A stretch of DNA of 64,000 nucleotides, taken from NCBI GenBank assembly GCA_027065555.1, contig JAMONS010000129.1, positions 195-64,194 on the forward strand, written 5' to 3'. Shown here piece after piece: positions 1 to 64,000 of the stretch. Source of the DNA: Hyphomicrobiales bacterium (GTDB lineage: Bacteria > Pseudomonadota > Alphaproteobacteria > Rhizobiales > Devosiaceae). Each line of letters begins with the position of its first letter. Within the stretch, counting starts at the first letter, position 1. The notes beneath the pieces were generated by a model, which was not told the DNA's origin, did no database searches, and saw only the letters and a list, made by a program, of their open reading frames with translations. Both the position numbers and the translations under genes were made by a program.

Positions 1-289
1 TATCGTAGCGTGTAGTGCGTCTTGTGCCATCGCTCTCACGCACACCAGCTTCAATAGTTATAGCCTGCGCTGGGCAAATCGCTTCGCATAATTTACAAGC
101 AATGCACCGCTCTTCTCCATTAGGATAGCGCCTTAGCGCATGTTCACCACGAAAACGAGGTGAAACGGGCCCTTTTTCAAACGGGTAATATATCGTTGCT
201 TTTGGCGAAAAGAAATAACGCATTGAGAGGAAAAATGCCGAAACAAATTCTCTCAAAAGCAGTGAATTTAGAAATTGTAATGCTCTCAT
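1..289 (-). CDS. nuoI: NADH-quinone oxidoreductase subunit I, N-terminal part (gene runs off the window start)
   Basis: Manual minus-strand translation from ATG at 289: [82 protein letters not shown]... Contains the first CxxCxxCxxxCP ferredoxin motif and lies directly after nuoH. Confidence 0.9.
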
Positions 290-300
290 TTTCTTACCCC

Positions 301-1398
301 TCACGCCAATCCGCCATGCCAGCCCCAGCCCGTAAGCTGAAGCACTAAGGCAACGACAAAAATCATGAAAATTGAAATTGGTAAAAATACTTTCCAGCCC
401 AAACGCATTAGCTGGTCATAACGATAACGAGGCACAAATGCTTTAACAATCGATACCATAAAGAACACCATGCCAACTTTAACAATGAACCAAACCATTC
501 CCGGAACCCAAGTAAATGGTGCAATTTCTAGCGGTGCTGCCCAACCACCCATAAATAAAATCACGGTCAAAGCGCACATTAAAACAATCGACACATATTC
601 ACCAAGCATATACATCATATAAGGAGTTGAGCCATATTCAACCATGAAGCCCGCAACCAATTCACTCTCAGCTTCTGGCAAATCAAATGGTGGGCGATTA
701 GTTTCGGCAAGTAATGATATAAAGAAAATTACAAACATTGGGAATAATGGCAACCAGAACCAATTAAGAAAATTCATCCATGGCACACCAAGCATATAGG
801 CTAAACCCATTTCACTTTGCGCAATAACAATATCGGTCAGGTTAAGCGAGCCAACTAGTAATAGAACCGTAACAATCACAAAACCAATGGATACTTCGTA
901 CGAGACCATTTGTGCCGCCGAGCGAAGCGCTGAGAGGAACGGATATTTAGAATTTGACGCCCAGCCGCCAATGATAATTCCATAGACGCTAAGCGATGAT
1001 ATGGCGAGAATATATAAAATTCCAACATTAATATCAGCCAATGCCAAACCATAATCTAGCGGTATAACTGCCCAAGCGGCAAGCGCTAACATCACGGTGA
1101 TAAACGGTGCTAATAGGAATAAAAACTTATCTGAAGAAGCAGGAATTGTTGGCTCTTTGAACACAAATTTTAGCAAATCAGCAAACGATTGGAACAGGCC
1201 TAAAGGCCCAACCACGTTCGGCCCACGTCGCATTTGCACCGCTGCCCAAATTTTACGATCGGCAAGCAAAATGAATGCAATAAAAATTAATAAGGCAACT
1301 AATAATAATAGCCCCTTATAAATAAAACCAATATTCTCGCCCCATCCCAAAAATGGAATGCCAAGCAAATAATCTAAAGCTGAAACTATAAATTCCAT
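301..1398 (-). CDS. nuoH: NADH-quinone oxidoreductase subunit H
   Basis: 365-aa polytopic membrane ORF with [10 protein letters not shown] and SEVSIG-type NuoH motifs. Its start overlaps the nuoG stop by 1 nt. Confidence 0.95.
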
Positions 1399-3509
1399 TA
1401 TTTATCCTGCCCCGCCTGTTCTCTATCATTGCCCGCTTGCACGCATTGCCCCATTACTTTTGAAGAACGTGCTATCGGGTTTGTGAGATAATAATTTTTA
1501 ACCGCTGAAATAAATTCAACATTTTTAACCTTAGCTGGAATTTTCGCTAGCTTTTTAAGTGCAGAAATATCACCTGCCTTTATGCCATTAATATTTGCTA
1601 AATGCTCATGCTCGTTATATAGCGCTTGGCGCAATTCATTTAGATTATCAAACGGCAAAGCCTTACCCAATTTTCCTGAAATAGCACGAATAATCGCCCA
1701 ATCTTCTTTTGCATCACCAGGTGGGAAAATAGCACGGTTGGTAATTTGTACTCGCCCTTCTAAATTAACATAAGTGGCTGATTTTTCGGTATAAGCACTG
1801 GCTGGCAAAATAACATCGGCACGATGCGCTCCTGCATCACCGTGCGATCCAATATAAACAACAAAACTCTGCCCCATTGCGCTCATATCAAATTCATCTG
1901 CGCCAAGCAAGAACAACATATCAAGCTCGCCCTTGCCTGCCAATTTAATTTGATCTGCCGAGCAAACACCACCATTTTGAGGGGTGAAACCTATATCTAG
2001 GCCGCCAACTCTGCTTGCTGCATTATGTAATAAAGCAAAGCCATTCCAATTGCTCTCTAGAGCACCTGCATTATTTGCAACCATTAAAGCCATTGCTAAA
2101 ATATCACGTCCGAGTTTTTTGCTCTCGCCAGCGTGTGAAATTGCATTTTCACCAACAATAATGATAGGTTTTTTAGCTTTTTTAAGAATTTTATTGAACT
2201 TATGCGAACCAGTTGCCAATGCTTTTAGAATATCAACATCATCACCCAAATGCTGGCAATCATAAGTTAGATCAGTTTTTTCACCAACCAGCGCAATCGG
2301 CATATTATTTTTTAGCCATGCTTTTCTTATACGAGCATTTAATATTGTTGCTTCATAGCGAGGATTAGCACCAATGATTAAAATCGCATCAGCCTCTTCA
2401 ATACCAGCAATGCTTGGGTTAAATATATAAGCACTTCTATCAATATTAGCATCAAGTACTGAATTTACTGGGCGGCAATCAACATTGTTTGAACCAACAG
2501 AGGCTAATAATTTTTTAAGCGCAAACATTTCTTCAACGCCTGCAAGATCACCAGCAATTGCGCCAACTTTATTACCAGCCTTTTTCATGTTCCTAGCAAC
2601 TACATTAAGCGCCTCGTCCCAACTTGTCTCAACAAGTTTTTTGCCCTTTTTAATATAGGGTCTATCAAGACGTTGAGTTTTTAAGCCGTCCCAAATAAAG
2701 CGAGTTTTATCTGAAATCCATTCTTCGTTTATATCTTCGTTAAGTCTTGGTACTATGCGCATTACTTCTGAGCCACGTGCATCAATACGAATTGCAGAAC
2801 CAACAGCGTCCATTACATCAATGCTATCAGTTTTATGTAATTCCCACGAGCGAGCAGTAAAAGCATAAGGCCTTGAAGTAAGCGCACCAACGGGGCAAAG
2901 ATCAATCACATTGCCTTGCAATTCGCTTGACATGGCACGTTCAATATAGGGAGTAATTTCAGCACTCTCTCCACGCCCCAAAAGACCTAATTCACAAACT
3001 CCAGCAACTTCGGTTGTAAAGCGCACACAACGAGTGCAATGAATACAACGTGTCATTATGGTTTTAATTAGTGGCCCTAGATATTTCTCATCAACAATGC
3101 GCTTTTTCTCTTCATAGCGAGATTTATCAAAGCCAAAAGCTATCGCTTGATCTTGCAAATCACATTCACCACCCTGATCGCAAATTGGGCAATCTAGTGG
3201 GTGATTTATGAGCAAAAATTCCATCACCCCTTCACGTGCCTTTTTGACCATAGGGCTATTGGTAAACATTTCTGGAGGTGATCCATCGGGCGCTGGTCGT
3301 AAATCTTTTACTCCCATAGCACAAGAAGCTTGTGGTTTTGGTGGGCCACCCTTAACTTCAACCAAACACATGCGGCAATTTCCAGCAACTGAAAGGCGTT
3401 CATGATAACAAAAACGAGGAATTTCTTTACCAGCCGCTTCTGCCGCCTGCATAAGCGTGAAGTGATCTGGAACTTCAATCAATTTGCCATCAACTTTGAT
3501 CTGTGCCAT
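1398..3509 (-). CDS. nuoG: NADH-quinone oxidoreductase subunit G (75 kDa)
   Basis: 703 aa. N-terminal 2Fe-2S ([19 protein letters not shown]) and 4Fe-4S ([18 protein letters not shown]; [10 protein letters not shown]) motifs. Confidence 0.95.
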
Positions 3510-3520
3510 GCCCTAAACCC

Positions 3521-4828
3521 CTATTCCGCCGCAATGGAGCTAACAGCTCCGTCTTTGTCAGAATTATAAGTGTAATCATCAATTCTTTTTTCAATTACGT
3601 GTCTGAAATTTTTAATCAGCCCCTGAATTGGCCATGCTGCCGCATCGCCAAGCGCACAAATTGTGTGCCCTTCAATTTGCTTAGTAATATCAAACAACAT
3701 ATCTATTTCACGTTTTTGCGCCCTGCCCTCAACCATACGCTCCATAATGCGCATCATCCAGCCAGTGCCCTCACGACAAGGCGTACATTGCCCACAACTC
3801 TCGTGTTTATAAAAAGCAGACAAACGCCATATAGCCTTAATAATATCGGTGCTATTATCCATCACGATAACGGCTGCCGTGCCTAAAGATGAGCCAACCT
3901 CTTGCAACCCGTCAAAATCCATTGTTGCATCGGTAATTAAATCAGCTTTCACACAAGGAACAGACGAGCCACCCGGGATAACCGCTAAAAGATTATCCCA
4001 ACCACCACGAATGCCACCGCAATGTTTATCAATCATTTCCTTGAAATTAACGCCCATTTCTTCTTCAAACGTAGCAGGATTATTCACATGACCTGAAACA
4101 CAAAATAGCTTTGTGCCAGTATTATTTTCACGTCCAAAACCTGCAAACCAATCGCCACCACGTCGTAATATTTCGGGAATAACAGCAATAGATTCTACGT
4201 TATTAACGGTTGTTGGATTGCCATAAATACCAATGCCAGCAGGAAAAGGTGGCTTTAGGCGTGGCTGGCCTTTTTTGCCCTCAATGCTTTCCATCATGGC
4301 GGTTTCTTCACCACAGATATATGCCCCTGCTCCATGATGAACGATTATGTCGAGATCCCAGCCATGAATATTATTCTTGCCAATCAATTTAGCATCATAT
4401 GCTTGCTCAACTGCCGCCTCTAATCGCTGGCGCTCACGCATAAATTCACCACGCACATATATAAATGCCAAATTCGCATCCATTCCACGAGCGGCAAGCA
4501 AACAACCCTCAATCAAAAGATGCGGTTCATGGCGTAAAATTTCTCTATCTTTACAAGTTCCGGGTTCGGACTCATCGGCATTGACTAATAAATAATGCGG
4601 ACGACCATCAGAAACCTTTGGCATGAACGACCATTTCAAACCTGTTGGGAAACCAGCTCCACCTCGACCACGTAATCCAGAGGCTTTTACCTCATCAGTT
4701 ATCCAATCACGACCTTTTTCAACCAGCTTTTTAGTGCCAGACCATTGCCCACGAGATTTTGCGCCCTTTAAGCCCCAATCATGCTGGCCATAGAGATTAG
4801 TAAAAATGCGATTTTCATCTCTCAACAT
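3521..4828 (-). CDS. nuoF: NADH-quinone oxidoreductase subunit F (51 kDa)
   Basis: 435 aa. FMN/NADH site [12 protein letters not shown] and 4Fe-4S motif [12 protein letters not shown]. Confidence 0.96.
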
Positions 4829-5730
4829 TATTTATCTCCCTTTACCAAAGCTTTTGCCTGTTTAACCCATTCATCTCGATCAATACGCCCCTTAAACGAA
4901 AGCGCATCATCTATCTTTGTTATATCTGCTTTTTTGAAATCAGCTACTTGCTTAAATTTGGTGATGCCTAGCTTGTTGAGTTTTTTCTCTAACACTGGTC
5001 CAACACCTGAAATTAATTTAAGATCATCTTTATTACCCTTTGGCGTTGCAAAGAGGTTAGAACTTTTGGCTTTTGCCTTTGCAGGTTTTTTGGCGGCAGT
5101 ACGCTTAGGAGTTTTAACCTGAATATCCAACAAGCTAGTTTGCCCATTAAGCGCCGCTGAATATTGCCGTCCAATTTGTGGACCCGGTGCGATTGTATCG
5201 CCCTTATCAGCTGCAAATGCATCAATAATTTCTTCTAATCGATCTGGCGTTAAATCTTCATAAGTATCAAAGCCAATCGTTACCATTGGCGCATTTACAC
5301 ATGCACCTGCACATTCAACTTCTTCCCAACTTAGCGTGCCGCCCTCGTTTAACTCATGCGCTTTTTTGGCGATTTTATTTTGACATACCGAGCGTAAACC
5401 TTCTGCTCCACGCAACATGCAAGGCGTTGTACCGCAAACCTGAATATGAGCTTTTGTGCCAACTGGTTGTAATTGAAATTGCGTATAAAAAGTTGCAACT
5501 TCTAGCGCACGAATATAGGGCATTTTTAGCATATCAGCGATTTTCTCAATCGCTGGTTTGCTTACCCAGCCTGTTTGCTCTTGCGCACGCATAAGTAGCG
5601 GAATAATTGCCGATTGCTGGCGACCTTTTGGATAAAGCGCTATGCGTTTTTTTGCCCAAGCACCATTCTCCTTAGAAAAGGCGAATTTCTTTGGTTGCAC
5701 ATTATCATCTGCTAGGCGACGCACACTCAT
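4828..5730 (-). CDS. nuoE: NADH-quinone oxidoreductase subunit E with a Lys/Ala-rich linker and helix-hairpin-helix-like C-terminal extension
   Basis: 300 aa. 2Fe-2S Cys ([11 protein letters not shown] ... [10 protein letters not shown]). The last ~100 aa are an extension (KKPAKAKAK ... [18 protein letters not shown]). ATGA overlap with nuoD. Confidence 0.94.
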
Positions 5731-6917
5731 CGATCAATTTCTCCAAACACAATATCTAACGAGCCAAGAATGGCTGCAACATCTGCCAACATATAACCAC
5801 GAGAAAGGAAGTCCATCGCACTAAGATGTGCATAGCTTGGCGGCTTTACCTTACAGCGATATGGTTTATTGCTACCATCTGAAATAAGATAAACCCCAAA
5901 CTCACCTTTTGGCGCTTCGATGGCCGTATAAATCTCGCCCTTTGGCACTTTATACCCCTCAGAAAACAATTTGAAATGATGAATAAGAGCTTCCATAGAA
6001 CTATTCATATCATCACGCTTTGGCGGCACGATTTTCCCATCACTTGAGGAAACCGCCGTTTTGCCTTCCGATGAATTTAATAGGTCAATACACTGACGCA
6101 TAATTTTGGTAGATTGACGCATTTCTTCCATTCGAATGAGATAACGATCATAATTATCGCCATTTTTGCCAACAGGAATATCAAAATCTAAACGCTCATA
6201 ACATTCATAAGGCTGGCTTTTACGTAAATCCCATTTTGCACCAGAGCCACGCACCATAACGCCAGAAAAACCCCATTTCCAAGCATCTTCGAGTGAAACA
6301 GTGCCAATATCAACATTGCGCTGTTTAAAAATACGATTGCCAGTTAAAAGCGTTTCAATATCATCGCACACTTTAAGAAACGGATCACAAAATGCTTCAA
6401 TATCATCAATCAGCTCTTGCGGTAGGTCTTGATGCACACCGCCGGGGCGAATATAGGCGGCATGCATACGAGAGCCACAAGCTCTTTCATAAAACACCAT
6501 AAGAATCTCACGTTGCTCAAACCCCCAAACAGGCGGCGTTAGCGCACCTACATCTAGTGCTTGGGTAGTAATATTGAGCATGTGCGATAATATTCTGCCA
6601 ATTTCTGAATAAAGCACCCGAATTAATTGCCCACGCATTGGCACTTTAATACCAAGCATATTCTCAACCGCTAGCGCATAAGCATGTTCTTGGTTCATTG
6701 GCGCAACATAATCAAGCCGATCAAAATATGGCACGGCCTGCAAATATGTTTTTTGCTCAATTAGCTTTTCAGTACCACGATGCAGCAAGCCAATATGCGG
6801 ATCAACCCGCTCAACGACTTCGCCATCAAGCTCAACAATCATACGTAAAACACCATGTGCCGCAGGATGCTGCGGACCAAAGTTAATGTTAAATGTGCGC
6901 ATTGAATTATCAGCCAT
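5727..6917 (-). CDS. nuoD: NADH-quinone oxidoreductase subunit D (49 kDa)
   Basis: 396 aa with [13 protein letters not shown] and [12 protein letters not shown] motifs. Confidence 0.96.
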
Positions 6918-7525
6918 TAGGTTTTCCCCTCTGCCTTTTCATCACCTGGAAGAACATAATCAGTTCCTTGCCAAGGCGAGAGATTATCAAAGGAGCGAAA
7001 TTCTTGTGTTAATTTCACAGGCTTATAGACCACACGTTTTTGCTCTTCATCATAAAATAATTCAACATAACCAGAGGGTGGAAAATCTTTACGTAAAGGA
7101 TAACCGCTAAAGCCGTAATCGGTTAATAAGCGGCGTAAATCTGGGTGTCCTGAAAATAAAATACCAAACATGTCATATGCTTCACGCTCATACCAATTAG
7201 CACCCGGAAACAAATCAGTTATTGAGGGAACTAAGCTTTCTTCATCTGTTTCAACCTTAACCCTTATGCGAAGGTTTCTAACAGGGCTTAGCAGGTGATA
7301 AACTACCTCAAAGCGCATTTCACGCCCCAAATAATCAACCCCACAAATATCAGTAATAGAAATGAATTGGCACTGATTATCGTCATGCAAAAACTGCATA
7401 ACCTTTACGATATCATCACGATTGGCAAATAATGTTAATTCGCCCCGAACAAGAGTAAAATGCTTAACCTCATCAACCAGTTTAAGTGCAATATATTCAC
7501 CAAGCTCTTTTAGAGTTTCGTCCAT
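6917..7525 (-). CDS. nuoC: NADH-quinone oxidoreductase subunit C (30 kDa)
   Basis: 202 aa with the [14 protein letters not shown] motif. Confidence 0.95.
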
Positions 7526-7528
7526 AAT

Positions 7529-8107
7529 CTATCTTTCAATCGTTCCTGTGCGCCTGATTTTCTTTTGCAGCATTAAAACGCCATATAAAAGAGCCTCAGC
7601 GGTTGGCGGGCAACCCGGCACATAAATATCAACTGGAACAATCCTATCGCAACCACGAACCACTGCATAAGAATAATGGTAATACCCGCCGCCATTGGCG
7701 CAAGAGCCCATAGAAATTACATAACGAGGCTCTGGCATTTGGTCATAAACTTTTCTTAAAGCTGGTGCCATTTTGTTAGTTAGAGTGCCAGCAACAATCA
7801 TCACATCAGATTGACGAGGTGAGCCACGAGGCGCAAAGCCTAGCCTTTCGCAATCATAACGAGGCATAGCCATTTGCATCATTTCGACCGCACAACAAGC
7901 CAAACCAAATGACATCCACATAAGCGAGCCAGTACGAGCCCAGTTAATCAACTCATCAGTTGAAGTAACCAAAAAGCCTTTATCAGCCAACTCATCATTA
8001 ACATCAGTAAAAAATGTATTATCAGCGCCGATAGGCTTACCAGTATTTGGATCTATAATATTTTTAGGGGCAGGAGCTATCAGCGTTCCTTGTTTATCTA
8101 ATCCCAT
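7529..8107 (-). CDS. nuoB: NADH-quinone oxidoreductase subunit B (20 kDa)
   Basis: 192 aa with N2 cluster ligand motifs ([26 protein letters not shown]). Confidence 0.96.
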
Positions 8108-8463
8108 TCCAAAGCCCCTTTACGCCATTCGTATATAAAGCCAATGGTAAGCACCGATAAGAATATCATCATTGAGACAAAGCCAAACCAGCCGACATCT
8201 CTAAATGCTACTGCCCAAGGGAAAAGAAAAGCTACTTCAAGATCAAAAATGATAAAAAGAATAGCAACCAAATAGAATCGGGCATCAAATTTCATGCGAG
8301 CATCATCAAATGGTTCAAAGCCACATTCATAGGCGGATAATTTTTCGGGGTCTGGGTTTTTCACTGCAATGATAAATGGAGCAACTAGCAATGCTAGTCC
8401 GATAATCGCTGAAAGCCCAATAAAAACAATAACAGGCAAATAATCTAATAGTAATTCGTTCAT
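8098..8463 (-). CDS. nuoA: NADH-quinone oxidoreductase subunit A
   Basis: ATG at 8463 gives a 121-aa protein [11 protein letters not shown]... with SAYECGF and [12 protein letters not shown]. The ORF-track start at 8469 is a TTG two codons upstream. Confidence 0.93.
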
Positions 8464-8646
8464 TTTCAAATCCGAGAATATTACAATCTATATTACAGTG
8501 ATGCAAAAGCAAAGAATCAGTTGATAAGATTGCACAGGGCAATATTAATCTATAATTGCAGGGCTTAGCGCAGCACAGACATTGTTGCAAGTAAAGAACC
8601 ATATTTTTGACATATTTCTTTAGATAACTTTTTATCAAAAAATGAC

Positions 8647-8682
8647 AAAAAAAAGCTCCTTAGTATAAGATCTAAGGAGCTT
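8647..8682 (-). terminator. Rho-independent terminator after the OMP gene
   Basis: Perfect 11-bp stem (AAGCTCCTTAG / CTAAGGAGCTT, 8-nt loop) followed on the minus strand by a run of 8 T. Confidence 0.85.
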
Positions 8683-8711
8683 GAGTATGAATTTAGATTA
8701 TTAAATTATTT

Positions 8712-9203
8712 TTATTGTAAGTGCCACAATAATCCAGCACTTATCTTTGTTGCATTTGGCGCAGCACCCCAAGCCCCAGTCCCTAAGACTTCGGCACGTA
8801 CACCAACTTGATCAATTAAGATAGCCTCAGCCCCACCACCAAAGGCGTAGGAGCCAACGCCATTTACAAGACCGCCACCCCCTGCTCCATAGACCATTAT
8901 AGTATCATTTATTTCATAACCAACTTTGCCAAGCATTAGCGCATCATAAGTCATTGTTGGAGCAAAATTTGCACCAACCTGCATTTCTGCACCAACTAAA
9001 ATACTATCAGTTACAACAAAATTAGCACCCGCAATACCGCCAGCGCTACCATTCATAGTTGGATCCATCATAGCACCACCGTAAGCACCAACATAGAAGC
9101 CTTCAAATTGTGAGAGAGAATAATAATCAGATTGCGCTAAAACGGCACTAGAGGAAATGCCTAAAGCCATAATTGCAATTAATGTTTTTTGAATAGTTTT
9201 CAT
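8712..9203 (-). CDS. Small Gly-rich outer-membrane beta-barrel (porin/Omp25-like family) protein
   Basis: 163 aa. Signal peptide MKTIQKTLIAIMALGISSSAVLA|Q, then alternating Gly/aromatic amphipathic strands. Has its own terminator. Confidence 0.7.
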   Translation of the reverse strand: MKTIQKTLIAIMALGISSSAVLAQSDYYSLSQFEGFYVGAYGGAMMDPTMNGSAGGIAGANFVVTDSILVGAEMQVGANFAPTMTYDALMLGKVGYEINDTIMVYGAGGGGLVNGVGSYAFGGGAEAILIDQVGVRAEVLGTGAWGAAPNATKISAGLLWHLQ

Positions 9204-9327
9204 TTGTAAGCTCCATTATAGATATTATCCATTAGATAGCTTTTGATACAAAATTTCAATGAAATGTTAACTAGTTGGCTAACGAATGGTTAATATTTGA
9301 GATGGCAGGAGCAAGCAATTTAGCGAG

Positions 9328-9523
9328 ATATAGAATGGGAAAAGAATAAACGGCGGGGGTGTCGGGGACGGGCAGCCTGCGTGGCGTGAACGCAAGAGAA
9401 AATGCAGCGACCAACGGCGACAAGTATAAAGAGGCCAAAGCCCTCCTACGCTCTATACTTCTTTTGGAGCTTCAGACGGCATAAGCAGTTCTAGAGCGAG
9501 CGTTGCTCACCAAAAACAGCTAA
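9328..9523. repeat. GC-rich modular intergenic repeat, one unit with a nested insert, abutting the 3' end of tRNA-Asp
   Basis: TATAGAATGGGAAAAGAATAAACGGCGGGGGTGTCGGGGACGGG...GCGACCAACGGCGACAAG. The same core occurs at 13280-13719, 33438-33499 and 63170-63421. Confidence 0.85.
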
Positions 9524-9600
<77 letters not shown>

Positions 9601-9716
9601 ATTTTAATTTTGCTACATATTGTGCAAAATATATTAGAAGGACTGCTGTGACTTAGTTCAGCTTTTTCGTGAAGTCAAGCACTTCACACACATAAATTTC
9701 ACTCAGGCAAAATAAC

Positions 9717-11132
9717 TTATTTCGAAATTCGCAAATTCAATAATTCGTCCGCTATTTCTTTAAATGCATCAGCTAATTCACCACTATCACTAGCATCAAA
9801 ATACGAACCACCATTTCCAGCGCAATCTTCCAACAAGTTCTTAATGGTACTATTAGTAACATCAAAGGCAATAGTATAAACTATTACTTCGTCATTATTG
9901 ATATTATCACAAAGGTCTTCAGTCAAATCATTGGCTGTTGCTGAGTTAGAGCCATTATGCCATGGATAACTAGGTGAGACCGTGTTTGCTCCGTCAGTCA
10001 TTAAGACCAAAACTTTTTTTAAATCATTTGATTTTGGTGCTGCATCTGTGAAAGGTATTCCTTGTGATAATAACCTCCAACCCCAAACTAAACCAGCGGG
10101 TATATAAGTATTGTCCCTTGCACTCATACTATTTATACCACTTAGAACATTTGCTCTAACATTGGTTAGACGAGTTAAAGGGTTTGCCCTACAAAAATTC
10201 CAACTATTAAGCAAACCCGGAACTTCTTCGCTAGCGTATGAATTATCTCGTATATTTAGGGGATAGTCTCTTGAACCAACACAACCAAACCATCTATATT
10301 GTCTAGGTGATCTGGGTGTACATGTCCATACTGGAGCGCCTAAAGACCCAGTACAACCTGTGCTTACCCACCTTTGACATGCATATGGCACGCCATCGCT
10401 GTAACAAGTATCAGGAACATTATAACCTGTACAGTTTCGTGTAGAATCTGGATAAGTATTTCGGCAATAATCAGGACGAGGAACAGAATAATCACTTGGC
10501 ACATCAATGCCCGGCTCATTCCTGTTATTCATACCAATATTAACATATCGAGAAAAAGGAACTAAGCCAATTTTAACCGTTCCCCCTGTTGCCTCTTCCA
10601 TTAATGTTGTTACCATATCCTGTGCCGCATCTTTAAGGGAGCTTATTTTAGAACCATTCATAGAAAAGGTTGTATCTAAAACCAGTGCTACTTCTAAATT
10701 TGAGGCAGAGATAATTACTTCTGAAAACACAGCAATATCAAGTTTATTAATACCTATAAATTTTATAAATATGGTTGGCATGGGATAAGAAGCATCAACG
10801 CGAATACCATCATCGATTTGAGTGGCAACTATTGTTGAACCTGCGCCTATGCCAATAGAGCGCAAATTATTACTATAAATATCTTTGGCAACTATTTGCA
10901 TTTTATCGAGATCATTTTTTGCAACACGTGCAACAGCAAGTGCCGCAGAATCTGTTGCATGTTGCATTTCAGCTCTAGTCGCACTAGCCTTAGAATAATC
11001 AACAGCACCGCCCGCAAGTACTATTAATGGAATAGCCATCAATGCAAAAATAACGGCGAATGAACCCTTATTTTCATATTTGATAAATCTAGCAAACTGT
11101 TTACTTAGTTTTGCAATATTAAATATTAGCAT
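9717..11132 (-). CDS. TadG-like protein: N-terminal Flp-pilus TadE/G-type helix plus a von Willebrand factor A domain with a Cys-rich insert
   Basis: 471 aa. N-terminus KGSFAVIFALMAIPLIVLAGGAVDYS, MIDAS-like LDTTFSMNGSK, C-terminal VIVYTIAF...CAGNGGSYFDA. Paralog of 11708-13189. Confidence 0.85.
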   Translation of the reverse strand: MLIFNIAKLSKQFARFIKYENKGSFAVIFALMAIPLIVLAGGAVDYSKASATRAEMQHATDSAALAVARVAKNDLDKMQIVAKDIYSNNLRSIGIGAGSTIVATQIDDGIRVDASYPMPTIFIKFIGINKLDIAVFSEVIISASNLEVALVLDTTFSMNGSKISSLKDAAQDMVTTLMEEATGGTVKIGLVPFSRYVNIGMNNRNEPGIDVPSDYSVPRPDYCRNTYPDSTRNCTGYNVPDTCYSDGVPYACQRWVSTGCTGSLGAPVWTCTPRSPRQYRWFGCVGSRDYPLNIRDNSYASEEVPGLLNSWNFCRANPLTRLTNVRANVLSGINSMSARDNTYIPAGLVWGWRLLSQGIPFTDAAPKSNDLKKVLVLMTDGANTVSPSYPWHNGSNSATANDLTEDLCDNINNDEVIVYTIAFDVTNSTIKNLLEDCAGNGGSYFDASDSGELADAFKEIADELLNLRISK

Positions 11133-11236
11133 GATTGGCCTTTTTAAATTCTAATTAGAATCTCTACTTTTAACAAAAAATAATAAAGATCAGTTTAACC
11201 AATTAGATAAAATTTTAATGACATAGATTTTATCGT

Positions 11237-11686
11237 TTATTTCACAAGACGAATATCGCCTCCAGAACCGCCGCCTAAGTCTGACAATTCTTCACCAATA
11301 TTTTCAATAGCATTTTCAAGCGCAATTCCAGTATTAACTTTTATATAATATCCACCATTGTCAGCGCAATTTTGCATCATAGTCGTAAGTCCATTATCAC
11401 TAACACCGACATTAATGCTGTAAATCCTAATGCCATCGGCCTTCATGTTGGTGCAAAGTGCTGCTAATTCAGCATTGGCAGCATCAATATTGCGCGCCCA
11501 TGAACCAGACTGCCCAGTGTTATGGCTTCTATTTTGTACTTTATCATTTACAAAGATAACAACTTTTAGATTATCATCTGAATATGGTAGCCCTTCAGTA
11601 TATGGAGCACCTGAAAGTGAAAGGATTGGAAGCAACACAACTGCAAAAATAACAGCAACTGCTCCCTTATCTTCTTGGGTAAAAAA
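11237..11686 (-). pseudogene. Internally deleted and 5'-truncated TadG-like VWA paralog
   Basis: The frame reads (stop)FFTQEDKGAVAVIFAVVLLPILSLSGAPYTEG..., i.e. the TadG N-terminal helix joined directly to the C-terminal third of the VWA domain (IRIYSINVG...CADNGGYYIKV). There is no ATG; the only start is a GTG inside the helix (11638). Confidence 0.7.
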
Positions 11687-11707
11687 TTAGATATAAAATT
11701 ACAACAA

Positions 11708-13189
11708 TTACTTAGAAATACGTAATTTTCTTAGTGAATCAGCAATATCTTCAAATGCTGCTTCTAATTCAGAACTATTATCAGCATCATAATAAGAACC
11801 ACCATTGCCTGCACAGTTTTGTAAAATCTCTTCAATATCGCTATCATCAACATCAAAGGCAATTGTATAGACAATAATATTATCGCCTCTTATATTACCG
11901 CATAATTCTTCAGTCTTTTCATTTGCATCATCTACATCATCACCATAATGCCATGAATCTACGTTTGAAGGCCTTGCGCCCTGATTGAGCATCCATTGAT
12001 AACCTCCAATACCTATTGATCGAGTATTAGCTCCATCAGTTAATATCACCATTACTTTTTTATTGGCATCCCCATAAGGTGCTGCATCAGTAAATGGCTC
12101 TGCATTTGACAGCAATCGCCATCCCCATATTAAGCCAACAGGTATATAAGTATAGGAGTGGTTATTTTGAGCAGTTCTCATTCTTGATATAGCACTTCGA
12201 ATGGTATCTTCATCAGAGGTTAAGCGTGTCAGAGGTCTGGTGGCCCAATAAAGATTCCAGCGTGTCATTAGACCAGGTACGGGGTCTGTATCATATGATT
12301 CATCGGTGACATTTAAGGGGTAATCACGTGAACCCATACTGCCATACCATCTAAATCGATAATCACTGCGTGCACTACATACCCATACTCTCTCGCCCCT
12401 ATCTCCAGTACAATTAAAATAGCGCCATCTTTGGCAAGTAGTTTCAACGCCATCAACTACACAATCATAACTCACTCTTTCTCGCTCACAGCTACGTGTT
12501 GAATTAGGATAAGTCCAACGACAAGAATCTGCTTGTGGTACTGAAAAATCATCGGGAATATCAATTCCCGGCTCATCTCTATTAGACGTACCGATATTTA
12601 CAGCTTGGGTAAATGGGACAAGACCTACCCTGATATTATCATTGTCAGCCCCTGAGAACAACTCCGTCACCAACAAATCTGCGGCAGTTTTAAGACCATC
12701 CATCTTTTCTCCATTCATAGAGAATGTATTATCAAGCACCATCACTACTTCTATGCCTAAAAGAGAATCCACCACTTCGGAATACACACTGACTTGTAGG
12801 CTGGATATGCCTATTAACCTCAAGAAAGATGTATTAATTGACGTTGTAACATCAACTCGTACACCGTCCTCTAATCTGGTTGCAACTAGTTCTATATTGT
12901 TTGCAAATGCGGCATTTACTAAATTATCGGTAAAAACATTTTCTGCAATTTCTTGCATTTCCTCATCATCATTCTTATCAGCCTTTACAGCTGCAAGAGC
13001 GGCTACATCTACTGCCACTTGCATTTCTGAACGTGCCGATGAAACCGCTGAATAATCTACCATAGCCCCTGAAAAAGCCAAAATCGGCAAAAGGACGATA
13101 GCAAAAATAACAGCAACTACGCCTTTGTCTTCTCTTGTTAAGAACTTCAAAAACGATGATGATATTTTAGACAATGAAAATGATTGCAT
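11708..13189 (-). CDS. TadG-like protein: N-terminal Flp-pilus TadE/G-type helix plus a VWA domain with a Cys-rich insert
   Basis: 493 aa. REDKGVVAVIFAIVLLPILAFSGAMVDYS, LDNTFSMNGEK, IIVYTIAF...CAGNGGSYYDA. GAGGG Shine-Dalgarno 6 nt before the ATG. Confidence 0.85.
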   Translation of the reverse strand: MQSFSLSKISSSFLKFLTREDKGVVAVIFAIVLLPILAFSGAMVDYSAVSSARSEMQVAVDVAALAAVKADKNDDEEMQEIAENVFTDNLVNAAFANNIELVATRLEDGVRVDVTTSINTSFLRLIGISSLQVSVYSEVVDSLLGIEVVMVLDNTFSMNGEKMDGLKTAADLLVTELFSGADNDNIRVGLVPFTQAVNIGTSNRDEPGIDIPDDFSVPQADSCRWTYPNSTRSCERERVSYDCVVDGVETTCQRWRYFNCTGDRGERVWVCSARSDYRFRWYGSMGSRDYPLNVTDESYDTDPVPGLMTRWNLYWATRPLTRLTSDEDTIRSAISRMRTAQNNHSYTYIPVGLIWGWRLLSNAEPFTDAAPYGDANKKVMVILTDGANTRSIGIGGYQWMLNQGARPSNVDSWHYGDDVDDANEKTEELCGNIRGDNIIVYTIAFDVDDSDIEEILQNCAGNGGSYYDADNSSELEAAFEDIADSLRKLRISK

Positions 13190-13279
13190 GAGGAACCCTC
13201 CAAGTACTTGAAATTTTACCTTAGATGAAAAAAATAAATATTAATTAAAGGCGAATAATAAAATTTTATCTAATATTAT

Positions 13280-13719
13280 GGTGGGGTCGGGAGCGTAAGA
13301 GACTAACAGCCTGCCCGTACTAGATACGGGGCGGCAAGAATAAAGAAAAGCAACTTAGCCAATTATAGAATGGAAAAAGAATAAACGGCGGGGGTGTCGG
13401 GGTTGGGAGCATAAGCGACCAACGGCGACAAGAATAAAGAAAGCAACCTAACAAGATTATAGAGTGGGAAAAGAACAAACGGCGGGGGTGTCGGGGTCGG
13501 GAGCGTAGCGACCAACGGCGACAAGAAAAAATGAGACCAACGGCGACAAGAATAAAGAAAGCAACAGCGCGCCCTACGCTCCTAATGGAGCTACGGAGCG
13601 GCATAAGCTATTCTAAGGTTATTATAGGATTTTAGTTTGTTTCTGGCAGTCCGCCTACGCCAAGGCTTCGGTGGACATAAGCTATTCTAAGGTTCACTAT
13701 GTTCACCAAGAATAGCTAA
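13280..13719. repeat. Array of three units (about 95-bp period) of the GC-rich modular repeat plus hairpin modules, abutting the 3' end of tRNA-Val
   Basis: Units begin at about 13280, 13387 and 13480 (GGCGGGGGTGTCGGGGTYGGGAGC...GACCAACGGCGACAAGAATAAAGAAAGCAAC). Followed by hairpin modules CCCTACGCTCC..GGAGCGG and GTCCGCCTACGCCAAGGCTTCGGTGGAC. Confidence 0.88.
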
Positions 13720-13795
13720 TGGTGGGCGATGAGAGACTCGAACTCCCGACATCCTCGGTGTAAACGAGGCGCTCTACCAACTGAGCTAATCGCCC
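13720..13795 (-). tRNA. tRNA-Val (anticodon TAC)
   Basis: Reverse complement GGGCGATTAGCTCAGTTGGTAGAGCGCCTCGTTTACACCGAGGATGTCGGGAGTTCGAGTCTCTCATCGCCCACCA, with anticodon loop TT-TAC-AC. Confidence 0.93.
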
Positions 13796-13875
13796 TAAAG
13801 GGTGAAACGATGTAAAATTATCGCTTAGTGTGAATGGGATATTGTGTTGTGAGCCTTTCGTCAACTTTTCTTTTC

Positions 13876-13918
13876 AAAAAAATAAAAAAAGGCTTCAAAA
13901 AGCAAATTTTGAAGCCTT
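13876..13918 (-). terminator. Rho-independent terminator after hupB
   Basis: Perfect 12-bp stem AAGGCTTCAAAA / TTTTGAAGCCTT (6-nt loop) followed on the minus strand by a long T run. Confidence 0.88.
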
Positions 13919-13941
13919 AGAATAATAGTTTTACACTAAAA

Positions 13942-14214
13942 TTAGTTGATAGCTTCTTTTAGACCTTTACCAGCCTTAAATTTAGCTTGGTTAGAAGCTG
14001 GAATATCAATCGCTTCGCCAGTTGAAGGATTGCGGCCTTTGCTTGCTTTGCGGCGTGTTACTGCAAAAGTACCAAAACCAATCAGACGAACATCTCCGCC
14101 ATCTTTTAGAGTTTGTGTAATAGTATCAATCACTGCTTCAACTGCACTTGTAGCATCTGCTTTTGAAATGCCTGCTTTTTCAGCTACTGCTGAACTTAGT
14201 TCATTCTTGTTCAT
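13942..14214 (-). CDS. hupB: DNA-binding protein HU
   Basis: 90 aa: MNKNELSSAVAEKAGISKADA...GFGTFAVTRRKASKGRNPSTGE. Confidence 0.95.
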   Translation of the reverse strand: MNKNELSSAVAEKAGISKADATSAVEAVIDTITQTLKDGGDVRLIGFGTFAVTRRKASKGRNPSTGEAIDIPASNQAKFKAGKGLKEAIN

Positions 14215-14352
14215 ATTAATTCCTTAAATTAGCTTCATTCGCCCCCAAAGAAGCGAATCTAATATTTGTATATTTTTCTGATTCTGTCTTAAAGGCAAGG
14301 AAAACTAGGGTTTTTATCAGTTTTCCTACTTAAAAACTGTGATTTAGGGCTT

Positions 14353-15546
14353 TTAGCCGCTTTTTTTAGAAATTCTTTGCCAAGCCGAGCCGCCAAAAAT
14401 GATGAATGGTAGCAAAATAATATATATTGCTGCCGCAACTAGCCACACACTACCCGGCCATTCGGGACGCACAATCGCATATATTTGTGTAAAAAATAAT
14501 GGCCCAACAACAGATGCTAAAGCCGCTAAGCTCATTAGAACCCCTTGCAACTGACCTTGTAAATCTTCACTAATCTTTGAGGTTAAGAGTGATTGTAAAG
14601 CTGGGCCACCTACTTCACCAAATGCGAATAAGGGTAATAAAATAAAAATCATCCACCCCTGCCCGATGAAAGCAACAATTATTAATGCTGAAATTTCAAA
14701 AAACAGCCCAAATAATATTGCCTTTTTCTCGCCTAACCATGAACTTACCATACCAGAAAATAATTGAGCAACTGCCATGCAAACGCCGTAAGCAGTAAGA
14801 GAAAGTCCTACCATTGCCCCCGACCACAAAAACTTATCTTGGGTAAACAGCACCCAAATTGTAGAGTAAATCGTCCCTACAAATGCAAAAAACACAGCTA
14901 TTACTAATAATTGTCTAACTGAGATTAGGTTAAGCGCCCAGATTATTGGTGCGAATGGATTTAATTTTCTAAAATTAAACCCTGTTTTTTTACCCTTGCG
15001 AGATTCGGGCAATAAAAATATTGCCAATAATAGATTAAAGCCATTCAAAATTGCGGCGGCTAAGAATGGAGCTCTAAGCCAGACTTCTCCTAGCAATCCG
15101 CCTAAAGCTGGTCCAATAATAAAACCAACACCAAAACAAGCTCCTAAAAAGCCAAAATACTTCGCTCTGTCATCATCTTTAGAAATATCAGTAATATAGG
15201 CTGAGGCAACCGCCATGCTTGCAGCTGTCATTCCAGCAATCAAACGCCCAATTATCAAAACTTCGATAGTTGGGGCAAATGCCATTATTAAATAATCAAT
15301 CGCCGCTCCACCCATAGCAATCATTAGGATAGGCCTGCGCCCGAAGCGGTCTGAAAGAATGCCAAGTAATGGTGCAAACAGGAATAACATTAGGGCATAA
15401 CCCGCAATGATTATTCCATAAAGTATAGTTATCTCGCTAGAAGCAGTTAGCTCACGCAATAAACTAGGCAAAATAGGGAAAATCAGACCAATACCAATCG
15501 CATCTATTGTGACTGATAAAAGAATTACAACCAAAGCCTTGTTCAT
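14353..15546 (-). CDS. MFS transporter, TetA/TCR-like drug:H+ antiporter family
   Basis: 397 aa, about 12 TM segments, MFS motif A GILSDRFGRRPIL. Confidence 0.85.
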   Translation of the reverse strand: MNKALVVILLSVTIDAIGIGLIFPILPSLLRELTASSEITILYGIIIAGYALMLFLFAPLLGILSDRFGRRPILMIAMGGAAIDYLIMAFAPTIEVLIIGRLIAGMTAASMAVASAYITDISKDDDRAKYFGFLGACFGVGFIIGPALGGLLGEVWLRAPFLAAAILNGFNLLLAIFLLPESRKGKKTGFNFRKLNPFAPIIWALNLISVRQLLVIAVFFAFVGTIYSTIWVLFTQDKFLWSGAMVGLSLTAYGVCMAVAQLFSGMVSSWLGEKKAILFGLFFEISALIIVAFIGQGWMIFILLPLFAFGEVGGPALQSLLTSKISEDLQGQLQGVLMSLAALASVVGPLFFTQIYAIVRPEWPGSVWLVAAAIYIILLPFIIFGGSAWQRISKKSG

Positions 15547-15561
15547 AAGTTTCCTTAAATT

Positions 15562-15589
15562 CTAAAGGCGCTACTTTAAGCGCCTTTAG
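15562..15589 (-). terminator. Hairpin after lon (possible terminator)
   Basis: Perfect 11-bp stem CTAAAGGCGCT / AGCGCCTTTAG with a 6-nt loop. The trailing U tract on the minus strand is weak. Confidence 0.5.
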
Positions 15590-15607
15590 GTTTGCTTTGT
15601 AATAAAA

Positions 15608-18034
15608 CTAATGCGCTAATCCCGAGGGTTTTTTATCTTCATTTTTCTTCAAATCAAGTGCCGCTTGCTTTTCAAAATCCCACTCAATTGGCTCTAAATC
15701 ACGAACAAGAGCATGTTTAAGAACTTCGCCCATTCGAGAAACAGGAACTATTTCAAGCCCCTCCTTAACACTATCAGGCAATTCTTTAAGGTCTTTTATA
15801 TTGTCCTCTGGAATAAGAACTTTTTTAATTCCACCACGAAGTGCTGCTAAGAGTTTTTCTTTAAGGCCACCTATTGGCAAAACTCGACCTCGTAAAGTCA
15901 CCTCACCTGTCATTGCAACATCATGGCGCACTGGTATTTTTGTCATAATCGAAACAATAGCAGTTGCCATCGCAATGCCAGCAGAGGGGCCATCTTTTGG
16001 AGTTGCCCCTTCTGGCACATGCACGTGAATATCACGAGTTTCAAACATTGTTGGTTTGATACCAAAATCAATACAACGAGAATGAACATAAGAATTTGCG
16101 GCTGAAATACTTTCTTTCATCACGTCCTTTAGATTGCCCGTAACGGTCATTTTTCCTTTACCCGGAGTGATAACCCCCTCAATGGTAAGCAACACGCCAC
16201 CAACAGAAGTCCACGCCAGGCCTGTTACCAAGCCAACTTGCGCATCTTCTTCAATCTCACCATGCTTAAATGGCGGAGAGCCTAGATATTCTTCTAAAAT
16301 TTTAGCTGTAATTGTGATTTTTCTCTTCTTTGTGACCATCAAAGTTTTAACGGTTTTTCGCATCAGCTTAGAAATTTCACGCTTCAGATTACGCACTCCA
16401 GCTTCTCTCGTGTAGCGCTGAATAAGGGTTGTTAAAGCAGCATTTGGCAACACAAATTCGCTTTTCTTAAGACCGTGATCTTTAAGTAACACTGGCAACA
16501 GATGGCGTGTTGCAATTTCAAATTTCTCTTCTTCTGTATAACCAGAAATGCGAATTATTTCCATTCTATCCATTAAAGGACCAGGAATATTAAGCGTGTT
16601 TGAAGTTGTAACAAACATTACATCTGAAAGATCATAATCTACTTCTAGATAATGATCCGCAAATGTGCCATTTTGCTCAGGATCAAGCACTTCAAGCAAA
16701 GCCGAAGAAGGATCACCACGAAAATCCATACCCATTTTATCAATCTCATCTAGCAAGAATAGCGGGTTGCTTTTCCCAGCTTTTTTCATTGATTGAATAA
16801 CTTTACCGGGCATCGAGCCAATATAAGTCCTACGATGTCCACGAATTTCAGCTTCATCACGCACACCACCAAGTGACATACGCACAAATTCACGCCCAGT
16901 CGCACGAGCTATTGATTTACCTAGCGAGGTTTTTCCAACCCCCGGAGGGCCAACAAGACAAAGAATTGGCCCCTTTAATTTGCCAGTTCTTGCTTGTACC
17001 GCAAGATATTCAACAATTCGCTCTTTTACTTTTTCAAGGCCATAATGATCTTCATCAAGCACTTGTTCAGCAATTACTAGATCCTTATTTATTTTTGATT
17101 TTTTATTCCAAGGAATATTGAGTAACCAATCTAAATAATTGCGCACAACTGTTGCTTCTGCTGACATTGGTGACATCTGCTTGAGCTTTTTGAATTCAGC
17201 AAGCGCTTTAGTCTTTGCTTCTTTGCTTAATTTTGTTTTCTCTATTCGTGTCTCAAGCTCTTTAAGATCAGACGAGCTATCATCTCCATCGCCCAATTCT
17301 TTTTGAATAGCTTTCATTTGTTCATTAAGATAATATTCTCGCTGCGTTTTTTCCATTTGGCGTTTTACACGCCCACGAATACGCTTTTCAACTTGCAAAA
17401 CGCCTATTTCGCTTTCCATAAGTTCAAGAATTTCAGCAAACCTATCCGCAACAGATATTTTACTTAACAGCTCCTGCTTTTGAGCAATTTTAATAACTAG
17501 GTGTGAAGCTATTGTATCAGCGAGTTTTGAATAATCATCAATCTGATTAACTGCCGCAACTACTTCCACAGAAATCTTTTTGTTTAATTTCACATAATTT
17601 TCGAATTCTCTAAGAGCGGAACGAGCAAAGGCCTTTACCTCAACATTATCATAATTAGGCTCAATAAGGGTAATCGCTTGAGCCTCAAAATAATCATCTA
17701 CCTGCAAATATTTTTCAACCTTTGCTCTATTAAGCCCCTCAACAAGTACTTTTACAGTTCCATCAGGCAATTTTAATAATTGCAACACAGAAGCAATCGT
17801 TCCAAACTCATTTATATCTTCTGGTTTCGGATCGTCGTCTTGGGCGTTTTTTTGAGTAACGACTAAAATATGTTTATCATCTCGCATTACTTCTTCAAGC
17901 GCTCTGACTGATTTTTCACGGCCGACAAATAGCGGCACAATCATACCCGGAAAAACCACAATATCACGTAAAGGCAATACTGGGTAAGCGTCTTCACGCC
18001 CAGCTTCTAAAATATCCTTGTCTAATACAGACAT
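15608..18034 (-). CDS. lon: ATP-dependent Lon protease
   Basis: 808 aa. Walker A GPPGVGKTS and protease active-site region PKDGPSAG. Confidence 0.97.
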   Translation of the reverse strand: MSVLDKDILEAGREDAYPVLPLRDIVVFPGMIVPLFVGREKSVRALEEVMRDDKHILVVTQKNAQDDDPKPEDINEFGTIASVLQLLKLPDGTVKVLVEGLNRAKVEKYLQVDDYFEAQAITLIEPNYDNVEVKAFARSALREFENYVKLNKKISVEVVAAVNQIDDYSKLADTIASHLVIKIAQKQELLSKISVADRFAEILELMESEIGVLQVEKRIRGRVKRQMEKTQREYYLNEQMKAIQKELGDGDDSSSDLKELETRIEKTKLSKEAKTKALAEFKKLKQMSPMSAEATVVRNYLDWLLNIPWNKKSKINKDLVIAEQVLDEDHYGLEKVKERIVEYLAVQARTGKLKGPILCLVGPPGVGKTSLGKSIARATGREFVRMSLGGVRDEAEIRGHRRTYIGSMPGKVIQSMKKAGKSNPLFLLDEIDKMGMDFRGDPSSALLEVLDPEQNGTFADHYLEVDYDLSDVMFVTTSNTLNIPGPLMDRMEIIRISGYTEEEKFEIATRHLLPVLLKDHGLKKSEFVLPNAALTTLIQRYTREAGVRNLKREISKLMRKTVKTLMVTKKRKITITAKILEEYLGSPPFKHGEIEEDAQVGLVTGLAWTSVGGVLLTIEGVITPGKGKMTVTGNLKDVMKESISAANSYVHSRCIDFGIKPTMFETRDIHVHVPEGATPKDGPSAGIAMATAIVSIMTKIPVRHDVAMTGEVTLRGRVLPIGGLKEKLLAALRGGIKKVLIPEDNIKDLKELPDSVKEGLEIVPVSRMGEVLKHALVRDLEPIEWDFEKQAALDLKKNEDKKPSGLAH

Positions 18035-18115
18035 AAACTATCCTTTTTTATTATCTGTCTAAAAACAGACAAAACTTTAGGCACTTGCCCTAAGTTTTAA
18101 CTTAACTCTAATAAT

Positions 18116-18143
18116 AGATAGGTTTGTTAATTGATTCTACAAG
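18116..18143 (-). promoter_or_regulatory. RpoH (sigma-32)-type heat-shock promoter for lon
   Basis: The minus strand reads CTTG-tagaatcaattaacaaa(17 nt)-CCTATCT. This is an exact fit to the alpha-proteobacterial heat-shock consensus CTTG-N17-CYTATNT, about 80 nt upstream of the lon ATG. Confidence 0.6.
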
Positions 18144-18279
18144 GTAAAAATAGCAAAACAACGAATTATACCGCAAATAAGACAGCCTTAAATGCTAAAC
18201 ATACAACAGATAAAGCCATAGCTTAGCGTGTTTGCTACTAACTAAAAACCTATCAGCCCATAAAAACTATTCTGCAAGC

Positions 18280-19593
18280 TTAAGCTGCAGGCTCTTTAGC
18301 TTTTTTGCTCTGTTCTTCGTCTGGCTTTTCTTCGTCTGTTTCCTGCTTTTCTTCATAAATATAAAGCGGACGTACGTCTTCACCACTTACAACTTCTGCA
18401 CTAATAACTACCTCTTTTACCCCTTCAAGTCCGGGTAAGTCATACATAGTATCTAGCAAAATTGCTTCCATGATTGAACGCAAGCCACGTGCACCAGTTT
18501 TACGAAGAATTGCTTTTTCAGCAATTTCCGTAAGCGCATCTTCATGGAAAGTCAGTTCAACTTTTTCCATATTAAACAGACGCTGATATTGACGAACCAG
18601 CGCATTTTTAGGCTTGGTAAGAATTTCAATTAATGCATCTTCATCAAGTTCTTCAAGTGTTGCAATAACTGGCAAACGACCGATAAATTCAGGAATAAGT
18701 CCAAATTTTACCATATCTTCAGGCTCAACTTGAGCAAATAATTCACCAATTTTTTGATCTTCTGCATCTTTTACTTCAGCTGAAAAACCTATTGATGACC
18801 CATCACCACGTGCTGAAATTATTTTTTCTAAGCCAGCAAAAGCGCCGCCAACAATGAACAGGATATTTGTGGTGTCAACTTGCAAAAATTCTTGTTGCGG
18901 GTGCTTGCGTCCACCTTGCGGAGGAACAGAAGCAACTGTGCCCTCCATAATTTTCAAAAGAGCCTGTTGCACGCCCTCACCCGATACATCTCGAGTAATT
19001 GATGGATTATCGCTTTTACGAGAAATTTTATCAACTTCATCAATATAAACGATACCACGCTGGGCTTTTTCTACGTCATAATCAGCCGCTTGCAATAGTT
19101 TTAATATGATATTTTCGACATCTTCACCAACATAACCAGCTTCTGTAAGCGTCGTTGCATCAGCCATAGTAAAGGGCACATCAATGATGCGAGCTAATGT
19201 TTGCGCTAACAAAGTCTTACCACAACCAGTTGGCCCAATAAGCAAGATATTAGATTTTGAAAGCTCGATATCTTGTTCTTTTTTAGCGTGATGTAAACGC
19301 TTATAGTGATTGTGAACCGCAACAGAAAGCACACGTTTAGCCTTTGCTTGCCCAATCACGTAATCATCAAGAACCTTACATATTTTCGAGGGAGTTGGTA
19401 CGCCATCAGAAGATTCAACGCTTGCAGCTTTATTCTCTTCTTTGATGATGTCCATGCACAATTCAACGCATTCATCGCAGATAAAAACAGTAGGCCCTGC
19501 AATTAATTTGCGAACTTCATGTTGAGATTTGCCGCAAAATGAACAATAGAGCGTGTTTTTGCCGCTCTCACCATCTGACTTATCTTTTGACAT
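18280..19593 (-). CDS. clpX: ATP-dependent Clp protease ATP-binding subunit ClpX
   Basis: 437 aa. Zinc ribbon [27 protein letters not shown] and Walker A GPTGCGKT. Extra charged tail [24 protein letters not shown]. Confidence 0.97.
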
Positions 19594-19736
19594 ATTTTAC
19601 TCCAAACAATTTTATTTTAACATACGCTAATCTACAAAAATAAATAAACTCTAAGCATCATGATACATATTTGTTATAATTGAGGCAATTATGTATCAGA
19701 TAGATTAGAAACTGGGTTAATTACAGGTAATATGCC

Positions 19737-20360
19737 CTAGTCTTCAGGCATTACACGCTTTTCATGTATCTGGTCGATAATGCCAAAATCCTTTGCATCT
19801 TGAGGTGAGAGAAAATTATCACGCTCAAGCGCCATTTCAATGGCATCATAATCTTGGCCTGTATGTTTTACATAAATATCATTGAGCCGCTTTTTAACAT
19901 TCTCGGTCTCACGAGCATGAATCATAATATCAGTTGCTTGCCCCTGATAACCGCCTGATGGCTGGTGCAACATAACTCTTGAATTTGGTAAAGAACCACG
20001 CATACCCTTTTCACCCGCAGCAAGCAGGAGCGAGCCCATAGAAGCCGCCTGCCCCATGCACAATGTTGCGACACTTGGGCGAATAAATTGCATAGTATCA
20101 TAAATTGAAAGACCTGATGTCACAACACCTCCCGGAGAATTTATATACATAGAGATTTCTTTTTTAGGATTTTCTGATTCCAAAAATAAAAGCTGCGCAA
20201 CAATCACCGAAGCCATATTGTCTTCAACCTGTCCCGTAACAAAAATAATACGCTCTTTAAGCAAGCGAGAATAAATATCGTAAGAGCGCTCGCCCCTATT
20301 TGTCTGCTCAACCACCATTGGCACAAGCGTATTCATATATGTATCTATTGGATCTCTCAT
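19737..20360 (-). CDS. clpP: ATP-dependent Clp protease proteolytic subunit
   Basis: ATG at 20360 gives [34 protein letters not shown]..., matching typical ClpP N-termini. Has the catalytic GQAASMGS and MLHQPSGG motifs. The ORF track extends to 20414. Confidence 0.95.
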
Positions 20361-20493
20361 TTTGGAAGCCTTTTTACAATTAAAACGAATCACATTTAGT
20401 TTAGCTGATTGCAACCGATAACGGGTTAACGGGCAGTAAAAGTCAGATAGTTATTTTTTTTAATAGTTAAAGACCTCATAATAAATATATAAA

Positions 20494-21153
20494 TTAAATT
20501 TCATCAATTTCAATTTGCAGTTTCTTAATAAAGTTAGCCAAGCCATTTTGCCTTATCCGTGCCAAGCGAGAGGTCTTTAATATATTAGCCACTTCATTTG
20601 AGGTTTTCGCTAAATCTTCATTGATTAAAACATAATCATATTCTGCCCAATGCTCAATTTCTATACGGGCATTTTTTAAGCGTCGCTCTATTACTTCATC
20701 ACTATCAAGTGCTCGGGTTTTTAGGCGAGAATGTAATTCTTTAATTGATGGCGGCAAAATAAAAACCGAAACCATATCCGCTCGGCAATGCTCATAAAGC
20801 TGTTGTGTTCCTTGATAATCAATATCAAAAATTACATCTTGTCCGCTAGCAATCATCTCATCAACTTGAGCCTTTGGGGTTGCATAATAATTATCATGCA
20901 CCTTCGCCCATTCAAGCAACTGCCCTGCACCTTTGAGAGAATTAAATTGCTCAATAGCTTTGAAATGGTAATCCTTGCCATCAATTTCGCCATCACGCAT
21001 TGGTCGAGTAGTTAGCGATACCGACATTGTTAGGTTATTATCTGACTTAAGTAAATTACGAGTAATAGAGCTCTTACCTGCCCCAGAAGGCGAAGCAATA
21101 ACTAACATAATTCCACGTCGATTAATATTCACTATAATGCCCTCATCATTCAA
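20494..21153 (-). CDS. gmk: Guanylate kinase
   Basis: 219 aa with RRGIMLVIASPSGAGKSS P-loop. TTG start at 21153, overlapping the yicC stop. An ATG alternative at 21108 would lose the conserved RRG. Confidence 0.9.
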   Translation of the reverse strand: MNDEGIIVNINRRGIMLVIASPSGAGKSSITRNLLKSDNNLTMSVSLTTRPMRDGEIDGKDYHFKAIEQFNSLKGAGQLLEWAKVHDNYYATPKAQVDEMIASGQDVIFDIDYQGTQQLYEHCRADMVSVFILPPSIKELHSRLKTRALDSDEVIERRLKNARIEIEHWAEYDYVLINEDLAKTSNEVANILKTSRLARIRQNGLANFIKKLQIEIDEI

Positions 21154-22048
21154 TATTTGCTACTTGTTCACGAAATTGATCAATCACTACTTTTAGGTCA
21201 AGACCAATAGATGTGAGATCAACTGCATTTGATTTTGAACAAAGAGTATTCGCTTCACGGTTAAATTCTTGTGAAAGAAAATCAAGTTTCCTGCCGATAG
21301 CACCACCATCAAGAATAAATTGACGGGCGCTACTTGCATGCGCATCAAGACGATCAAGCTCTTCTCTTATATCAGCTTTTGTTGCTAATAATGCAGCTTC
21401 TTGCATTAATCGCTCTTGTGTAAAGCTAGGATTTAACTCGACCAAATCGCTCACCTGTTGCTTTAGACGCTCCAAAATCACTTCACGCTTACGAGATGGG
21501 TGGTTATTTGCTAATTTTATTAGGTGATTAATTTCGTCTAAGCGCTCTAACAATATGAGTTTTAATTTTTCACCTTCAAGCTGGCGGCTTTCAAGCAATT
21601 CCTCTAAGCAAACCTCAAATTTTTCACGAATTTGCTCAATTAAAATGGCTCTTGCCTGTTCTGATAATTGAGCATCACGAGTTTCTAACACCCCTCTTAA
21701 AGCCAATATGCCATCAAGTCGTGGCCTATCAGCTTCTATGCGAGTAGAAAGCGCATCAATAGCATCTAAAACTGTTCCTAATGCCTGCTCATTTATTGAT
21801 ATTTCACTAGTCTTTGCACTAGATTTATAAGTAATTGAAATTGCCAACGAGCCACGAGTTAGGCGATTTGCGATAATTTTTTTAAGCTTTTGCTCTAATT
21901 CTTCAAATCCAGAACTTATTCTAAGGCGAATATCTAGCCCACGAGAATTAACAGATCTTATTTCTATTAAAATATCACCGCCCTCAACTTGGATAGAGTG
22001 GCGAGCATATCCAGTCATTGATGATAGTTTTTTATTGGTAATTGGCAT
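21146..22048 (-). CDS. yicC: YicC/YloC family endoribonuclease
   Basis: 300 aa. N-terminal SSMTGYAR motif and a C-terminal DUF1732-like EFNREANTL motif. Confidence 0.9.
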   Translation of the reverse strand: MPITNKKLSSMTGYARHSIQVEGGDILIEIRSVNSRGLDIRLRISSGFEELEQKLKKIIANRLTRGSLAISITYKSSAKTSEISINEQALGTVLDAIDALSTRIEADRPRLDGILALRGVLETRDAQLSEQARAILIEQIREKFEVCLEELLESRQLEGEKLKLILLERLDEINHLIKLANNHPSRKREVILERLKQQVSDLVELNPSFTQERLMQEAALLATKADIREELDRLDAHASSARQFILDGGAIGRKLDFLSQEFNREANTLCSKSNAVDLTSIGLDLKVVIDQFREQVANIE

Positions 22049-22066
22049 AGATATATATTTCTATTA

Positions 22067-23173
22067 TTATTGCGTTTTTTCGCTATTATTTGTGTTCGCT
22101 TCTTCAGCTTCTTTTTTATCTTTCGTTTCTTGCATTTCTTTTGCCTCTTTTTCAGCCCTAGCAACAGCTTTACGATATAGCGCAACATTTTTTTGATGAT
22201 CGGCATAAGTTACTGCAAATAAATGCCCCAAAGATGGATGCGCACCAGCTGCTACAAAGAAAATATTCTCGGTTTTGGCAGGGTTTGCCGCAGCTTCTAA
22301 AGATGCTCTACCTGGATTTGCAATAGGGCCAATCGGGAGTGCTGGAATTACATAAGTATTATAGGGCGTTTCTTTATCAAGTTCTGATTGTCTTAACCCA
22401 CGACCAAGTGGGCCTTTGCCTAATGTAATACCATAAATTACCGATGGATCAGTTTGCAAGCGCATATTCTTTTTAAGGCGATTAACAAACACGCCAGCAA
22501 CCTCTGCCCTCTCATCTGGTGATCCAGTTTCTTTTTCAATAATTGAAGCAAGGATTAATAATTCTTCTTTAGTTTTGAGCGGTAAATCAGGCGAGCGATT
22601 AGCCCATACATCAGCCAGTTCTTTTTCAAGGTTTGCGCTCATACGAGCAATAATTGTGGCTCTATCTTGCCCCTTTTCAAATGAATAAGTATCAGGCAAA
22701 AGCGTGCCCTCTGGCGGAATTTCAACTATTTCCCCAACTAAATATTGTGCTTTATTTATTCTTTGCACCGCTTCAAACGAAGTAAACCCTTCAGGGATTG
22801 TAACAGAATACGAAATAGGAGTGCCCTCTGTTAGCTCTTTCAACACATCAGCCATGCTTGAAAATTTTGCGATTTTGTATTCGCCAGCTCTAATAGAGCG
22901 TTCTTTTTGTTGCGCTCTAGTGCCTAATTGAAATGCCCAACTATTTGAAATAATATTATTTGCTTGTAAATTCTTAGAAATTGTTGCCAACCCGTTTCCA
23001 CGCTCAACAACAAATATAGCATCTTCTTTAAGGTCGCCCTTATTATAAAAATCATTAGCAAAATACACAAAAGCTGCAGCCATAGCTAAAATTGCTAACA
23101 CTAAAAGTGTAAGAAAAGCGTTTGTTATTTCTATTAAGGCGCTACGTTGGCGTTTTGCTTTTCGTTTTTTCAT
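22067..23173 (-). CDS. mltG: Endolytic murein transglycosylase MltG (YceG family)
   Basis: 368 aa. N-terminal TM helix and YceG motifs (LASIIEKETG, TPYNTY). K/E-rich C-terminal tail. Confidence 0.92.
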   Translation of the reverse strand: MKKRKAKRQRSALIEITNAFLTLLVLAILAMAAAFVYFANDFYNKGDLKEDAIFVVERGNGLATISKNLQANNIISNSWAFQLGTRAQQKERSIRAGEYKIAKFSSMADVLKELTEGTPISYSVTIPEGFTSFEAVQRINKAQYLVGEIVEIPPEGTLLPDTYSFEKGQDRATIIARMSANLEKELADVWANRSPDLPLKTKEELLILASIIEKETGSPDERAEVAGVFVNRLKKNMRLQTDPSVIYGITLGKGPLGRGLRQSELDKETPYNTYVIPALPIGPIANPGRASLEAAANPAKTENIFFVAAGAHPSLGHLFAVTYADHQKNVALYRKAVARAEKEAKEMQETKDKKEAEEANTNNSEKTQ

Positions 23174-23300
23174 GAGATGTTATAAGCCTATCTTTATAAT
23201 CTGTAAAAATATTTCCTGCGTATTTGAATGTAGAATTAGGCAAAAACAAGGAGTATTTGTCGCCATAAATAAGTTTACATTATTAAAGGCAAATCAACAA

Positions 23301-24569
23301 TTATATTTTTCTAAATACTAAACTTGCATTCGTTCCACCAAACCCAAATGAATTTGAAAGCGCAATATCAATTTGCTTTTTAACTGGCTTATGAGGCGCT
23401 AAATTTATTTCAGTTTCAATCGAGGGGTTATCAAGATTTATAGTTGGCGGCGCAATATTATCTCGCATTGCTAAAAGCGAGAAAATTGCCTCAACTGCGC
23501 CCGCTGCTCCAAGCAAATGCCCAACTGACGATTTAGTTGATGACATTACAATGTTTTTTGCACTTTCGCCAAGCAGGCGAGTAACTGCGCCAAGTTCAAT
23601 TTCATCACCTAATGGAGTTGAAGTACCGTGTGCATTGATATAATCAATATCGCTTGGTGTAATATCAGCATTGTTAATTGCCGCTTTCATTGAGCGATAA
23701 GCACCATCACCATCGTCAGCTGGCGCTGTAATGTGATGTGCATCGCCAGAAAGTCCATAGCCGATCACTTCGCCATATATTTTTGCGCCACGTGCCTTTG
23801 CATGTTCATATTCTTCTAACACAACAACTCCAGCGCCCTCGCCCATCACAAAACCATCACGCGCTTTATCATAGGGACGTGAAGCGCTAGTTGGATCATC
23901 ATTAAAGCTAGTTGAAAGCGCCCTAGAAGCCGCAAAGCCAGCCAGAGAAAGTCGATTAACTGGTGATTCTGCACCACCTGCAACCATAATTTCAGCGTCG
24001 CCAAAGGCAATAAGACGAGCTGCATCGCCGATTGCGTGTGTACCTGTAGCACAAGCTGTTGCAACTGAATGATTAGGGCCTTTTAAGCCAAATCTTATTG
24101 AAACATGCCCAGAAACCAAATTAATTAGCCGTCCAGGAATGAAGAATGGGCTGATTCGCCGTGCCCCACGCTCTTTAAGTATATTAGCAACCTCATAAAG
24201 CCCACCACTACCCCCAATCCCAGAGCCAATCATCACACCAGCTCGTTGTTTTTGCCTGTCAGTTTTCAGCTCAACACCACTATCATTAATTGCTTGCGTA
24301 GCCGCTGCCATGCCGAAAACAATGAATGGATCTACTCTTCTTTGTTCCTTACTCTCCATCCAATCATCAGGATTGAATAAGCCATCAGAGCCATCACCTA
24401 AAGGAATACGGCAAGCAATCTTACATGAAATATCATCGACTTCAAAATCATCTATGCGCTTTGCACCAGATTTTGATAATAGAATATTATTCCAAACAGG
24501 CTCGACACCGCAACCCAAAGGGCTAACGATGCCTAGTCCACTAACAACAACTCTTCTTAATTGCTTCAC
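23301..24569 (-). CDS. fabF: 3-oxoacyl-ACP synthase II
   Basis: 422 aa. Active-site ATACATG Cys and the HGTSTP / GHLLGAAG motifs. GTG start with an AGGGG Shine-Dalgarno. Confidence 0.96.
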   Translation of the reverse strand: MKQLRRVVVSGLGIVSPLGCGVEPVWNNILLSKSGAKRIDDFEVDDISCKIACRIPLGDGSDGLFNPDDWMESKEQRRVDPFIVFGMAAATQAINDSGVELKTDRQKQRAGVMIGSGIGGSGGLYEVANILKERGARRISPFFIPGRLINLVSGHVSIRFGLKGPNHSVATACATGTHAIGDAARLIAFGDAEIMVAGGAESPVNRLSLAGFAASRALSTSFNDDPTSASRPYDKARDGFVMGEGAGVVVLEEYEHAKARGAKIYGEVIGYGLSGDAHHITAPADDGDGAYRSMKAAINNADITPSDIDYINAHGTSTPLGDEIELGAVTRLLGESAKNIVMSSTKSSVGHLLGAAGAVEAIFSLLAMRDNIAPPTINLDNPSIETEINLAPHKPVKKQIDIALSNSFGFGGTNASLVFRKI

Positions 24570-24594
24570 CTGATACCCCTATTTTAAGAGGAGA

Positions 24595-24831
24595 TTAGTC
24601 AACAGCTTTGGTTAGGAATGCAACAGCATCACCAAATGTTTGAATGCCTTCAGCTGCATCATCAGGAATTTCTACGTCAAATTCTTCTTCAAACGCCATT
24701 ACGAGTTCTACTTGATCCAAACTATCAGCGCCAAGGTCATCGATAAAACTAGCTTTTTCTGTAACTTTGTCTGCCTCAACATTGAGGTGCTCGACGACAA
24801 TTTTCTTAACGCGATCTGCGATATCACTCAT
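24595..24831 (-). CDS. acpP: Acyl carrier protein
   Basis: 78 aa with the LGADSLD phosphopantetheine attachment site. Confidence 0.97.
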
Positions 24832-24991
24832 AATATGTTCCTTTATTCCAAATATATATGTTATTTAACTGTGTTCGTATGGCAATGTAATAGTATAAAT
24901 GTCAATGCAAATGAATAAAAAATACTGAAAAATGAATAAAAATACTGGGATTTGCATAAAAACCCTGTTTTTCAACTCTTTTTTTGGCAAG

Positions 24992-25031
24992 ATTTCTTAA
25001 ATCATCGCCATATTTCTTAAATCATCGCCAT
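24992..25031. repeat. Perfect 20-bp tandem duplication spanning the fabG stop codon
   Basis: ATTTCTTAAATCATCGCCAT occurs twice back to back (24992-25011 and 25012-25031). The second copy holds the last fabG codons (..MAMI) and the stop. Confidence 0.95.
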
Positions 25032-25754
25032 GCCACCATTCACATTTAATGTTTGACCCGTAATATAAGCGGCTTCATCACTTGCCAAGAAAACCGCACA
25101 ATCCGCTACTTCTTTAGCGCTTCCAAGCCTATTAGCTGGAATTTTTGTCAAAATTGCTTCTCGTTGCTTGTCATTTAACTGATCAGTCATTGCGGAGGCG
25201 ATAAAACCGGGGGCAATAATATTTGCGGTAATATTTCTTGATGCAACTTCTTGCGCCAATGATTTTGTCATGCCAATAAGCCCAGCTTTTGATGCGGCAT
25301 AATTGGCTTGCCCTGCATTTCCTGTAACGCCAACAACTGAGCTAATCCCGATAATGCGCCCAAAGCGTTGTTTCATCATGGGGCGCAACACTGCACGTGA
25401 AAGGCGAAAAGCTGCGGTTAAATTAACCGCCAAAACTTGATCCCATTCTTCATTTTTCATGCGCATAAAAATATTATCACGAGTAATACCAGCATTATTG
25501 ACTAATATATCCAAGCCATTCATCGCTTTAATTGCATTGGGGATTAACTCATCAACCTCGCTTAAATCAGAAAGATTACATTGTAATATATGTGATTTTT
25601 GCTCAATTTCACTAGCAGTAGCCTCAAGCGCTTCAAGGCGAGTACCGCTAAGCGTAACTTCAGCCCCAGCTTTTGCTAGGCTTTTAGCAATTTCACGCCC
25701 AATTCCACCGCTCGCACCTGTTACCAGCGCTTTTTTACCACTCAAATCAAACAT
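25017..25754 (-). CDS. fabG: 3-oxoacyl-ACP reductase
   Basis: 245 aa with TGASGGIG and YAASKAG motifs. Confidence 0.96.
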   Translation of the reverse strand: MFDLSGKKALVTGASGGIGREIAKSLAKAGAEVTLSGTRLEALEATASEIEQKSHILQCNLSDLSEVDELIPNAIKAMNGLDILVNNAGITRDNIFMRMKNEEWDQVLAVNLTAAFRLSRAVLRPMMKQRFGRIIGISSVVGVTGNAGQANYAASKAGLIGMTKSLAQEVASRNITANIIAPGFIASAMTDQLNDKQREAILTKIPANRLGSAKEVADCAVFLASDEAAYITGQTLNVNGGMAMI

Positions 25755-25764
25755 ATTTATTCCT

Positions 25765-26715
25765 CTAACTCTTTAATTCTAATGCAAATGCTTCAATTTG
25801 CTCTGGTGTGTTGAGCGAAACTGACTTTACTTCTCTATTAATGCGTTTTGCTAGTCCGCTCAACACTTTTCCAGCGCCAAGTTCAACAAGTTGCGTAACT
25901 TCGCCCTCATTTGTTAACCATTCGACACTCTGTCTCCAGCGCACCATGCCGCTAACCTGCTCAACTAGCCTTTTCCTAATTTCAGAAGGCTCAGTTATGG
26001 GTTTAGCCAGCACGTTGCACACCAGCGGCACAATCGGGCCTTGCATATCAACTAACGCCAATGCTTCTTCCATTTTTTCAGCCGCTGGGCACATTAGCGA
26101 GCAATGAAAAGGCGCACTAACAGGCAGTAAAAGCGCTCTTTTTGCTCCCTTTGCTTTGGCAAGCTCAATCGCCCTCTCAATCGCTTCTTTATTACCAGAA
26201 ATAACCACCTGACCATTAGCATTGTCATTGGCAATCTCACAAATTGCGCCCTGCCCTGCCTGTTTTGCTACTTCTATCACATCTTCAAACTCTAAACCAA
26301 TAATCGCTGCCATTGCCCCTTGCCCAACTGGCACGGCTTGTTGCATTGCTTGTCCACGAGTTTTGAGTAATCTTGCAGCATCAGAAAGCGAAAAAGTACC
26401 AGCAGCACAAAGAGCCGAATATTCACCGAGCGAATGACCAGCAACAAAAGAGGCATTATTTTCAATGTTTATGCCTTTTTCTTCAAGCACTTTAATAACT
26501 GCCATTGAAACCGCCAACAATGCTGGCTGCGCATTTTCGGTTAAGCGTAACTCATCGTCATTACCCTCAAACATGATTTTTGAGAGATTTTGATTGAGTG
26601 CCTCATCAACTTGCTCAAATACCTGTTTAGCAACTTTATATGATTTTGCTAATCCTTGCCCCATACCGATAGCTTGGCTACCTTGCCCTGGAAATGTAAA
26701 AGCTGTTTTACCCAT
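25765..26715 (-). CDS. fabD: Malonyl CoA-ACP transacylase
   Basis: 316 aa with FPGQGSQ and the GHSLGEYSAL active site. Confidence 0.96.
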   Translation of the reverse strand: MGKTAFTFPGQGSQAIGMGQGLAKSYKVAKQVFEQVDEALNQNLSKIMFEGNDDELRLTENAQPALLAVSMAVIKVLEEKGINIENNASFVAGHSLGEYSALCAAGTFSLSDAARLLKTRGQAMQQAVPVGQGAMAAIIGLEFEDVIEVAKQAGQGAICEIANDNANGQVVISGNKEAIERAIELAKAKGAKRALLLPVSAPFHCSLMCPAAEKMEEALALVDMQGPIVPLVCNVLAKPITEPSEIRKRLVEQVSGMVRWRQSVEWLTNEGEVTQLVELGAGKVLSGLAKRINREVKSVSLNTPEQIEAFALELKS

Positions 26716-26816
26716 CTAAATACCTAACATTGGTTGTTTATTATTGTGGCTTAGCAGAATATAAAATCAATGCTAGTCTAGCAACAAAGAAAATATATGA
26801 AAGTTATTTTGTCACA

Positions 26817-27911
26817 ATGAAATGGTCACCACAACAACAAGATGCGCTTAAAGCTGTATCTAACTGGCTTAAAGATAAAAATAGCGAACAAGTTTTTCGT
26901 CTATTTGGCTGGGCTGGCACTGGAAAATCAACGCTGGCACGCCATCTTGCGCAAGATGTTGGCACTGTTCGTTATGCCGCTTTTACTGGCAAGGCGGCAT
27001 TAGTTATGAAAAAGCGTGGTTGCACAGGTGCTAGCACCATTCATTCGCTAATTTATACGCTAGTTTCAGACAAAGAAGGAGAGCCGCAATTTCGGCTTGA
27101 TCCAGAAAGCGATGCTGTTGATGCTGATCTCATTGTTATTGATGAAGTTTCTATGGTTGATGAAATATTGGCACGTGATCTATTGTCATTTGGTACAAAG
27201 ATTTTAGTGCTTGGTGATCCATTCCAACTGCCTCCAGTAAGGGGCGCTGGTTATTTTACTGATCAAGATCCAGATATTATGCTCACAGAAATTCATCGCC
27301 AAGCCTTTGATAATCCTATCATTCGCATGTCGCTTGATATTCGTGAGGGGCGAAGGCTCACTCGTGGTGAATATGGTAAATCGCTAGTAATTGCAAAGAA
27401 CGACGTTGACCAGCAAGAAGTATTAAAAGCTGATCAGGTGCTAGTTGGGCGCAATAAAACTCGCCTTGATTATAATAATCGACTGCGTGAATTGCTAGAA
27501 TTACCACATCAAATGCCAACCATTAATGATAGGGTAGTTTGCTTGCGTAATAACCCACGTAAAAAATTACTCAATGGACAAATTTGGATTGTCACAGACG
27601 TAAAGGTCAAAAATAAAGGCAAACTGCACCTCACCCTTGCCTCTGACGATAGTAGTAATAAATTAGTAGAAACTAGCGTTAAAACCCACCGTGATTTTTT
27701 TATGGGGGAAGAGGATAAAATGTCATGGCCTGTAAGAAAACAATATGATGAATTCACCTTTGGCTATTGCCTAACGGTGCATAAAGCGCAGGGCAGCCAG
27801 TGGGATAATGTATATTTATTTGATGAAAGCTACGTGTTTCGTGAAGAATCCCAACGTTGGCTTTATACTGGCATAACTAGAGCTGCTGAGAAGATTATTA
27901 TTGTTAGTTAG
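26817..27911 (+). CDS. SF1B DNA helicase, RecD/Dda-like (AAA_30 plus UvrD_C_2 type)
   Basis: ATG at 26817 (MKWSPQQQDAL...). Walker A GWAGTGKST, Walker B LIVIDEVSMV, motif III VLGDPFQLPPV, motif VI TVHKAQGSQWDNV. The ORF-track TTG at 26730 is unlikely. Confidence 0.88.
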   Translation: MKWSPQQQDALKAVSNWLKDKNSEQVFRLFGWAGTGKSTLARHLAQDVGTVRYAAFTGKAALVMKKRGCTGASTIHSLIYTLVSDKEGEPQFRLDPESDAVDADLIVIDEVSMVDEILARDLLSFGTKILVLGDPFQLPPVRGAGYFTDQDPDIMLTEIHRQAFDNPIIRMSLDIREGRRLTRGEYGKSLVIAKNDVDQQEVLKADQVLVGRNKTRLDYNNRLRELLELPHQMPTINDRVVCLRNNPRKKLLNGQIWIVTDVKVKNKGKLHLTLASDDSSNKLVETSVKTHRDFFMGEEDKMSWPVRKQYDEFTFGYCLTVHKAQGSQWDNVYLFDESYVFREESQRWLYTGITRAAEKIIIVS

Positions 27912-27931
27912 GGGAAATATAGGAGTTGTAT

Positions 27932-28231
27932 ATGGATTGGACATTTATTTTTACTGTAGCTTCAGTAATTGGCTGGATTATATCTAGCTTATTTTGGTTC
28001 TGGGCAGCTACTTTAAAACTACCTATTGACTTGCCAGATGATGATATAGGAGAAGGAAATTGTAGTCTTGGGGATGGTGGTTTCATCTTTCATGGCTATG
28101 CCTTACCCACCTCAAAAGAAATTAAAAATTATATTAGAAAGGCAAAATTTAGAAGCGGAGGCGCAGCTCTATTAAGTGGCATTTCAGCATTATTATCTGC
28201 ACTTGCTATATATTTCTCAAGTTTAAATTAA
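27932..28231 (+). CDS. Hypothetical small 2-TM membrane protein
   Basis: AGGAG Shine-Dalgarno 6 nt before the ATG at 27932. 99 aa with hydrophobic helices at both ends (WTFIFTVASVIGWIISSLFWFWAATL; GGAALLSGISALLSALAIYFSSL). 20 nt after the helicase stop. Confidence 0.6.
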   Translation: MDWTFIFTVASVIGWIISSLFWFWAATLKLPIDLPDDDIGEGNCSLGDGGFIFHGYALPTSKEIKNYIRKAKFRSGGAALLSGISALLSALAIYFSSLN

Positions 28232-28238
28232 ATGGGAA

Positions 28239-28439
28239 ATGCCAGACTTCCCTCTGCCGTCATGTCGTTGAAAAACGGCATCCAGCAGCCCTTTGAATTT
28301 ATAAAAATTGCAGTTAATAACTCTAATTTTTGCAAAACAGAAGAAGTTAGGAGTGAATTTTCTTAAATTAATATAAAGAAAACAACGCTAATGGATACCG
28401 TTTTTCAACGGCATGACGATTGAGAGTGACTTCCAGCAT
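28239..28439. repeat. MITE-like element: about 45-bp imperfect terminal inverted repeats around an AT-rich 109-bp core
   Basis: Left arm 28239-28283 ATGCCAGACTTCCCTCTGCCGTCATGTCGTTGAAAAACGGCATCC. Reverse complement of right arm 28393-28439 ATGCTGGAAGTCACTCTCAATCGTCATGCCGTTGAAAAACGGTATCC. About 36 of 45 positions match, with one 2-nt indel. Confidence 0.7.
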
Positions 28440-28456
28440 AATATAGTATTCCTACA

Positions 28457-28861
28457 TTATATACGCTTAAAATTTATCGTTTTGCAAAATACAAAATTAC
28501 AACCATTTAGGCGTAATCTATTTTTATTTATCAATGTTAGGCTACCGCTAAGTCTTTCACCTGCATAATTTAGTGATCCACGCCATTTGTTAGCTTGAAC
28601 AGGTCTTGCGCCAGTTAAAATAACCTTGTTTAGATGTTTTAGGTTTGTAGATGAGCGAGCATCAGAGCGTAACCAAACTAGCTTAGCACAAATTGCTTTG
28701 CCGCTTTTACAAGTTGTAATTTCATAGCGAGATTCACCGCTGGTTGTTTGCCAGCTACCAATAGGAGTATTTTCACCAGCTTGAGCAGCAGGGATTGCTA
28801 ATGGGAAAGCAAGGGAGGAAGCAATGGTGAAAGCGATAATTGATTTAAGTAGTTTAGTCAT
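28457..28861 (-). CDS. DUF2147-like secreted protein
   Basis: GGAG Shine-Dalgarno 6 nt before the ATG at 28861. Signal peptide MTKLLKSIIAFTIASSLAFPLAIPAAQA, then GSWQT...GKAICAKLVWL...KWRGSL, typical of DUF2147. Confidence 0.75.
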   Translation of the reverse strand: MTKLLKSIIAFTIASSLAFPLAIPAAQAGENTPIGSWQTTSGESRYEITTCKSGKAICAKLVWLRSDARSSTNLKHLNKVILTGARPVQANKWRGSLNYAGERLSGSLTLINKNRLRLNGCNFVFCKTINFKRI

Positions 28862-29243
28862 TTTGAACTCCAAAACATAGTGACATTAAAATTGAAGCTC
28901 ATATCTCGCATAGGTAAAATGAATTAAATTCGAACCCAGCATTCATTTTAGGTTCATATCGTTTTGAGTTGGAACAAAGCACAATTAAAAAAAGCGAGTT
29001 AATTGAATATTTTGCTTGAAAAATTCAGATAATAACCTTATTGAGCATATATTCGTTCGGCTGGGGGCTGAACGGAGGGCTGGCATTTGTCAGTAAGATT
29101 TTTGATTTATCAAATATCTGGCTTCCCGTGTCCCCACTATTTGAAGATTTCTTTGACGCCTTATAAGGCTTCATAAAGGCTTTGCGCTAAACGAGTGAAA
29201 TTTTAACCAGAGCATTATGCTCTCAAATTGAAAGGCGTCTTTA

Positions 29244-29609
29244 ATGGCACTATACGAACATATTTTTATGGCGCGCCAAGATATATCCGCAGCCCAAGTC
29301 GAAGAGTTGACCAAATCATATACTGAAATTTTAGAAGCGAATGGTGGCAAAGTTACCAAGCACGAATATTGGGGAATTAAGTCCCTCGCCTATCGTGTCA
29401 ACAAAAACCGCAAAGCGCATTATACATTTTTGAATGTTGATGCCCCTCATGCTGCAGTTGCAGAAGTTGAGCGTCAAATGCGAATCAATGAAGATGTTTT
29501 ACGCTTCATGACTATTGCAGTTGAAAAATTAGATGATGAGCCATCAATTATGATGCAAAAACGTGAAGAGCGTTCTGATCGTCCAAATCGTGGCCCCCGC
29601 AGGTTTTAA
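29244..29609 (+). CDS. rpsF: 30S ribosomal protein S6
   Basis: 121 aa: [15 protein letters not shown]...[21 protein letters not shown]. Confidence 0.97.
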
Positions 29610-29628
29610 GTTTTAAGGAATAAACAAT

Positions 29629-29883
29629 ATGGCAATTCGTAATCTTACAGCAAAACAAGCAAGACGTCCGTTTCAGCGCCGTCGCAAAACATGTCCTTTT
29701 TCTGGCGCTAAAGCTAGCAAAATTGATTATAAAGACGTGCGCCTTTTACAGCGTTATATTTCTGAGCGTGGTAAAATAGTACCAAGTCGCATTAGCGCCG
29801 TTTCTGCAAAAAAACAGCGTGAACTAGCAAAAGCAATTAAACGTGCAAGAAATTTGGCTTTGTTGCCGTTTGCAGTTAAATAA
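29629..29883 (+). CDS. rpsR: 30S ribosomal protein S18
   Basis: 84 aa with [24 protein letters not shown]. Confidence 0.97.
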
Positions 29884-29976
29884 TTAAATCCCTCATTTGA
29901 GGGTAATTAGCTGGAGTGTTGGAAATAATTTCGCACTCCTAACCGCAATAATAGCGGGACAGCATGGAGAAATAAA

Positions 29977-30642
29977 ATGAAAGTTATACTACTTGAAAAA
30001 GTTGGCCGCTATGGCTCACTTGGTGATGAAGTTGTAGTCAAAAACGGCTTTGCACGCAATTTCCTACTTCCACAAGGTAAAGCATTAAGAGCGACAGAGG
30101 CTAACCGTAAGCATTTTGAAGCTGAAAAAGTAGCTATTGAAAAACGCAATGAAGAGCGCAAAGAACAAGCCGCTGGTATTGCAACTGGCTTAAATGGTCA
30201 TTCTATCATAATGATTCGTCAAGCCGCAGAAACTGGTCAACTTTATGGTTCAGTTAGCTCTCGTGATATTTCAGAAGCACTTGTTAGAGATGGTTTTGAA
30301 GTGCAACGCTCGCAAGTTGATCTCGCATTAGCTATTAAAACAGTTGGCTTGCATGCAGTAGAACTTAAATTGCACGCTGAAGTTGATATTAATGTAAAAG
30401 TTAATGTTGCCCGCTCAGAAGATGAAGCAAAGCGCCAAGCAACTGGTGAAGATCTATTGATTGTTTCTTATGATGATGAGAGCGATAAAGCGCAAAATCT
30501 TGGTGACGTTTTTGAAGAGGACGACAAACAGCTTGATGAGTTAGAGCCAAACAGCGAAGACGAGGCTGAAGCTGAAACAGCTGAAGAAGTTAGCGAAGAA
30601 GCCAATGAAGAATCTGAGGCTTCAGAAGAAGGAAAACAATAG
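29977..30642 (+). CDS. rplI: 50S ribosomal protein L9 with a long acidic C-terminal tail
   Basis: 221 aa: MKVILLEKVGRYGSLGDEVVVKNGFARNFLLPQGKA. The tail is DDESDKAQNLGDVFEEDDKQLDELEPNSEDEAEAETAEEVSEEANEESEASEEGKQ. Confidence 0.95.
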   Translation: MKVILLEKVGRYGSLGDEVVVKNGFARNFLLPQGKALRATEANRKHFEAEKVAIEKRNEERKEQAAGIATGLNGHSIIMIRQAAETGQLYGSVSSRDISEALVRDGFEVQRSQVDLALAIKTVGLHAVELKLHAEVDINVKVNVARSEDEAKRQATGEDLLIVSYDDESDKAQNLGDVFEEDDKQLDELEPNSEDEAEAETAEEVSEEANEESEASEEGKQ

Positions 30643-30670
30643 ACTGATTCTCTTTTAATCTGATTAATTT

Positions 30671-30699
30671 AGGCTGGGCTTGTTCCAGCCTATTTTTTT
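30671..30699 (+). terminator. Rho-independent terminator after rplI
   Basis: AGGCTGG-gcttgtt-CCAGCCT followed by ATTTTTTT. Confidence 0.85.
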
Positions 30700-30826
30700 G
30701 AACATATTCAATTTATCCCCACTAACTTTTTTATCAAAAAAAATATCATTGCTAAAATGTAAACTAATGTGGAAAAACCTCAAAAATTGTGATTAGGTTA
30801 AGTTAAATACTATCTTGGGAAATATA

Positions 30827-32311
30827 ATGGCTGAAATTGCACACCTGCACCAAAATGACGAGAAAGAATATCGTGTTGCGCCAAATAATGTTGAGGCGGA
30901 ACAAGCTTTGCTTGGTGCTATTTTGGTCAATAATGAGGCTTTTCATCGCGTCTCTGATTTTTTGGATAGCTCCCATTTTCATGAACCTATTCACGGTGAA
31001 ATTTATGAAGTTTGTGGCAAAATAATAAGAGCAGGAAAAGTTGCCTCCCCCATCACTACAAAAACCTTTCTTCCAGATGAGCTGATTATTGACGTAACTA
31101 TGGCGCAATATTTAGCTCGCCTAGCTTCAGAAGCAACAACAGTTATTAATGCCTATGATTACGCCCGCTCAATTTATGAACTTGCTTTGCGGCGAGCGCT
31201 TATTTTAATTGGTGAAGAAGTTGTAGAAAACGCTTATGAACCTGATGTGGATATGCCTTCATCTATTCAGATTGAGGAAGCAGAAAAGAGCCTTTATGCT
31301 TTAGCTGAACGAGGTCGCTACAATAGCGGTTTTCAGGGCTTTAACACAGCATTGCGTGACGCTATTAACCTTGCAAATGAGGCATATAAGCGTGATGGAT
31401 CGCTTTCTGGCACGGCAACAGGGCTTAGTGATTTAGATAGATTAATGGGTGGAATGCAGCGTTCTGATTTAATTATTCTGGCTGCTCGTCCTGCAATGGG
31501 GAAAACCGCTTTAGCTACAAATATAGCATTTAACATAGCAATAAAATATAAAGCAGAGCCAACTGCCGATGGTCAATTAAAAACTATTGATGGTGGGGTT
31601 GTTGGGTTTTTCTCACTTGAAATGAGTTCTGAACAGTTGGCAACAAGAATTTTAGCAGAGCAAGCGCAAATTTCTTCATCGGATATTAGGCGAGGTAAAA
31701 TTCATGAGAGCCAGTTTTCTACATTAGTTGATGTATCAAATAAAATGGATCAAATCCCTTTGTTTATTGATGATACTGGTGGCCTAAATATCTCGCAGCT
31801 TGTTGCTCGGGCACGTCGCTTAAAGCGACAAAAGGGGCTTGATTTTTTAATTGTTGATTATTTGCAGCTTCTTTCTGGTTCTTCAAAAAATTCTAATACC
31901 AACCGTGTGCAAGAATTAACAGAGATAACCACTTCTCTCAAAGCATTAGCTAAAGAACTTGACGTTCCAATTCTGGCTTTATCGCAATTATCTCGCCAAG
32001 TAGAATCACGTGATGATAAACGTCCGCAATTAGCAGATTTGAGAGAATCAGGCTCGATTGAGCAAGATGCTGATGTTGTGCTATTTGTTTATCGGGAGGA
32101 ATATTATCTTAAAAATAAAGAACCAAAAGAAGGATCGCCTGAGCATTTAACTTGGCAAAGTGAGATGGAGGCGGTGCATGGTAAAGCTGATATTATTATT
32201 GGGAAACAAAGGCACGGGCCAACTGGTACTGTGCAATTAGGCTTTGAAGCGCAATTTACCCGCTTTACTAATTTGGCAAAATCAGATTATCTACCAGAAC
32301 GTATGGAGTAG
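30827..32311 (+). CDS. dnaB: Replicative DNA helicase
   Basis: ATG at 30827 (MAEIAHLHQ...). PNNVEAEQALLGAIL N-terminal motif and Walker A ARPAMGKTA. The ORF-track TTG at 30815 is less likely. Confidence 0.95.
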   Translation: MAEIAHLHQNDEKEYRVAPNNVEAEQALLGAILVNNEAFHRVSDFLDSSHFHEPIHGEIYEVCGKIIRAGKVASPITTKTFLPDELIIDVTMAQYLARLASEATTVINAYDYARSIYELALRRALILIGEEVVENAYEPDVDMPSSIQIEEAEKSLYALAERGRYNSGFQGFNTALRDAINLANEAYKRDGSLSGTATGLSDLDRLMGGMQRSDLIILAARPAMGKTALATNIAFNIAIKYKAEPTADGQLKTIDGGVVGFFSLEMSSEQLATRILAEQAQISSSDIRRGKIHESQFSTLVDVSNKMDQIPLFIDDTGGLNISQLVARARRLKRQKGLDFLIVDYLQLLSGSSKNSNTNRVQELTEITTSLKALAKELDVPILALSQLSRQVESRDDKRPQLADLRESGSIEQDADVVLFVYREEYYLKNKEPKEGSPEHLTWQSEMEAVHGKADIIIGKQRHGPTGTVQLGFEAQFTRFTNLAKSDYLPERME

Positions 32312-32317
32312 GTATTA

Positions 32318-33499
32318 ATGGCAATAAACTCCTTAAAGGGGCTAACTGGCCAACTGACTATTGATTTGGGGGCCATTGTTAAAAATTATCAGGCGCTAAA
32401 TGCAATTAGCGCCAATTCGCTAACGGGTGCTGTTGTAAAGGCAGATGCCTATGGTTGTGGCATGTTGCCTGTTGCTAGCGTTCTTTATCAGGCTGGGGCT
32501 AGGTTTTTCTTTGTAGCAACGCCAAGTGAAGCGATTGTTCTAAGGGCTGAATTAAAAGACGCTCATATTTTTGTGTTTAATGGCCTATATCCAAATTCAG
32601 CAAAATTATATGTAGAACAGCGCATAATGCCAATATTAAACTCAGCCCAAATGCTTGAAGAATGGCTATCATTTTGCATTGCAAATAATGAGTTATTTCC
32701 AGCGGCAATTCATTTCGATACCGGAATGGGACGGCTTGGCATTAAAATGAATGAAGTCGATTGGGTAAAAGACAAGATTTCGCAAGTTGGGTTTTTGCCG
32801 CAAATGATTATGAGCCATCTTGCTTGTGCTGATATTTTGGGACATGAAAAAAACCGTATGCAGCTAATTTTTTTCAAGGCTATTGCAAAACAATTTCCAA
32901 ATATTCCTTTTTCTCTTGCCAATTCAGCTGGCATAATGAGCGGGCGGGCAAATCACTTTCAAATGGTTCGTCCAGGAATTGCGCTTTATGGTGGACGAGC
33001 AATTAACGGCAAGCCAAACCCCATGAAACCAGTGGTTAATCTCAAAGTCCCTGTGTTACAGGTTTTTGATGCAAAAGCTGGTGAGACTATTGGCTATGGC
33101 GCAACTTACACTATTGATAGAAATAGCAAAATTGCTATTTTGGCACTTGGATATGCTGATGGTTTCTTGCGCTCACTTTCTGGCACAAATTCTAGGCATG
33201 GCGGGCGCATTCTTATCAATAATAAAATATTACCTGTAATTGGTCGGGTTTCAATGGATTTAATCGCTGTTGATGTAACTCAACTACATGGATTGGGGCC
33301 AAACCCCGGTGATATGGTAGAGGTTTTAGGCAATATAATATCTATTGATGATCAGGCTGATCTGGCAGGAACTATTGGTTATGAGATTTTAACCTCCCTA
33401 AAAGGTCGATATAATAAATCATATATTTTACCCAACGAGAGAAAGAATGGCGGGGGTGTCGGGATCAGGAGCGTTAGCGACCAACGGCGACAAGAATAA
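32318..33499 (+). CDS. alr: Alanine racemase with a repeat-derived C-terminal extension
   Basis: 393 aa. PLP lysine motif VVKADAYGCG. Conserved end IGYEILTSL..RY, followed by about 20 extra residues (NERKNGGGVGIRSVSDQRRQE) read from the intergenic repeat. Confidence 0.93.
   Translation: MAINSLKGLTGQLTIDLGAIVKNYQALNAISANSLTGAVVKADAYGCGMLPVASVLYQAGARFFFVATPSEAIVLRAELKDAHIFVFNGLYPNSAKLYVEQRIMPILNSAQMLEEWLSFCIANNELFPAAIHFDTGMGRLGIKMNEVDWVKDKISQVGFLPQMIMSHLACADILGHEKNRMQLIFFKAIAKQFPNIPFSLANSAGIMSGRANHFQMVRPGIALYGGRAINGKPNPMKPVVNLKVPVLQVFDAKAGETIGYGATYTIDRNSKIAILALGYADGFLRSLSGTNSRHGGRILINNKILPVIGRVSMDLIAVDVTQLHGLGPNPGDMVEVLGNIISIDDQADLAGTIGYEILTSLKGRYNKSYILPNERKNGGGVGIRSVSDQRRQE
33438..33499. repeat. 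Single copy of the GC-rich repeat core embedded in the alr 3' end / radA start junction
   Basis: GAGAGAAAGAATGGCGGGGGTGTCGGGATCAGGAGCGTTAGCGACCAACGGCGACAAGAATAA matches the core at 9341-9425, 13376-13440 and 63326-63375. Confidence 0.88.
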
Positions 33500-34875
33500 T
33501 GCCAAAAAATCGCTCCTCATTTATTTGTCAATCTTGCGCTGCAATTTCCACTCAATGGGCGGGGCGATGCGAAGCGTGTGGGGAATGGAATTCAATAATT
33601 GAAGAATTACAAAATACAGGAGTTGGCTCTGGGCCAAAAGCCACAAAGGCTTCGGGCAAACCAGCACAACTTTCTTCACTTCGCGGCAAGCCAGAAGATG
33701 CGGAGCGTATAATTTCTGGACTAGCAGAATTAGATAGAGTAAGCGGCGGTGGTTTTGTTAAAGGCTCAACAATGTTGGTCGGCGGCGATCCCGGAATTGG
33801 TAAATCCACACTATTATTACAAGCGGCAAGCGCTTTAGCTAACAAAGGATATTCAGTAATTTATATTTCTGGAGAAGAAGCCATTGCGCAAGTGCAATTA
33901 CGTGCCAAAAGGCTTGGTCTAGCAGATAGCCCTGTTAAACTAGCCAGCGAGACCAATGTTGAAATAATTCTATCAACTCTCGAACATCAAAATGGAGCAG
34001 ATTTAGTTATTATTGATTCTATTCAAACATTATGGACAGATAGAGTTGATAGCGCTCCCGGTACTGTGACACAAGTTAGAACCAGCGCTCAGGCACTTAC
34101 CAGATTTGCCAAAAAAAGCGGTGCAGCAGTTGTTCTGGTTGGGCATGTAACTAAAGACGGGCAAATTGCAGGACCTCGTGTTGTTGAACATATGGTTGAT
34201 GCAGTGGTTTATTTTGAAGGCGATGCATCTCATACCTATAGAATTTTACGTGCTGTAAAAAACCGTTATGGCGCAACTGATGAAATTGGTGTGTTTGAAA
34301 TGACCCAAAAAGGTCTTAGCGAGGTTAGTAACCCCTCTGCCCTGTTTCTTGATCAGCGTGATGAAAGCGCCACTGGTTGTGCGGTATTTGCTGGAATGGA
34401 GGGCACACGTCCATTATTAGTTGAAATTCAAGCATTAGTTGCTCCCTCACCGCTTGGCACGCCAAGACGGGCAGTTGTTGGCTGGGATAGTTCAAGATTA
34501 TCAATGATTTTAGCGGTACTTGAAACCCATTGCGGGGTAAAAATTGGCGCAAATGATATATATCTCAATGTTGCAGGCGGTTTAAAAATTAGCGAGCCTG
34601 CCGCTGATATGGCGGTAGCTGCGGCGCTTATTTCTTCACTCACAAATCGAGTATTACCAAAAGAGGCAGTGTTTTTTGGCGAAATCAGCCTCTCAGGCGG
34701 CACTAGAGCAGTCGTACATTCAGCATTAAGATTAAGAGAAGCTGCAAAACTTGGATTTACGAGCGCATACACTGGAAAATTTAGTTCTGAAAAAACAAGT
34801 TCTGCCATCAAATTGATCGAATTCGCTGATCTGTTAGCATTAGTTAGTAAAATTGGCTCTTTTAAGGACGGCTAA
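33499..34875 (+). CDS. radA: DNA repair protein RadA
   Basis: 458 aa. Zinc finger CQSCAAISTQWAGRCEACGEWNS, Walker A GDPGIGKST and the KNRYG motif. Confidence 0.96.
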   Translation: MPKNRSSFICQSCAAISTQWAGRCEACGEWNSIIEELQNTGVGSGPKATKASGKPAQLSSLRGKPEDAERIISGLAELDRVSGGGFVKGSTMLVGGDPGIGKSTLLLQAASALANKGYSVIYISGEEAIAQVQLRAKRLGLADSPVKLASETNVEIILSTLEHQNGADLVIIDSIQTLWTDRVDSAPGTVTQVRTSAQALTRFAKKSGAAVVLVGHVTKDGQIAGPRVVEHMVDAVVYFEGDASHTYRILRAVKNRYGATDEIGVFEMTQKGLSEVSNPSALFLDQRDESATGCAVFAGMEGTRPLLVEIQALVAPSPLGTPRRAVVGWDSSRLSMILAVLETHCGVKIGANDIYLNVAGGLKISEPAADMAVAAALISSLTNRVLPKEAVFFGEISLSGGTRAVVHSALRLREAAKLGFTSAYTGKFSSEKTSSAIKLIEFADLLALVSKIGSFKDG

Positions 34876-34966
34876 AAAAATAGCACTGAAATACTTGTCT
34901 AGATACTTGGCTAATTAGAATTTTAAGGTTAAGGAAAGATTGTTATGAACTATTTAGGGAATTCTT

Positions 34967-35572
34967 ATGTTTACAGCTTTTGATGTAGCATTAGCTATAA
35001 TTGTGCTGATTTCAGCCATTTTAGCGACTGCACGAGGACTTACACGAGAAGTATTATCACTTGCAACTTGGGCTGGTTCTGCTGGGATTGCTGTTTGGAT
35101 GTGGCAATTTAAGCCAGAAATTGCACGAGGCTATATAAAAGAAGAAATGATAGCTGATGGTGCAACAATCATCGTAAGCTTTATTCTCTCGCTTATCGTA
35201 TTGCACCTTATCACTATGAAAATAGCTGATTTTGTTGTTGATTCTAAAGCTGGACCGCTAGATCGCACATTAGGGTTTGTATTTGGTGGGCTTCGTGGCA
35301 TTTTAATTGGCGTTGTTGTGGTGGTGCTTGGGCAATGGTTGCAATGGGGTGGCATGGGCGAAAGTAAATATATTAAAGATTCTCGTTCAGTTCCTCCATT
35401 AATTTCTTTAGGTGATGGGCTTATTCGTGCCCTACCAGATGACCTTGAGCAATCTGTTGCTAGTTTTCTTGGTGAGGGTGATGAACCTGATGATGATGCG
35501 CCACAAGAAACCCCTAATCAAGAAACCCCTAATATTGACGGCACTGACGAAGGTGAAGTTCCTCTAAGTTAG
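34967..35572 (+). CDS. cvpA: CvpA family membrane protein
   Basis: 201 aa with 4 TM helices, in the conserved position before purF. The acidic tail contains tandem QETPN-QETPN. Confidence 0.88.
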   Translation: MFTAFDVALAIIVLISAILATARGLTREVLSLATWAGSAGIAVWMWQFKPEIARGYIKEEMIADGATIIVSFILSLIVLHLITMKIADFVVDSKAGPLDRTLGFVFGGLRGILIGVVVVVLGQWLQWGGMGESKYIKDSRSVPPLISLGDGLIRALPDDLEQSVASFLGEGDEPDDDAPQETPNQETPNIDGTDEGEVPLS

Positions 35573-35586
35573 AGAAAGTTACTCTT

Positions 35587-37059
35587 ATGAGAGATTATCT
35601 TGATAATGACAATCTGCGAGAAGAATGCGGAGTGTTTGGAATTTTAGGGCATTCAGATGCTTCTGCTTTAACCGCATTAGGGTTGCACGCTTTGCAACAT
35701 CGTGGGCAAGAAAGCGCTGGCATTGTAAGTTTTGATGGCACTCAGTTTCATTCAGAAAAGCGCATGGGATTAGTCGGCGATCATTTTACAGATCCTATGA
35801 CATTAGCAAATCTACCCGGCAAAGCAGCTATGGGGCACGTACGATACTCAACAACTGGCGATAATGTTCTTAGTAATGTGCAGCCGCTTTTTGCTGAACT
35901 TGAAGTTGGTGGCATTGCTATTGCGCATAATGGCAATATTACCAATGGGCAGACTTTACGATCGAACTTAATTGCCAATGGTGCCATTTGCCAAACTACA
36001 TCTGATACAGAAGTTATATTACATCTTTTAGCAAAATCTAAAGTTGGCAACGCACCTCATCGCCTTATTGAAGCACTTAAGCAATTAGAGGGTGCTTATT
36101 CTTTGGTTGCCATGACCAGATCAAAATTAATAGCTGCACGTGATCCATTTGGCATACGCCCGCTTGTTTATGGTGAACTTGACGGCAAGCCAATTTTTGC
36201 ATCAGAAACCTGCGCACTTGATATTATCGGGGCTCGTTTTATTCGTGATGTTGAAAATGGTGAAGTTATTATTTGTGAAAAACAAAAAGATGGCACTATT
36301 AAAGTTAGGTCAGAAAAACCATTTGAGAAAAAACCAGAGCGCATTTGTTTGTTTGAATATGTTTATTTTGCTCGTCCAGATTCAACAGTTGCTGGGCGTT
36401 CTGTTTATAGCGTGCGTAAAAAAATGGGTGAAAATTTAGCAAAAGAAGCTCCAATCGAGGCAGATGTAATTGTGCCTATTCCTGACGGAGGTACACCAGC
36501 GGCTATTGGGTTTTCTCAATCTAGCAATATCCCATTTGAATATGGTATTATTCGCAATCATTATGTGGGGCGCACCTTTATTGAACCCTCACAACAAATT
36601 AGAGCATTTGGCGTTAAATTAAAACATTCGGCTAACCGTTCGCAAATTGAAAATAAGCGTGTGGTTTTAATTGATGATTCTATTGTACGGGGCACTACTT
36701 CTCTAAAAATAGTGCAAATGATGCGGGATGCTGGCGCAAGGGAAGTTCATTTGCGTGTAGCTTGCCCAATGATTTTTCATTCAGATTATTATGGTATTGA
36801 TACGCCAGATCCTGAAAAATTATTAGCAAACCAATATAATAGCCTTGAAGCCATGCGCCAATATATCAATGTAGATTCTCTTGAATTTCTCTCCATTGAC
36901 GGGCTTTATGATGCCGTATGTGGTGAAAAACGCAATAATCATTCACCGCAATTTACTGACCATTATTTCACTGGGGATTATCCAACAAATCTAACAGATC
37001 TCGCAGGGAAAAATGGCATATCTATTCATAAAATATCTTTATTCAAAGAAGCTGGGTGA
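35587..37059 (+). CDS. purF: Amidophosphoribosyltransferase
   Basis: 490 aa. Propeptide then catalytic CGVFGI, and PRTase motif VVLIDDSIVRGTT. Confidence 0.96.
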   Translation: MRDYLDNDNLREECGVFGILGHSDASALTALGLHALQHRGQESAGIVSFDGTQFHSEKRMGLVGDHFTDPMTLANLPGKAAMGHVRYSTTGDNVLSNVQPLFAELEVGGIAIAHNGNITNGQTLRSNLIANGAICQTTSDTEVILHLLAKSKVGNAPHRLIEALKQLEGAYSLVAMTRSKLIAARDPFGIRPLVYGELDGKPIFASETCALDIIGARFIRDVENGEVIICEKQKDGTIKVRSEKPFEKKPERICLFEYVYFARPDSTVAGRSVYSVRKKMGENLAKEAPIEADVIVPIPDGGTPAAIGFSQSSNIPFEYGIIRNHYVGRTFIEPSQQIRAFGVKLKHSANRSQIENKRVVLIDDSIVRGTTSLKIVQMMRDAGAREVHLRVACPMIFHSDYYGIDTPDPEKLLANQYNSLEAMRQYINVDSLEFLSIDGLYDAVCGEKRNNHSPQFTDHYFTGDYPTNLTDLAGKNGISIHKISLFKEAG

Positions 37060-37793
37060 TGTCAAAAAATCAAGAATTAGCAGATAAAACCGTCCTAATA
37101 ACTGGCGCCTCACGTGGGATTGGCAAGGCGGCAGCGCTTGAAGCTGCAAAACGTGGCGCACATATTATCGCAACTGCCCGCACAAAAGGTGCACTTGAAG
37201 ATCTTGATGATGAAATAAATGAATTAGGCGCAAGCGCCACTCTTGTGCCTTTTGATTTAGCAAATTTTGATGCGATTGATCGTTTAGGGGCGCAAATATT
37301 TGAGCGTTGGGGCAAGCTTGATGCACTCATCGGCAATGCAGGAATGCTTGGCACATTAACACCAGTCCCCCACATTTCACCAAAAGATTTTGAAAAAGTA
37401 ATGGCAATAAATGTCGGAGCAAATTATCGCCTTCTTCGTTCAATGGATTTATTATTACGTAAATCTGATGCTGGTCGTGTGCTCTTTGTATCATCAAGTT
37501 CTGCCAAAAGTTGCAAGCCATATTGGGGGCTTTACGCAAGCTCAAAAGCAGCGCTTAACGCTTTAACAAAATCTTATGTAAATGAAATGTCTAGCACTAA
37601 TGTAAAGGCTAATATATTTTATCCAGGGGCTGTAAGAACCGCCATGCGAGCAAAAGCTATGCCCGGTGAGAACCCAAAAACACTGCCCCACCCAAGCGAA
37701 ATAGCCCCTACCCTTATTGATATGATTTCACCAACATATATGGAAAATGGCAAGGTTTTTGACGTTCGAGAGAATTCGCTTATTGAGTTGTAG
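37056..37793 (+). CDS. SDR family oxidoreductase
   Basis: 245 aa with TGASRGIG and YASSKAA motifs. 4-nt overlap with purF. Confidence 0.9.
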   Translation: MMSKNQELADKTVLITGASRGIGKAAALEAAKRGAHIIATARTKGALEDLDDEINELGASATLVPFDLANFDAIDRLGAQIFERWGKLDALIGNAGMLGTLTPVPHISPKDFEKVMAINVGANYRLLRSMDLLLRKSDAGRVLFVSSSSAKSCKPYWGLYASSKAALNALTKSYVNEMSSTNVKANIFYPGAVRTAMRAKAMPGENPKTLPHPSEIAPTLIDMISPTYMENGKVFDVRENSLIEL

Positions 37794-37964
37794 GACAACT
37801 ATAAATCCATCTAGCTTGGAAATATATATAAAAATTTGTCTTTGCGAGCGAACTTTTGTGAGTGCGCCAATCCAGAAATTTAGAGCCTATCTTAGACATT
37901 CTGGATTGCCAAAGCTTCATCTTTTGCAATCACAATTCCCCGAGAGGTAAAGTCACAAGCCAAC

Positions 37965-37993
37965 AAAAAAGGCCTCCCCAAAAGGAAGGCCTT
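37965..37993 (-). terminator. Rho-independent terminator after tig
   Basis: The minus strand reads GGCCTTCC-TTTTG-GGGAGGCC followed by TTTTTT. Confidence 0.8.
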
Positions 37994-38017
37994 AAATCAT
38001 AACAATAATTATTAGAC

Positions 38018-39397
38018 TTATGCGCCTTGCGGCACGTCATCGTCTTCTTCGTCTTTTTTAATCATTTCAGCAAGTTCTTCACGAGTAACTTTCTTTTCTG
38101 TTTTTTCAGCTAATTCAGAAACGAATGTTACAACTTTATTTTCATAAATTGGCGCTCTTAAGCCTGCAACTGCATCTGGGTTTTTACGATAATAATCATA
38201 AACTTCTTGCTCTTGACCCGGAAAGCGGCGAACTTCGGCCATTAGGGCTTGTTGTAATTCTTCTTCGGCTATTTCAATTTTATTGATATTACCAATTTCA
38301 GCAACAACCAAACCTAGGCGAACACGGCGCTCAGCAATTCGCTCATATTGCGCTTTTGCTTTTGCTTCTGTTGTGCCCTCATCTTCAAAGGATTTTTTGC
38401 TTTCTTTAAGCTCGTGATTAATACGATCCCAAATAGACTTAAATTCTGCTTCAACTAATTGCTCAGGGACATCAAACTTATGCGCCTCATCAAGAGCATC
38501 TAACACTTGGCGTTTAATACGCTGTGCGCCCATGCTTTCAAGTGCACTGGTCATTTGTGTACGAACAGCATCTTTAAGCGCATCAAGATTATCCATGCCT
38601 AATGTTTTAGCAAATTCATCGTCAGCCTTGCCCTCTTTTGGCGCATCAACATGCAAAATCTCAACATCAAATGTTGCTTTTTTACCAGCCAAATCTTCGC
38701 TAGAATAATCTTTAGGGAAAGTTACATCAATAACGCCCTTATCGCCCTTTTTCATGCCAATTAGTTTTTCTTCAAAACCAGGAATAAAATCACCAGAGCC
38801 GATAACTAGATGAGAATGATCAGCTTTGCCGCCATCAAATGGCACGCCATCAATCTTGCCTTCAAAATTAAGGCCAACCTTATCACCATCTGCAACAATT
38901 CCCTTATCGCCCTTATCTTCGTATTGGCGCTGGTTAAGGAATAATCGATCTAATTCAGTTTCAACTTCTTTATCCTCAATATCAACAACAGGCTTATCTA
39001 GCTTTACTGATTTGAAATCCATCAATTTAATTTCTGGCAAAATTTCATAAGAAACTTCAAAAGCAAGGTCAGCTTCGCCCGCAAGCACTTTATTTATTAT
39101 GGCTTGATCTTCGTCCATATCAATTTTTGGCTGCATTGCTGGCTTTTCGCTACGTTTTTCAAGTGCTTCTTGCACGCCTGCATTAATTGCATTTTGCATT
39201 ACTTCAGACATTGCTGAAACGCCATAGACTTTTTTAAGGTAAGAAACTGGCACTTTACCGGGTCGAAACCCTTTAATATTTGCCTGAGCTTTCATTTCTT
39301 GTAATTTAGCATCAAGTTGAGATGATAAATCCTCTCTTTTAATAGTGATAGAGAGTTTGCGTTTCAGGCCTTCGTTAAGCGTTTCATTCGTTTGCAT
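38018..39397 (-). CDS. tig: Trigger factor
   Basis: ATG at 39397 gives MQTNETLNEGLKRKLS..., the typical trigger factor N-terminus. Ribosome-binding motif GFRPGKVP. The ORF-track TTG at 39409 is less likely. Confidence 0.95.
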   Translation of the reverse strand: MQTNETLNEGLKRKLSITIKREDLSSQLDAKLQEMKAQANIKGFRPGKVPVSYLKKVYGVSAMSEVMQNAINAGVQEALEKRSEKPAMQPKIDMDEDQAIINKVLAGEADLAFEVSYEILPEIKLMDFKSVKLDKPVVDIEDKEVETELDRLFLNQRQYEDKGDKGIVADGDKVGLNFEGKIDGVPFDGGKADHSHLVIGSGDFIPGFEEKLIGMKKGDKGVIDVTFPKDYSSEDLAGKKATFDVEILHVDAPKEGKADDEFAKTLGMDNLDALKDAVRTQMTSALESMGAQRIKRQVLDALDEAHKFDVPEQLVEAEFKSIWDRINHELKESKKSFEDEGTTEAKAKAQYERIAERRVRLGLVVAEIGNINKIEIAEEELQQALMAEVRRFPGQEQEVYDYYRKNPDAVAGLRAPIYENKVVTFVSELAEKTEKKVTREELAEMIKKDEEDDDVPQGA

Positions 39398-39458
39398 CGG
39401 GAGTTCCAATTTTTCAGATAATCATAAATTTCTGCCTGCCTTACCTTAAGGAGCGATA

Positions 39459-39543
39459 TGGTGCGGGTGGAGGGACTTGAACCCCCACACCTTGCGGCAC
39501 AAGAACCTAAATCTTGCGTGTCTACCAATTTCACCACACCCGC
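39459..39543 (-). tRNA. tRNA-Leu (anticodon TAG)
   Basis: Reverse complement GCGGGTGTGGTGAAATTGGTAGACACGCAAGATTTAGGTTCTTGTGCCGCAAGGTGTGGGGGTTCAAGTCCCTCCACCCGCACCA. Long variable arm; anticodon loop TT-TAG-GT. Confidence 0.93.
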
Positions 39544-39649
39544 ATATTCACTCCTTAGTGGCAGTGCTGGCGCAGGGTCTAACCTAACTTTATGCAACAG
39601 TCAAAGCCTTATTATAGAAAATATATAAATCTAACTAAAAAAAACTCAA

Positions 39650-40102
39650 TTATGAGTCAAAACCTAGAAAATTTGTTTCAAAAACAAACCACGAAAAGTC
39701 TAAAAATAACAAAAATAGCGAAATCAGGAAAATCCTAAACGAGCGTAGTTTTTTTGGCTTGCAAGATTTGTGGGTACAAGCACTTGCTGTTTTTGCGCAA
39801 TCTACCTGATAGGCGTAAAGGTTAAAAGCACCGCTTAACGCTACCATTATTGTAGCAAACACCAATAAATGCACATGATATTCGTTCACAAAACTATATA
39901 TTGGGTTGCTCGCCAAAGCAGCGCCAAGCCCAATAGTTGTACCTAAAGCAATAAGCGATGCCCCAATGGGAATAACACAACATAAAAGATGCGGAATAAA
40001 TGAGAGCATTGTTACAGTAAATGTAGTTTTTTGTACATTAAGTGTATTTTTTTGTATATTTGCTGTTTTCATTGGACTAGCTTGCCTGTTAAAATTTAAC
40101 AC
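39650..40102 (-). CDS. Hypothetical Cys-rich 3-TM membrane protein (MerT/MerF-like vicinal CC in TM1)
   Basis: The ORF has a GTG at 40102 and in-frame ATGs at 40072 (MKTANIQ) and 40009 (MLSFIPHLLCC). TM1 is IPHLLCCVIPIG, and the cytoplasmic loop CAKTASACTHKSCKPKK is Cys/His-rich. The start is uncertain. Confidence 0.6.
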   Translation of the reverse strand: MLNFNRQASPMKTANIQKNTLNVQKTTFTVTMLSFIPHLLCCVIPIGASLIALGTTIGLGAALASNPIYSFVNEYHVHLLVFATIMVALSGAFNLYAYQVDCAKTASACTHKSCKPKKLRSFRIFLISLFLLFLDFSWFVFETNFLGFDS

Positions 40103-40109
40103 TTGCTAC

Positions 40110-40124
40110 TGTTAAGCTTTAACA
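40110..40124. promoter_or_regulatory. Fur-family style 7-1-7 palindrome in the divergent zur / membrane-protein promoter region
   Basis: TGTTAAG-C-TTTAACA (6 of 7 arm positions complementary), with another TTAACA 12 nt upstream. About 40 nt before the zur ATG. Confidence 0.4.
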
Positions 40125-40164
40125 CTAGATTAAGTCAAGCATTTTATAGAAGACTCTTCAAAAC

Positions 40165-40620
40165 ATGACAAATTGCGATCATACTTTGTGTAAAACTAGC
40201 GCCCTCAAAGAGGCAGAGCGAGTATGCGAGCAACTTGGAGCTCGCTTTACCGATCAACGTCGTAATGTGTTTGAGATTCTATGGCAAAGCCATAAAGCGA
40301 TGACTGCCGCCGATATTATGAATGAAATGACCAATAAACAGCCACCAATTACCTATCGTGCCTTGGAGTTTTTGAAAAAATCTGGGCTTATCCATCATGT
40401 AACTAGCCTAAATGCATATGTCGGTTGCATTTATGCAAAAGACCCCAATCATATTGGACAATTACTGATTTGCACAAATTGTCGTGATATTAACGAAATT
40501 GAACCAAAAAATGCTGTAAGCGAATTGATTAAAGCGGCAAAAAATCAAGACTTCACCCCCTCACTTACCCATATTGAAATGCTTGGCATCTGCAAAACAT
40601 GCAATAATGCGACTAGTTAG
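40165..40620 (+). CDS. zur: Fur family transcriptional regulator, Zur-like
   Basis: 151 aa: YRALEFLKKSGLIHHVTSLNAYVGC...LICTNCRDINEI...IEMLGICKTC. This is the alpha-proteobacterial Zur pattern with two CxxC pairs. Confidence 0.8.
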   Translation: MTNCDHTLCKTSALKEAERVCEQLGARFTDQRRNVFEILWQSHKAMTAADIMNEMTNKQPPITYRALEFLKKSGLIHHVTSLNAYVGCIYAKDPNHIGQLLICTNCRDINEIEPKNAVSELIKAAKNQDFTPSLTHIEMLGICKTCNNATS

Positions 40621-40740
40621 TTGCTTAAAAACTGGGCGACCTGCCTTTTTTTTAGGCAGTAATAGCTTGTTTTATCATAATTAGATTCATTTTTTTAGTT
40701 AACCTATTGTTTTTACTATTTAATATAGTTATTATAAAAC

Positions 40741-40756
40741 TGGCACAATAAATGCA
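40741..40756 (+). promoter_or_regulatory. Sigma-54 (RpoN) -24/-12 promoter for glnBA
   Basis: TGGCAC-aataa-ATGCA fits TGGCAC-N5-TTGCA with correct GG/GC spacing, 41 nt upstream of the glnB ATG. Confidence 0.65.
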
Positions 40757-40790
40757 AGTTCACGGGCGTAACTTAATGAAACTTTAATGA

Positions 40791-41135
<345 letters not shown>

Positions 41136-41191
41136 TCCCACACTAAATAAACCCCAAAATAAATAAACATAAGAAACTAAGGATAAACTAA

Positions 41192-42601
41192 ATGTCTACA
41201 GTAAAAGAAATTCTCAAACAAATTAAAGAAGAAGACGTGAAATTTGTTGATTTACGCTTCACCGATCCACGTGGCAAATTACAGCACGTAACAATGGACG
41301 TAAATATTATTGACGAAGACACTTTTGAAGAAGGCGCAATGTTTGACGGCTCTTCAATCGCTGGTTGGAAAGCAATTAACGAGAGCGATATGGTATTAAT
41401 GCCTGACGTAACATCTGCCTATATTGATCCATTCTTTGGTCAAACAACAATGTCAATAAATTGCGACATTCTTGAGCCAGCAACTTATCAGCCATATAAT
41501 CGTGATCCACGCACTACTGCAAAAAAGGCCGAAGCCTATCTTAAATCTTCTGGCATTGGCGATAGTGTAGTTTTTGGACCAGAGCCTGAGTTTTTCTTAT
41601 TTGACGATGTTAAATATTCAACCCAGCCATATAATACTGGCTTTAAGGTAGATTCTTATGAATTAGGTATAAATTCTGATAGTGATTATGAAGCTGGCAA
41701 TACTGGTCATCATATCCCGCAAAAATGTGGGTATTTCCCTGTTCCTCCTGTTGATAGTGCGCAAGATATTCGCGGAGAAATGCTTACACTTATGGCAGAA
41801 ATGGGCGTAACAACCGAAAAGCACCACCACGAAGTTGGCTCTGCTCAACATGAATTGGGCATTAAATTTGCACCACTAGTTACAAGTGCTGATCAGGTGC
41901 AGATCTATAAATATGTAGTGCAGCAAGTTGCAAATGCTTACGGCAAAACTGCAACCTTTATGCCAAAGCCTGTTTTTGGCGATAATGGCACTGGAATGCA
42001 TTGCAACCAATCTATTTGGAAAGACGGCAAACCGCTTTTTGCTGGTGATGAATATGCTGGTCTATCAAAAGAAGCGCTTTATTATATTGGCGGTGTGATT
42101 AAGCACGCAAAAGCCATTAACGCTTTTACAAACCCATCAACCAACTCTTATAAACGCCTAGTTCCGGGATATGAAGCGCCTGTGCTACTTGCCTATTCAG
42201 CACAAAACCGCTCAGCATCTGTCCGCATTCCATTTGCACAATCACCAAACGGCAAGCGTGTTGAAGTGCGTTTCCCTGATCCATTGGCAAACCCATATTT
42301 GGCATTTTCTTGCCTACTTATGGCAGGACTTGACGGCATTAAAAACAAAATCCACCCCGGTGAGCCAATGGACAAAGATCTTTATGAACTTCCACCAGAA
42401 GAACTTAAAGGCATTCCAACGGTTGCTGGCTCGTTGCGTGAAGCACTTGATGCCTTGGATAAAGACAGAGATTTCCTAAAAGCTGGCGGCGTGTTTGATG
42501 ATGATCAAATTGATGCTTATATCGAGCTAAAAATGGAAGAGGTAATCCGCTTTGAACATACCCCTCACCCTATTGAGTTTGAGATGTATTATTCTGGTTA
42601 A
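41192..42601 (+). CDS. glnA: Glutamine synthetase type I
   Basis: 469 aa with the FDGSSIAGW motif and the adenylylation-site context [10 protein letters not shown]. Confidence 0.97.
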
Positions 42602-42629
42602 TAATAATTGTGAATATCAAAATAAAATT

Positions 42630-42658
42630 AGAGGCTCTTTTTGAGCCTCTTTTTTTTT
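42630..42658. terminator. Bidirectional rho-independent terminator between glnA and the flippase gene
   Basis: AGAGGCTC-ttttt-GAGCCTCT followed by T8 on the plus strand and by an A/T-rich tract on the minus strand. Confidence 0.85.
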
Positions 42659-42661
42659 GTG

Positions 42662-44044
42662 CTATTTACCATCTTGGTTATTTACACTTATATTTTTCTT
42701 TGTAGCACTTTGCAATTCAGCAGTGCCACTTGTTAGCACCCAAAGCCCTGTTAGTTTTTTTGTAAGAATGAGTAGCACAATTGCACGCAGTGCAAATGTA
42801 ATTGTAGTTGCAATTGCAGCGCCTAAAATACCAAATTTTGGAATGAGTATTATTGAAAGAATGATGTTAAATGCCAAGCCACCGATTGAAATGAATATAT
42901 TTGCAACCTGATGCCCCATAACTATTAGCAAATCTACCGCCTGCCCCACCGATGCACGGATAAGAAAACCCAACCCTAACACTAACATAACAGAATAACC
43001 CTCAACAAATTCAGAGCCAAACATTCTTAATAATGGATATCCTGCAATAAGCGTAATTGTGACAGCTGGAACAGTCATCCAAAATGTCCAACTTGTGGCA
43101 TTGGTTATTCGTTTTTGTAATTCTGGCCTATCACGCATTGCATTTGCTAAAGAGAACCCTCGCACAGATACCATGGTAAAAGCATATTGAATAAAAGCCG
43201 CTAAAGACATCGTACGTTGAGCGGCAAAATATATTGCTACATCTGGCGCTTGAAGCATGAATGCCAAAATTATAATGTCGGAATATATATAAAGCTCATC
43301 AATTCCAGTAGCTAGCATTAAAGGAAGGGAAGAAGTAACCCAGAATTTTTTAGATTTTGCGCCAGAGATATTTCCAAATTGCTTTTTTAACCTTGACCAA
43401 ATGATGATAGACTGGATCATTACAATACCAGCAGTTACAACAACCGCAATACCAAGCACCATTGCCGCATCAGGAGTATAACCCAAAACAAAAGCTAGAA
43501 ATATTCCAGCAGCAATTAATAGTGGGCGTATCACATAGCTTGGTATGATAGTTAAAAGATACCAGCCAAAAGAGCGTGAAATCCCCTCAAAATATAATTC
43601 TAACGCCATTATAGGCAGGCCTAGCGATAACACCATTAAAGGGAGGAGATAATTTGAGGGAATTGCATCTGCAAAAATCCACAGACCAAAGAAACCTCCT
43701 AAGCCAATAATACTAGCTCCAAGAGTTGAAAACCAAAAACCAGTTTTCATAAATCCGATAGCCCATTGATATTGCTTGCGCTCACAATAACGAGGAATAA
43801 ACCTTAGGCTAGATTCTGAGAAGCCAAATACTGCAACCTGATTGATGATAATTAGCCAAGTCCAAAGAGTAACGTAAATACCATATTCCTCAAGCATCAA
43901 CGTGCGAGCTAAGAATATCTGAACGCCGTAAGCTAAAACAGCGGCAAAAACCCTAACGGATAATGTAAGTGCTGCATCTGCGAGGTTTTTTTGTGTCTTA
44001 AAAACCTCACTAATTTGCATAAATATTTTATTGATTATTCGCAA
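42662..44044 (-). CDS. Polysaccharide/oligosaccharide flippase (Wzx-like, MOP superfamily)
   Basis: 460-aa ORF with 12 or more TM helices and the typical polysaccharide biosynthesis protein layout. TTG at 44044; first ATG at 44020. Confidence 0.75.
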   Translation of the reverse strand: MRIINKIFMQISEVFKTQKNLADAALTLSVRVFAAVLAYGVQIFLARTLMLEEYGIYVTLWTWLIIINQVAVFGFSESSLRFIPRYCERKQYQWAIGFMKTGFWFSTLGASIIGLGGFFGLWIFADAIPSNYLLPLMVLSLGLPIMALELYFEGISRSFGWYLLTIIPSYVIRPLLIAAGIFLAFVLGYTPDAAMVLGIAVVVTAGIVMIQSIIIWSRLKKQFGNISGAKSKKFWVTSSLPLMLATGIDELYIYSDIIILAFMLQAPDVAIYFAAQRTMSLAAFIQYAFTMVSVRGFSLANAMRDRPELQKRITNATSWTFWMTVPAVTITLIAGYPLLRMFGSEFVEGYSVMLVLGLGFLIRASVGQAVDLLIVMGHQVANIFISIGGLAFNIILSIILIPKFGILGAAIATTITFALRAIVLLILTKKLTGLWVLTSGTAELQSATKKNISVNNQDGK

Positions 44045-44139
44045 CTTTTATTCCCCATCTCCATCCTATGCTATTAGCTTTATGCTAAATTCTTAGGTTT
44101 TTTTGATTTTATCTATCTCTATTGCAGTGGGGACGATGA

Positions 44140-45438
44140 TTATTTGTTGATATTGTTAATTTTGTTAACACCAGTAATATTGAGTAATTTTGCACGGCTT
44201 TTTGCGTTCAGCTTAGCAAAAATCAATCGTATTGCTGGAGAGATATACGCCTTCCAGAGTGTACAGTAAAAGAAACCACGCATAGTGATTGGCACACTTC
44301 TGCTTTGAAATGCTTCTTTTTGATTACTCCACTTACTTTTATATTCAGCTGGGTCGCACAATAAATCAAATTTTTGCATTCCAACCTTCTTAGCCCACAT
44401 TTGCGATTCTTCCATTTGAATTTTCCCTGGAGATAAATGGCGGTATTCCCATTCAAATGCGCCTAGATAACAATAATAATGCCCATTAAGACACATTCCA
44501 ATTTCAATGCCAACTGGAGTACTATCTACACTTAAAACCCCCAAAACAGCTCCATTAGGTAAATGGTGTGAATCTAAATTGCCATCAGCCCTATTATTGC
44601 CTGCTAATTGCAATAGGAACTCTTTTGTGCTTTCTTTTGAGAGTAACGTTGCACGCCTTCCCTCTTCATGCAGCCAGACCTGTTTCCAGCGCAATGCTAA
44701 CTCTACGAGTTCTTTATAACGATCACTGCCGCCATAATGAATTTCAAAGCTCAACTCACCCAATTTAGATATTCTATTGCGACGTTGCCTTCGTTGTTTG
44801 CGCTGGTTACGGCTTAAAGAGCTTTGATATTCTTCCCATGTAGCAAATCCATCTAGATTGAGAATGGAGGCATATATTTGTGATTTTTCAACAATGCCAT
44901 TTTTAGCAATAATTTCTTTTAACAAAGAATTTAACGGATATTGATCAAGAATAATGACATCTGCCTTGCTAGTGCTACGTATATATTTCCAAATTTTCTT
45001 TCCAACATCCACACTAAACAATTCTTTATTATAAATTATATTGCTATATTGAGCATGTGGACTACTTAGAAAAGTCAATTTATTAATGTTGGCACGTGAC
45101 TTTACAAGCATCATTGGCCAAACCATTATCAACTCATCGTTTGAACGTAAAATATAGATTTTCATTTGATGCTGTGGATTGCCTTCGTCTTTACTTGCAA
45201 AACTAACGCACCACTTATAACACCAATCATAGCTTTGAAAATAAATGGAGTGATCTTCGCTCTTTTTCTCTAAGCATTTCCATTCACTGGCAACTTGTTG
45301 CATTTGCTCTATGCTAGTTAGGCACTCAAGAACATAAGAATTGCCATTGCTGGAAAAGCGCAATGTTTCACGCTCCTTATCTATATTTTCAGCAAGGTGA
45401 ATAGGCGTAGCGAAATTTTTATCTAATATTCTTGACAC
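44140..45438 (-). CDS. CelD/BioF2-like GNAT (FemAB-type) acetyltransferase domain protein
   Basis: 432 aa with a GTG start. The C-terminal half (VLGVLSVDSTPVGIEIGMCLNGHYYCYLGAFEWEYRHLSPGKI) resembles the cellulose-biosynthesis CelD-like GNAT fold. Confidence 0.6.
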   Translation of the reverse strand: MSRILDKNFATPIHLAENIDKERETLRFSSNGNSYVLECLTSIEQMQQVASEWKCLEKKSEDHSIYFQSYDWCYKWCVSFASKDEGNPQHQMKIYILRSNDELIMVWPMMLVKSRANINKLTFLSSPHAQYSNIIYNKELFSVDVGKKIWKYIRSTSKADVIILDQYPLNSLLKEIIAKNGIVEKSQIYASILNLDGFATWEEYQSSLSRNQRKQRRQRRNRISKLGELSFEIHYGGSDRYKELVELALRWKQVWLHEEGRRATLLSKESTKEFLLQLAGNNRADGNLDSHHLPNGAVLGVLSVDSTPVGIEIGMCLNGHYYCYLGAFEWEYRHLSPGKIQMEESQMWAKKVGMQKFDLLCDPAEYKSKWSNQKEAFQSRSVPITMRGFFYCTLWKAYISPAIRLIFAKLNAKSRAKLLNITGVNKINNINK

Positions 45439-45704
45439 GTCCTAGTCCATTTCTCTTTCAAATTAGTAGCCAGATATTCAAAACAAGCTTAACTCACATC
45501 AAAATATTTTTACTAAGCAGCTCTTAGAAATCTAAGACACCTACTAATAATCTATTTGCGATAGTAAATAATACAGGTGGTCAAAGAGTTAATTCCAACG
45601 CCTATTGCTTGACAGGGTTAAATTTTAGTTACCAAAACAACAGAGTTAAGGCATTGTTTTGCCTGAACAAAATAGCATTAGCCATTACTCCAACAACAAC
45701 AAAG

Positions 45705-45872
45705 TTACGCTAAATAAAATAATAATGACAAAGCGAAAAGAACTACAGGGCGAAAAACACACAAATGGCTTAGCTGGTACGCAAAACTAGAAAATCCAGC
45801 GCGAAGCCATCCGTGTGTTCCAAAATCCTGCTCAGCTATAAAGCTACTCTTATTAGAGTGAACAGACTGCAT
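45705..45872 (-). CDS. Possible small membrane protein (55 aa), hypothetical
   Basis: GGAG Shine-Dalgarno 8 nt before the ATG at 45872. MQSVHSNKSSFIAEQDFGTHGWLRAGFSSFAYQLSHLCVFRPVVLFALSLLFYLA has one C-terminal TM helix. No recognisable family. Confidence 0.3.
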   Translation of the reverse strand: MQSVHSNKSSFIAEQDFGTHGWLRAGFSSFAYQLSHLCVFRPVVLFALSLLFYLA

Positions 45873-46146
45873 AATGGGTACTCCATACAAAACCCTTATG
45901 TGCTATTGATAACAGGGCTGACTTAAAAAAGTGCTTAGAAGAAGCAAAGCAAAAGTAAAGATAGGCATTTTTTGCCTCTTTAATTGTCCGATTTTGAACC
46001 ACTTAGTGTTTTTAAGTAAAAAATCTATATAAATTTATTAAACGAGTTAAAGAATTTTCTAAATTTAGAAATTGCTACTTCTAGCAAAAATCTTAAATGT
46101 GCTAATAGATGTAAAACCCTGATTCGATGTTAATTAAAGAGAACAA

Positions 46147-48168
46147 ATGTCAAACGAGAACGACCTATTTGCACAAACTTCACCCTCCCCTATTAAAAGC
46201 AAAGTAGCGGACAAAGCAGATAATAAAAAATCAAAACCAAAAGCTAGTTCTGAATATAGCGCTGCCGACATTGAGGTGCTTGAAGGACTTGAGCCAGTTC
46301 GCCGTCGCCCTGGTATGTATATTGGTGGCACTGATATAAATGCCATGCATCATTTATTTGCCGAAGTTATAGATAATTCAATGGACGAAGCCATTGCAGG
46401 TCATGCAACTCGTATTCTTGTGCATTTAGGGGAGGACGGATATTTAAGCGTTACAGATAATGGGCGTGGCATTCCGATTGGCAAACACCCCAAATTCCCA
46501 GACAAAACCGCATTAGAGATAATTATGACCACTCTTCATGCTGGTGGTAAATTTGATTCTGATGCTTATGAAACTTCTGGCGGTCTGCATGGTGTTGGTA
46601 TTTCGGTAGTCAATGCGCTATCTGATGATTTAATTGTTGAAGTCACAATCAATCAGATACTATATCGCCAAACCTATTCTCGTGGGCACGCAACGAGTGA
46701 ATTAAAAGAAATTGGCAAAGAACATAATAAGCGTGGCACATTAATTCGCTTTCACCCCGACCCTGAAATTTTTGGTAGCAAGCTAAAATTTTCAGCTGAG
46801 AAAATATATAAGATGGCACGTGCCAAAGCCTATTTATTTGGCGGCATAGAAATTCGCTGGTCATGTGATGAAAGCCTAGCAAATGATAAAGTGCCTGCAA
46901 AAGAAGTCTTTGTATATAGTGGTGGCTTAAAAGACTTTATGAGTTCTAAAATTGAAGGTTCAGCAAGAATTACTGATGAAATGTTTTCTGGCATTGCAGG
47001 TAAACCGGGTCAGCACGGAGCAGTTGAATGGGCTGTTGCTTGGCATCTTGGCGATAGTTTTATCTCATCTTATTGTAACACAGTACCAACCCAAGATGGT
47101 GGCACCCATGAAGCAGGTTTGCGCCTAGCGCTTTTGCGTGGCCTAAAAGCCTACGCAGAACTCACCAATAATAAACGTGCATCAGCTCTCACTTCAGAAG
47201 ATGTGTTAGGAAATTGCGCCGCCATGCTTAGTCTATTTATCCGTGAGCCTGAATTTGTTGGGCAAACAAAAGACAAATTATCGAGCCTTGAAGCAACAAA
47301 AATTGTAGATGGCGCAATAAGAGATAGCTTTGATCATTGGCTAGCCGCCTCCCCCAACCAAGCAAATAAATTACTTGATTGGACAATAGATAGAGCAGAA
47401 GAGCGCTTAAGACGGCGCAAACAAAAAGAAATTGACCGCCAAAGTGCAACAAAAAGATTGCGCTTACCGGGAAAACTTGCCGATTGCTCACAATCTGGGG
47501 CAAAGGGTGCTGAATTATTCATTGTTGAAGGTGATAGTGCTGGCGGTAGCGCCAAACAGGCTCGCAATCGCAAAAACCAAGCCGTATTACCGCTTAGAGG
47601 CAAGGTTCTTAATGTTGCAGGTGTTTCAAGAGAAAAAATAAACGCTAACCAACAAATTGGCGATCTTATTCAGGCGCTTGGTTCAGGAATTAGAGATAGA
47701 TATAATGATGATGATTTACGCTATGAAAAAATTATCATCATGACAGATGCTGATGTTGATGGCGCACATATCGCAGCTTTGCTTATGACGTTTTTCTTTA
47801 AGGAAATGCCGCAACTAATTGAAAATGGTCATTTATATCTAGGCTTACCACCATTATTTCGCATTACACAAGGCGCAAAAACACTCTATGCAATGGATGA
47901 TGATGATAAAGATAGGCTTGTTGAAAATGAATTTAGCGGGCGTGGAAAAATTGAAGTAACTCGCTTTAAGGGTTTAGGAGAAATGCCATTTAAGCATCTA
48001 AAAGAAACTACCATGAACCCAAAAACTAGAAATATGTTGCAAATTAAAATTGTTGATGACCAACTCACAACCGCCATTAGTGTTGATAGGCTAATGGGCA
48101 ACAAGCCCGAAGCCCGCTTTGAATTCATTCAAGAAAACGCTCAATTTGCTACTGATTTAGATGTCTAG
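46147..48168 (+). CDS. parE: DNA topoisomerase IV subunit B
   Basis: 673 aa. LEGLEPVRRRPGMYIGGTD, Toprim EGDSAGGSA and PLRGKVLNV motifs. The size fits ParE rather than GyrB. Confidence 0.93.
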   Translation: MSNENDLFAQTSPSPIKSKVADKADNKKSKPKASSEYSAADIEVLEGLEPVRRRPGMYIGGTDINAMHHLFAEVIDNSMDEAIAGHATRILVHLGEDGYLSVTDNGRGIPIGKHPKFPDKTALEIIMTTLHAGGKFDSDAYETSGGLHGVGISVVNALSDDLIVEVTINQILYRQTYSRGHATSELKEIGKEHNKRGTLIRFHPDPEIFGSKLKFSAEKIYKMARAKAYLFGGIEIRWSCDESLANDKVPAKEVFVYSGGLKDFMSSKIEGSARITDEMFSGIAGKPGQHGAVEWAVAWHLGDSFISSYCNTVPTQDGGTHEAGLRLALLRGLKAYAELTNNKRASALTSEDVLGNCAAMLSLFIREPEFVGQTKDKLSSLEATKIVDGAIRDSFDHWLAASPNQANKLLDWTIDRAEERLRRRKQKEIDRQSATKRLRLPGKLADCSQSGAKGAELFIVEGDSAGGSAKQARNRKNQAVLPLRGKVLNVAGVSREKINANQQIGDLIQALGSGIRDRYNDDDLRYEKIIIMTDADVDGAHIAALLMTFFFKEMPQLIENGHLYLGLPPLFRITQGAKTLYAMDDDDKDRLVENEFSGRGKIEVTRFKGLGEMPFKHLKETTMNPKTRNMLQIKIVDDQLTTAISVDRLMGNKPEARFEFIQENAQFATDLDV

Positions 48169-48347
48169 CAACAATTTTATTTATGTTTACAGTCAAGCGT
48201 TAACAAAAGATTCATATTCTAATTGACTTAAAACCCGCACTCGCTATGTTTCGCTCAAATATTCAACTAATTCGACCCTCTTAGTTCGATCTTTCATGAC
48301 AATAAAGTCATAATGGTATGTTTTAGGTCTATCAGTGAGCAGCAATA

Positions 48348-49709
48348 TTGAGCGATAATTTTTCTAAACTTGGCCTTAGCGATAAAGTTACACAAGCTGT
48401 AACAAATGCTGGCTACACAATTCCGACAGATATTCAGGCGCAAGCCATTCCCTTGGTGCTTGGCAAACAAGATGTAATTGGCATTGCGCAAACTGGCACA
48501 GGTAAAACGGCTTCTTTTGTTTTACCCATGCTCACATTGTTAGAAAAGGGACGAGCAAGAGCCAGAATGCCACGCACCCTTATACTTGAACCAACACGAG
48601 AATTAGCAGCGCAGGTTCATGAGAATTTTGAAAAATATGGCATTAATCATAAGCTAAATGTTGCGCTACTTATTGGCGGTGTGTCTTTTGTAGATCAAAA
48701 TAAAATCTTAGATAGAGGTGCTGATGTTCTTATCGCTACTCCGGGAAGATTGCTTGATCATTTTGAGCGTGGCAGATTGCTATTAACTGGCGTTGAGATT
48801 TTGGTAATTGATGAGGCCGATAGAATGCTTGATATGGGTTTTATACCTGATATTGAGCGCATTTGCACTCTTTTACCCCCCCGTAGGCAGACCCTATTTT
48901 TCTCTGCTACCATGCCCGATGAAATTAGAAAACTAACCACTCGCTTCCTTAAAAACCCTATTGAAGTTGAAACAGCAAAGCAAAATTTAACGGCCAGCAC
49001 AATAGAGCAAAAACTCCTTAAAACTGGTGCAAAACCTGCTCAAAAAAGAGAAGCATTAAGAGAGCAACTAAATATTGCAGCAAATTTGACTAATGCTATT
49101 ATTTTTTGCAACCGTAAACGTGATGTCGCAACTTTAACTCGTTCTCTAATTCGCCATAAATTTAACGCTGGAGCGTTGCATGGTGATATGGATCAAAAAT
49201 CACGGATGCAAACGCTTAGTGACTTTAAGAATGATAAAATTAAATTACTAATTGCTTCAGATGTGGCTGCTCGTGGGCTTGATATCCCAAATGTAAGTCA
49301 TGTGTTTAATTTTGATATCCCAACGCATCCAGAAGATTATGTACATCGCATTGGAAGAACTGGGCGTGCTGGTAGGTCTGGCCATTCAATAACACTTATT
49401 GCACCAGCGGATATTAAGCATTTAGAAGCGATTGAAAAATTAATTGACAAAAAAATTGAGTGGATAAAAGGCAATGAGAAAAAAGAAGTTACTGCCCAAA
49501 GTAATGTTAAACCACCCAAAGAAGTAGGTTTCAAAGGCAATAAGCCTGAGGATAGACAAAAAAACAAATCAACTACCAAAGCATCAAATATAGAAAAAAC
49601 TATTGAACAAAGCACCCAAAAAAATCATGATGTAAATCATAATACAAATCACAATGCATTTGGAAATTTTGGCCCCACCCCAGCCTTTTTGCTTCGCTCC
49701 AGTAAATAA
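48348..49709 (+). CDS. rhlE: DEAD-box ATP-dependent RNA helicase (RhlE-like)
   Basis: 453 aa with a TTG start. Q motif, AQTGTGKT, DEAD, SAT and HRIGRTGRAG motifs, plus a basic low-complexity tail. Confidence 0.9.
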   Translation: MSDNFSKLGLSDKVTQAVTNAGYTIPTDIQAQAIPLVLGKQDVIGIAQTGTGKTASFVLPMLTLLEKGRARARMPRTLILEPTRELAAQVHENFEKYGINHKLNVALLIGGVSFVDQNKILDRGADVLIATPGRLLDHFERGRLLLTGVEILVIDEADRMLDMGFIPDIERICTLLPPRRQTLFFSATMPDEIRKLTTRFLKNPIEVETAKQNLTASTIEQKLLKTGAKPAQKREALREQLNIAANLTNAIIFCNRKRDVATLTRSLIRHKFNAGALHGDMDQKSRMQTLSDFKNDKIKLLIASDVAARGLDIPNVSHVFNFDIPTHPEDYVHRIGRTGRAGRSGHSITLIAPADIKHLEAIEKLIDKKIEWIKGNEKKEVTAQSNVKPPKEVGFKGNKPEDRQKNKSTTKASNIEKTIEQSTQKNHDVNHNTNHNAFGNFGPTPAFLLRSSK

Positions 49710-49821
49710 CAACATAATCTACCAAAATAATTATCCCCATCTTAAAAACTTTAAGCATTTCTTAGTATCGTTTAACTAGTATTCACACTAGTAACAAACG
49801 GTTCATGGACGGAATCTCCTT

Positions 49822-50877
49822 ATGGCTAATAATGAAATAGAGTTAGTAGATAAATATTGCCAAAAAGCACTTGGGCTTCTCAGGCGCACACTTTTACCAG
49901 CCCTTCCAAAATTTTACGATTTGTTTTATACTTATGCTAGTGGAACTAATATAGAACTGAACAATAAGCTAAATGATAAGCTTTCTACTGGGGACAATCT
50001 AACTATTCAGTTTGCAGAAGGTCTTTATAGTGAATTTTTAAGCTCCAACGGAGTCGAAGACAGGTTAAGTTCAGTCACTGATGAAATTTTAGATAGTATT
50101 TCAAATATACATACTACAATTGATAAAGCTCGAACAAACAATAACAATTATACTGAAATGCTAGATGATACAGTTGCTGATCTTAAAGAAGATAATGACC
50201 AAGAAACCGTGAGCAAGCTAACAATTAAACTTCTTGAAATGACCAAACAAGTACAAGAAGCTAACCTAACATTAGAAAATGAGCTTGCCTCAGCAAAGAG
50301 TGATATTTCATCACTCAAAGATGAGGTTGATGAAGTTAGACAAGATTCCTTACTTGATCCATTGACTAAAATTGACAATCGAAAATCCTTTGATCGTTTT
50401 TTAGAAGTTGCGATAGATTCTGCTGAGGAAAGCGGAAAATCTCTTTCATTAGTCATGATAGATATCGATCACTTCAAAAAATTCAATGATACTTGGGGTC
50501 ATCAAACTGGTGATCAGGTTTTACGTTTGGTTGGTTCAACCTTAAGATCTGGCACTCGTGAAGAAGATTTAGCAGCAAGATATGGCGGCGAAGAATTTGC
50601 TTTGATTTTAGTAGATACAGATCTTGAGCAAGCTTGCATAGTTGCAGAAAAAATCAGGAAATCTATCAAGAATAGAAAACTGCATAAACGCTCAACAAAT
50701 GAAAATTTGGGGTGTATTACAGTATCATCAGGTGTTGCAACTTTTAGATCAGGTGATAGTGCCGAAACTTTAGTTGAGCGGTCTGATGTATGTCTTTATG
50801 CAGCAAAACATGCTGGCAGAAACAGAGTTATTAACGAAGATCATAGTTCGATTAAAAAACAAGCAAAAGTTGCTTAA
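49822..50877 (+). CDS. Diguanylate cyclase (GGDEF) with an N-terminal coiled-coil region
   Basis: 351 aa. Active site GGEEF and an RxxD I-site (REED) 5 residues upstream. The N-terminal 170 aa are coiled-coil-like. Confidence 0.9.
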   Translation: MANNEIELVDKYCQKALGLLRRTLLPALPKFYDLFYTYASGTNIELNNKLNDKLSTGDNLTIQFAEGLYSEFLSSNGVEDRLSSVTDEILDSISNIHTTIDKARTNNNNYTEMLDDTVADLKEDNDQETVSKLTIKLLEMTKQVQEANLTLENELASAKSDISSLKDEVDEVRQDSLLDPLTKIDNRKSFDRFLEVAIDSAEESGKSLSLVMIDIDHFKKFNDTWGHQTGDQVLRLVGSTLRSGTREEDLAARYGGEEFALILVDTDLEQACIVAEKIRKSIKNRKLHKRSTNENLGCITVSSGVATFRSGDSAETLVERSDVCLYAAKHAGRNRVINEDHSSIKKQAKVA

Positions 50878-50878
50878 T

Positions 50879-51256
50879 TTAATTTGAGTTTTTACCCTTA
50901 ACTAGTTCTTCTAATTCAGCTTTTTTTAATATGACGCTTTGCCCACAACCACATTCCTCAGTTTGATTTGGGTTTTTGAATGTAAAACCAGATGACATTT
51001 TTGTAGTTTCAAAATCCATTTCAGTACCCAGTAAATATAGCGTAGCTTTAGGGTCAATAAATATTTCAACCCCATTTGAGATAATATAATCATCGCCTTT
51101 TATTGGTGTTTTCACCTTATCAATCACATAAGAAACACCAACACAGCCAGCATCTTTTATTGAAACACGTACACCCATAACATCATCGCTAGCACCAATG
51201 ATTTCTTTAATGCGATTAGCTGCATTTTGAGTAACTGTGATTATTTCAAGTGCCAT
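50879..51256 (-). CDS. sufA: Fe-S cluster insertion protein, HesB/IscA/SufA family
   Basis: 125 aa with Cys at GCVG and a C-terminal CGCG motif. Confidence 0.9.
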   Translation of the reverse strand: MALEIITVTQNAANRIKEIIGASDDVMGVRVSIKDAGCVGVSYVIDKVKTPIKGDDYIISNGVEIFIDPKATLYLLGTEMDFETTKMSSGFTFKNPNQTEECGCGQSVILKKAELEELVKGKNSN

Positions 51257-51260
51257 TTTT

Positions 51261-51665
51261 TTACCATAGGTTTAGCGCCACTTGCGCTTCTTCACTCATG
51301 CGATCAACCGACCATGGCGGATCAAATACCATATTCACACTCGCATCCATCACCCCTTCAACAGAGACAACAGCATTTTCTACCCAGATAGGCATTTCAC
51401 CAGCCACAGGACAACCCGGAGCGGTGAGCGTCATATCAATGATTAGATTTTTGTCATTATCTAACTCGATTTTATAGATAAGTCCTAATTCATAAATATC
51501 AACTGGAATTTCAGGGTCGTAAATAGTTTTAATCGCCGCTATGACGTCCTTGGTTATTCTCTCAATTTCCTCAGGCGTAATGTCTGAAGCAATTGGCTTA
51601 ACTACCTCAGCCTCATTTGGTCCTAACTCATCTGTCATTGCGTCAGCATCTTTATGCCTATCCAT
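51261..51665 (-). CDS. sufT: SufT-like Fe-S assembly protein (DUF59/MIP18 family)
   Basis: 134 aa: IYDPEIPVDIYELGLIY...LTAPGCPVAG. Confidence 0.88.
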   Translation of the reverse strand: MDRHKDADAMTDELGPNEAEVVKPIASDITPEEIERITKDVIAAIKTIYDPEIPVDIYELGLIYKIELDNDKNLIIDMTLTAPGCPVAGEMPIWVENAVVSVEGVMDASVNMVFDPPWSVDRMSEEAQVALNLW

Positions 51666-51678
51666 TATATCACCTCAT

Positions 51679-52896
51679 TCATGCAAAAAAACTTTTTGCT
51701 TTTTGTAAACCTTCAACCAAAGCATCAACATCATCTTTGCCATTATATAGGGCGAAAGAAGCACGAAGAGTAGAGCTAACCCCAAATCTCTTTAACAGAG
51801 GCATAGCACAATGTGTACCAGCACGCACCGCAATACCATATCTATCAAGAATAGTTGAAACATCATGCGCATGAGCGCCCTCAATTTCAAAGGAGAATAT
51901 AGCCCCCTTGCCCTTTGCATCACCTATCATTTTTAATGAATTGATTTCTCTTAGCCGCTCATTTGCATAAGCGCCAATTTCAGCCTCGTGCTTAGAAATA
52001 TTATCAAGCCCAATATCTTGCATATAATCAATAGCAGCGCCCAAGCCTATTGCTTGCACTATGGGCGGTGTGCCTGCCTCAAAGCGCATAGGAGGAGCTG
52101 CATAAGTGATTTCATCTAAGCTAACCTCATCAATCATTTCACCACCGCCCATAAAGGGGCGCATTTGTTCAAGCAATTCGTAACGCCCATAAAGCACGCC
52201 AATCCCCGTAGGGCCATAAAGCTTGTGCCCGGTCATAATATAGAAATCAGCGCCCAAATCTTTAACATCAATCTTTTGATGAACAGCGGCTTGTGATCCA
52301 TCAACCACAACTTTTATATTTTTGGCATGAGCTATTTCTACGATTTGTTTAATCGGAGTGATTGTTCCAAGCACGTTAGACATATGCGTAATAGCGACTA
52401 TTTTTGTCTTATCGCTAAGCGCCGCTTCAAACTTATCAAGGCAAAAACTGCCATCATCATTGACATCAACCCATTTTATTGTTGCCCCTTGCCTCTCACG
52501 TAAAAAATGCCAAGGCACAATATTTGAATGATGCTCCATTATCGAGAGCAATATCTCATCGCCCTCACCTATCATTGAAGCTGCAAAACTTGCGGCAACT
52601 AAATTAAGCGCTGCTGTAGCGCTTGAGGTGAATATAATCTCATTAGGTGAAGCATTGATAAAGTTTTGAACTTTGTCCCTAGCCGCTTCATACGCCTCTG
52701 TCGCTCTATTTGATAATGTATGCAACCCACGATGCACATTAGCATAGCCAGAACTATAGGTGTTGCTAATAGAATCAATTACCGCCTGTGGCTTTTGCGC
52801 TGAAGCACCGCTATCAAGATAGACAAGACGATTATTGTGTATCCTCTCAGATAGGATAGGGAAATCTGCACGTAATTTTTTAAGATTAAAACTCAT
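51679..52896 (-). CDS. sufS: Cysteine desulfurase SufS
   Basis: 405 aa with PLP lysine GHKLYGPTGIGVLY and catalytic RAGTHCA. Confidence 0.95.
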   Translation of the reverse strand: MSFNLKKLRADFPILSERIHNNRLVYLDSGASAQKPQAVIDSISNTYSSGYANVHRGLHTLSNRATEAYEAARDKVQNFINASPNEIIFTSSATAALNLVAASFAASMIGEGDEILLSIMEHHSNIVPWHFLRERQGATIKWVDVNDDGSFCLDKFEAALSDKTKIVAITHMSNVLGTITPIKQIVEIAHAKNIKVVVDGSQAAVHQKIDVKDLGADFYIMTGHKLYGPTGIGVLYGRYELLEQMRPFMGGGEMIDEVSLDEITYAAPPMRFEAGTPPIVQAIGLGAAIDYMQDIGLDNISKHEAEIGAYANERLREINSLKMIGDAKGKGAIFSFEIEGAHAHDVSTILDRYGIAVRAGTHCAMPLLKRFGVSSTLRASFALYNGKDDVDALVEGLQKAKSFFA

Positions 52897-54090
52897 TTAA
52901 ACCTCTAACCATTCATCAGCAACAGATATAAGCGCTTCTTTAAGTGCTTCAATTTTAATTTCATCAAATAATTCAGCTAAAAAAGCACGAATTAACATAG
53001 ATTTTGCTTGCTCTTTTTCTATGCCCCTAGACATTAAATAAAACAAGCTATCCATGTCGATTTGCCCACAAGTTGCGCCATGCCCACAAATAACATCATC
53101 GGCATAAATTTCTAATTCTGGCTTTACCAATATTTGCGCATCATCAGATAACATTAAGCCTTGATGTTTCATTGCGGCATCGGTTTTTTGTGCATCACGA
53201 GCCACCAAAATTTTACCCTGAAAAATTGCCTTTGCCTTATCTAAAACAACAGATTTATAATTTTCGCTTGATGTTGTGTTAGCAACATTATGCTCAATAT
53301 TTATTGAAATATCTGAATGTTGCTCCTTTGCACCCAAAATAAGCCCTGCAAAATCAGCATGGGCATTTTCACCAATGAATTTAGCAAATAATTGCGTGCG
53401 GGCAAGCGCCGAGCCTTTATGAATTATAAGCGAATGTAATAATGCGCTTTCGTTAATTTCATATTGCACGCTTTGCAAGTGGCGTACTCTACCACCCGAA
53501 AGATCAACCATAATATGAGTGACTTTGGCATCTCTGCCCAAAATTACTTTACTAGCACTATTGCTTAAATGCGCTTCGTTTGATCCTGAAAAACTTTCAA
53601 TAATCGTAGCGTTTGAACCATCTAAAATATATAACTCAACACCGTCATTAATATGGCTGGCTTCGCCTTCATAGCGCCTATCAATATGAATAATAGTTTC
53701 AACTGTGCCTTGCAGATCAATATTAAGCGTTTCTTTTGTCAGAGCGGAATTTAATTGAGCAACAATATCATTTTCTGGTTCAACAACACCACCCCTTGAA
53801 GTGCTAACAATCACCCCAGTAGGAGGCTCATCGCTTATTTGCACCTCACCATTAACAATCAAAATGCGATAAGCGCCCTCAATGTTTAAAAGCGGTACGC
53901 TTGTGCTTATTGCGCCAGTAGTAAGATCTGGGACATCACCAAGCAGCATTTTAAGATCACTATAATGATATGCCTCATTGCGCCTTGTTGGCAGGCCTGT
54001 TTTGGCAAAATCTGCCGCTAGCTCATCTGCCCCTGTTTTTTGCAGGGTCTCTAACAAAACCTGCTCGCTTTGATTTAATTTTCCTATCAT
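52897..54090 (-). CDS. sufD: Fe-S cluster assembly protein SufD
   Basis: 397 aa. SufB/D beta-helix C-terminal region (ELEIYADDVICGHGATCGQID). Confidence 0.93.
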   Translation of the reverse strand: MIGKLNQSEQVLLETLQKTGADELAADFAKTGLPTRRNEAYHYSDLKMLLGDVPDLTTGAISTSVPLLNIEGAYRILIVNGEVQISDEPPTGVIVSTSRGGVVEPENDIVAQLNSALTKETLNIDLQGTVETIIHIDRRYEGEASHINDGVELYILDGSNATIIESFSGSNEAHLSNSASKVILGRDAKVTHIMVDLSGGRVRHLQSVQYEINESALLHSLIIHKGSALARTQLFAKFIGENAHADFAGLILGAKEQHSDISINIEHNVANTTSSENYKSVVLDKAKAIFQGKILVARDAQKTDAAMKHQGLMLSDDAQILVKPELEIYADDVICGHGATCGQIDMDSLFYLMSRGIEKEQAKSMLIRAFLAELFDEIKIEALKEALISVADEWLEV

Positions 54091-54099
54091 GATAATCTC

Positions 54100-54855
54100 T
54101 TAAATACTCTCGTCATATTGCGCATAACCGTGTTCTTCTAACTCAAGCGCTAAGGATTTATCACCGCTTTTTACGATCCTGCCATTAGAGAAAACATGCA
54201 CAACATCAGGCACGATATAGTTTAATAGGCGCTGATAATGGGTAATAATAAGCATAGAGCGATTAGCATCACGCAAAGCATTGACCCCTTGAGAAACGAT
54301 TTTTAGCGCATCAATATCAAGCCCTGAATCTGTTTCATCAAACACACACATTTTTGGCTTCAAAAGAGCCATTTGCAAAATTTCAGCACGCTTTTTCTCG
54401 CCACCAGAAAACCCAACATTAAGCGCCCGTTTTAGCATTGCACTATCAATTTCAAGCATTTTAGCCGCAGATTTTACCTCACGCATGAAATCAGGGGTAA
54501 GCAATTCTTCTTCACCACGAGCTTTTCTTTGCGCATTCATTGCAGCTTTAAGAAAAGTCATGGTGGCAACTCCGGGGATTTCAATCGGATATTGAAAAGC
54601 TAAAAACAAGCCCTTAACCGCACGCTCATTTGGCTCAAGTTCAAGAATATTTTCACCATCAAGCAAAATCTCACCTTTAGTGACTTCATAACCCTCTTTA
54701 CCAGCCATAACATAAGAAAGGGTAGATTTACCCGAGCCATTACGCCCCATAATGGCATGAGTTTCACCTTTAGGAATAGTTAAGTTCACCCCTTTAAGGA
54801 TTTCTTTGTCCTCAACTTTTACGTGTAGATCTTTAATTTCAAGCATATTGCTCAT
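54100..54855 (-). CDS. sufC: Fe-S cluster assembly ATPase SufC
   Basis: 251 aa. Walker [10 protein letters not shown], signature FSGGEKKR and Walker [12 protein letters not shown]. Confidence 0.96.
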
Positions 54856-54882
54856 TTTTTAACTCCAAATTTATTCACTCTT

Positions 54883-56367
54883 TTAGCCAACGCTTCCTTC
54901 AAGAGAAATATTGATTAGTTTTTGTGTTTCAACCATAAATTCCATTGGCAAATTCTGAATAACATCACGCACAAATCCATTGACAATCAGCGCCACCGCT
55001 TCTTCTGCATTTAGGCCACGTTGTTGACAATAAAATAATTGCTCATCTGATATTTTAGAGGTTGTTGCCTCATGCTCAAACACCACCGATGCGTTTTTTG
55101 CCTCGATATAAGGCACAGTGTGCGCCCCGCATTTATCGCCAATTAACAAACTATCACATTGCGTAAAATTACGTGCATTTGTCGCCTTTTTATGAGCGCT
55201 AATAAGCCCACGATAAGTATTGTCAGAAAAACCAGCCGCAATGCCTTTGGAAATAACTTTACTTGAAGTGTTTTTTCCTAAATGTATCATCTTAGTGCCG
55301 CTATCAATTTGCTGATAATTATTGGAAATAGCGATAGAATAAAATTCACCTCGAGAGCCATCACCACGCAAAATACACGAAGGATATTTCCACGTAATCG
55401 CCGAGCCTGTTTCAACCTGCGTCCAAGAAATTTTAGAATTATCACCACGACAATCGCCACGCTTAGTTACAAAATTATAAATCCCGCCCTTGCCTTCTTT
55501 ATTACCCGGATACCAATTTTGCACCGTTGAATATTTTATTTCAGCATTTTTATGAGCGACTAATTCAACCACCGCCGCATGCAGCTGATTTTCATCTCGC
55601 ATTGGCGCAGTACAGCCCTCTAAATAGCTCACATAGCTATCTTCTTCTGCAATAATTAGCGTGCGTTCGAACTGTCCCGTATTTATTTCATTAATGCGGA
55701 AATATGTTGAAAGCTCCATTGGGCACCGCACGCCCTTTGGAATATAAACAAATGAGCCATCGGTGAAAACAGCGCAATTTAAAGTTGAATAATAATTGTC
55801 GGTTACTGGCACTACTGTTGCGAGATATTTTTTTATCAGCTCTGGGTGCTCTTTTATTGCCTCTGAAATCGAGCAAAATATAATACCGCTTTTTGCCAGC
55901 TCTTCTCTAAAAGTCGTTACCACAGAAACAGAATCAAACACCGCATCAACCGCAATTTTTGCGCCCTCAACTCCTGCAAGTACCGCTTGTTCTAAAAGAG
56001 GTATCCCTAGTTTTTTATAAGTTTCAAGTAATTCAGGATCAACCTCATCAAGACTTTTAGGGCCGGGTGTGCTTTTTGGTGCGGCATAAAAATATATCTC
56101 ATTCAAATCAATTTTTGGATAATTTAACTTTGCCCAATTAGGCTCTTTCATAGTTAGCCAGCGCTCATAGGCATCAAGTCGCCATTTTAACATCCATTCT
56201 GGCTCATTTTTTTTTGCCGAAATAAAACGCACAATATCTTCGCTTAGTCCAATCGGAGATTTGTCGCTTTTTATGTCGGTTGCAAAACCATACTTATATT
56301 TCTCAACGTCAATTTGCTCGACCTGCTCAATAGTATCTCTATCAATATTTTCCTTTGCACCAGCCAT
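54883..56367 (-). CDS. sufB: Fe-S cluster assembly protein SufB
   Basis: 494 aa with highly conserved SufB sequence ([17 protein letters not shown]). Confidence 0.96.
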
Positions 56368-57531
56368 CTAACTCTCCTTTGGCTTTTCGTTTTGTGCCTT
56401 CTTATGGCGCTGTAAAACTTCTTTAAAAGCTGACAAAAACCCGTTCACATCTTGTTGTGTTGAATTCCACCCAAGACTAATTCTTATTCTTCCTGTGGCA
56501 AGCTCTGGAGAAACACCCATTGCGCAAAGCACGTGGCTATATGTAACCTTGCCCGATGAGCAAGCAGAGCCAGAAGAGACTTCAACGCCCTCTAAATCTA
56601 ACCCCATCATAATGACTGAGGCTTTTAATTTGGGAATGGCAAAATTGACAATATTTCCCATGCGATTTGCATCTTCGCCAAAAATCACCAATTCAGAACT
56701 TAAAGCCTTTAAGCCAGTTTCGATTTGCGCAACAAAATCTGCAGTTTTTTTAGCATCATATTCTTGGTAAAATTCAATCGAGGCCTCACCAAACCCAGCA
56801 ATAAGAGGAGCAGAAAGAGTGCCGCCTCGTCTGCCCTTTTCTTGCCCACCACCGGGGATAAGAAGCACCGCATCACAATGAGGTTTCATCAATATTGCAC
56901 CAATACCAACAGGTCCACCAACTTTATGCGAAGAAATAGCCATCATGTCGATTGGACGAGAAGCAAAATCTAGCTGCAATTTACCAAACGCTTGCACGCT
57001 ATCAACGAATAAATAATGCCTTGTAGCCCCAACAAGCGTTTCTATTTGTTTGATTGGCTGAATAATACCAGTTTCATTATTCACCTCATGTACACAAATA
57101 AGCGCAGTTTCATTATTCTTTTCAACCTCAATAAGAATTTGTTTTAACTGCGCAACATCAATCAAGCCACTATCAAGTAGAAATACTTCTGATATTTGTG
57201 CCTCACTGGCTTTTGCAGCTTGTAAACAAGCGGCATGTTCTGCTTGAGAGATAATGATTCTATCAATCTTGAGAGCCTTTACGCCGCCAATTATTGCTTG
57301 GCTTATACTTTCTGTTGCTGAACCTGTAAAAACTACTTGGCTTGCATTCGCACCCGTTGCTTTTGCAATTTTTTCTCGAGCATTTTCAATTATATTGCCT
57401 AAAGCTCGACCAGAGCTATGTACTGCTGAAGGATTACCAACCATATTTAGTGCATTAATCATTGCAAGCTTTGCATTTGCAAGCAAAGGCGCAGAGGCAT
57501 TATGATCTAAATATATATTTGGCTTTGTCAT
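56368..57531 (-). CDS. NifS/IscS-like class V cysteine desulfurase (first gene of the suf operon)
   Basis: ATG at 57531 (MTKPNIYLDHNASAPL). PLP lysine SSHKVGGPVGIG and catalytic loop SSGSACSSG. The ORF-track TTG at 57549 is less likely. Confidence 0.9.
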   Translation of the reverse strand: MTKPNIYLDHNASAPLLANAKLAMINALNMVGNPSAVHSSGRALGNIIENAREKIAKATGANASQVVFTGSATESISQAIIGGVKALKIDRIIISQAEHAACLQAAKASEAQISEVFLLDSGLIDVAQLKQILIEVEKNNETALICVHEVNNETGIIQPIKQIETLVGATRHYLFVDSVQAFGKLQLDFASRPIDMMAISSHKVGGPVGIGAILMKPHCDAVLLIPGGGQEKGRRGGTLSAPLIAGFGEASIEFYQEYDAKKTADFVAQIETGLKALSSELVIFGEDANRMGNIVNFAIPKLKASVIMMGLDLEGVEVSSGSACSSGKVTYSHVLCAMGVSPELATGRIRISLGWNSTQQDVNGFLSAFKEVLQRHKKAQNEKPKES

Positions 57532-57634
57532 TTTCAACCAATCAAGCAATATAGTAAAAACATTCCTTGAAATTTATAGCCTCTCTATATTATAAGGAAT
57601 GTTCTTATAGAGGATTGCTAAACAAGGATATTAG

Positions 57635-57651
57635 TTTAGAATTATTCTAAT
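57635..57651. promoter_or_regulatory. Irr-type iron control element (ICE)-like box upstream of the suf operon
   Basis: TTTAGAA-tta-TTCTAAT matches 13 of 14 positions of the ICE consensus TTTAGAA-N3-TTCTAAA. About 105 nt upstream of the suf operon ATG, in the divergent intergenic region. Confidence 0.55.
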
Positions 57652-57774
57652 CTAATAATTTATTATGCCAGTATTTACAAAGCCAAAAGCAATTCGTCAA
57701 GTAAGTTTTTAATTGTAATCAAGTGAAAAATTTTCTAATTCAATAACTGAACAAGTTTTATCAAGGAATTATCA

Positions 57775-58437
57775 ATGCCAGAAGTGATTTTTAATGGGCC
57801 AAACGGACGAATTGAAGGGCGCTATCAACCGGGTAAAGAGCCTAATGCTCCAATAGCAATACTTTTACATCCGCACCCAGAATTTGGCGGCACGATGAAT
57901 AACCAAATCATATATCATCTATATTATATGTTTGTGGAGCGTGGTTTTGCGGTGTTGCGTTTTAATTCTCGTGGCGTTGGGCGCTCGCAAGGTTTATTTG
58001 ATCATGGTCCGGGTGAATTATCCGATGCCGCAGCAGCGCTTGATTGGTTGCAAACTCAAAATAAAGAAAGTCAAGGTTGCTGGATTGCAGGGTTTTCTTT
58101 TGGCTCATGGATCGGCATGCAATTATTAATGCGCCGCCCAGAAGTTGAAGGGTTTATTTCGGTTGCCCCACAAGAAAACCTATATGATTTTTCTTTCCTT
58201 GCTCCCTGCCCTTCTTCTGGTCTGATTATTCATGGCGAAAATGACACTGTTTCACCTCCCTATGAAGTGCAAAAACTAGTAGATAAATTGCATGAGCAAA
58301 AGGGCATTACTATTGAGCAGCAAATTATTGAGGGTGCGAATCATTTCTTTGAAGGAAAAATTGAAGAGTTGATTGAAAATTGCAGTGAATATCTTGATCG
58401 TCGTCGTGCTGATATTGCAGCTGGCGGTGGGCGTTAG
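57775..58437 (+). CDS. Alpha/beta hydrolase family protein
   Basis: 220 aa with nucleophile elbow GFSFG and a late HGENDTV ... ANHFF segment (Asp/His). Confidence 0.85.
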   Translation: MPEVIFNGPNGRIEGRYQPGKEPNAPIAILLHPHPEFGGTMNNQIIYHLYYMFVERGFAVLRFNSRGVGRSQGLFDHGPGELSDAAAALDWLQTQNKESQGCWIAGFSFGSWIGMQLLMRRPEVEGFISVAPQENLYDFSFLAPCPSSGLIIHGENDTVSPPYEVQKLVDKLHEQKGITIEQQIIEGANHFFEGKIEELIENCSEYLDRRRADIAAGGGR

Positions 58438-58452
58438 GGTCAGGACATATTA

Positions 58453-59697
58453 ATGAGCGATTATAAATCAGATTTTTTACAAGTTCTTGATGAAAGAGGT
58501 TTTATTCATCAGCTTTCTGACCCCTATGGGCTTGATGAAAAATGCAAAAACCAAAGCGTTACTGCCTATGTAGGTTATGATGCAACGGCAACTTCGCTAC
58601 ATATTGGCAATCTAATTTCAGCTTCAATGCTTTATTGGTTTCAACAAAGCGGGCATAAACCAATAGCACTTATGGGTGGCGGCACATCTATGGTTGGCGA
58701 TCCTTCGTTCAAAGACGAGCAAAGAGCTATTTTGAGTGAAGAAAAAATCAACACCAATATTGAAGGCATTAAAAAGATTTTCGCTAAAATATTAAAATTT
58801 GGTGATGGCAAGACCGATGCCATAATGGTCAATAATGCCGATTGGTTGCTCAAATTAAATTATGTTGAGTTTTTGCGTGAAGTTGGCAAACATTTCTCGG
58901 TCAATCGCATGTTAACATTTGATAGTGTGCGCCTAAGGCTTGAGCGTGAGCAATCGCTTTCATTCTTAGAGTTTAATTATATGATTATGCAGGGCTATGA
59001 TTTTGTTGAATTAAACAAGCGATATGGCTGTATTTTACAAATGGGTGGCTCGGATCAATGGGGCAATATTATCAATGGTGTTGACCTTGGTCACCGCATG
59101 CGCACCGAACAACTCTATGCTCTAACAACGCCTTTGCTTACCACTTCATCTGGCGCAAAAATGGGCAAAACCGCAAATGGCGCTGTTTGGCTAAATGATG
59201 ATTTATTCTCTCCCTATGATTTTTGGCAATATTTCCGCAACACAGAAGATGCAGACGTTGAAAGATTTTTGAAGATTTTCACTCGTGAACCTTTAAGTGA
59301 AATTTCTAAAATTATTGCTGACGATATTAATGAAGCGAAAAAGTTTTTGGCAACTAAAGCTACTGCCATTGTGCATGGCGAGCAAGCAGCTGAGCAAGCC
59401 GCACAAACTGCAAAAGCAACCTTTGAGCAAGGAGCACTTGATCTATCGCTTCCAAGCGTTGAAATATCTAAGGCTGAACTAAATAGCGGCATTGGGCTAT
59501 TGGCGGCTTTTGTAAAAGCAGGACTTGCCGCATCAAATGGCGAAGCACGTCGCCACGCAAAGTCTGGCGCTCTTAAAGTGAACGACAAGCAGGTGAGTGA
59601 TGAGCGTGCGGTTCTTAGCGAAAAAGATCTATTACCTGAAGGCGTTATTAAACTAAGCGTTGGTAAAAAACGCCATGTGCTTTTGAAATTGAGTTAG
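58453..59697 (+). CDS. tyrS: Tyrosine--tRNA ligase
   Basis: 414 aa. HIGH-type motif SLHIGN, KMSKS-type KMGKT and a C-terminal S4 domain. Confidence 0.96.
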
Positions 59698-59753
59698 TTT
59701 TATTAACATTTTCATCTCCAAAATTTAGAACAAACAAGACAACAGCCCTATCT

Positions 59754-60206
59754 TTAATGGGTGCGAGTGATATTTCTCTTGATGAAATAATCAACTGATA
59801 ACATTCCTCCGCCATATTTAATTACATAAATTAGCGATACCGCCCACAGTCCGTGCAAAATGTAAGCTTCAGGAAACACAAAAGTCTGTATGACTATGCT
59901 CATGACCAATAAGCCAAGAGCGCTAAAGCGTGCGCCAAGTCCGATTATTAATAATGTAGCAAGAATTACCTCGCCATATGCCGCCATATATGCGCCCATC
60001 ACGGGAGGCAATGGCACGCCAGAAAAGTCATTTTTAAATAAATAGAAAGTTGTATCGCTAACACTAAACCAGCCGTCAAACTTCAAACTACCTGACTTAA
60101 AAAATTGCAAGCCAACAAATATTCGTGCGCCAAGTGCTAGAATAAATAATGGGAATTGTGATAATAGGTTATTTGCCCAATTTACTAAATTCACTAACTT
60201 TTGCAT
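59754..60206 (-). CDS. DoxX family membrane protein (last gene of the bufferin-type operon)
   Basis: 150 aa with 4 TM helices and an AGGAGAG Shine-Dalgarno. 18 nt after the DUF2063 gene. Confidence 0.85.
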   Translation of the reverse strand: MQKLVNLVNWANNLLSQFPLFILALGARIFVGLQFFKSGSLKFDGWFSVSDTTFYLFKNDFSGVPLPPVMGAYMAAYGEVILATLLIIGLGARFSALGLLVMSIVIQTFVFPEAYILHGLWAVSLIYVIKYGGGMLSVDYFIKRNITRTH

Positions 60207-60224
60207 TTTCTCTCTCCTAGATTA

Positions 60225-60992
60225 TTAGTTTTCAGCCGCAATATCGGTGATTAACCCCAATGCGAATAATTGCCCAAAACAATAGTTGAAATCAAAATTT
60301 TGATCTTGTTTTATAGCTTTTTCATAAGCGTTGCCAAGTGTTCGACCATTCATAATCGCACTATAAAATATACAAGCGGCAGGATCTATATTGGCTATTA
60401 ACACATCAACATTTGGGCGGCATATTAAAATAGCTTGCTTAACCTCTAGGTCAATATCAACCATATCATTATCTTCATGACCTTGCCAAATTGAATATAT
60501 AGGCCAGTTTGATTTTAATATAGCAGCGCTTGGGTGTGTTTTGAAAGTTAAGTTTGAGTGTTCTTTAGCGTCAATTTGCTGGATTTTTGCAATATCCAAA
60601 GGTTTGGCATCAATAGCGTGATAGGCATTGCGCCACATTATTTCCAAACGAGCGATATCTGCTAAATAAGGTAACTGATCCGCAGGGCTATATTGGCTAA
60701 TAAAGAACGCAAATTCATCGCCATATTCAAATAACATTGGTGATGTTGGTGGGTTTTTGCGAATAAAATCTACCGCTAATGCTTTAAAAAATTCATCGCC
60801 AACTAAAGCAAAACAAATAGGAAAATTAGATTTTAATGCTGCAATTAAACCCACTATTACATTATTACGATAAACTGCAAATCGGCTGGTAATATTTGGT
60901 TTTTTTAAGGCAACTAAACCTTTAGGAATAGGAGCAGAGGGTACTAATAATGCTGCAACAAATTCTTTATGTATTTGTTTAAAGCTGGCCAT
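60225..60992 (-). CDS. bufC: DUF2063 protein (MbnC-like partner of the MNIO enzyme)
   Basis: 255 aa with N-terminal signature RFAVYRNNVIVGLIAALKSNFP. 2-nt gap to the DUF692 gene. Confidence 0.85.
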   Translation of the reverse strand: MASFKQIHKEFVAALLVPSAPIPKGLVALKKPNITSRFAVYRNNVIVGLIAALKSNFPICFALVGDEFFKALAVDFIRKNPPTSPMLFEYGDEFAFFISQYSPADQLPYLADIARLEIMWRNAYHAIDAKPLDIAKIQQIDAKEHSNLTFKTHPSAAILKSNWPIYSIWQGHEDNDMVDIDLEVKQAILICRPNVDVLIANIDPAACIFYSAIMNGRTLGNAYEKAIKQDQNFDFNYCFGQLFALGLITDIAAEN

Positions 60993-60994
60993 AT

Positions 60995-61876
60995 TTATGA
61001 TTTTACCTTAGTTGAGACATGCTTTTTCATAAAGCCATCAGCAATTTTAGCTTCGTTAAATAGAACTGGCCATTCTGGTATATCGCCATCCCACTCAATT
61101 AGACTAGGTTTTGGGCCTGTTTTAGCAATTAGCTTCTTATATATGTCCCAAACATCATCAATAACTGCACTTGAATGATCATCAATTAATAATTTTCCAA
61201 TACCTAAATCATCATCTTCTATTAACTCGACACTATGTCCGCCTAAATGTATTTCTTCAACATGTTCAACTGGATATGCATCTAAATAATCATAAGCATC
61301 ATAGCCTTGATTATTAGCTGACACAAAAATATTATTAACATCAAGCAACAAGCCACAACCAGTGCGTTTGACAAGTTGATCTAAAAATTCAGTTTCAGCA
61401 TAAGGGCTAGATTCATAGGCTAAATATGCTGATGGGTTTTCAATTAGCACTTGTTTGCCCATATAGCTCTGCATTTCATCTACGTGATTTGCTAAATGAT
61501 TAAGCGTTTCCTCAGTATATGGCAGTGGTAAAAGATCATTAAAAAACTTACCCTCATGGGTTGACCAAGCCAGATGTTCAGAGATTAGCCAAGGCTCATA
61601 CCTATCCTTCAAGGCTTTAAAGAGCCTTAGATGTTCAGGGTCTAACCGCTCACTTGGACCACCTAAAGACATGCCAACCCCGTGCAAAGAGATGGGATAT
61701 AACTCACGAATGGCGGTTAGATATTTATGCGGAGGGCCACCAGCACCCATATAATTTTCAGGGTGAACTTCAAACCAGCCTAGCTTTGGTTTTTCTTGCA
61801 ATATGGTTTTATAATGCTGAGCCTTAAGGCCAACACCAGCTAGGTTAGGAATTTTTTTTAATCTAAAATTCGACAT
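60995..61876 (-). CDS. bufB: DUF692 / MbnB-like multinuclear non-haem iron oxidase (MNIO)
   Basis: ATG at 61876 (MSNFRLKK...). Motifs WFEVHPENY, ISLHGVG, ISEHLAW, LIENPSAY and EEIHLGGH are typical of the DUF692 TIM-barrel. Confidence 0.88.
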   Translation of the reverse strand: MSNFRLKKIPNLAGVGLKAQHYKTILQEKPKLGWFEVHPENYMGAGGPPHKYLTAIRELYPISLHGVGMSLGGPSERLDPEHLRLFKALKDRYEPWLISEHLAWSTHEGKFFNDLLPLPYTEETLNHLANHVDEMQSYMGKQVLIENPSAYLAYESSPYAETEFLDQLVKRTGCGLLLDVNNIFVSANNQGYDAYDYLDAYPVEHVEEIHLGGHSVELIEDDDLGIGKLLIDDHSSAVIDDVWDIYKKLIAKTGPKPSLIEWDGDIPEWPVLFNEAKIADGFMKKHVSTKVKS

Positions 61877-61954
61877 GTTTAAACCTAACAATTATTAGAT
61901 AAAACAACCCACTTCTAGAGGATAGTGGGTTGCTCAAGTAGAATAAGTGTTAAA

Positions 61955-62275
61955 TTACTTATCCATATCCATTTTCATTTTTTCAGCCATTTCAGCAGTG
62001 ATTTCTACTAGGCTACCAGTTCCTAGCGGGGTTTCTATTTCTTCACATGTACCTGTAGGAACCAAGCTCCACGCATTACCTTGATAATCGACAGTGCTTG
62101 AGCCTTGACAACTTGTACCTGCACCAGCTTTGCAATCATTCTCACCAGCTTTAGCAACACCATAGCATTTTTCTTTGTCTGAATCAGCAAATGCAGGGGC
62201 TACCATTACAGCAGATGAAAGAGCCGCAGCAATTGCGCCAGCTACTAGGATTTTTGACGGGTTGAAATGTTTCAT
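61955..62275 (-). CDS. bufA: DUF2282 secreted Cys-containing precursor peptide (bufferin-type RiPP precursor)
   Basis: GGAG Shine-Dalgarno 6 nt before the ATG at 62275. Signal peptide [30 protein letters not shown]|DSD. Core EKC-x10-C-x7-C-x20-C with [12 protein letters not shown]. Met-rich tail [13 protein letters not shown]. Confidence 0.85.
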
Positions 62276-62436
62276 TTTATTCTCCAAATTATTATATCAA
62301 TCAAATGATCTGATTGCTTGAATATGACCATATCCATATCAATGTCATTTGCAAATCACTTAGACACTAAAAATTATCACTTAAACTCACGCGTTCGTGA
62401 ACAGCAATTTCTAGCCTATAAAAATAATAACACCAA

Positions 62437-63027
62437 CTAATCAGTCTTTTTGCCCCCCTTCCCCTTCAATTCATCTTGATGTTCAAGCAATTTCTCTTGA
62501 TATTCATCGCCATCACCATAATCTTCAAATGATCGATAATATTTATGCACACCATGAATGCGCAATGAATGTTTTATCGGGCACCAATATTTCTCAGTTC
62601 GTGCCGCTACTTCTCGGGCATAAGCAATTACCCCATTGCCGTAAGAGCAATAAAGACAGTTCATTTTTTCGATCATATTAAGATAGGAAAGTTTATGACG
62701 ATCAAAACTCATATAGTTTTTACGCTTAACTTTTTCAATTTTATAAATAGGAAAACAAATCGCCTGATAAAAAGAAACCATTATATCAAGCAAAACAAAA
62801 GCAAAAATTAGCGAATAAATCACTGGAACTGTTAAAATGACTAGCAAATTTGCATTAAACAAATAGCGCAACGCACCAACTTTTGCTTTTTGGTGCATGT
62901 TTTTTATTCCCTCACCAAGAGCCAAAAATTTCGCCTCCATTAAGGCGTGTCTTTTTGCTATCTCTTTTTCCAACTCACCCTCAAGCTGATTTATCCTATC
63001 AATAATTTCACTGATTCTATTGCTCAT
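62437..63027 (-). CDS. Hypothetical membrane protein with an N-terminal coiled coil and a Cys/His-rich C-terminal domain
   Basis: 196 aa. Coiled coil (residues 1-45), long hydrophobic hairpin LLVILTVPVIYSLIFAFVLLDIMVSFYQAICFPIY, then NCLYCSYGNG...YWCPIKHSLRIHGVH. Confidence 0.7.
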   Translation of the reverse strand: MSNRISEIIDRINQLEGELEKEIAKRHALMEAKFLALGEGIKNMHQKAKVGALRYLFNANLLVILTVPVIYSLIFAFVLLDIMVSFYQAICFPIYKIEKVKRKNYMSFDRHKLSYLNMIEKMNCLYCSYGNGVIAYAREVAARTEKYWCPIKHSLRIHGVHKYYRSFEDYGDGDEYQEKLLEHQDELKGKGGKKTD

Positions 63028-63169
63028 ATCTCTTCCTCTCAGGTTTTTTGTTTTTAGGATTTTTAGAGTTTACTACAAAATAAGGATTTTGTTTAGTGCC
63101 AGCATATTAAAACTGAAGCTGATAAATTGTTTGAGCCTATAATATCTATTATTGGAGTGAATTTAAGTA

Positions 63170-63421
63170 AAAAAAATGAGCAAAGCAACCAACTACGACC
63201 AGCCTTAACGATGGAGCATGGAAAAAAATAACGGCGGGGGTGTTCCGCCTACGCCAAGGCTACGGCGGACAAGCGGGGTCGAGAGGGTGAATAACCCAAA
63301 GGCAACAAGAATAAAAATGCGTAAGGAAAAAGAATAAACGGCGGGGGTGTCGGGGACGGGAGCGTAAGCGACCAACAGCCTGCCCCGTACTAGATACGGG
63401 GGCGACAAGCATAAAAGAGCA
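63170..63421. repeat. Two units of the GC-rich modular repeat with nested hairpin modules, abutting the 3' end of tRNA-Leu(GAG)
   Basis: Unit 1 core GGCGGGGGTGT is interrupted by TCCGCCTACGCCAAGGCTACGGCGGA. Unit 2 is GGCGGGGGTGTCGGGGACGGGAGCGTAAGCGACCAA plus the nested CAGCCTGCCCCGTACTAGATACGGGGG. Confidence 0.85.
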
Positions 63422-63508
63422 TGGTGCGGTCGAGAAGACTCGAACTTCCACGGGTTTTACCCCACAGCGACCTCAACGCTGCGCGTCTACCAATTCCGCC
63501 ACGACCGC
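63422..63508 (-). tRNA. tRNA-Leu (anticodon GAG)
   Basis: Reverse complement GCGGTCGTGGCGGAATTGGTAGACGCGCAGCGTTGAGGTCGCTGTGGGGTAAAACCCGTGGAAGTTCGAGTCTTCTCGACCGCACCA. Long variable arm; anticodon loop TT-GAG-GT. Confidence 0.92.
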
Positions 63509-63599
63509 ACATCTTAGCTTAGCACTCATTAGATAGAGTGCGCTTGCATGTAACAAATCATTTATGATTGCTCAAGCATTAATTATTCTGAGAGGAAAT

Positions 63600-63833
63600 C
63601 TAACTTGAGCTTGCAACTTGCTCTGAAATTTTCACCGACAACTGACCATCTTCAATGAGAATTTCTCCATTAGCTATATGCTGCTCGTTAGCATATATCT
63701 TCAATGGATCAAGCTCCCCCGAATCAAGTTCAATCACTGCACCACGACCAAGACGCAACAAATGATGTACAGGCATAATTGTTGAACCTAGTTCAACCAA
63801 AATATCAACTTCGATATCTTCAAAAATAGACAT
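63600..63833 (-). CDS. fliN: FliN/SpoA-domain flagellar motor switch protein (short form)
   Basis: 77 aa: IEVDILVELGSTIMPVHHLLRLGRGAVIELDSGELDPLKIYANEQHIANGEI matches the surface presentation of antigens (SpoA) domain of FliN. Confidence 0.8.
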   Translation of the reverse strand: MSIFEDIEVDILVELGSTIMPVHHLLRLGRGAVIELDSGELDPLKIYANEQHIANGEILIEDGQLSVKISEQVASSS

Positions 63834-64000
63834 ATAGATTTACTCTCTCAGCTAGGCTTACTGTTTCAAATTAGAATCATTTGAATTCTAGTAACTCAAA
63901 CTTAGGATTCACAATTTATGGTTAGTAAATAGTTAAAGTCTGAAGATAAAATGAATTTTCAATAAAAATATAAATTGAAAATCTAATTATTACTATTATT

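Follow-up and report, generated by a model that had tools for sequence, protein, structure and literature searches.

The region at 13280–13719 of the window (the whole 64-kb stretch of DNA analysed here) is a plus-strand array of GC-rich repeat modules lying directly 3' of a tRNA-Val(TAC) gene on the minus strand (13720–13795), the C-rich strand of the array being the tRNA strand. Tandem Repeats Finder reported a 94-nt period at 13330–13531, with 2.2 copies and 88% matches. Two full cores are present, at 13387–13438 (head GGCGGGGGTGTCGGGG, inner hairpin and ACGGCGACAAGAATAAA) and at 13481–13531, each preceded by the leader ATAGARTGGRAAAAGAAYAAAC; the leader modules occupy 13345–13386 (…AGCAACTTAGCCAATT-ATAGAATGGAAAAAGAATAAAC) and 13439–13480. 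Ahead of them lies a first unit (13280–13344) with a 5'-truncated core (GGTGGGGTCGGGAGC...), a second hairpin, GCCCGTA-CTAGA-TACGGGG, nested in its 3' half (13313–13331) and the tail AAGAATAAA at 13336–13344; behind them stands a solo 3' half-unit (GAGACCAACGGCGACAAGAATAAA, 13532–13556). The initial annotation had described three tandem units with a period of about 95 bp, which is roughly right: the period is 94 nt, and the units are two full cores, a truncated unit and a half-unit. The distinct hairpin modules that it placed after the array were also observed, and they continue up to the tRNA gene: GCGCCCTACGCTCC-TAAT-GGAGCTACGGAGCGGC at 13566–13599, TCCGCC-TACGCCAAGGCTTC-GGTGGAC at 13650–13676 (present again at 63244–63270 and at other sites in the genome), and AGCTATTCT…AGAATAGCT at 13680–13718, which abuts the tRNA-Val 3' end. 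All of these modules are on the plus strand.

Recurrence of the core at three other sites of the window had been claimed as well, and core heads were located at 9352, 33449 and 63340, along with a head-only variant at 63233; the five full heads and the partial ones are consistent with a count of about seven, where at least seven core copies had been given. At 9330–9430 a leader and core, in which the inner hairpin is swapped for a longer nested module (CTGCGTGGCGTGAACGCAAG, 9377–9396), are followed by further hairpin modules up to 9523, and this plus-strand array lies directly 3' of tRNA-Asp(GTC) (9524–9600, minus strand). A similar arrangement is found at tRNA-Leu(GAG) (63422–63508, minus strand), with the array again directly 3' and on the plus strand: the head-only variant (GGCGGGGGTGT and then a TCCGCC…GGCGGAC hairpin) occupies 63233–63270, and a core with a nested CCCCGTA-CTAGA-TACGGGG hairpin occupies 63340–63415, its tail ending 6 nt from the tRNA gene. 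A single plus-strand core at 33449–33500, between alr and radA, is shared with the sister species L051; alr takes its final 17 codons and its stop codon from this core, whose tail overlaps the radA start codon (TAATG).

Across the 2.06-Mb, 39% GC genome, the core pattern GGCGGGGGTG[T/C]CGGGG–hairpin–ACGGCG[A/G]CAAGAATAAA is present in about 48–66 copies. The 15-mer head had 48 matches in the whole genome with at most one mismatch and 54 with at most two, and nhmmer returned 66 matches; the reversed control pattern matched 0 times, compared to the 48 of the head at up to one mismatch. The repetition is therefore far beyond chance. This search bore out the description of an unnamed modular GC-rich repeat family in an AT-rich genome, a reading that had been made to depend on the core recurring in the genome. 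An assembly artefact was rejected because the same intragenic copies (in pepN, folC, alr-radA and an aas-like gene) occur in independent MAGs. Many copies are located at contig ends, and the element breaks MAG assemblies.

A covariance model detected the element in 30 of 151 Devosiaceae genomes, distributed very unevenly among genera: 5/5, 9/9, 8/9 and 2/2 genomes in genera g1, g7, g18 and g39, and 0/41 and 0/40 in the two largest genera. Of the genera with the element, g1 and g7 are rich in it and g18 and g39 poor. When 185,579 species were scanned with the strict pattern, only Devosiaceae-type genomes matched, the named matches being Devosiaceae MAGs and Maritalea species (M. mobilis, M. porphyrae and M. 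mediterranea among the carriers); there was no match in Rhizobium, Sinorhizobium, enterobacteria or Rickettsia. The element is present in the sister species and in Maritalea, and a complete relative (G011) carries 29 copies. Its range is a marine clade of Devosiaceae, comprising an uncultured low-GC genus, Maritalea and a few neighbours.

The core unit is 51 nt long, or about 94 nt with its leader. It is composed of an almost invariant G-rich head, GGCGGGGG; a 5-bp outer helix, TGYCG/CGRCA; a 6-bp inner hairpin that may take any sequence provided that pairing is kept, most often GG-GA-GC/GC-GA-CC with tandem G·A and a 3–4-nt loop; and the same A-rich tail that closes the truncated first unit described above. 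An optional leader of about 40 nt stands ahead of the unit. The two-helix hairpin fold predicted from the aligned copies is backed by covariation: the outer helix is paired in 98% of cells (pair 11–41 is UA in 33 and CG in 25), double changes occur at six of the six inner-helix pairs, and the covariation score is 0.281, compared to 0.111 for shuffles (0 of 500 reached 0.281) and to no more than 0.095 for slid partners. Many different perfect inner stems are seen in the Maritalea copies, and single-sequence folding energies are modestly better than those of shuffles (z −1.2 to −2.7). An alternative register of the inner helix (GGTCG/CGACC) has less covariation, scores worse and is broken in the common GGACG variant. 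A known RNA family was rejected, as only tRNAs passed the gathering score in Rfam 15 and nothing relevant was found at E ≤ 1 across 9200–13800. Modules nest inside one another and recombine, giving a mosaic, and copies within arrays run head to tail on the same strand. The 16-nt head is near-invariant across genera with only five of its bases in a helix, an invariance that a purely neutral element does not explain.

The initial annotation had proposed that the copies be mapped relative to genes; they proved to be enriched 3' of tRNA genes, and about a third lie inside or fused to protein genes, in frame. About a dozen housekeeping genes carry such copies, either internally (pgi, der, pepN, folC, an arsR-like gene, a GPAT-type acyltransferase and others) or as C-terminal fusions (alr, ftsW and a histidine kinase). 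In pgi the insert is a clean 51 nt (17 aa) that is absent in four congeners, one of which has a Pgi 89% identical; in der about 30 extra residues are present compared to an orthologue 96–99% identical. Three copies lie in the arsR-like gene here; G003 has others in that gene, G005 shows a footprint and three genomes have it empty. Copies in ispG, ccmA, sucB, an oxidoreductase and a HEAT-repeat protein are found only in the sister species. All ten coding length differences recorded (51, 51, 45, 42, 42, 39, 33, 78, 24 and 12) are multiples of 3, and Pfam domains carry on at both sides of the inserts. In an AlphaFold2 model of Pgi (pLDDT 85, pTM 0.89) the insert is modelled as a disordered loop, with residues 172–184 forming a coil of pLDDT <50 between a helix and a strand; the predicted junction peptide would read …KPYHQRDLRRGCRGREQSDQRRQDIRAHF…. 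Peptides from the sense frames are hydrophilic (GRAVY −0.3 to −2.8); of the three antisense frames, two give hydrophobic peptides rich in Pro. A spurious ORF with the peptide ...SRPRHPRRLFF..., of the kind that the initial annotation had attributed to the family, does exist at 13320–13604 on the minus strand; the description of these peptides as spurious does not extend to the many copies that are read in frame inside real housekeeping genes.

Comparisons between orthologous loci revealed clean presence/absence differences between close species, as well as a deletion between GGCGG repeats at one locus (C45). Some of the "empty" alleles could be old deletions and not pre-insertion sites, and the direction of events is not always certain. 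A target duplication is visible in one clean case only (GAAT…GAAT), with another event flanked by TAAG-like bases, and the inverted ends consist of the 5-bp TGYCG/CGRCA helix with no clear terminal inverted repeats beyond those 5 bp. Core identity among orthologous copies was 0.83, compared to 0.91 for their flanks; site-wise purifying selection was rejected on these values, which fit turnover or homogenisation rather than a site-wise function. We conclude that the repeats are probably small non-coding, hairpin-forming interspersed elements of the "selfish" palindromic REP/RPE-like kind, specific to this clade of Devosiaceae.

The strongest positional preference is for tRNA genes. Cores are present in 6 of 27 spacers downstream of tRNAs and in 15 of 1084 other spacers (odds ratio 20, p = 5e-6), and at all six of these loci the copies abut the tRNA 3' end and are antisense to the tRNA. 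The same arrangement is found in L037 (a related MAG of the Devosiaceae clade, Hyphomicrobiales bacterium) and in G011. Elsewhere, with the G-rich strand taken as sense, the bias is for the sense orientation, both within ORFs (7 loci sense, 1 antisense) and in spacers between co-directional genes (8 sense, 1 antisense). Replication strand was rejected as the source of this orientation, the G-rich strand agreeing with local GC skew at 20 of 44 loci, and so was a strand-biased A-rich target, since the tail motif and shorter versions of it have sense/antisense ratios of 0.63–1.13 in genes. None of the six arrays contains a second copy of a tRNA 3' fragment of 9 nt or more, and integrase-type att sites were consequently discarded. 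Consensus scans for intrinsic terminators and promoters found the arrays no richer than shuffles.

These placements suggest another reading, in which the element, or at least its tRNA-linked arrays, is an RNA-level signal. The C-rich, G-poor and partly structured trailer on the tRNA strand would load Rho or block exonucleases, terminating or insulating stable-RNA transcription, and the G-rich sense orientation would give a harmless or stabilising hairpin in 3' or 5' UTRs. The tRNA enrichment with its uniform antisense orientation, repeated in another genus, argues for such a role, as do the sense bias between co-directional genes and its independence of replication strand and A-rich motif; the array also folds much better than its shuffles (z −3.7), and REPs, which are mostly downstream of ORFs, are thought to act as RNA. 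On the other hand, canonical intrinsic terminators in the arrays do not exceed those of shuffles (3 found, 4.0 expected), orthologous copies are conserved no better than their flanks, 21 of the 27 spacers downstream of tRNAs are without the element, and its presence varies between close species. We regard an RNA-level signal as unlikely on this balance, and as compatible with a selfish origin.

The G-run pattern of the core is as originally described, and the head could in principle form a G-quadruplex on the plus strand that would itself be under selection, perhaps as a place where replication or transcription pauses or a protein binds. Its invariance across genera, largely outside the helix, would suit such a role, and G4Hunter scores are high (2.44 for the conserved 16-mer and 1.96 for the 24-nt head), a measure of propensity only. 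Three tracts of at least three G are conserved, but many variants and most of the Maritalea copies have lost the fourth (GGGAGC), and the TGYCG part of the head is committed to the covarying helix; a selected quadruplex, judged from sequence, thus appears improbable.

Still weaker is the case for a classical REP/BIME (REPIN) family moved by a RAYT tyrosine transposase, or for a MITE derived from a resident insertion sequence. REP/REPIN systems are marked by a RAYT gene that is usually flanked by REPs, by a GTAG at the foot of a 20–40-nt imperfect palindrome and by inverted doublets, and MITEs by a target-site duplication and terminal inverted repeats matching a parent IS. The element resembles the enterobacterial and Pseudomonas REP, BIME and REPIN repeats in its extragenic, interspersed palindromes and in its mosaic spacer arrays with other motifs; GTAG/CTAC motifs do occur in some accessory hairpin modules, and the TG and CA at the two ends of its outer helix are in sequence reminiscent of IS3-type ends. 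However, its core is not GTAG-tagged (it ends in GGCGGGGGTG and CAAGAATAAA), its copies are head to tail with no inverted dimers, it has no replication-strand bias, and it is not found in enterobacteria. The Pfam family Y1_Tnp (PF01797, which covers RAYT and IS200/IS605 TnpA) was searched for in the genome itself and 40 relatives. It was not found in G000 (93% complete), G001, G003–G005 or the complete G011 with its 29 copies; among G000–G005 and G011 it was present only in G002, and the control genomes matched. RAYT/IS200-type mobilisation was rejected, as PF01797 was not found where the repeat is abundant. Other transposases in G000 amount to two or three rve fragments and one broken IS110, with no DDE_Tnp_1 and no parent IS for the element found in that genome; the sole rve gene adjoining a copy belongs to a dead IS3 that was invaded by the repeats, and is not a parent element. 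The resemblance to RIME and BIME put forward in the initial annotation is a fair analogy as regards mosaic arrays, but the element is not a BIME and probably not a RIME: no RAYT/Y1 transposase was found in this genome or in G011, inverted dimers and a core GTAG are absent, and among the 185,579 species scanned the strict pattern is confined to Devosiaceae-type genomes. Both versions of this explanation are, in our judgement, very unlikely.

A further alternative, that protein-level selection maintains the intragenic copies as functional modules (linkers, or binding motifs such as GGGVGDGS-ATNGDKNK) and that the DNA repeat is a by-product, is scarcely credible and already disfavoured: frames are kept and copies do lie in linkers (between the domains of Der, in E2 and in a helicase tail), but one and the same DNA is read in each of the three sense frames to give unrelated peptides (GGGVG…, AGVSG…, RGCRG…), is abundant in identical form in non-coding spacers, is present or absent between near-identical orthologues, and yields in Pgi an insert modelled as disordered.

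Under the preferred reading of a selfish hairpin element, copies would spread by an insertion process that uses some enzyme or host function, and would be gained, lost (leaving footprints), duplicated in tandem and nested in one another. They would survive only at sites of low harm: in spacers, those immediately 3' of tRNA genes above all, and in proteins where a linker or loop is flexible. Copies within proteins would be kept in frame and translated as 14–30 extra hydrophilic residues, probably near-neutral in effect. The orientation bias may reflect selection, which inside genes would act on peptide hydropathy and inside operons on the avoidance of a C-rich, Rho-loading transcript. A bolder proposal, which we offer tentatively and on balance rather doubt, is that this is an actively moving hairpin element without a transposase of known type: a candidate enzyme or host factor, common to Maritalea and the low-GC genomes related to it, would recognise the head and guide copies to sites immediately 3' of tRNA genes, always in one orientation, and the same element would be translated in a dozen or more essential proteins.

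The element adds a new member to the REP/RPE-like palindromic repeats; among known elements, the closest to it are the transposase-less CGTC REPs of alpha-proteobacteria and the Rickettsia RPEs. The 16-nt head had no match in the literature searched, and a hairpin-forming selfish element of about 51 bases with these properties is apparently previously undescribed. CGTC-tagged REPs are short palindromic repeats, mainly of alpha-proteobacteria, without a dedicated transposase, that include Rickettsia RPE-4 and RPE-6; they have one 8–9-bp stem that opens with two A/T pairs, 4–5-nt loops and a CCA tail, bear CGTC (or TGTC/CCTC) as an unpaired tag on one side of the stem-loop, and mostly form head-to-head dimers (Di Nocera, De Gregorio & Rocco 2013, PMC3733652). 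Alpha-proteobacterial hosts, the lack of a dedicated transposase, positions near ORF ends and some intragenic in-frame copies are common to both. As for the tag, the bases immediately 5' of the inner stem on the C-rich strand are CGTC or CGTT (…GCCGTC and the stem in Maritalea and about a quarter of local copies, …GCCGTT and the stem in the main variant), and TGTCG opens the outer helix. In contrast to the CGTC REPs, the element has two GC-rich helices (5 and 6 bp), tandem G·A, 3–4-nt loops, a 16-nt G-rich head and an A-rich tail, and its arrays are head to tail and associated with tRNA 3' ends.

A large share of Rickettsia palindromic elements lie in frame in unrelated housekeeping genes, where they are tolerated, according to the summary of Ogata et al. 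2000 given in PMC10969869. The element resembles these and the Wolbachia palindromic elements as a selfish palindrome of AT-rich alpha-proteobacterial genomes that inserts in frame into genes, with the extra peptide tolerated. It is set apart from the RPEs by its length (51 nt for the core, about 94 with the leader, compared to about 100–150 bp) and by the lack of any Rickettsia match to the strict pattern; RPE sequences are probably unrelated and their hosts obligately intracellular, whereas the element occurs in Devosiaceae, including cultured Maritalea and environmental MAGs, with a strong sense-strand bias and an association with tRNA ends. RIMEs, Rhizobium-specific intergenic mosaic elements (Østerås et al. 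1995, as cited in PMC2573895), are likewise mosaic palindromic repeats of the order Hyphomicrobiales. They are described as intergenic, and the scan of 185,579 species gave no Rhizobium or Sinorhizobium match to the strict pattern of the element. Outside bacteria, the GC clusters of yeast mitochondria and the double-hairpin elements of fungal mitochondria are short GC-rich hairpins in a very AT-rich genome that nest and are occasionally in frame in genes; these are organellar, and their sequences are unrelated.

For annotation, the element creates spurious ORFs and extends or fuses real ones (alr, ftsW, the histidine kinase), and its masking is advised. At tRNA 3' ends the strictly antisense placement is conserved across genera, and either target choice or a Rho-related function could account for it. 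Small palindromic repeats such as RPEs and CGTC REPs enter genes without destroying them, and are best known from obligate intracellular bacteria, which are difficult to manipulate. The element described here behaves alike, in a clade whose close species show insertion, deletion and footprint states when compared and which includes cultured Maritalea. If it is indeed a moving element without a transposase of known type, cultured Maritalea would offer a tractable model for RPE-type spread in protein genes.

The 440-bp tandem stretch proposed at 13280-13719 of the window was borne out both by reading of the sequence and by Tandem Repeats Finder, which placed an array at 13330-13531 (period 94 nt, 2.2 copies, 88% matches). 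Two complete units are present in it, each composed of a leader, ATAGARTGGRAAAAGAAYAAAC, followed by a core, GGCGGGGGTGTCGGGG…ACGGCGACAAGAATAAA; the cores occupy 13387-13438 and 13481-13531. They are preceded by a 5'-truncated unit with a nested hairpin (13280-13344) and followed by a solo 3' half-unit (13532-13556), after which three further hairpin modules reach the base adjoining a minus-strand tRNA-Val gene (13720-13795). The core also recurs at 9352, 33449 and 63340, in agreement with the initial annotation, and a head-only variant lies at 63233. The earlier description of the family as a mosaic is apt, since its modules nest: a hairpin, CCCCGTA-CTAGA-TACGGGG, is embedded in the 3' half of cores at 13313 and 63383, a longer module takes the place of the inner hairpin at 9377, and the head at 63233 is joined to a different hairpin. 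Other features of the window include three tandem TadG/VWA-like paralogues (ORFs of 471, 133 and 493 aa) and a tRNA-Asp between two repeat arrays (9717-13189), and a 32-nt inverted-repeat pair (28258-28418) with 88% complementarity and a 97-nt gap, not related to the GC-rich repeats.

Alignment of all copies divided the element, a GC-rich hairpin repeat of about 51 nt, into four parts. The head, GGCGGGGGTG[T/C]CGGGG (also written GGCGGGGGTGTC), is nearly invariant and the middle variable; the 3' part, (C)AACGGCG[A/G]CAAG, is conserved, and the tail, AAGAATAAA, is A-rich. The T/C of the head faces the A/G of the 3' part in a 5-bp outer helix (TGYCG/CGRCA), and the two positions covary (T-A 88, C-G 29, T-G 4, C-A 2, G-A 1). 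The middle is a 6-bp inner hairpin, the main variant of which (GG-GA-GC / GC-GA-CC) contains tandem G·A/A·G and a loop of 3-4 nt (AAA, GAA, GTA, GTAA or GCAA); in other copies it is swapped for different perfect stems (GCGCCC/GGGCGC, GGGCTG/CAGCCC, GCAACC/GGTTGC, GCGGTC/GACCGC), the kind seen in most Maritalea copies. In a 61-sequence alignment the outer helix was 98% paired and the inner helix displayed both-sided changes at all six pairs. The covariation score was 0.281, compared to 0.111 for column shuffles (0/500 reached 0.281) and at most 0.095 for slid partners; a competing inner-helix register scored worse. Single-sequence folding energies were only modestly better than those of shuffles (z -1.2 to -2.7), so that covariation carries the argument for the fold. 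Folding of the entire 450-nt array was clearly better than that of shuffles (z -3.7). Judging from its sequence, the head may also form a G-quadruplex, as it scores high on G4Hunter and its conservation exceeds what the helix would account for; conservation does not extend to a fourth G-tract, however, and some of the head's bases are paired.

A genome-wide search for the core, as advised in the initial annotation, showed that it recurs (48-66 matches versus none in the control). In the whole assembly of this genome (2.06 Mb, 139 contigs, 39.1% GC), the 15-nt head gave 48 matches at ≤1 mismatch versus 0 for a reversed control and 54 at ≤2 mismatches, and an nhmmer profile detected 66 copies, full or partial; as many copies sit at contig ends, this is an undercount. 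Run against 185,579 species, one genome per species, a strict two-anchor pattern matched 68 loci, almost all from uncultured Devosiaceae/Hyphomicrobiales MAGs (ca. 39-40% GC) and from Maritalea (M. mediterranea, M. porphyrae, M. mobilis and one Maritalea MAG); one belongs to a 'Devosia sp.' MAG. Two matches were odd, one of them on a 'Thiotrichaceae' MAG contig (L011, JALVRY010000325.1). This contig has 39% GC and two element copies and is 89% identical to contig C8 of our genome; it was probably mis-binned and stems from the same Devosiaceae genus. When 151 Devosiaceae genomes were searched with a covariance model (61 distinct copies), the element was detected in 30: all five of our genome's genus, g1 (one by a single weak match only), all nine of the Maritalea-like genus g7 (23 to at least 42 copies each), and, with few copies, 8/9 of genus g18 and 2/2 of genus g39. 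None of the 41 and 40 genomes of the two largest genera contained a match.

On a crude ORF map many cores lie inside long ORFs, with the G-rich strand nearly always coding. The hosts are ordinary proteins, and in several of them Pfam domains flank the insert on both sides. Copies are internal to glucose-6-phosphate isomerase (Pgi), aminopeptidase N (PepN), FolC, an Aas-like AMP-binding enzyme, a metallophosphoesterase, an autotransporter and malate synthase G, the sole antisense case among the hosts. One copy lies in the linker joining the two GTPase domains of GTPase Der and another in the tail of a DEAD-box helicase; a GPAT-type acyltransferase contains two copies, an ArsR-type regulator three tandem copies that split its HTH domain, and an MBL-fold hydrolase a remnant. 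In alanine racemase (alr; window 33449-33500), FtsW and a histidine kinase a copy forms the C-terminus, and the one ending alr also overlaps the start codon of radA (TAATG). Sense peptides arise from all three frames: GGGVGDGS.ATNGDKNK, (M/T)AGVSGSGAKRPTATR and RRGCRGREQSDQRRQ. Because stops are nearly lacking from the element in each of the six frames, gene callers can be misled: spurious ORFs arise, and real ones are lengthened at one end or the other. The initial annotation had attributed the encoded peptides to spurious ORFs, which holds for a 94-aa minus-strand case at 13320-13604, but not for the many cores inside real host genes.

Comparison between relatives revealed presence and absence at the same sites. 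A clean insert of 17 residues (51 nt) is present in Pgi but not in its counterparts from four congeners, of which one is 89% identical; the protein is 552 residues long versus 537-547 in Devosiaceae homologues. In an AlphaFold2 model (80-sequence alignment; mean pLDDT 85.3, pTM 0.89) the insert is placed between helix 153-164 and strand 189-193, with residues 172-184 as coil of pLDDT <50. Der exceeds an orthologue of 96-99% identity by about 30 residues. The ArsR-like gene (G000:C100:15658-16185) holds three copies in our genome, G000; among the congeners (orthologues L079-L083), different copies occupy the same spot in G003, a footprint, GGTGGGGGCG|ACAAGAATAAA, is present in G005, and the site is empty in G004, G001 and G002. 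This recurrent site is just ahead of the regulator's CCC motif. Reverse cases, with copies at sister-species loci (DNA 88-92% identical) and none in our genome, were ispG, ccmA, the sucB (E2) linker, a HEAT-repeat protein and an oxidoreductase, the last with a clean 51-nt insert and GAAT…GAAT flanks. In three genomes the aas-like gene carries either a single copy or two. Each of the ten length differences in coding sequence was a multiple of three (51, 51, 45, 42, 42, 39, 33, 78, 24, 12); intergenic ones mostly were not (176, 87, 67, 62, 38, 25, 11; 18 is). As the pepN, folC, alr-radA and aas-like inserts are common to independent MAGs, assembly artefacts were ruled out as their source. Deletions between short direct repeats within the element (GGCGG…GGCG) leave footprints.

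Mapping the copies relative to genes, another step advised earlier, indicated that orientation depends on context (44 loci, tallied by locus). The G-rich strand was sense in seven ORF-internal loci and antisense in one, a tally that grows more one-sided with the small arsR gene and der added; in spacers between co-directional protein genes the figures were 8 and 1, and next to tRNA 3' ends 0 and 6. Of these last six, three face a convergent protein gene, and the other three are followed by a gene on the same strand. Cores were found in 6/27 tRNA-downstream spacers versus 15/1084 others (odds ratio 20, p = 5e-6), and at several loci the A-rich tail ends 4-14 nt from the tRNA CCA end. The antisense arrangement also occurs in L037, from a Devosiaceae-clade MAG (a Hyphomicrobiales bacterium). 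In the complete Maritalea-like relative, G011, a copy (L104; G011:C3:1968-5011, element ~1501-1544) lies antisense to the rRNA operon in its spacer, between tRNA-Ile, whose 3' end is 7 nt away, and tRNA-Ala.

Three candidate explanations for the orientation were tried and discarded: no tRNA fragments duplicated as att sites were found, a strand-biased A-rich target motif gave a ratio of ~1, and replication strand matched the local skew at 20/44 loci. Inside genes, sense insertions alone would survive, because the three sense-frame peptides are hydrophilic and Gly/Ser/Lys-rich (GRAVY -0.9, -0.3, -2.8) and two antisense-frame peptides are hydrophobic and Pro-rich (+0.6, +1.1). For antisense copies in operons, the transcript would be of the Rho-loading kind, rich in C and poor in G; 3' of stable-RNA genes this would be harmless or useful. 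On contig C2 of G011 (loci L091-L119), the plus strand bears 17 of 22 copies, and nearly all copies fall within 0.14-1.28 Mb; this skew may be a replichore or regional bias, beyond the reach of the fragmented G000.

No Y1/RAYT transposase was found in G000, in the complete relative (29 copies) or in four of five congeners, and the G000 assembly yielded only 2-3 rve matches and one broken IS110, with no DDE_Tnp_1. The rve gene adjoining a copy was rejected as a parent, being a dead IS3 with its frame broken by repeat modules. This IS3-family remnant (C25:1930-2730, outside the window) adjoins tRNA-Pro; its 5' part is replaced by a repeat array and a ~25-nt hairpin module (AGCCTGCCCTCGGGCT) breaks the frame near …MSRRGNC|WDNAVVENF…, and thus the repeats invaded a dead IS. 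Conservation of orthologous copies does not exceed that of the flanking sequence (0.83 vs 0.91), and identical master sequences occupy many non-orthologous sites in several species, which fits ongoing amplification or homogenisation and not site-wise function. The mechanism of spread and any function are what we infer from the sequences.

REP/BIME membership was not supported, as the element fails REP/BIME-RAYT tests; with regard to RIME, the strict pattern matched no Rhizobium genome in the 185,579-species scan. Rfam contains no family matching the element, and its 16-mer head was not found in the literature searched. Among described families, two come closest: the CGTC-tagged REPs of alpha-proteobacteria (Di Nocera et al. 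2013, PMC3733652), to which RPE-4 and RPE-6 belong and which lack a transposase and are sometimes intragenic, and the Rickettsia palindromic elements (RPEs). Both share the element's behaviour, and a mobilising enzyme has been found for none of the three. The element differs from the former, however, in lacking their single stem of 8-9 bp that begins with A/T, their CCA tail and their head-to-head dimers (PMC3733652), and from the latter in length, which is 100-150 bp for RPEs (review PMC10969869). Taken together, the element is a real, abundant and apparently undescribed member of the REP/RPE-like palindromic repeats, notable for its unusually high intragenic share, strict orientation pattern and association with tRNA 3' ends.

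Follow-up and report, generated by a model that had tools for sequence, protein, structure and literature searches.

The buf operon occupies positions 59754-62275 of the window, by which we mean the whole 64,000-nucleotide stretch of DNA analysed here. It consists of four co-directional open reading frames (ORFs) on the minus strand: bufA (61955-62275), bufB (60995-61876), bufC (60225-60992) and bufD (59754-60206). BufA has 106 residues when translated from the ATG and would have 110 from a TTG located 12 nt upstream; BufB has 293 residues from the ATG and would have 298 from a TTG. BufC (255 residues) is a DUF2063 (HvfC/BufC) partner protein, and BufD (150 residues) is a DoxX-family membrane protein. 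The genes are separated by gaps of 78, 2 and 18 nt. Our ORF check agrees with the initial annotation in all of these coordinates and gaps, and the models of 106, 293, 255 and 150 residues are shared with the public gene calls for an identical contig. The family assignments DUF2282, DUF692, DUF2063 and DoxX of the initial annotation are reproduced by profile HMMs from Pfam and NCBIfam, with E-values of 3.9e-25 (PF10048), 2e-101 (PF05114), 1.2e-22 (PF09836) and 4.4e-13 (PF07681), respectively; the motifs quoted for BufA, BufB and BufC are all found in the translations. Of 80 related genome loci, 78-80 have the genes in the order A-B-C(-D). The operon is 90-95% identical to that of a second metagenome-assembled genome (MAG), with all four ORFs intact, and its GC content matches that of the window.

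BufA matches the DUF2282/BufA1 domain (PF10048) with a score of 88 bits, compared with a cut-off of 22.4, and its nearest homologues are named 'BufA1 family periplasmic bufferin-type metallophore' by NCBI. The match to the BufA2 model of NCBIfam is weak and below threshold, as expected for a precursor of the Buf1 type. A Sec-type signal peptide (residues 1-30; 62186-62275, minus strand) was recognised by sequence rules (n-, h- and c-regions, AxA motif): it has the n-region MKHFNPSK, a hydrophobic core spanning residues 9-23 and the c-region A-F-A|D. The signal peptide ends in ..VMVAPAFA|DSD, and the aligned homologues retain the AxA position. BufA contains exactly four cysteine residues, Cys37, Cys48, Cys56 and Cys77, and their spacing, C-x10-C-x7-C-x20-C, is found in all of the top 120 homologues. 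The cysteines are located at positions 7, 18, 26 and 47 of the predicted 76-residue core (61958-62185, minus strand), which contains no histidine and has a ligand loop typical of the family. The calculated monoisotopic mass of the unmodified core (DSDKEKC...MDMDK) is 7965.56 Da. A GGAG sequence is located at 62282-62285, upstream of bufA. Searching solved structures with the BufA sequence returned nothing meaningful. The AF2 model of BufA has a low mean pLDDT of 61.7 and was for this reason kept out of fold searches; its β-strands at residues 34-38 and 69-73 agree with those described for Buf1.

The C-terminus of BufA is rich in methionine and lysine (residues 93-106; 61958-61999, minus strand) and is predicted to be helical, the low-confidence AF2 model placing a helix at residues 94-105. 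This helix replaces the usual ...R-P-A or ...RDxP ending. BufA has 29 residues after CysIV, compared with a median of 19.5 in 120 homologues, and only four of these 120 contain four or more methionines in this region. Judging from this sequence comparison, the Met/Lys-rich tail is specific to the lineage of the host. We infer from its sequence that the tail might bind Cu(I).

BufB is a member of the MNIO (DUF692) family. Its score against the NF050167 MNIO_BufB model, 369.5 bits, passes the curated equivalog cut-off of 310, and the rival MNIO models all remain below their cut-offs (HvfB, 215.5 vs 360; MbnB, 54 vs 325); the NCBIfam cut-offs for ApyH and ChrH are not reached either. The family motifs are WFEVHPENY (residue 34), SLHGVG (63), SEHLAW (99), IENPS (145) and IHLGGH (209). 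The closest solved structure is that of an HvfB-like protein (3BWW, E 1.3e-40). In alignments with MbnB, and also with 3BWW, the MbnB iron-ligand residues H90, E133, D163, N166, H192, D208 and H210 are matched by the conserved residues H101, E146, D179, N182, H210, D232 and H234 of BufB; for MbnB H54 and E239, counterparts were assigned by the SLHGVG and LIEWD motifs alone. The site-3 residues of HvfB are also conserved. BufB is predicted to turn CysII and CysIII of BufA into 5-thiooxazoles.

The bufC gene follows 2 nt after bufB and encodes a DUF2063 protein (PF09836) with the motif RFAVYRNN at residue 37. There are 629 full-length homologues of BufC, some of them carrying the name HvfC/BufC. 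BufC scores 47 bits against the HvfC equivalog and does not reach the cut-off of 142; we therefore regard it as a partner of the BufC type, not of the HvfC type. Sequence searches found no relatives of known structure. The AF2 model of BufC (pLDDT 94.5) matches the folds of TglI in the TglHI complex (8HCI/8HI7, E about 1e-7) and of NGO1945 (3DEE, E 1.3e-5). The sole RRE match of the C-terminal domain is TbiB1, with an E-value of 1.3. BufC is predicted to bring the precursor to BufB. BufD, encoded 18 nt after bufC and preceded by the ribosome-binding site GGAGAG upstream of its ATG, matches DoxX (PF07681) with 50.1 bits, compared with a cut-off of 23.6, and contains multiple hydrophobic segments. 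Its score against the HvfX equivalog, 44 bits, is below the cut-off of 80. A DoxX gene is located 3' of bufC in 47 of the 80 relatives, and about 22 more have a divergent form. Core clusters of the Buf1 type frequently include a DoxX gene but do not require it; bufD is accessory, and Caulobacter can dispense with it.

The 78-nt spacer between bufA and bufB contains a terminator-like stem-loop (61901-61935, minus strand). The core stem is formed by CAACCCACU and AGUGGGUUG at 61924-61932 and 61905-61913, respectively, and is followed by UUUU. The predicted folding energy is -17.4 kcal/mol (z -4.66), and none of 200 shuffled sequences folds as well. The hairpin and the T-run are kept in the related loci L001-L005. 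More widely, z is below -3 in 19 of 58 bufA-bufB spacers of related loci, compared with one of 57 matched upstream controls. A simple terminator scan left the hairpin unflagged; the U-tract is short (UUUU, then AUCU). The sequence suggests that the stem-loop and U-tract may act as a partial terminator, such that the precursor mRNA would exceed the enzyme mRNA.

Upstream of bufA there are three conserved non-coding blocks (62298-62400, minus strand): TCACGAACGCGTGA at 62387-62400, GTGATTTGCAAATGA at 62345-62359 and the palindrome GCAATCAGATCATTTGATTG at 62298-62317. All three are invariant in the window and in L001-L005, while the flanking sequence diverges, and the middle motif occurs once in the window and once in the locus of each relative. 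These blocks are probably cis-regulatory. A LysR-type regulator acting on a CAATC-N9-GATTG (T-N11-A-like) palindrome was considered but is not supported: there is no LysR-type gene in the window, the palindrome occurs in seven of 80 loci when about four are expected, and the loci with an adjacent LysR-type gene lack it. When the 5' leader of bufA was folded with RNAalifold, the pairs fell on invariant columns only, with no covariation that would tell a DNA operator from an RNA structure. Scans for consensus promoters and terminators were no richer than shuffled sequence, and therefore no buf promoter was assigned.

The initial annotation had noted that there is no adjacent pair of ECF sigma and anti-sigma factor genes. 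This observation holds, and it extends to the whole window and 10 kb beyond: a phmmer search with RpoE revealed no ECF sigma factor among the ORFs of the window, none is located within 10 kb beyond the window end, and neither ECF sigma nor NrsF is among the recurrent flanking genes of the 80 relatives. An adjacent ECF sigma/NrsF pair has been found in some Buf1 biosynthetic gene clusters (BGCs), but is not a defining feature. Expression of the buf genes might instead depend on an unlinked regulator that recognises the upstream motifs. Neither a copper-responsive regulator nor any further copper gene is located nearby, so that a copper response of the operon is an assumption on our part.

The operon comes from a marine alphaproteobacterium of low GC content (OCS116/Devosiaceae-like MAGs), and the neighbours of the buf operon are all housekeeping genes, both here and in the OCS116 relatives. 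We considered the upstream 196-residue Cys/His-rich membrane protein (62437-63027) as a possible fifth component, but it adjoins buf in only one of 80 loci, and this one locus belongs to the near-identical MAG L001. The family of the Cys/His-rich protein comprises at least 1400 clusters, has no Pfam domain and is found in unrelated contexts elsewhere. Going by this distribution, the protein is unrelated to the buf system. We also rejected the idea of a genomic island beside the tRNA-Leu gene: there is no integrase, and the GC content of the operon is like that of the window. The GC-rich stretch near tRNA-Leu is a dispersed repeat that is also found beside other tRNA genes.

Based on gene content and order, protein families, cysteine spacing, metal-ligand residues and the BufC fold, we are highly confident that 59754-62275 is a complete Buf1-type bufferin operon, bufABCD; the family has also been termed 'captophorins'. 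The published core BGC consists of the precursor, MNIO, DUF2063 and DoxX genes. The buf1ABCD operon of Caulobacter vibrioides (CCNA_03363-03366; Leprevost et al., PNAS 2024; PMC11626156) encodes the same four families in the same order, sharing with our operon the Sec signal peptide, the MNIO of the BufB subfamily, the DUF2063 partner and the DoxX gene in last position. Cys12, Cys23, Cys31 and Cys52 of the Caulobacter BufA1 core have a spacing identical to that of Cys37, Cys48, Cys56 and Cys77; in the Caulobacter protein, CysII and CysIII carry -4 Da thiooxazoles, and CysI and CysIV are linked by a disulphide bond. Unlike Caulobacter buf1, the operon described here has no neighbouring sigF/nrsF pair, a precursor core of 76 instead of 68 residues, a terminator-like hairpin that parts bufA from bufB, and a low-GC marine host. 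The same four-gene architecture is found in the gig (gold-induced genes) operon of Cupriavidus metallidurans and in homologous operons of Legionella pneumophila and Bordetella pertussis, all of which are now recognised as Buf1 BGCs. Those operons are under metal-stress or virulence regulators, whereas no such control is evident here.

The literature background given in the initial annotation, namely the Cupriavidus gig genes, the Caulobacter bufferins, the conversion of cysteine to 5-thiooxazole and the sequestration of copper, was accurate (PMC11626156). The further claim that the cluster is hidden behind DUF annotations was only partly borne out. Older and JGI labels do read 'DUF2282', 'hypothetical', 'uncharacterized membrane protein' or 'DNA-binding domain-containing protein', but current Pfam, NCBIfam and PGAP entries name BufA1, MNIO family bufferin maturase and HvfC/BufC. 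Because Pfam and NCBIfam already name the families, the claim is out of date. More than 20,000 BGCs have been reported in RefSeq (PMC13097082), and clusters of this kind have been described by the thousand. The bufferin family, which ranks among the most populous RiPP families described so far, is already well described and very common, and the operon is an ordinary new member of it.

By homology with the characterised systems, thiooxazole chemistry, a disulphide bond, Sec export and copper binding would be expected here, the most likely product being a copper-buffering 5-thiooxazole peptide of the periplasm. BufA would be translated as a 106-residue precursor, whose Cys48 and Cys56 would be converted to 5-thiooxazoles in the cytoplasm by BufB, an iron-dependent MNIO oxidase, together with BufC. 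The modified precursor would be exported by the Sec system and cut by signal peptidase after AFA30, and in the periplasm the outer cysteines, Cys37 and Cys77, would form a disulphide bond. The 76-residue product would then wrap around Cu(I)/Cu(II), using the sulphur and nitrogen ligands of the thiooxazoles, and buffer excess copper. The Met-rich C-terminal helix may add a weak extra Cu(I) site, and BufD would serve as an accessory membrane protein. Copper binding and protection by bufferins have been shown for Caulobacter and upon expression in E. coli.

It is possible, though in our view unlikely, that the same thiooxazole peptide has a role other than defence against copper stress in this marine, oligotroph-like host, such as constitutive copper buffering or delivery to periplasmic cuproenzymes, the binding of another thiophilic metal, or a function in oxidative or sulphur stress. 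The missing SigF/NrsF stress module, the housekeeping neighbours in this genome and in the OCS116 relatives, and an operon GC content no different from that of the window would all fit such a role. The literature offers further points in its favour: MerC fusions and doxX genes suggest other metals or stresses, large bufferins have been proposed to be reservoirs, and the Cupriavidus gig operon is a minor protection system only. However, all characterised members (Caulobacter Buf1 and Buf2, oxazolin and fontiphorin) bind copper and protect from it, and the sequence gives no sign of another metal; the BufA core is free of histidine and has a family-typical ligand loop.

We think it very unlikely that the operon is decaying or silent, with the hairpin fully terminating transcription and the precursor being made but left unmodified. 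The strong stem-loop and U-tract between bufA and bufB and the lack of an adjacent regulator are compatible with decay, and according to the literature, databases commonly contain orphan bufA genes that lack an MNIO gene. Against this, the four ORFs are intact, the last three are spaced by 2 and 18 nt, the identity to the second MAG is 90-95%, and catalytic residues are conserved. Moreover, the hairpin is kept across diverged relatives that have intact bufBCD genes, which points to attenuation rather than decay.

MNIO, DUF2063 and DoxX proteins also feature in the oxazolin (hvfABCX) system of Haemophilus influenzae, in Fontimonas fontiphorin and in Neisseria gonophorin. These systems share a Sec-exported precursor and the conversion of cysteine to 5-thiooxazole copper ligands, traits that we assign to BufA by homology, but their precursors contain EGKCG repeats, in contrast to the DUF2282 fold of BufA. 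No EGKCG motif is present in any ORF of the window. Methanobactin synthesis (MbnABC) likewise involves an MNIO and a partner protein, and a four-electron oxidation of cysteine to a copper-binding heterocycle; the Fe-ligand residues are conserved in BufB. Methanobactin differs in its oxazolone/thioamide chemistry and in its short leader-core precursor, which the cell secretes to acquire copper. MbnA and MbnC signatures were not found, and there are no TonB-dependent receptor or exporter genes. An oxazolin/Hvf-type or methanobactin-type identity, for which one could cite the HvfB and MbnB matches of BufB, the weak BufC/HvfC and BufD/HvfX matches and the closest structure being HvfB-like, is the least probable reading and already refuted by the model scores, as all of these matches are below their cut-offs, the BufB model alone being passed, and by the DUF2282 precursor and the missing methanobactin genes.

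Returning to the Buf1-type bufferin operon, its individual features could be joined into a more specific proposal, which we put forward tentatively and consider improbable as a whole: a two-module metallophore, composed of the thiooxazole core and the Met-rich helix, that is controlled by an unlinked regulator acting on the three upstream motifs and by an attenuator after bufA, in a marine OCS116/Devosiaceae-like clade. The helix would be amphipathic, with M96, M100 and M104 on one face and M102 in addition, and would capture Cu(I) and pass it to the high-affinity site. The attenuator would set the ratio of precursor to enzyme.

Our analysis demonstrates that a RiPP metallophore cluster can be recognised by reading raw sequence. 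It also shows that a bufferin operon is present in an uncultured lineage of low-GC marine alphaproteobacteria, whose copper handling has received very little attention. The recurrent stem-loop and the promoter motifs, in a setting without an ECF sigma factor, could aid studies of buf regulation, and the Met-rich tail could aid studies on the role of bufferin tails in metal capture.

The four minus-strand genes at 59754-62275 constitute a locus with every computationally testable defining feature of a Buf1-type bufferin biosynthetic gene cluster (BGC). bufA (61955-62275) encodes a precursor of 106 residues, bufB (60995-61876) an MNIO enzyme of 293 residues, bufC (60225-60992) its partner of 255 residues, and bufD (59754-60206) a membrane protein of 150 residues. 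Profile HMM searches bore out the family assignments of the initial annotation, with Pfam E-values of 3.9e-25 for DUF2282/BufA1, 2e-101 for MbnB_TglH_ChrH (DUF692), 1.2e-22 for DUF2063/HvfC_N and 4.4e-13 for DoxX. The ORF calls reproduce the gene positions proposed there, our reading of the minus strand gives the same intergenic spacings of 78, 2 and 18 nt, and all of the quoted peptide motifs are present in the sequences. The bufA ATG is preceded by GGAG at a distance of 7 nt, and GGAGAG precedes bufD. All four genes are also called, with equal lengths, on an identical contig from a public metagenome.

NCBIfam is more specific than Pfam for family assignment in this case. With 369.5 bits, BufB clears the cut-off of 310 for the equivalog model 'MNIO family bufferin maturase', and it falls below the NCBIfam cut-offs of the rival models HvfB (215.5 against 360), MbnB (54 against 325), ApyH and ChrH. 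By the respective family tests, the locus is neither an oxazolin/Hvf nor a methanobactin cluster. The iron ligands of MbnB (H90, E133, D163, N166, H192, D208 and H210) are conserved in our alignment as H101, E146, D179, N182, H210, D232 and H234 of BufB. At the third site, the last three positions match HvfB N175, D242 and H244, three residues that HvfB requires for activity. The AlphaFold model of BufC is confident (pLDDT 94.5); its best fold match is the partner protein of the TglHI complex, TglI, and a further match is the DUF2063 structure NGO1945/3DEE.

BufA contains four cysteine residues, Cys37, Cys48, Cys56 and Cys77 (CysI-CysIV), and the resulting pattern, C-x10-C-x7-C-x20-C, is found in all of the best 120 of 3170 BufA homologs. 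The spacing is identical to that of Caulobacter BufA1 (core Cys12/23/31/52), in which CysII and CysIII bear -4.03 Da thiooxazoles and a disulphide bond links CysI to CysIV (PMC11626156). The identification as a bufferin- or gig-type cluster was thus correct, as Pfam, the NCBIfam BufB equivalog and the Caulobacter cysteine spacing agree. At the N-terminus of BufA, a basic n-region is followed by a hydrophobic core and then by an A-F-A|D cleavage motif, which aligns with AxA in the homologs. The AlphaFold model is weak (pLDDT 61.7), with two short strands that include CysI and a Trp-containing segment, as reported for Buf1.

By homology with Caulobacter buf1, BufB and BufC would act in the cytoplasm and oxidise two precursor residues, Cys48 and Cys56, to 5-thiooxazoles; for the wider class of 'captophorins', the evidence now supports a thiooxazole rather than an oxazolone/thioamide. 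Sec would then export the peptide, signal peptidase would remove residues 1-30, and the Cys37-Cys77 disulphide would form in the periplasm. The 76-residue product would bind one copper ion with very high affinity, through two sulphur and two nitrogen ligands, and would thereby buffer excess copper. In Caulobacter, DoxX is dispensable for both modification and protection.

Most members of the BufA family end in ...R-P-A or ...RDxP. The last 14 residues of BufA are predicted to form a helix with Met at i, i+4 and i+8, and only four of the 120 homologs, all of them closest relatives, have at least four Met residues after CysIV. Periplasmic copper proteins use Met-rich motifs to bind Cu(I), and the tail could therefore plausibly provide a second, weak site for copper. 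Alternatively, the Met content could be a product of AT-rich codon bias.

A strong stem-loop (dG -17.4 kcal/mol, z -4.66) with UUUU after it lies in the 78-nt spacer between bufA and bufB, and the hairpin and T-run are retained in five related loci (L001-L005). In the relatives, z falls below -3 for 19 of 58 spacers and for one of 57 upstream sequences used as matched controls (Wilcoxon p 0.015). Partial terminators raise the precursor-to-enzyme ratio in other RiPP operons, and the stem-loop is consistent with such a role. It goes unmentioned in two papers on bufferins.

Three non-coding blocks upstream of bufA (62298-62400, minus strand), TCAC-N6-GTGA, GTGATTTGCAANTGA and CAATC-N9-GATTG, are invariant in the window and L001-L005; one of them was found in every locus at that position alone. 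An ECF sigma (among the window ORFs), an LTTR and RNA covariation were each tried as explanations, with negative or uninformative results, and the blocks are assigned to no regulator. As the initial annotation had observed, no ECF sigma/anti-sigma pair adjoins the operon; no ECF sigma is detectable in the window or in the 10 kb past its end.

Marine MAGs, under the labels Alphaproteobacteria, OCS116 cluster, Hyphomicrobiales or Devosiaceae, are the closest genomes, with BufB identities of 95% (L001) and 74-79% (L002-L005). bufA lies ahead of bufB in 80/80 related loci and bufC follows in 78, the exceptions (L024, L053) being near a contig or locus end. A DoxX gene is next in 47, and a divergent one in about 22 more. 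The published Buf1 core (precursor, MNIO, DUF2063, DoxX) is the same gene set. The operon is flanked by housekeeping genes, downstream tyrS, an alpha/beta hydrolase and suf genes, upstream tRNA-Leu, a FliN-like ORF, lipoate ligase, a miaB-like gene and folate genes; the flanks in OCS116 relatives are likewise housekeeping only. The GC content of the operon (0.35-0.43) is like that of the window (0.395), and therefore gives no compositional sign of recent transfer.

An upstream 196-residue protein (62437-63027, minus) was rejected as a system component: the near-identical L001 is the only relative in which it accompanies buf genes, and elsewhere it lies in unrelated neighbourhoods. It has an N-terminal helical region, a strongly hydrophobic stretch at residues ~52-79 and a C-terminal C-x2-C...C-x3-H motif. 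Its uncharacterised family has no Pfam domain and comprises at least 1400 90%-identity clusters, with 45-55% identity across diverse Proteobacteria. The FliN/SpoA ORF (63600-63833, minus; 77 residues, PF01052 E 2e-17) stands alone between tRNA-Leu and the lipoate-ligase and miaB-like genes beyond the window, with no further flagellar or type III secretion genes visible in its vicinity.

Elsewhere in the window, a dispersed GC-rich repeat (core ~60-95 nt, ...AGAATAAACGGCGGGGGTGTCGGGG.CGGGAGCGTAAGCGACCAAC...) occurs at 9295-9447, 13283-13573, 33440-33517 and 63211-63390. At three of these sites the repeat directly follows the 3' end of a tRNA gene (Asp, Val, Leu-GAG), and at tRNA-Val its copies are in tandem. 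It accounts for a local rise in GC at 63000-63500 and for several ORFs that are spurious, and has no Rfam match at the gathering threshold. A Fur-family regulator and a 150-residue ORF form a divergent pair (39650-40102, minus; 40165-40620, plus); the latter has a ...HLLCCVIPIG... motif and no Pfam match, and is possibly a small membrane protein that transports or binds metal, with control of the Fur/Zur type. Two paralogous, Flp-pilus-related TadE/G-like proteins with VWA domains (9717-11132 and 11708-13189, both minus) have a 76-nt repeat in common (74% identity). An intergenic inverted repeat (28258-28418; 32-nt arms, 88% complementary, 97 nt apart) lies ahead of a DUF2147 gene.

The suggestion that the cluster is hidden behind DUF and 'hypothetical' labels holds for older records, which read DUF2282, 'hypothetical' or, misleadingly, 'DNA-binding domain-containing protein', but not for current Pfam and NCBIfam, which carry BufA1, BufB and HvfC/BufC names. 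The Buf1 family is large and well described, with thousands of known precursors and >20,000 captophorin BGCs reported in RefSeq (PMC13097082), and the present locus is a further member. Its interest lies mainly in its unexplained regulation, the Met-rich tail and the recurrent stem-loop after the precursor gene.
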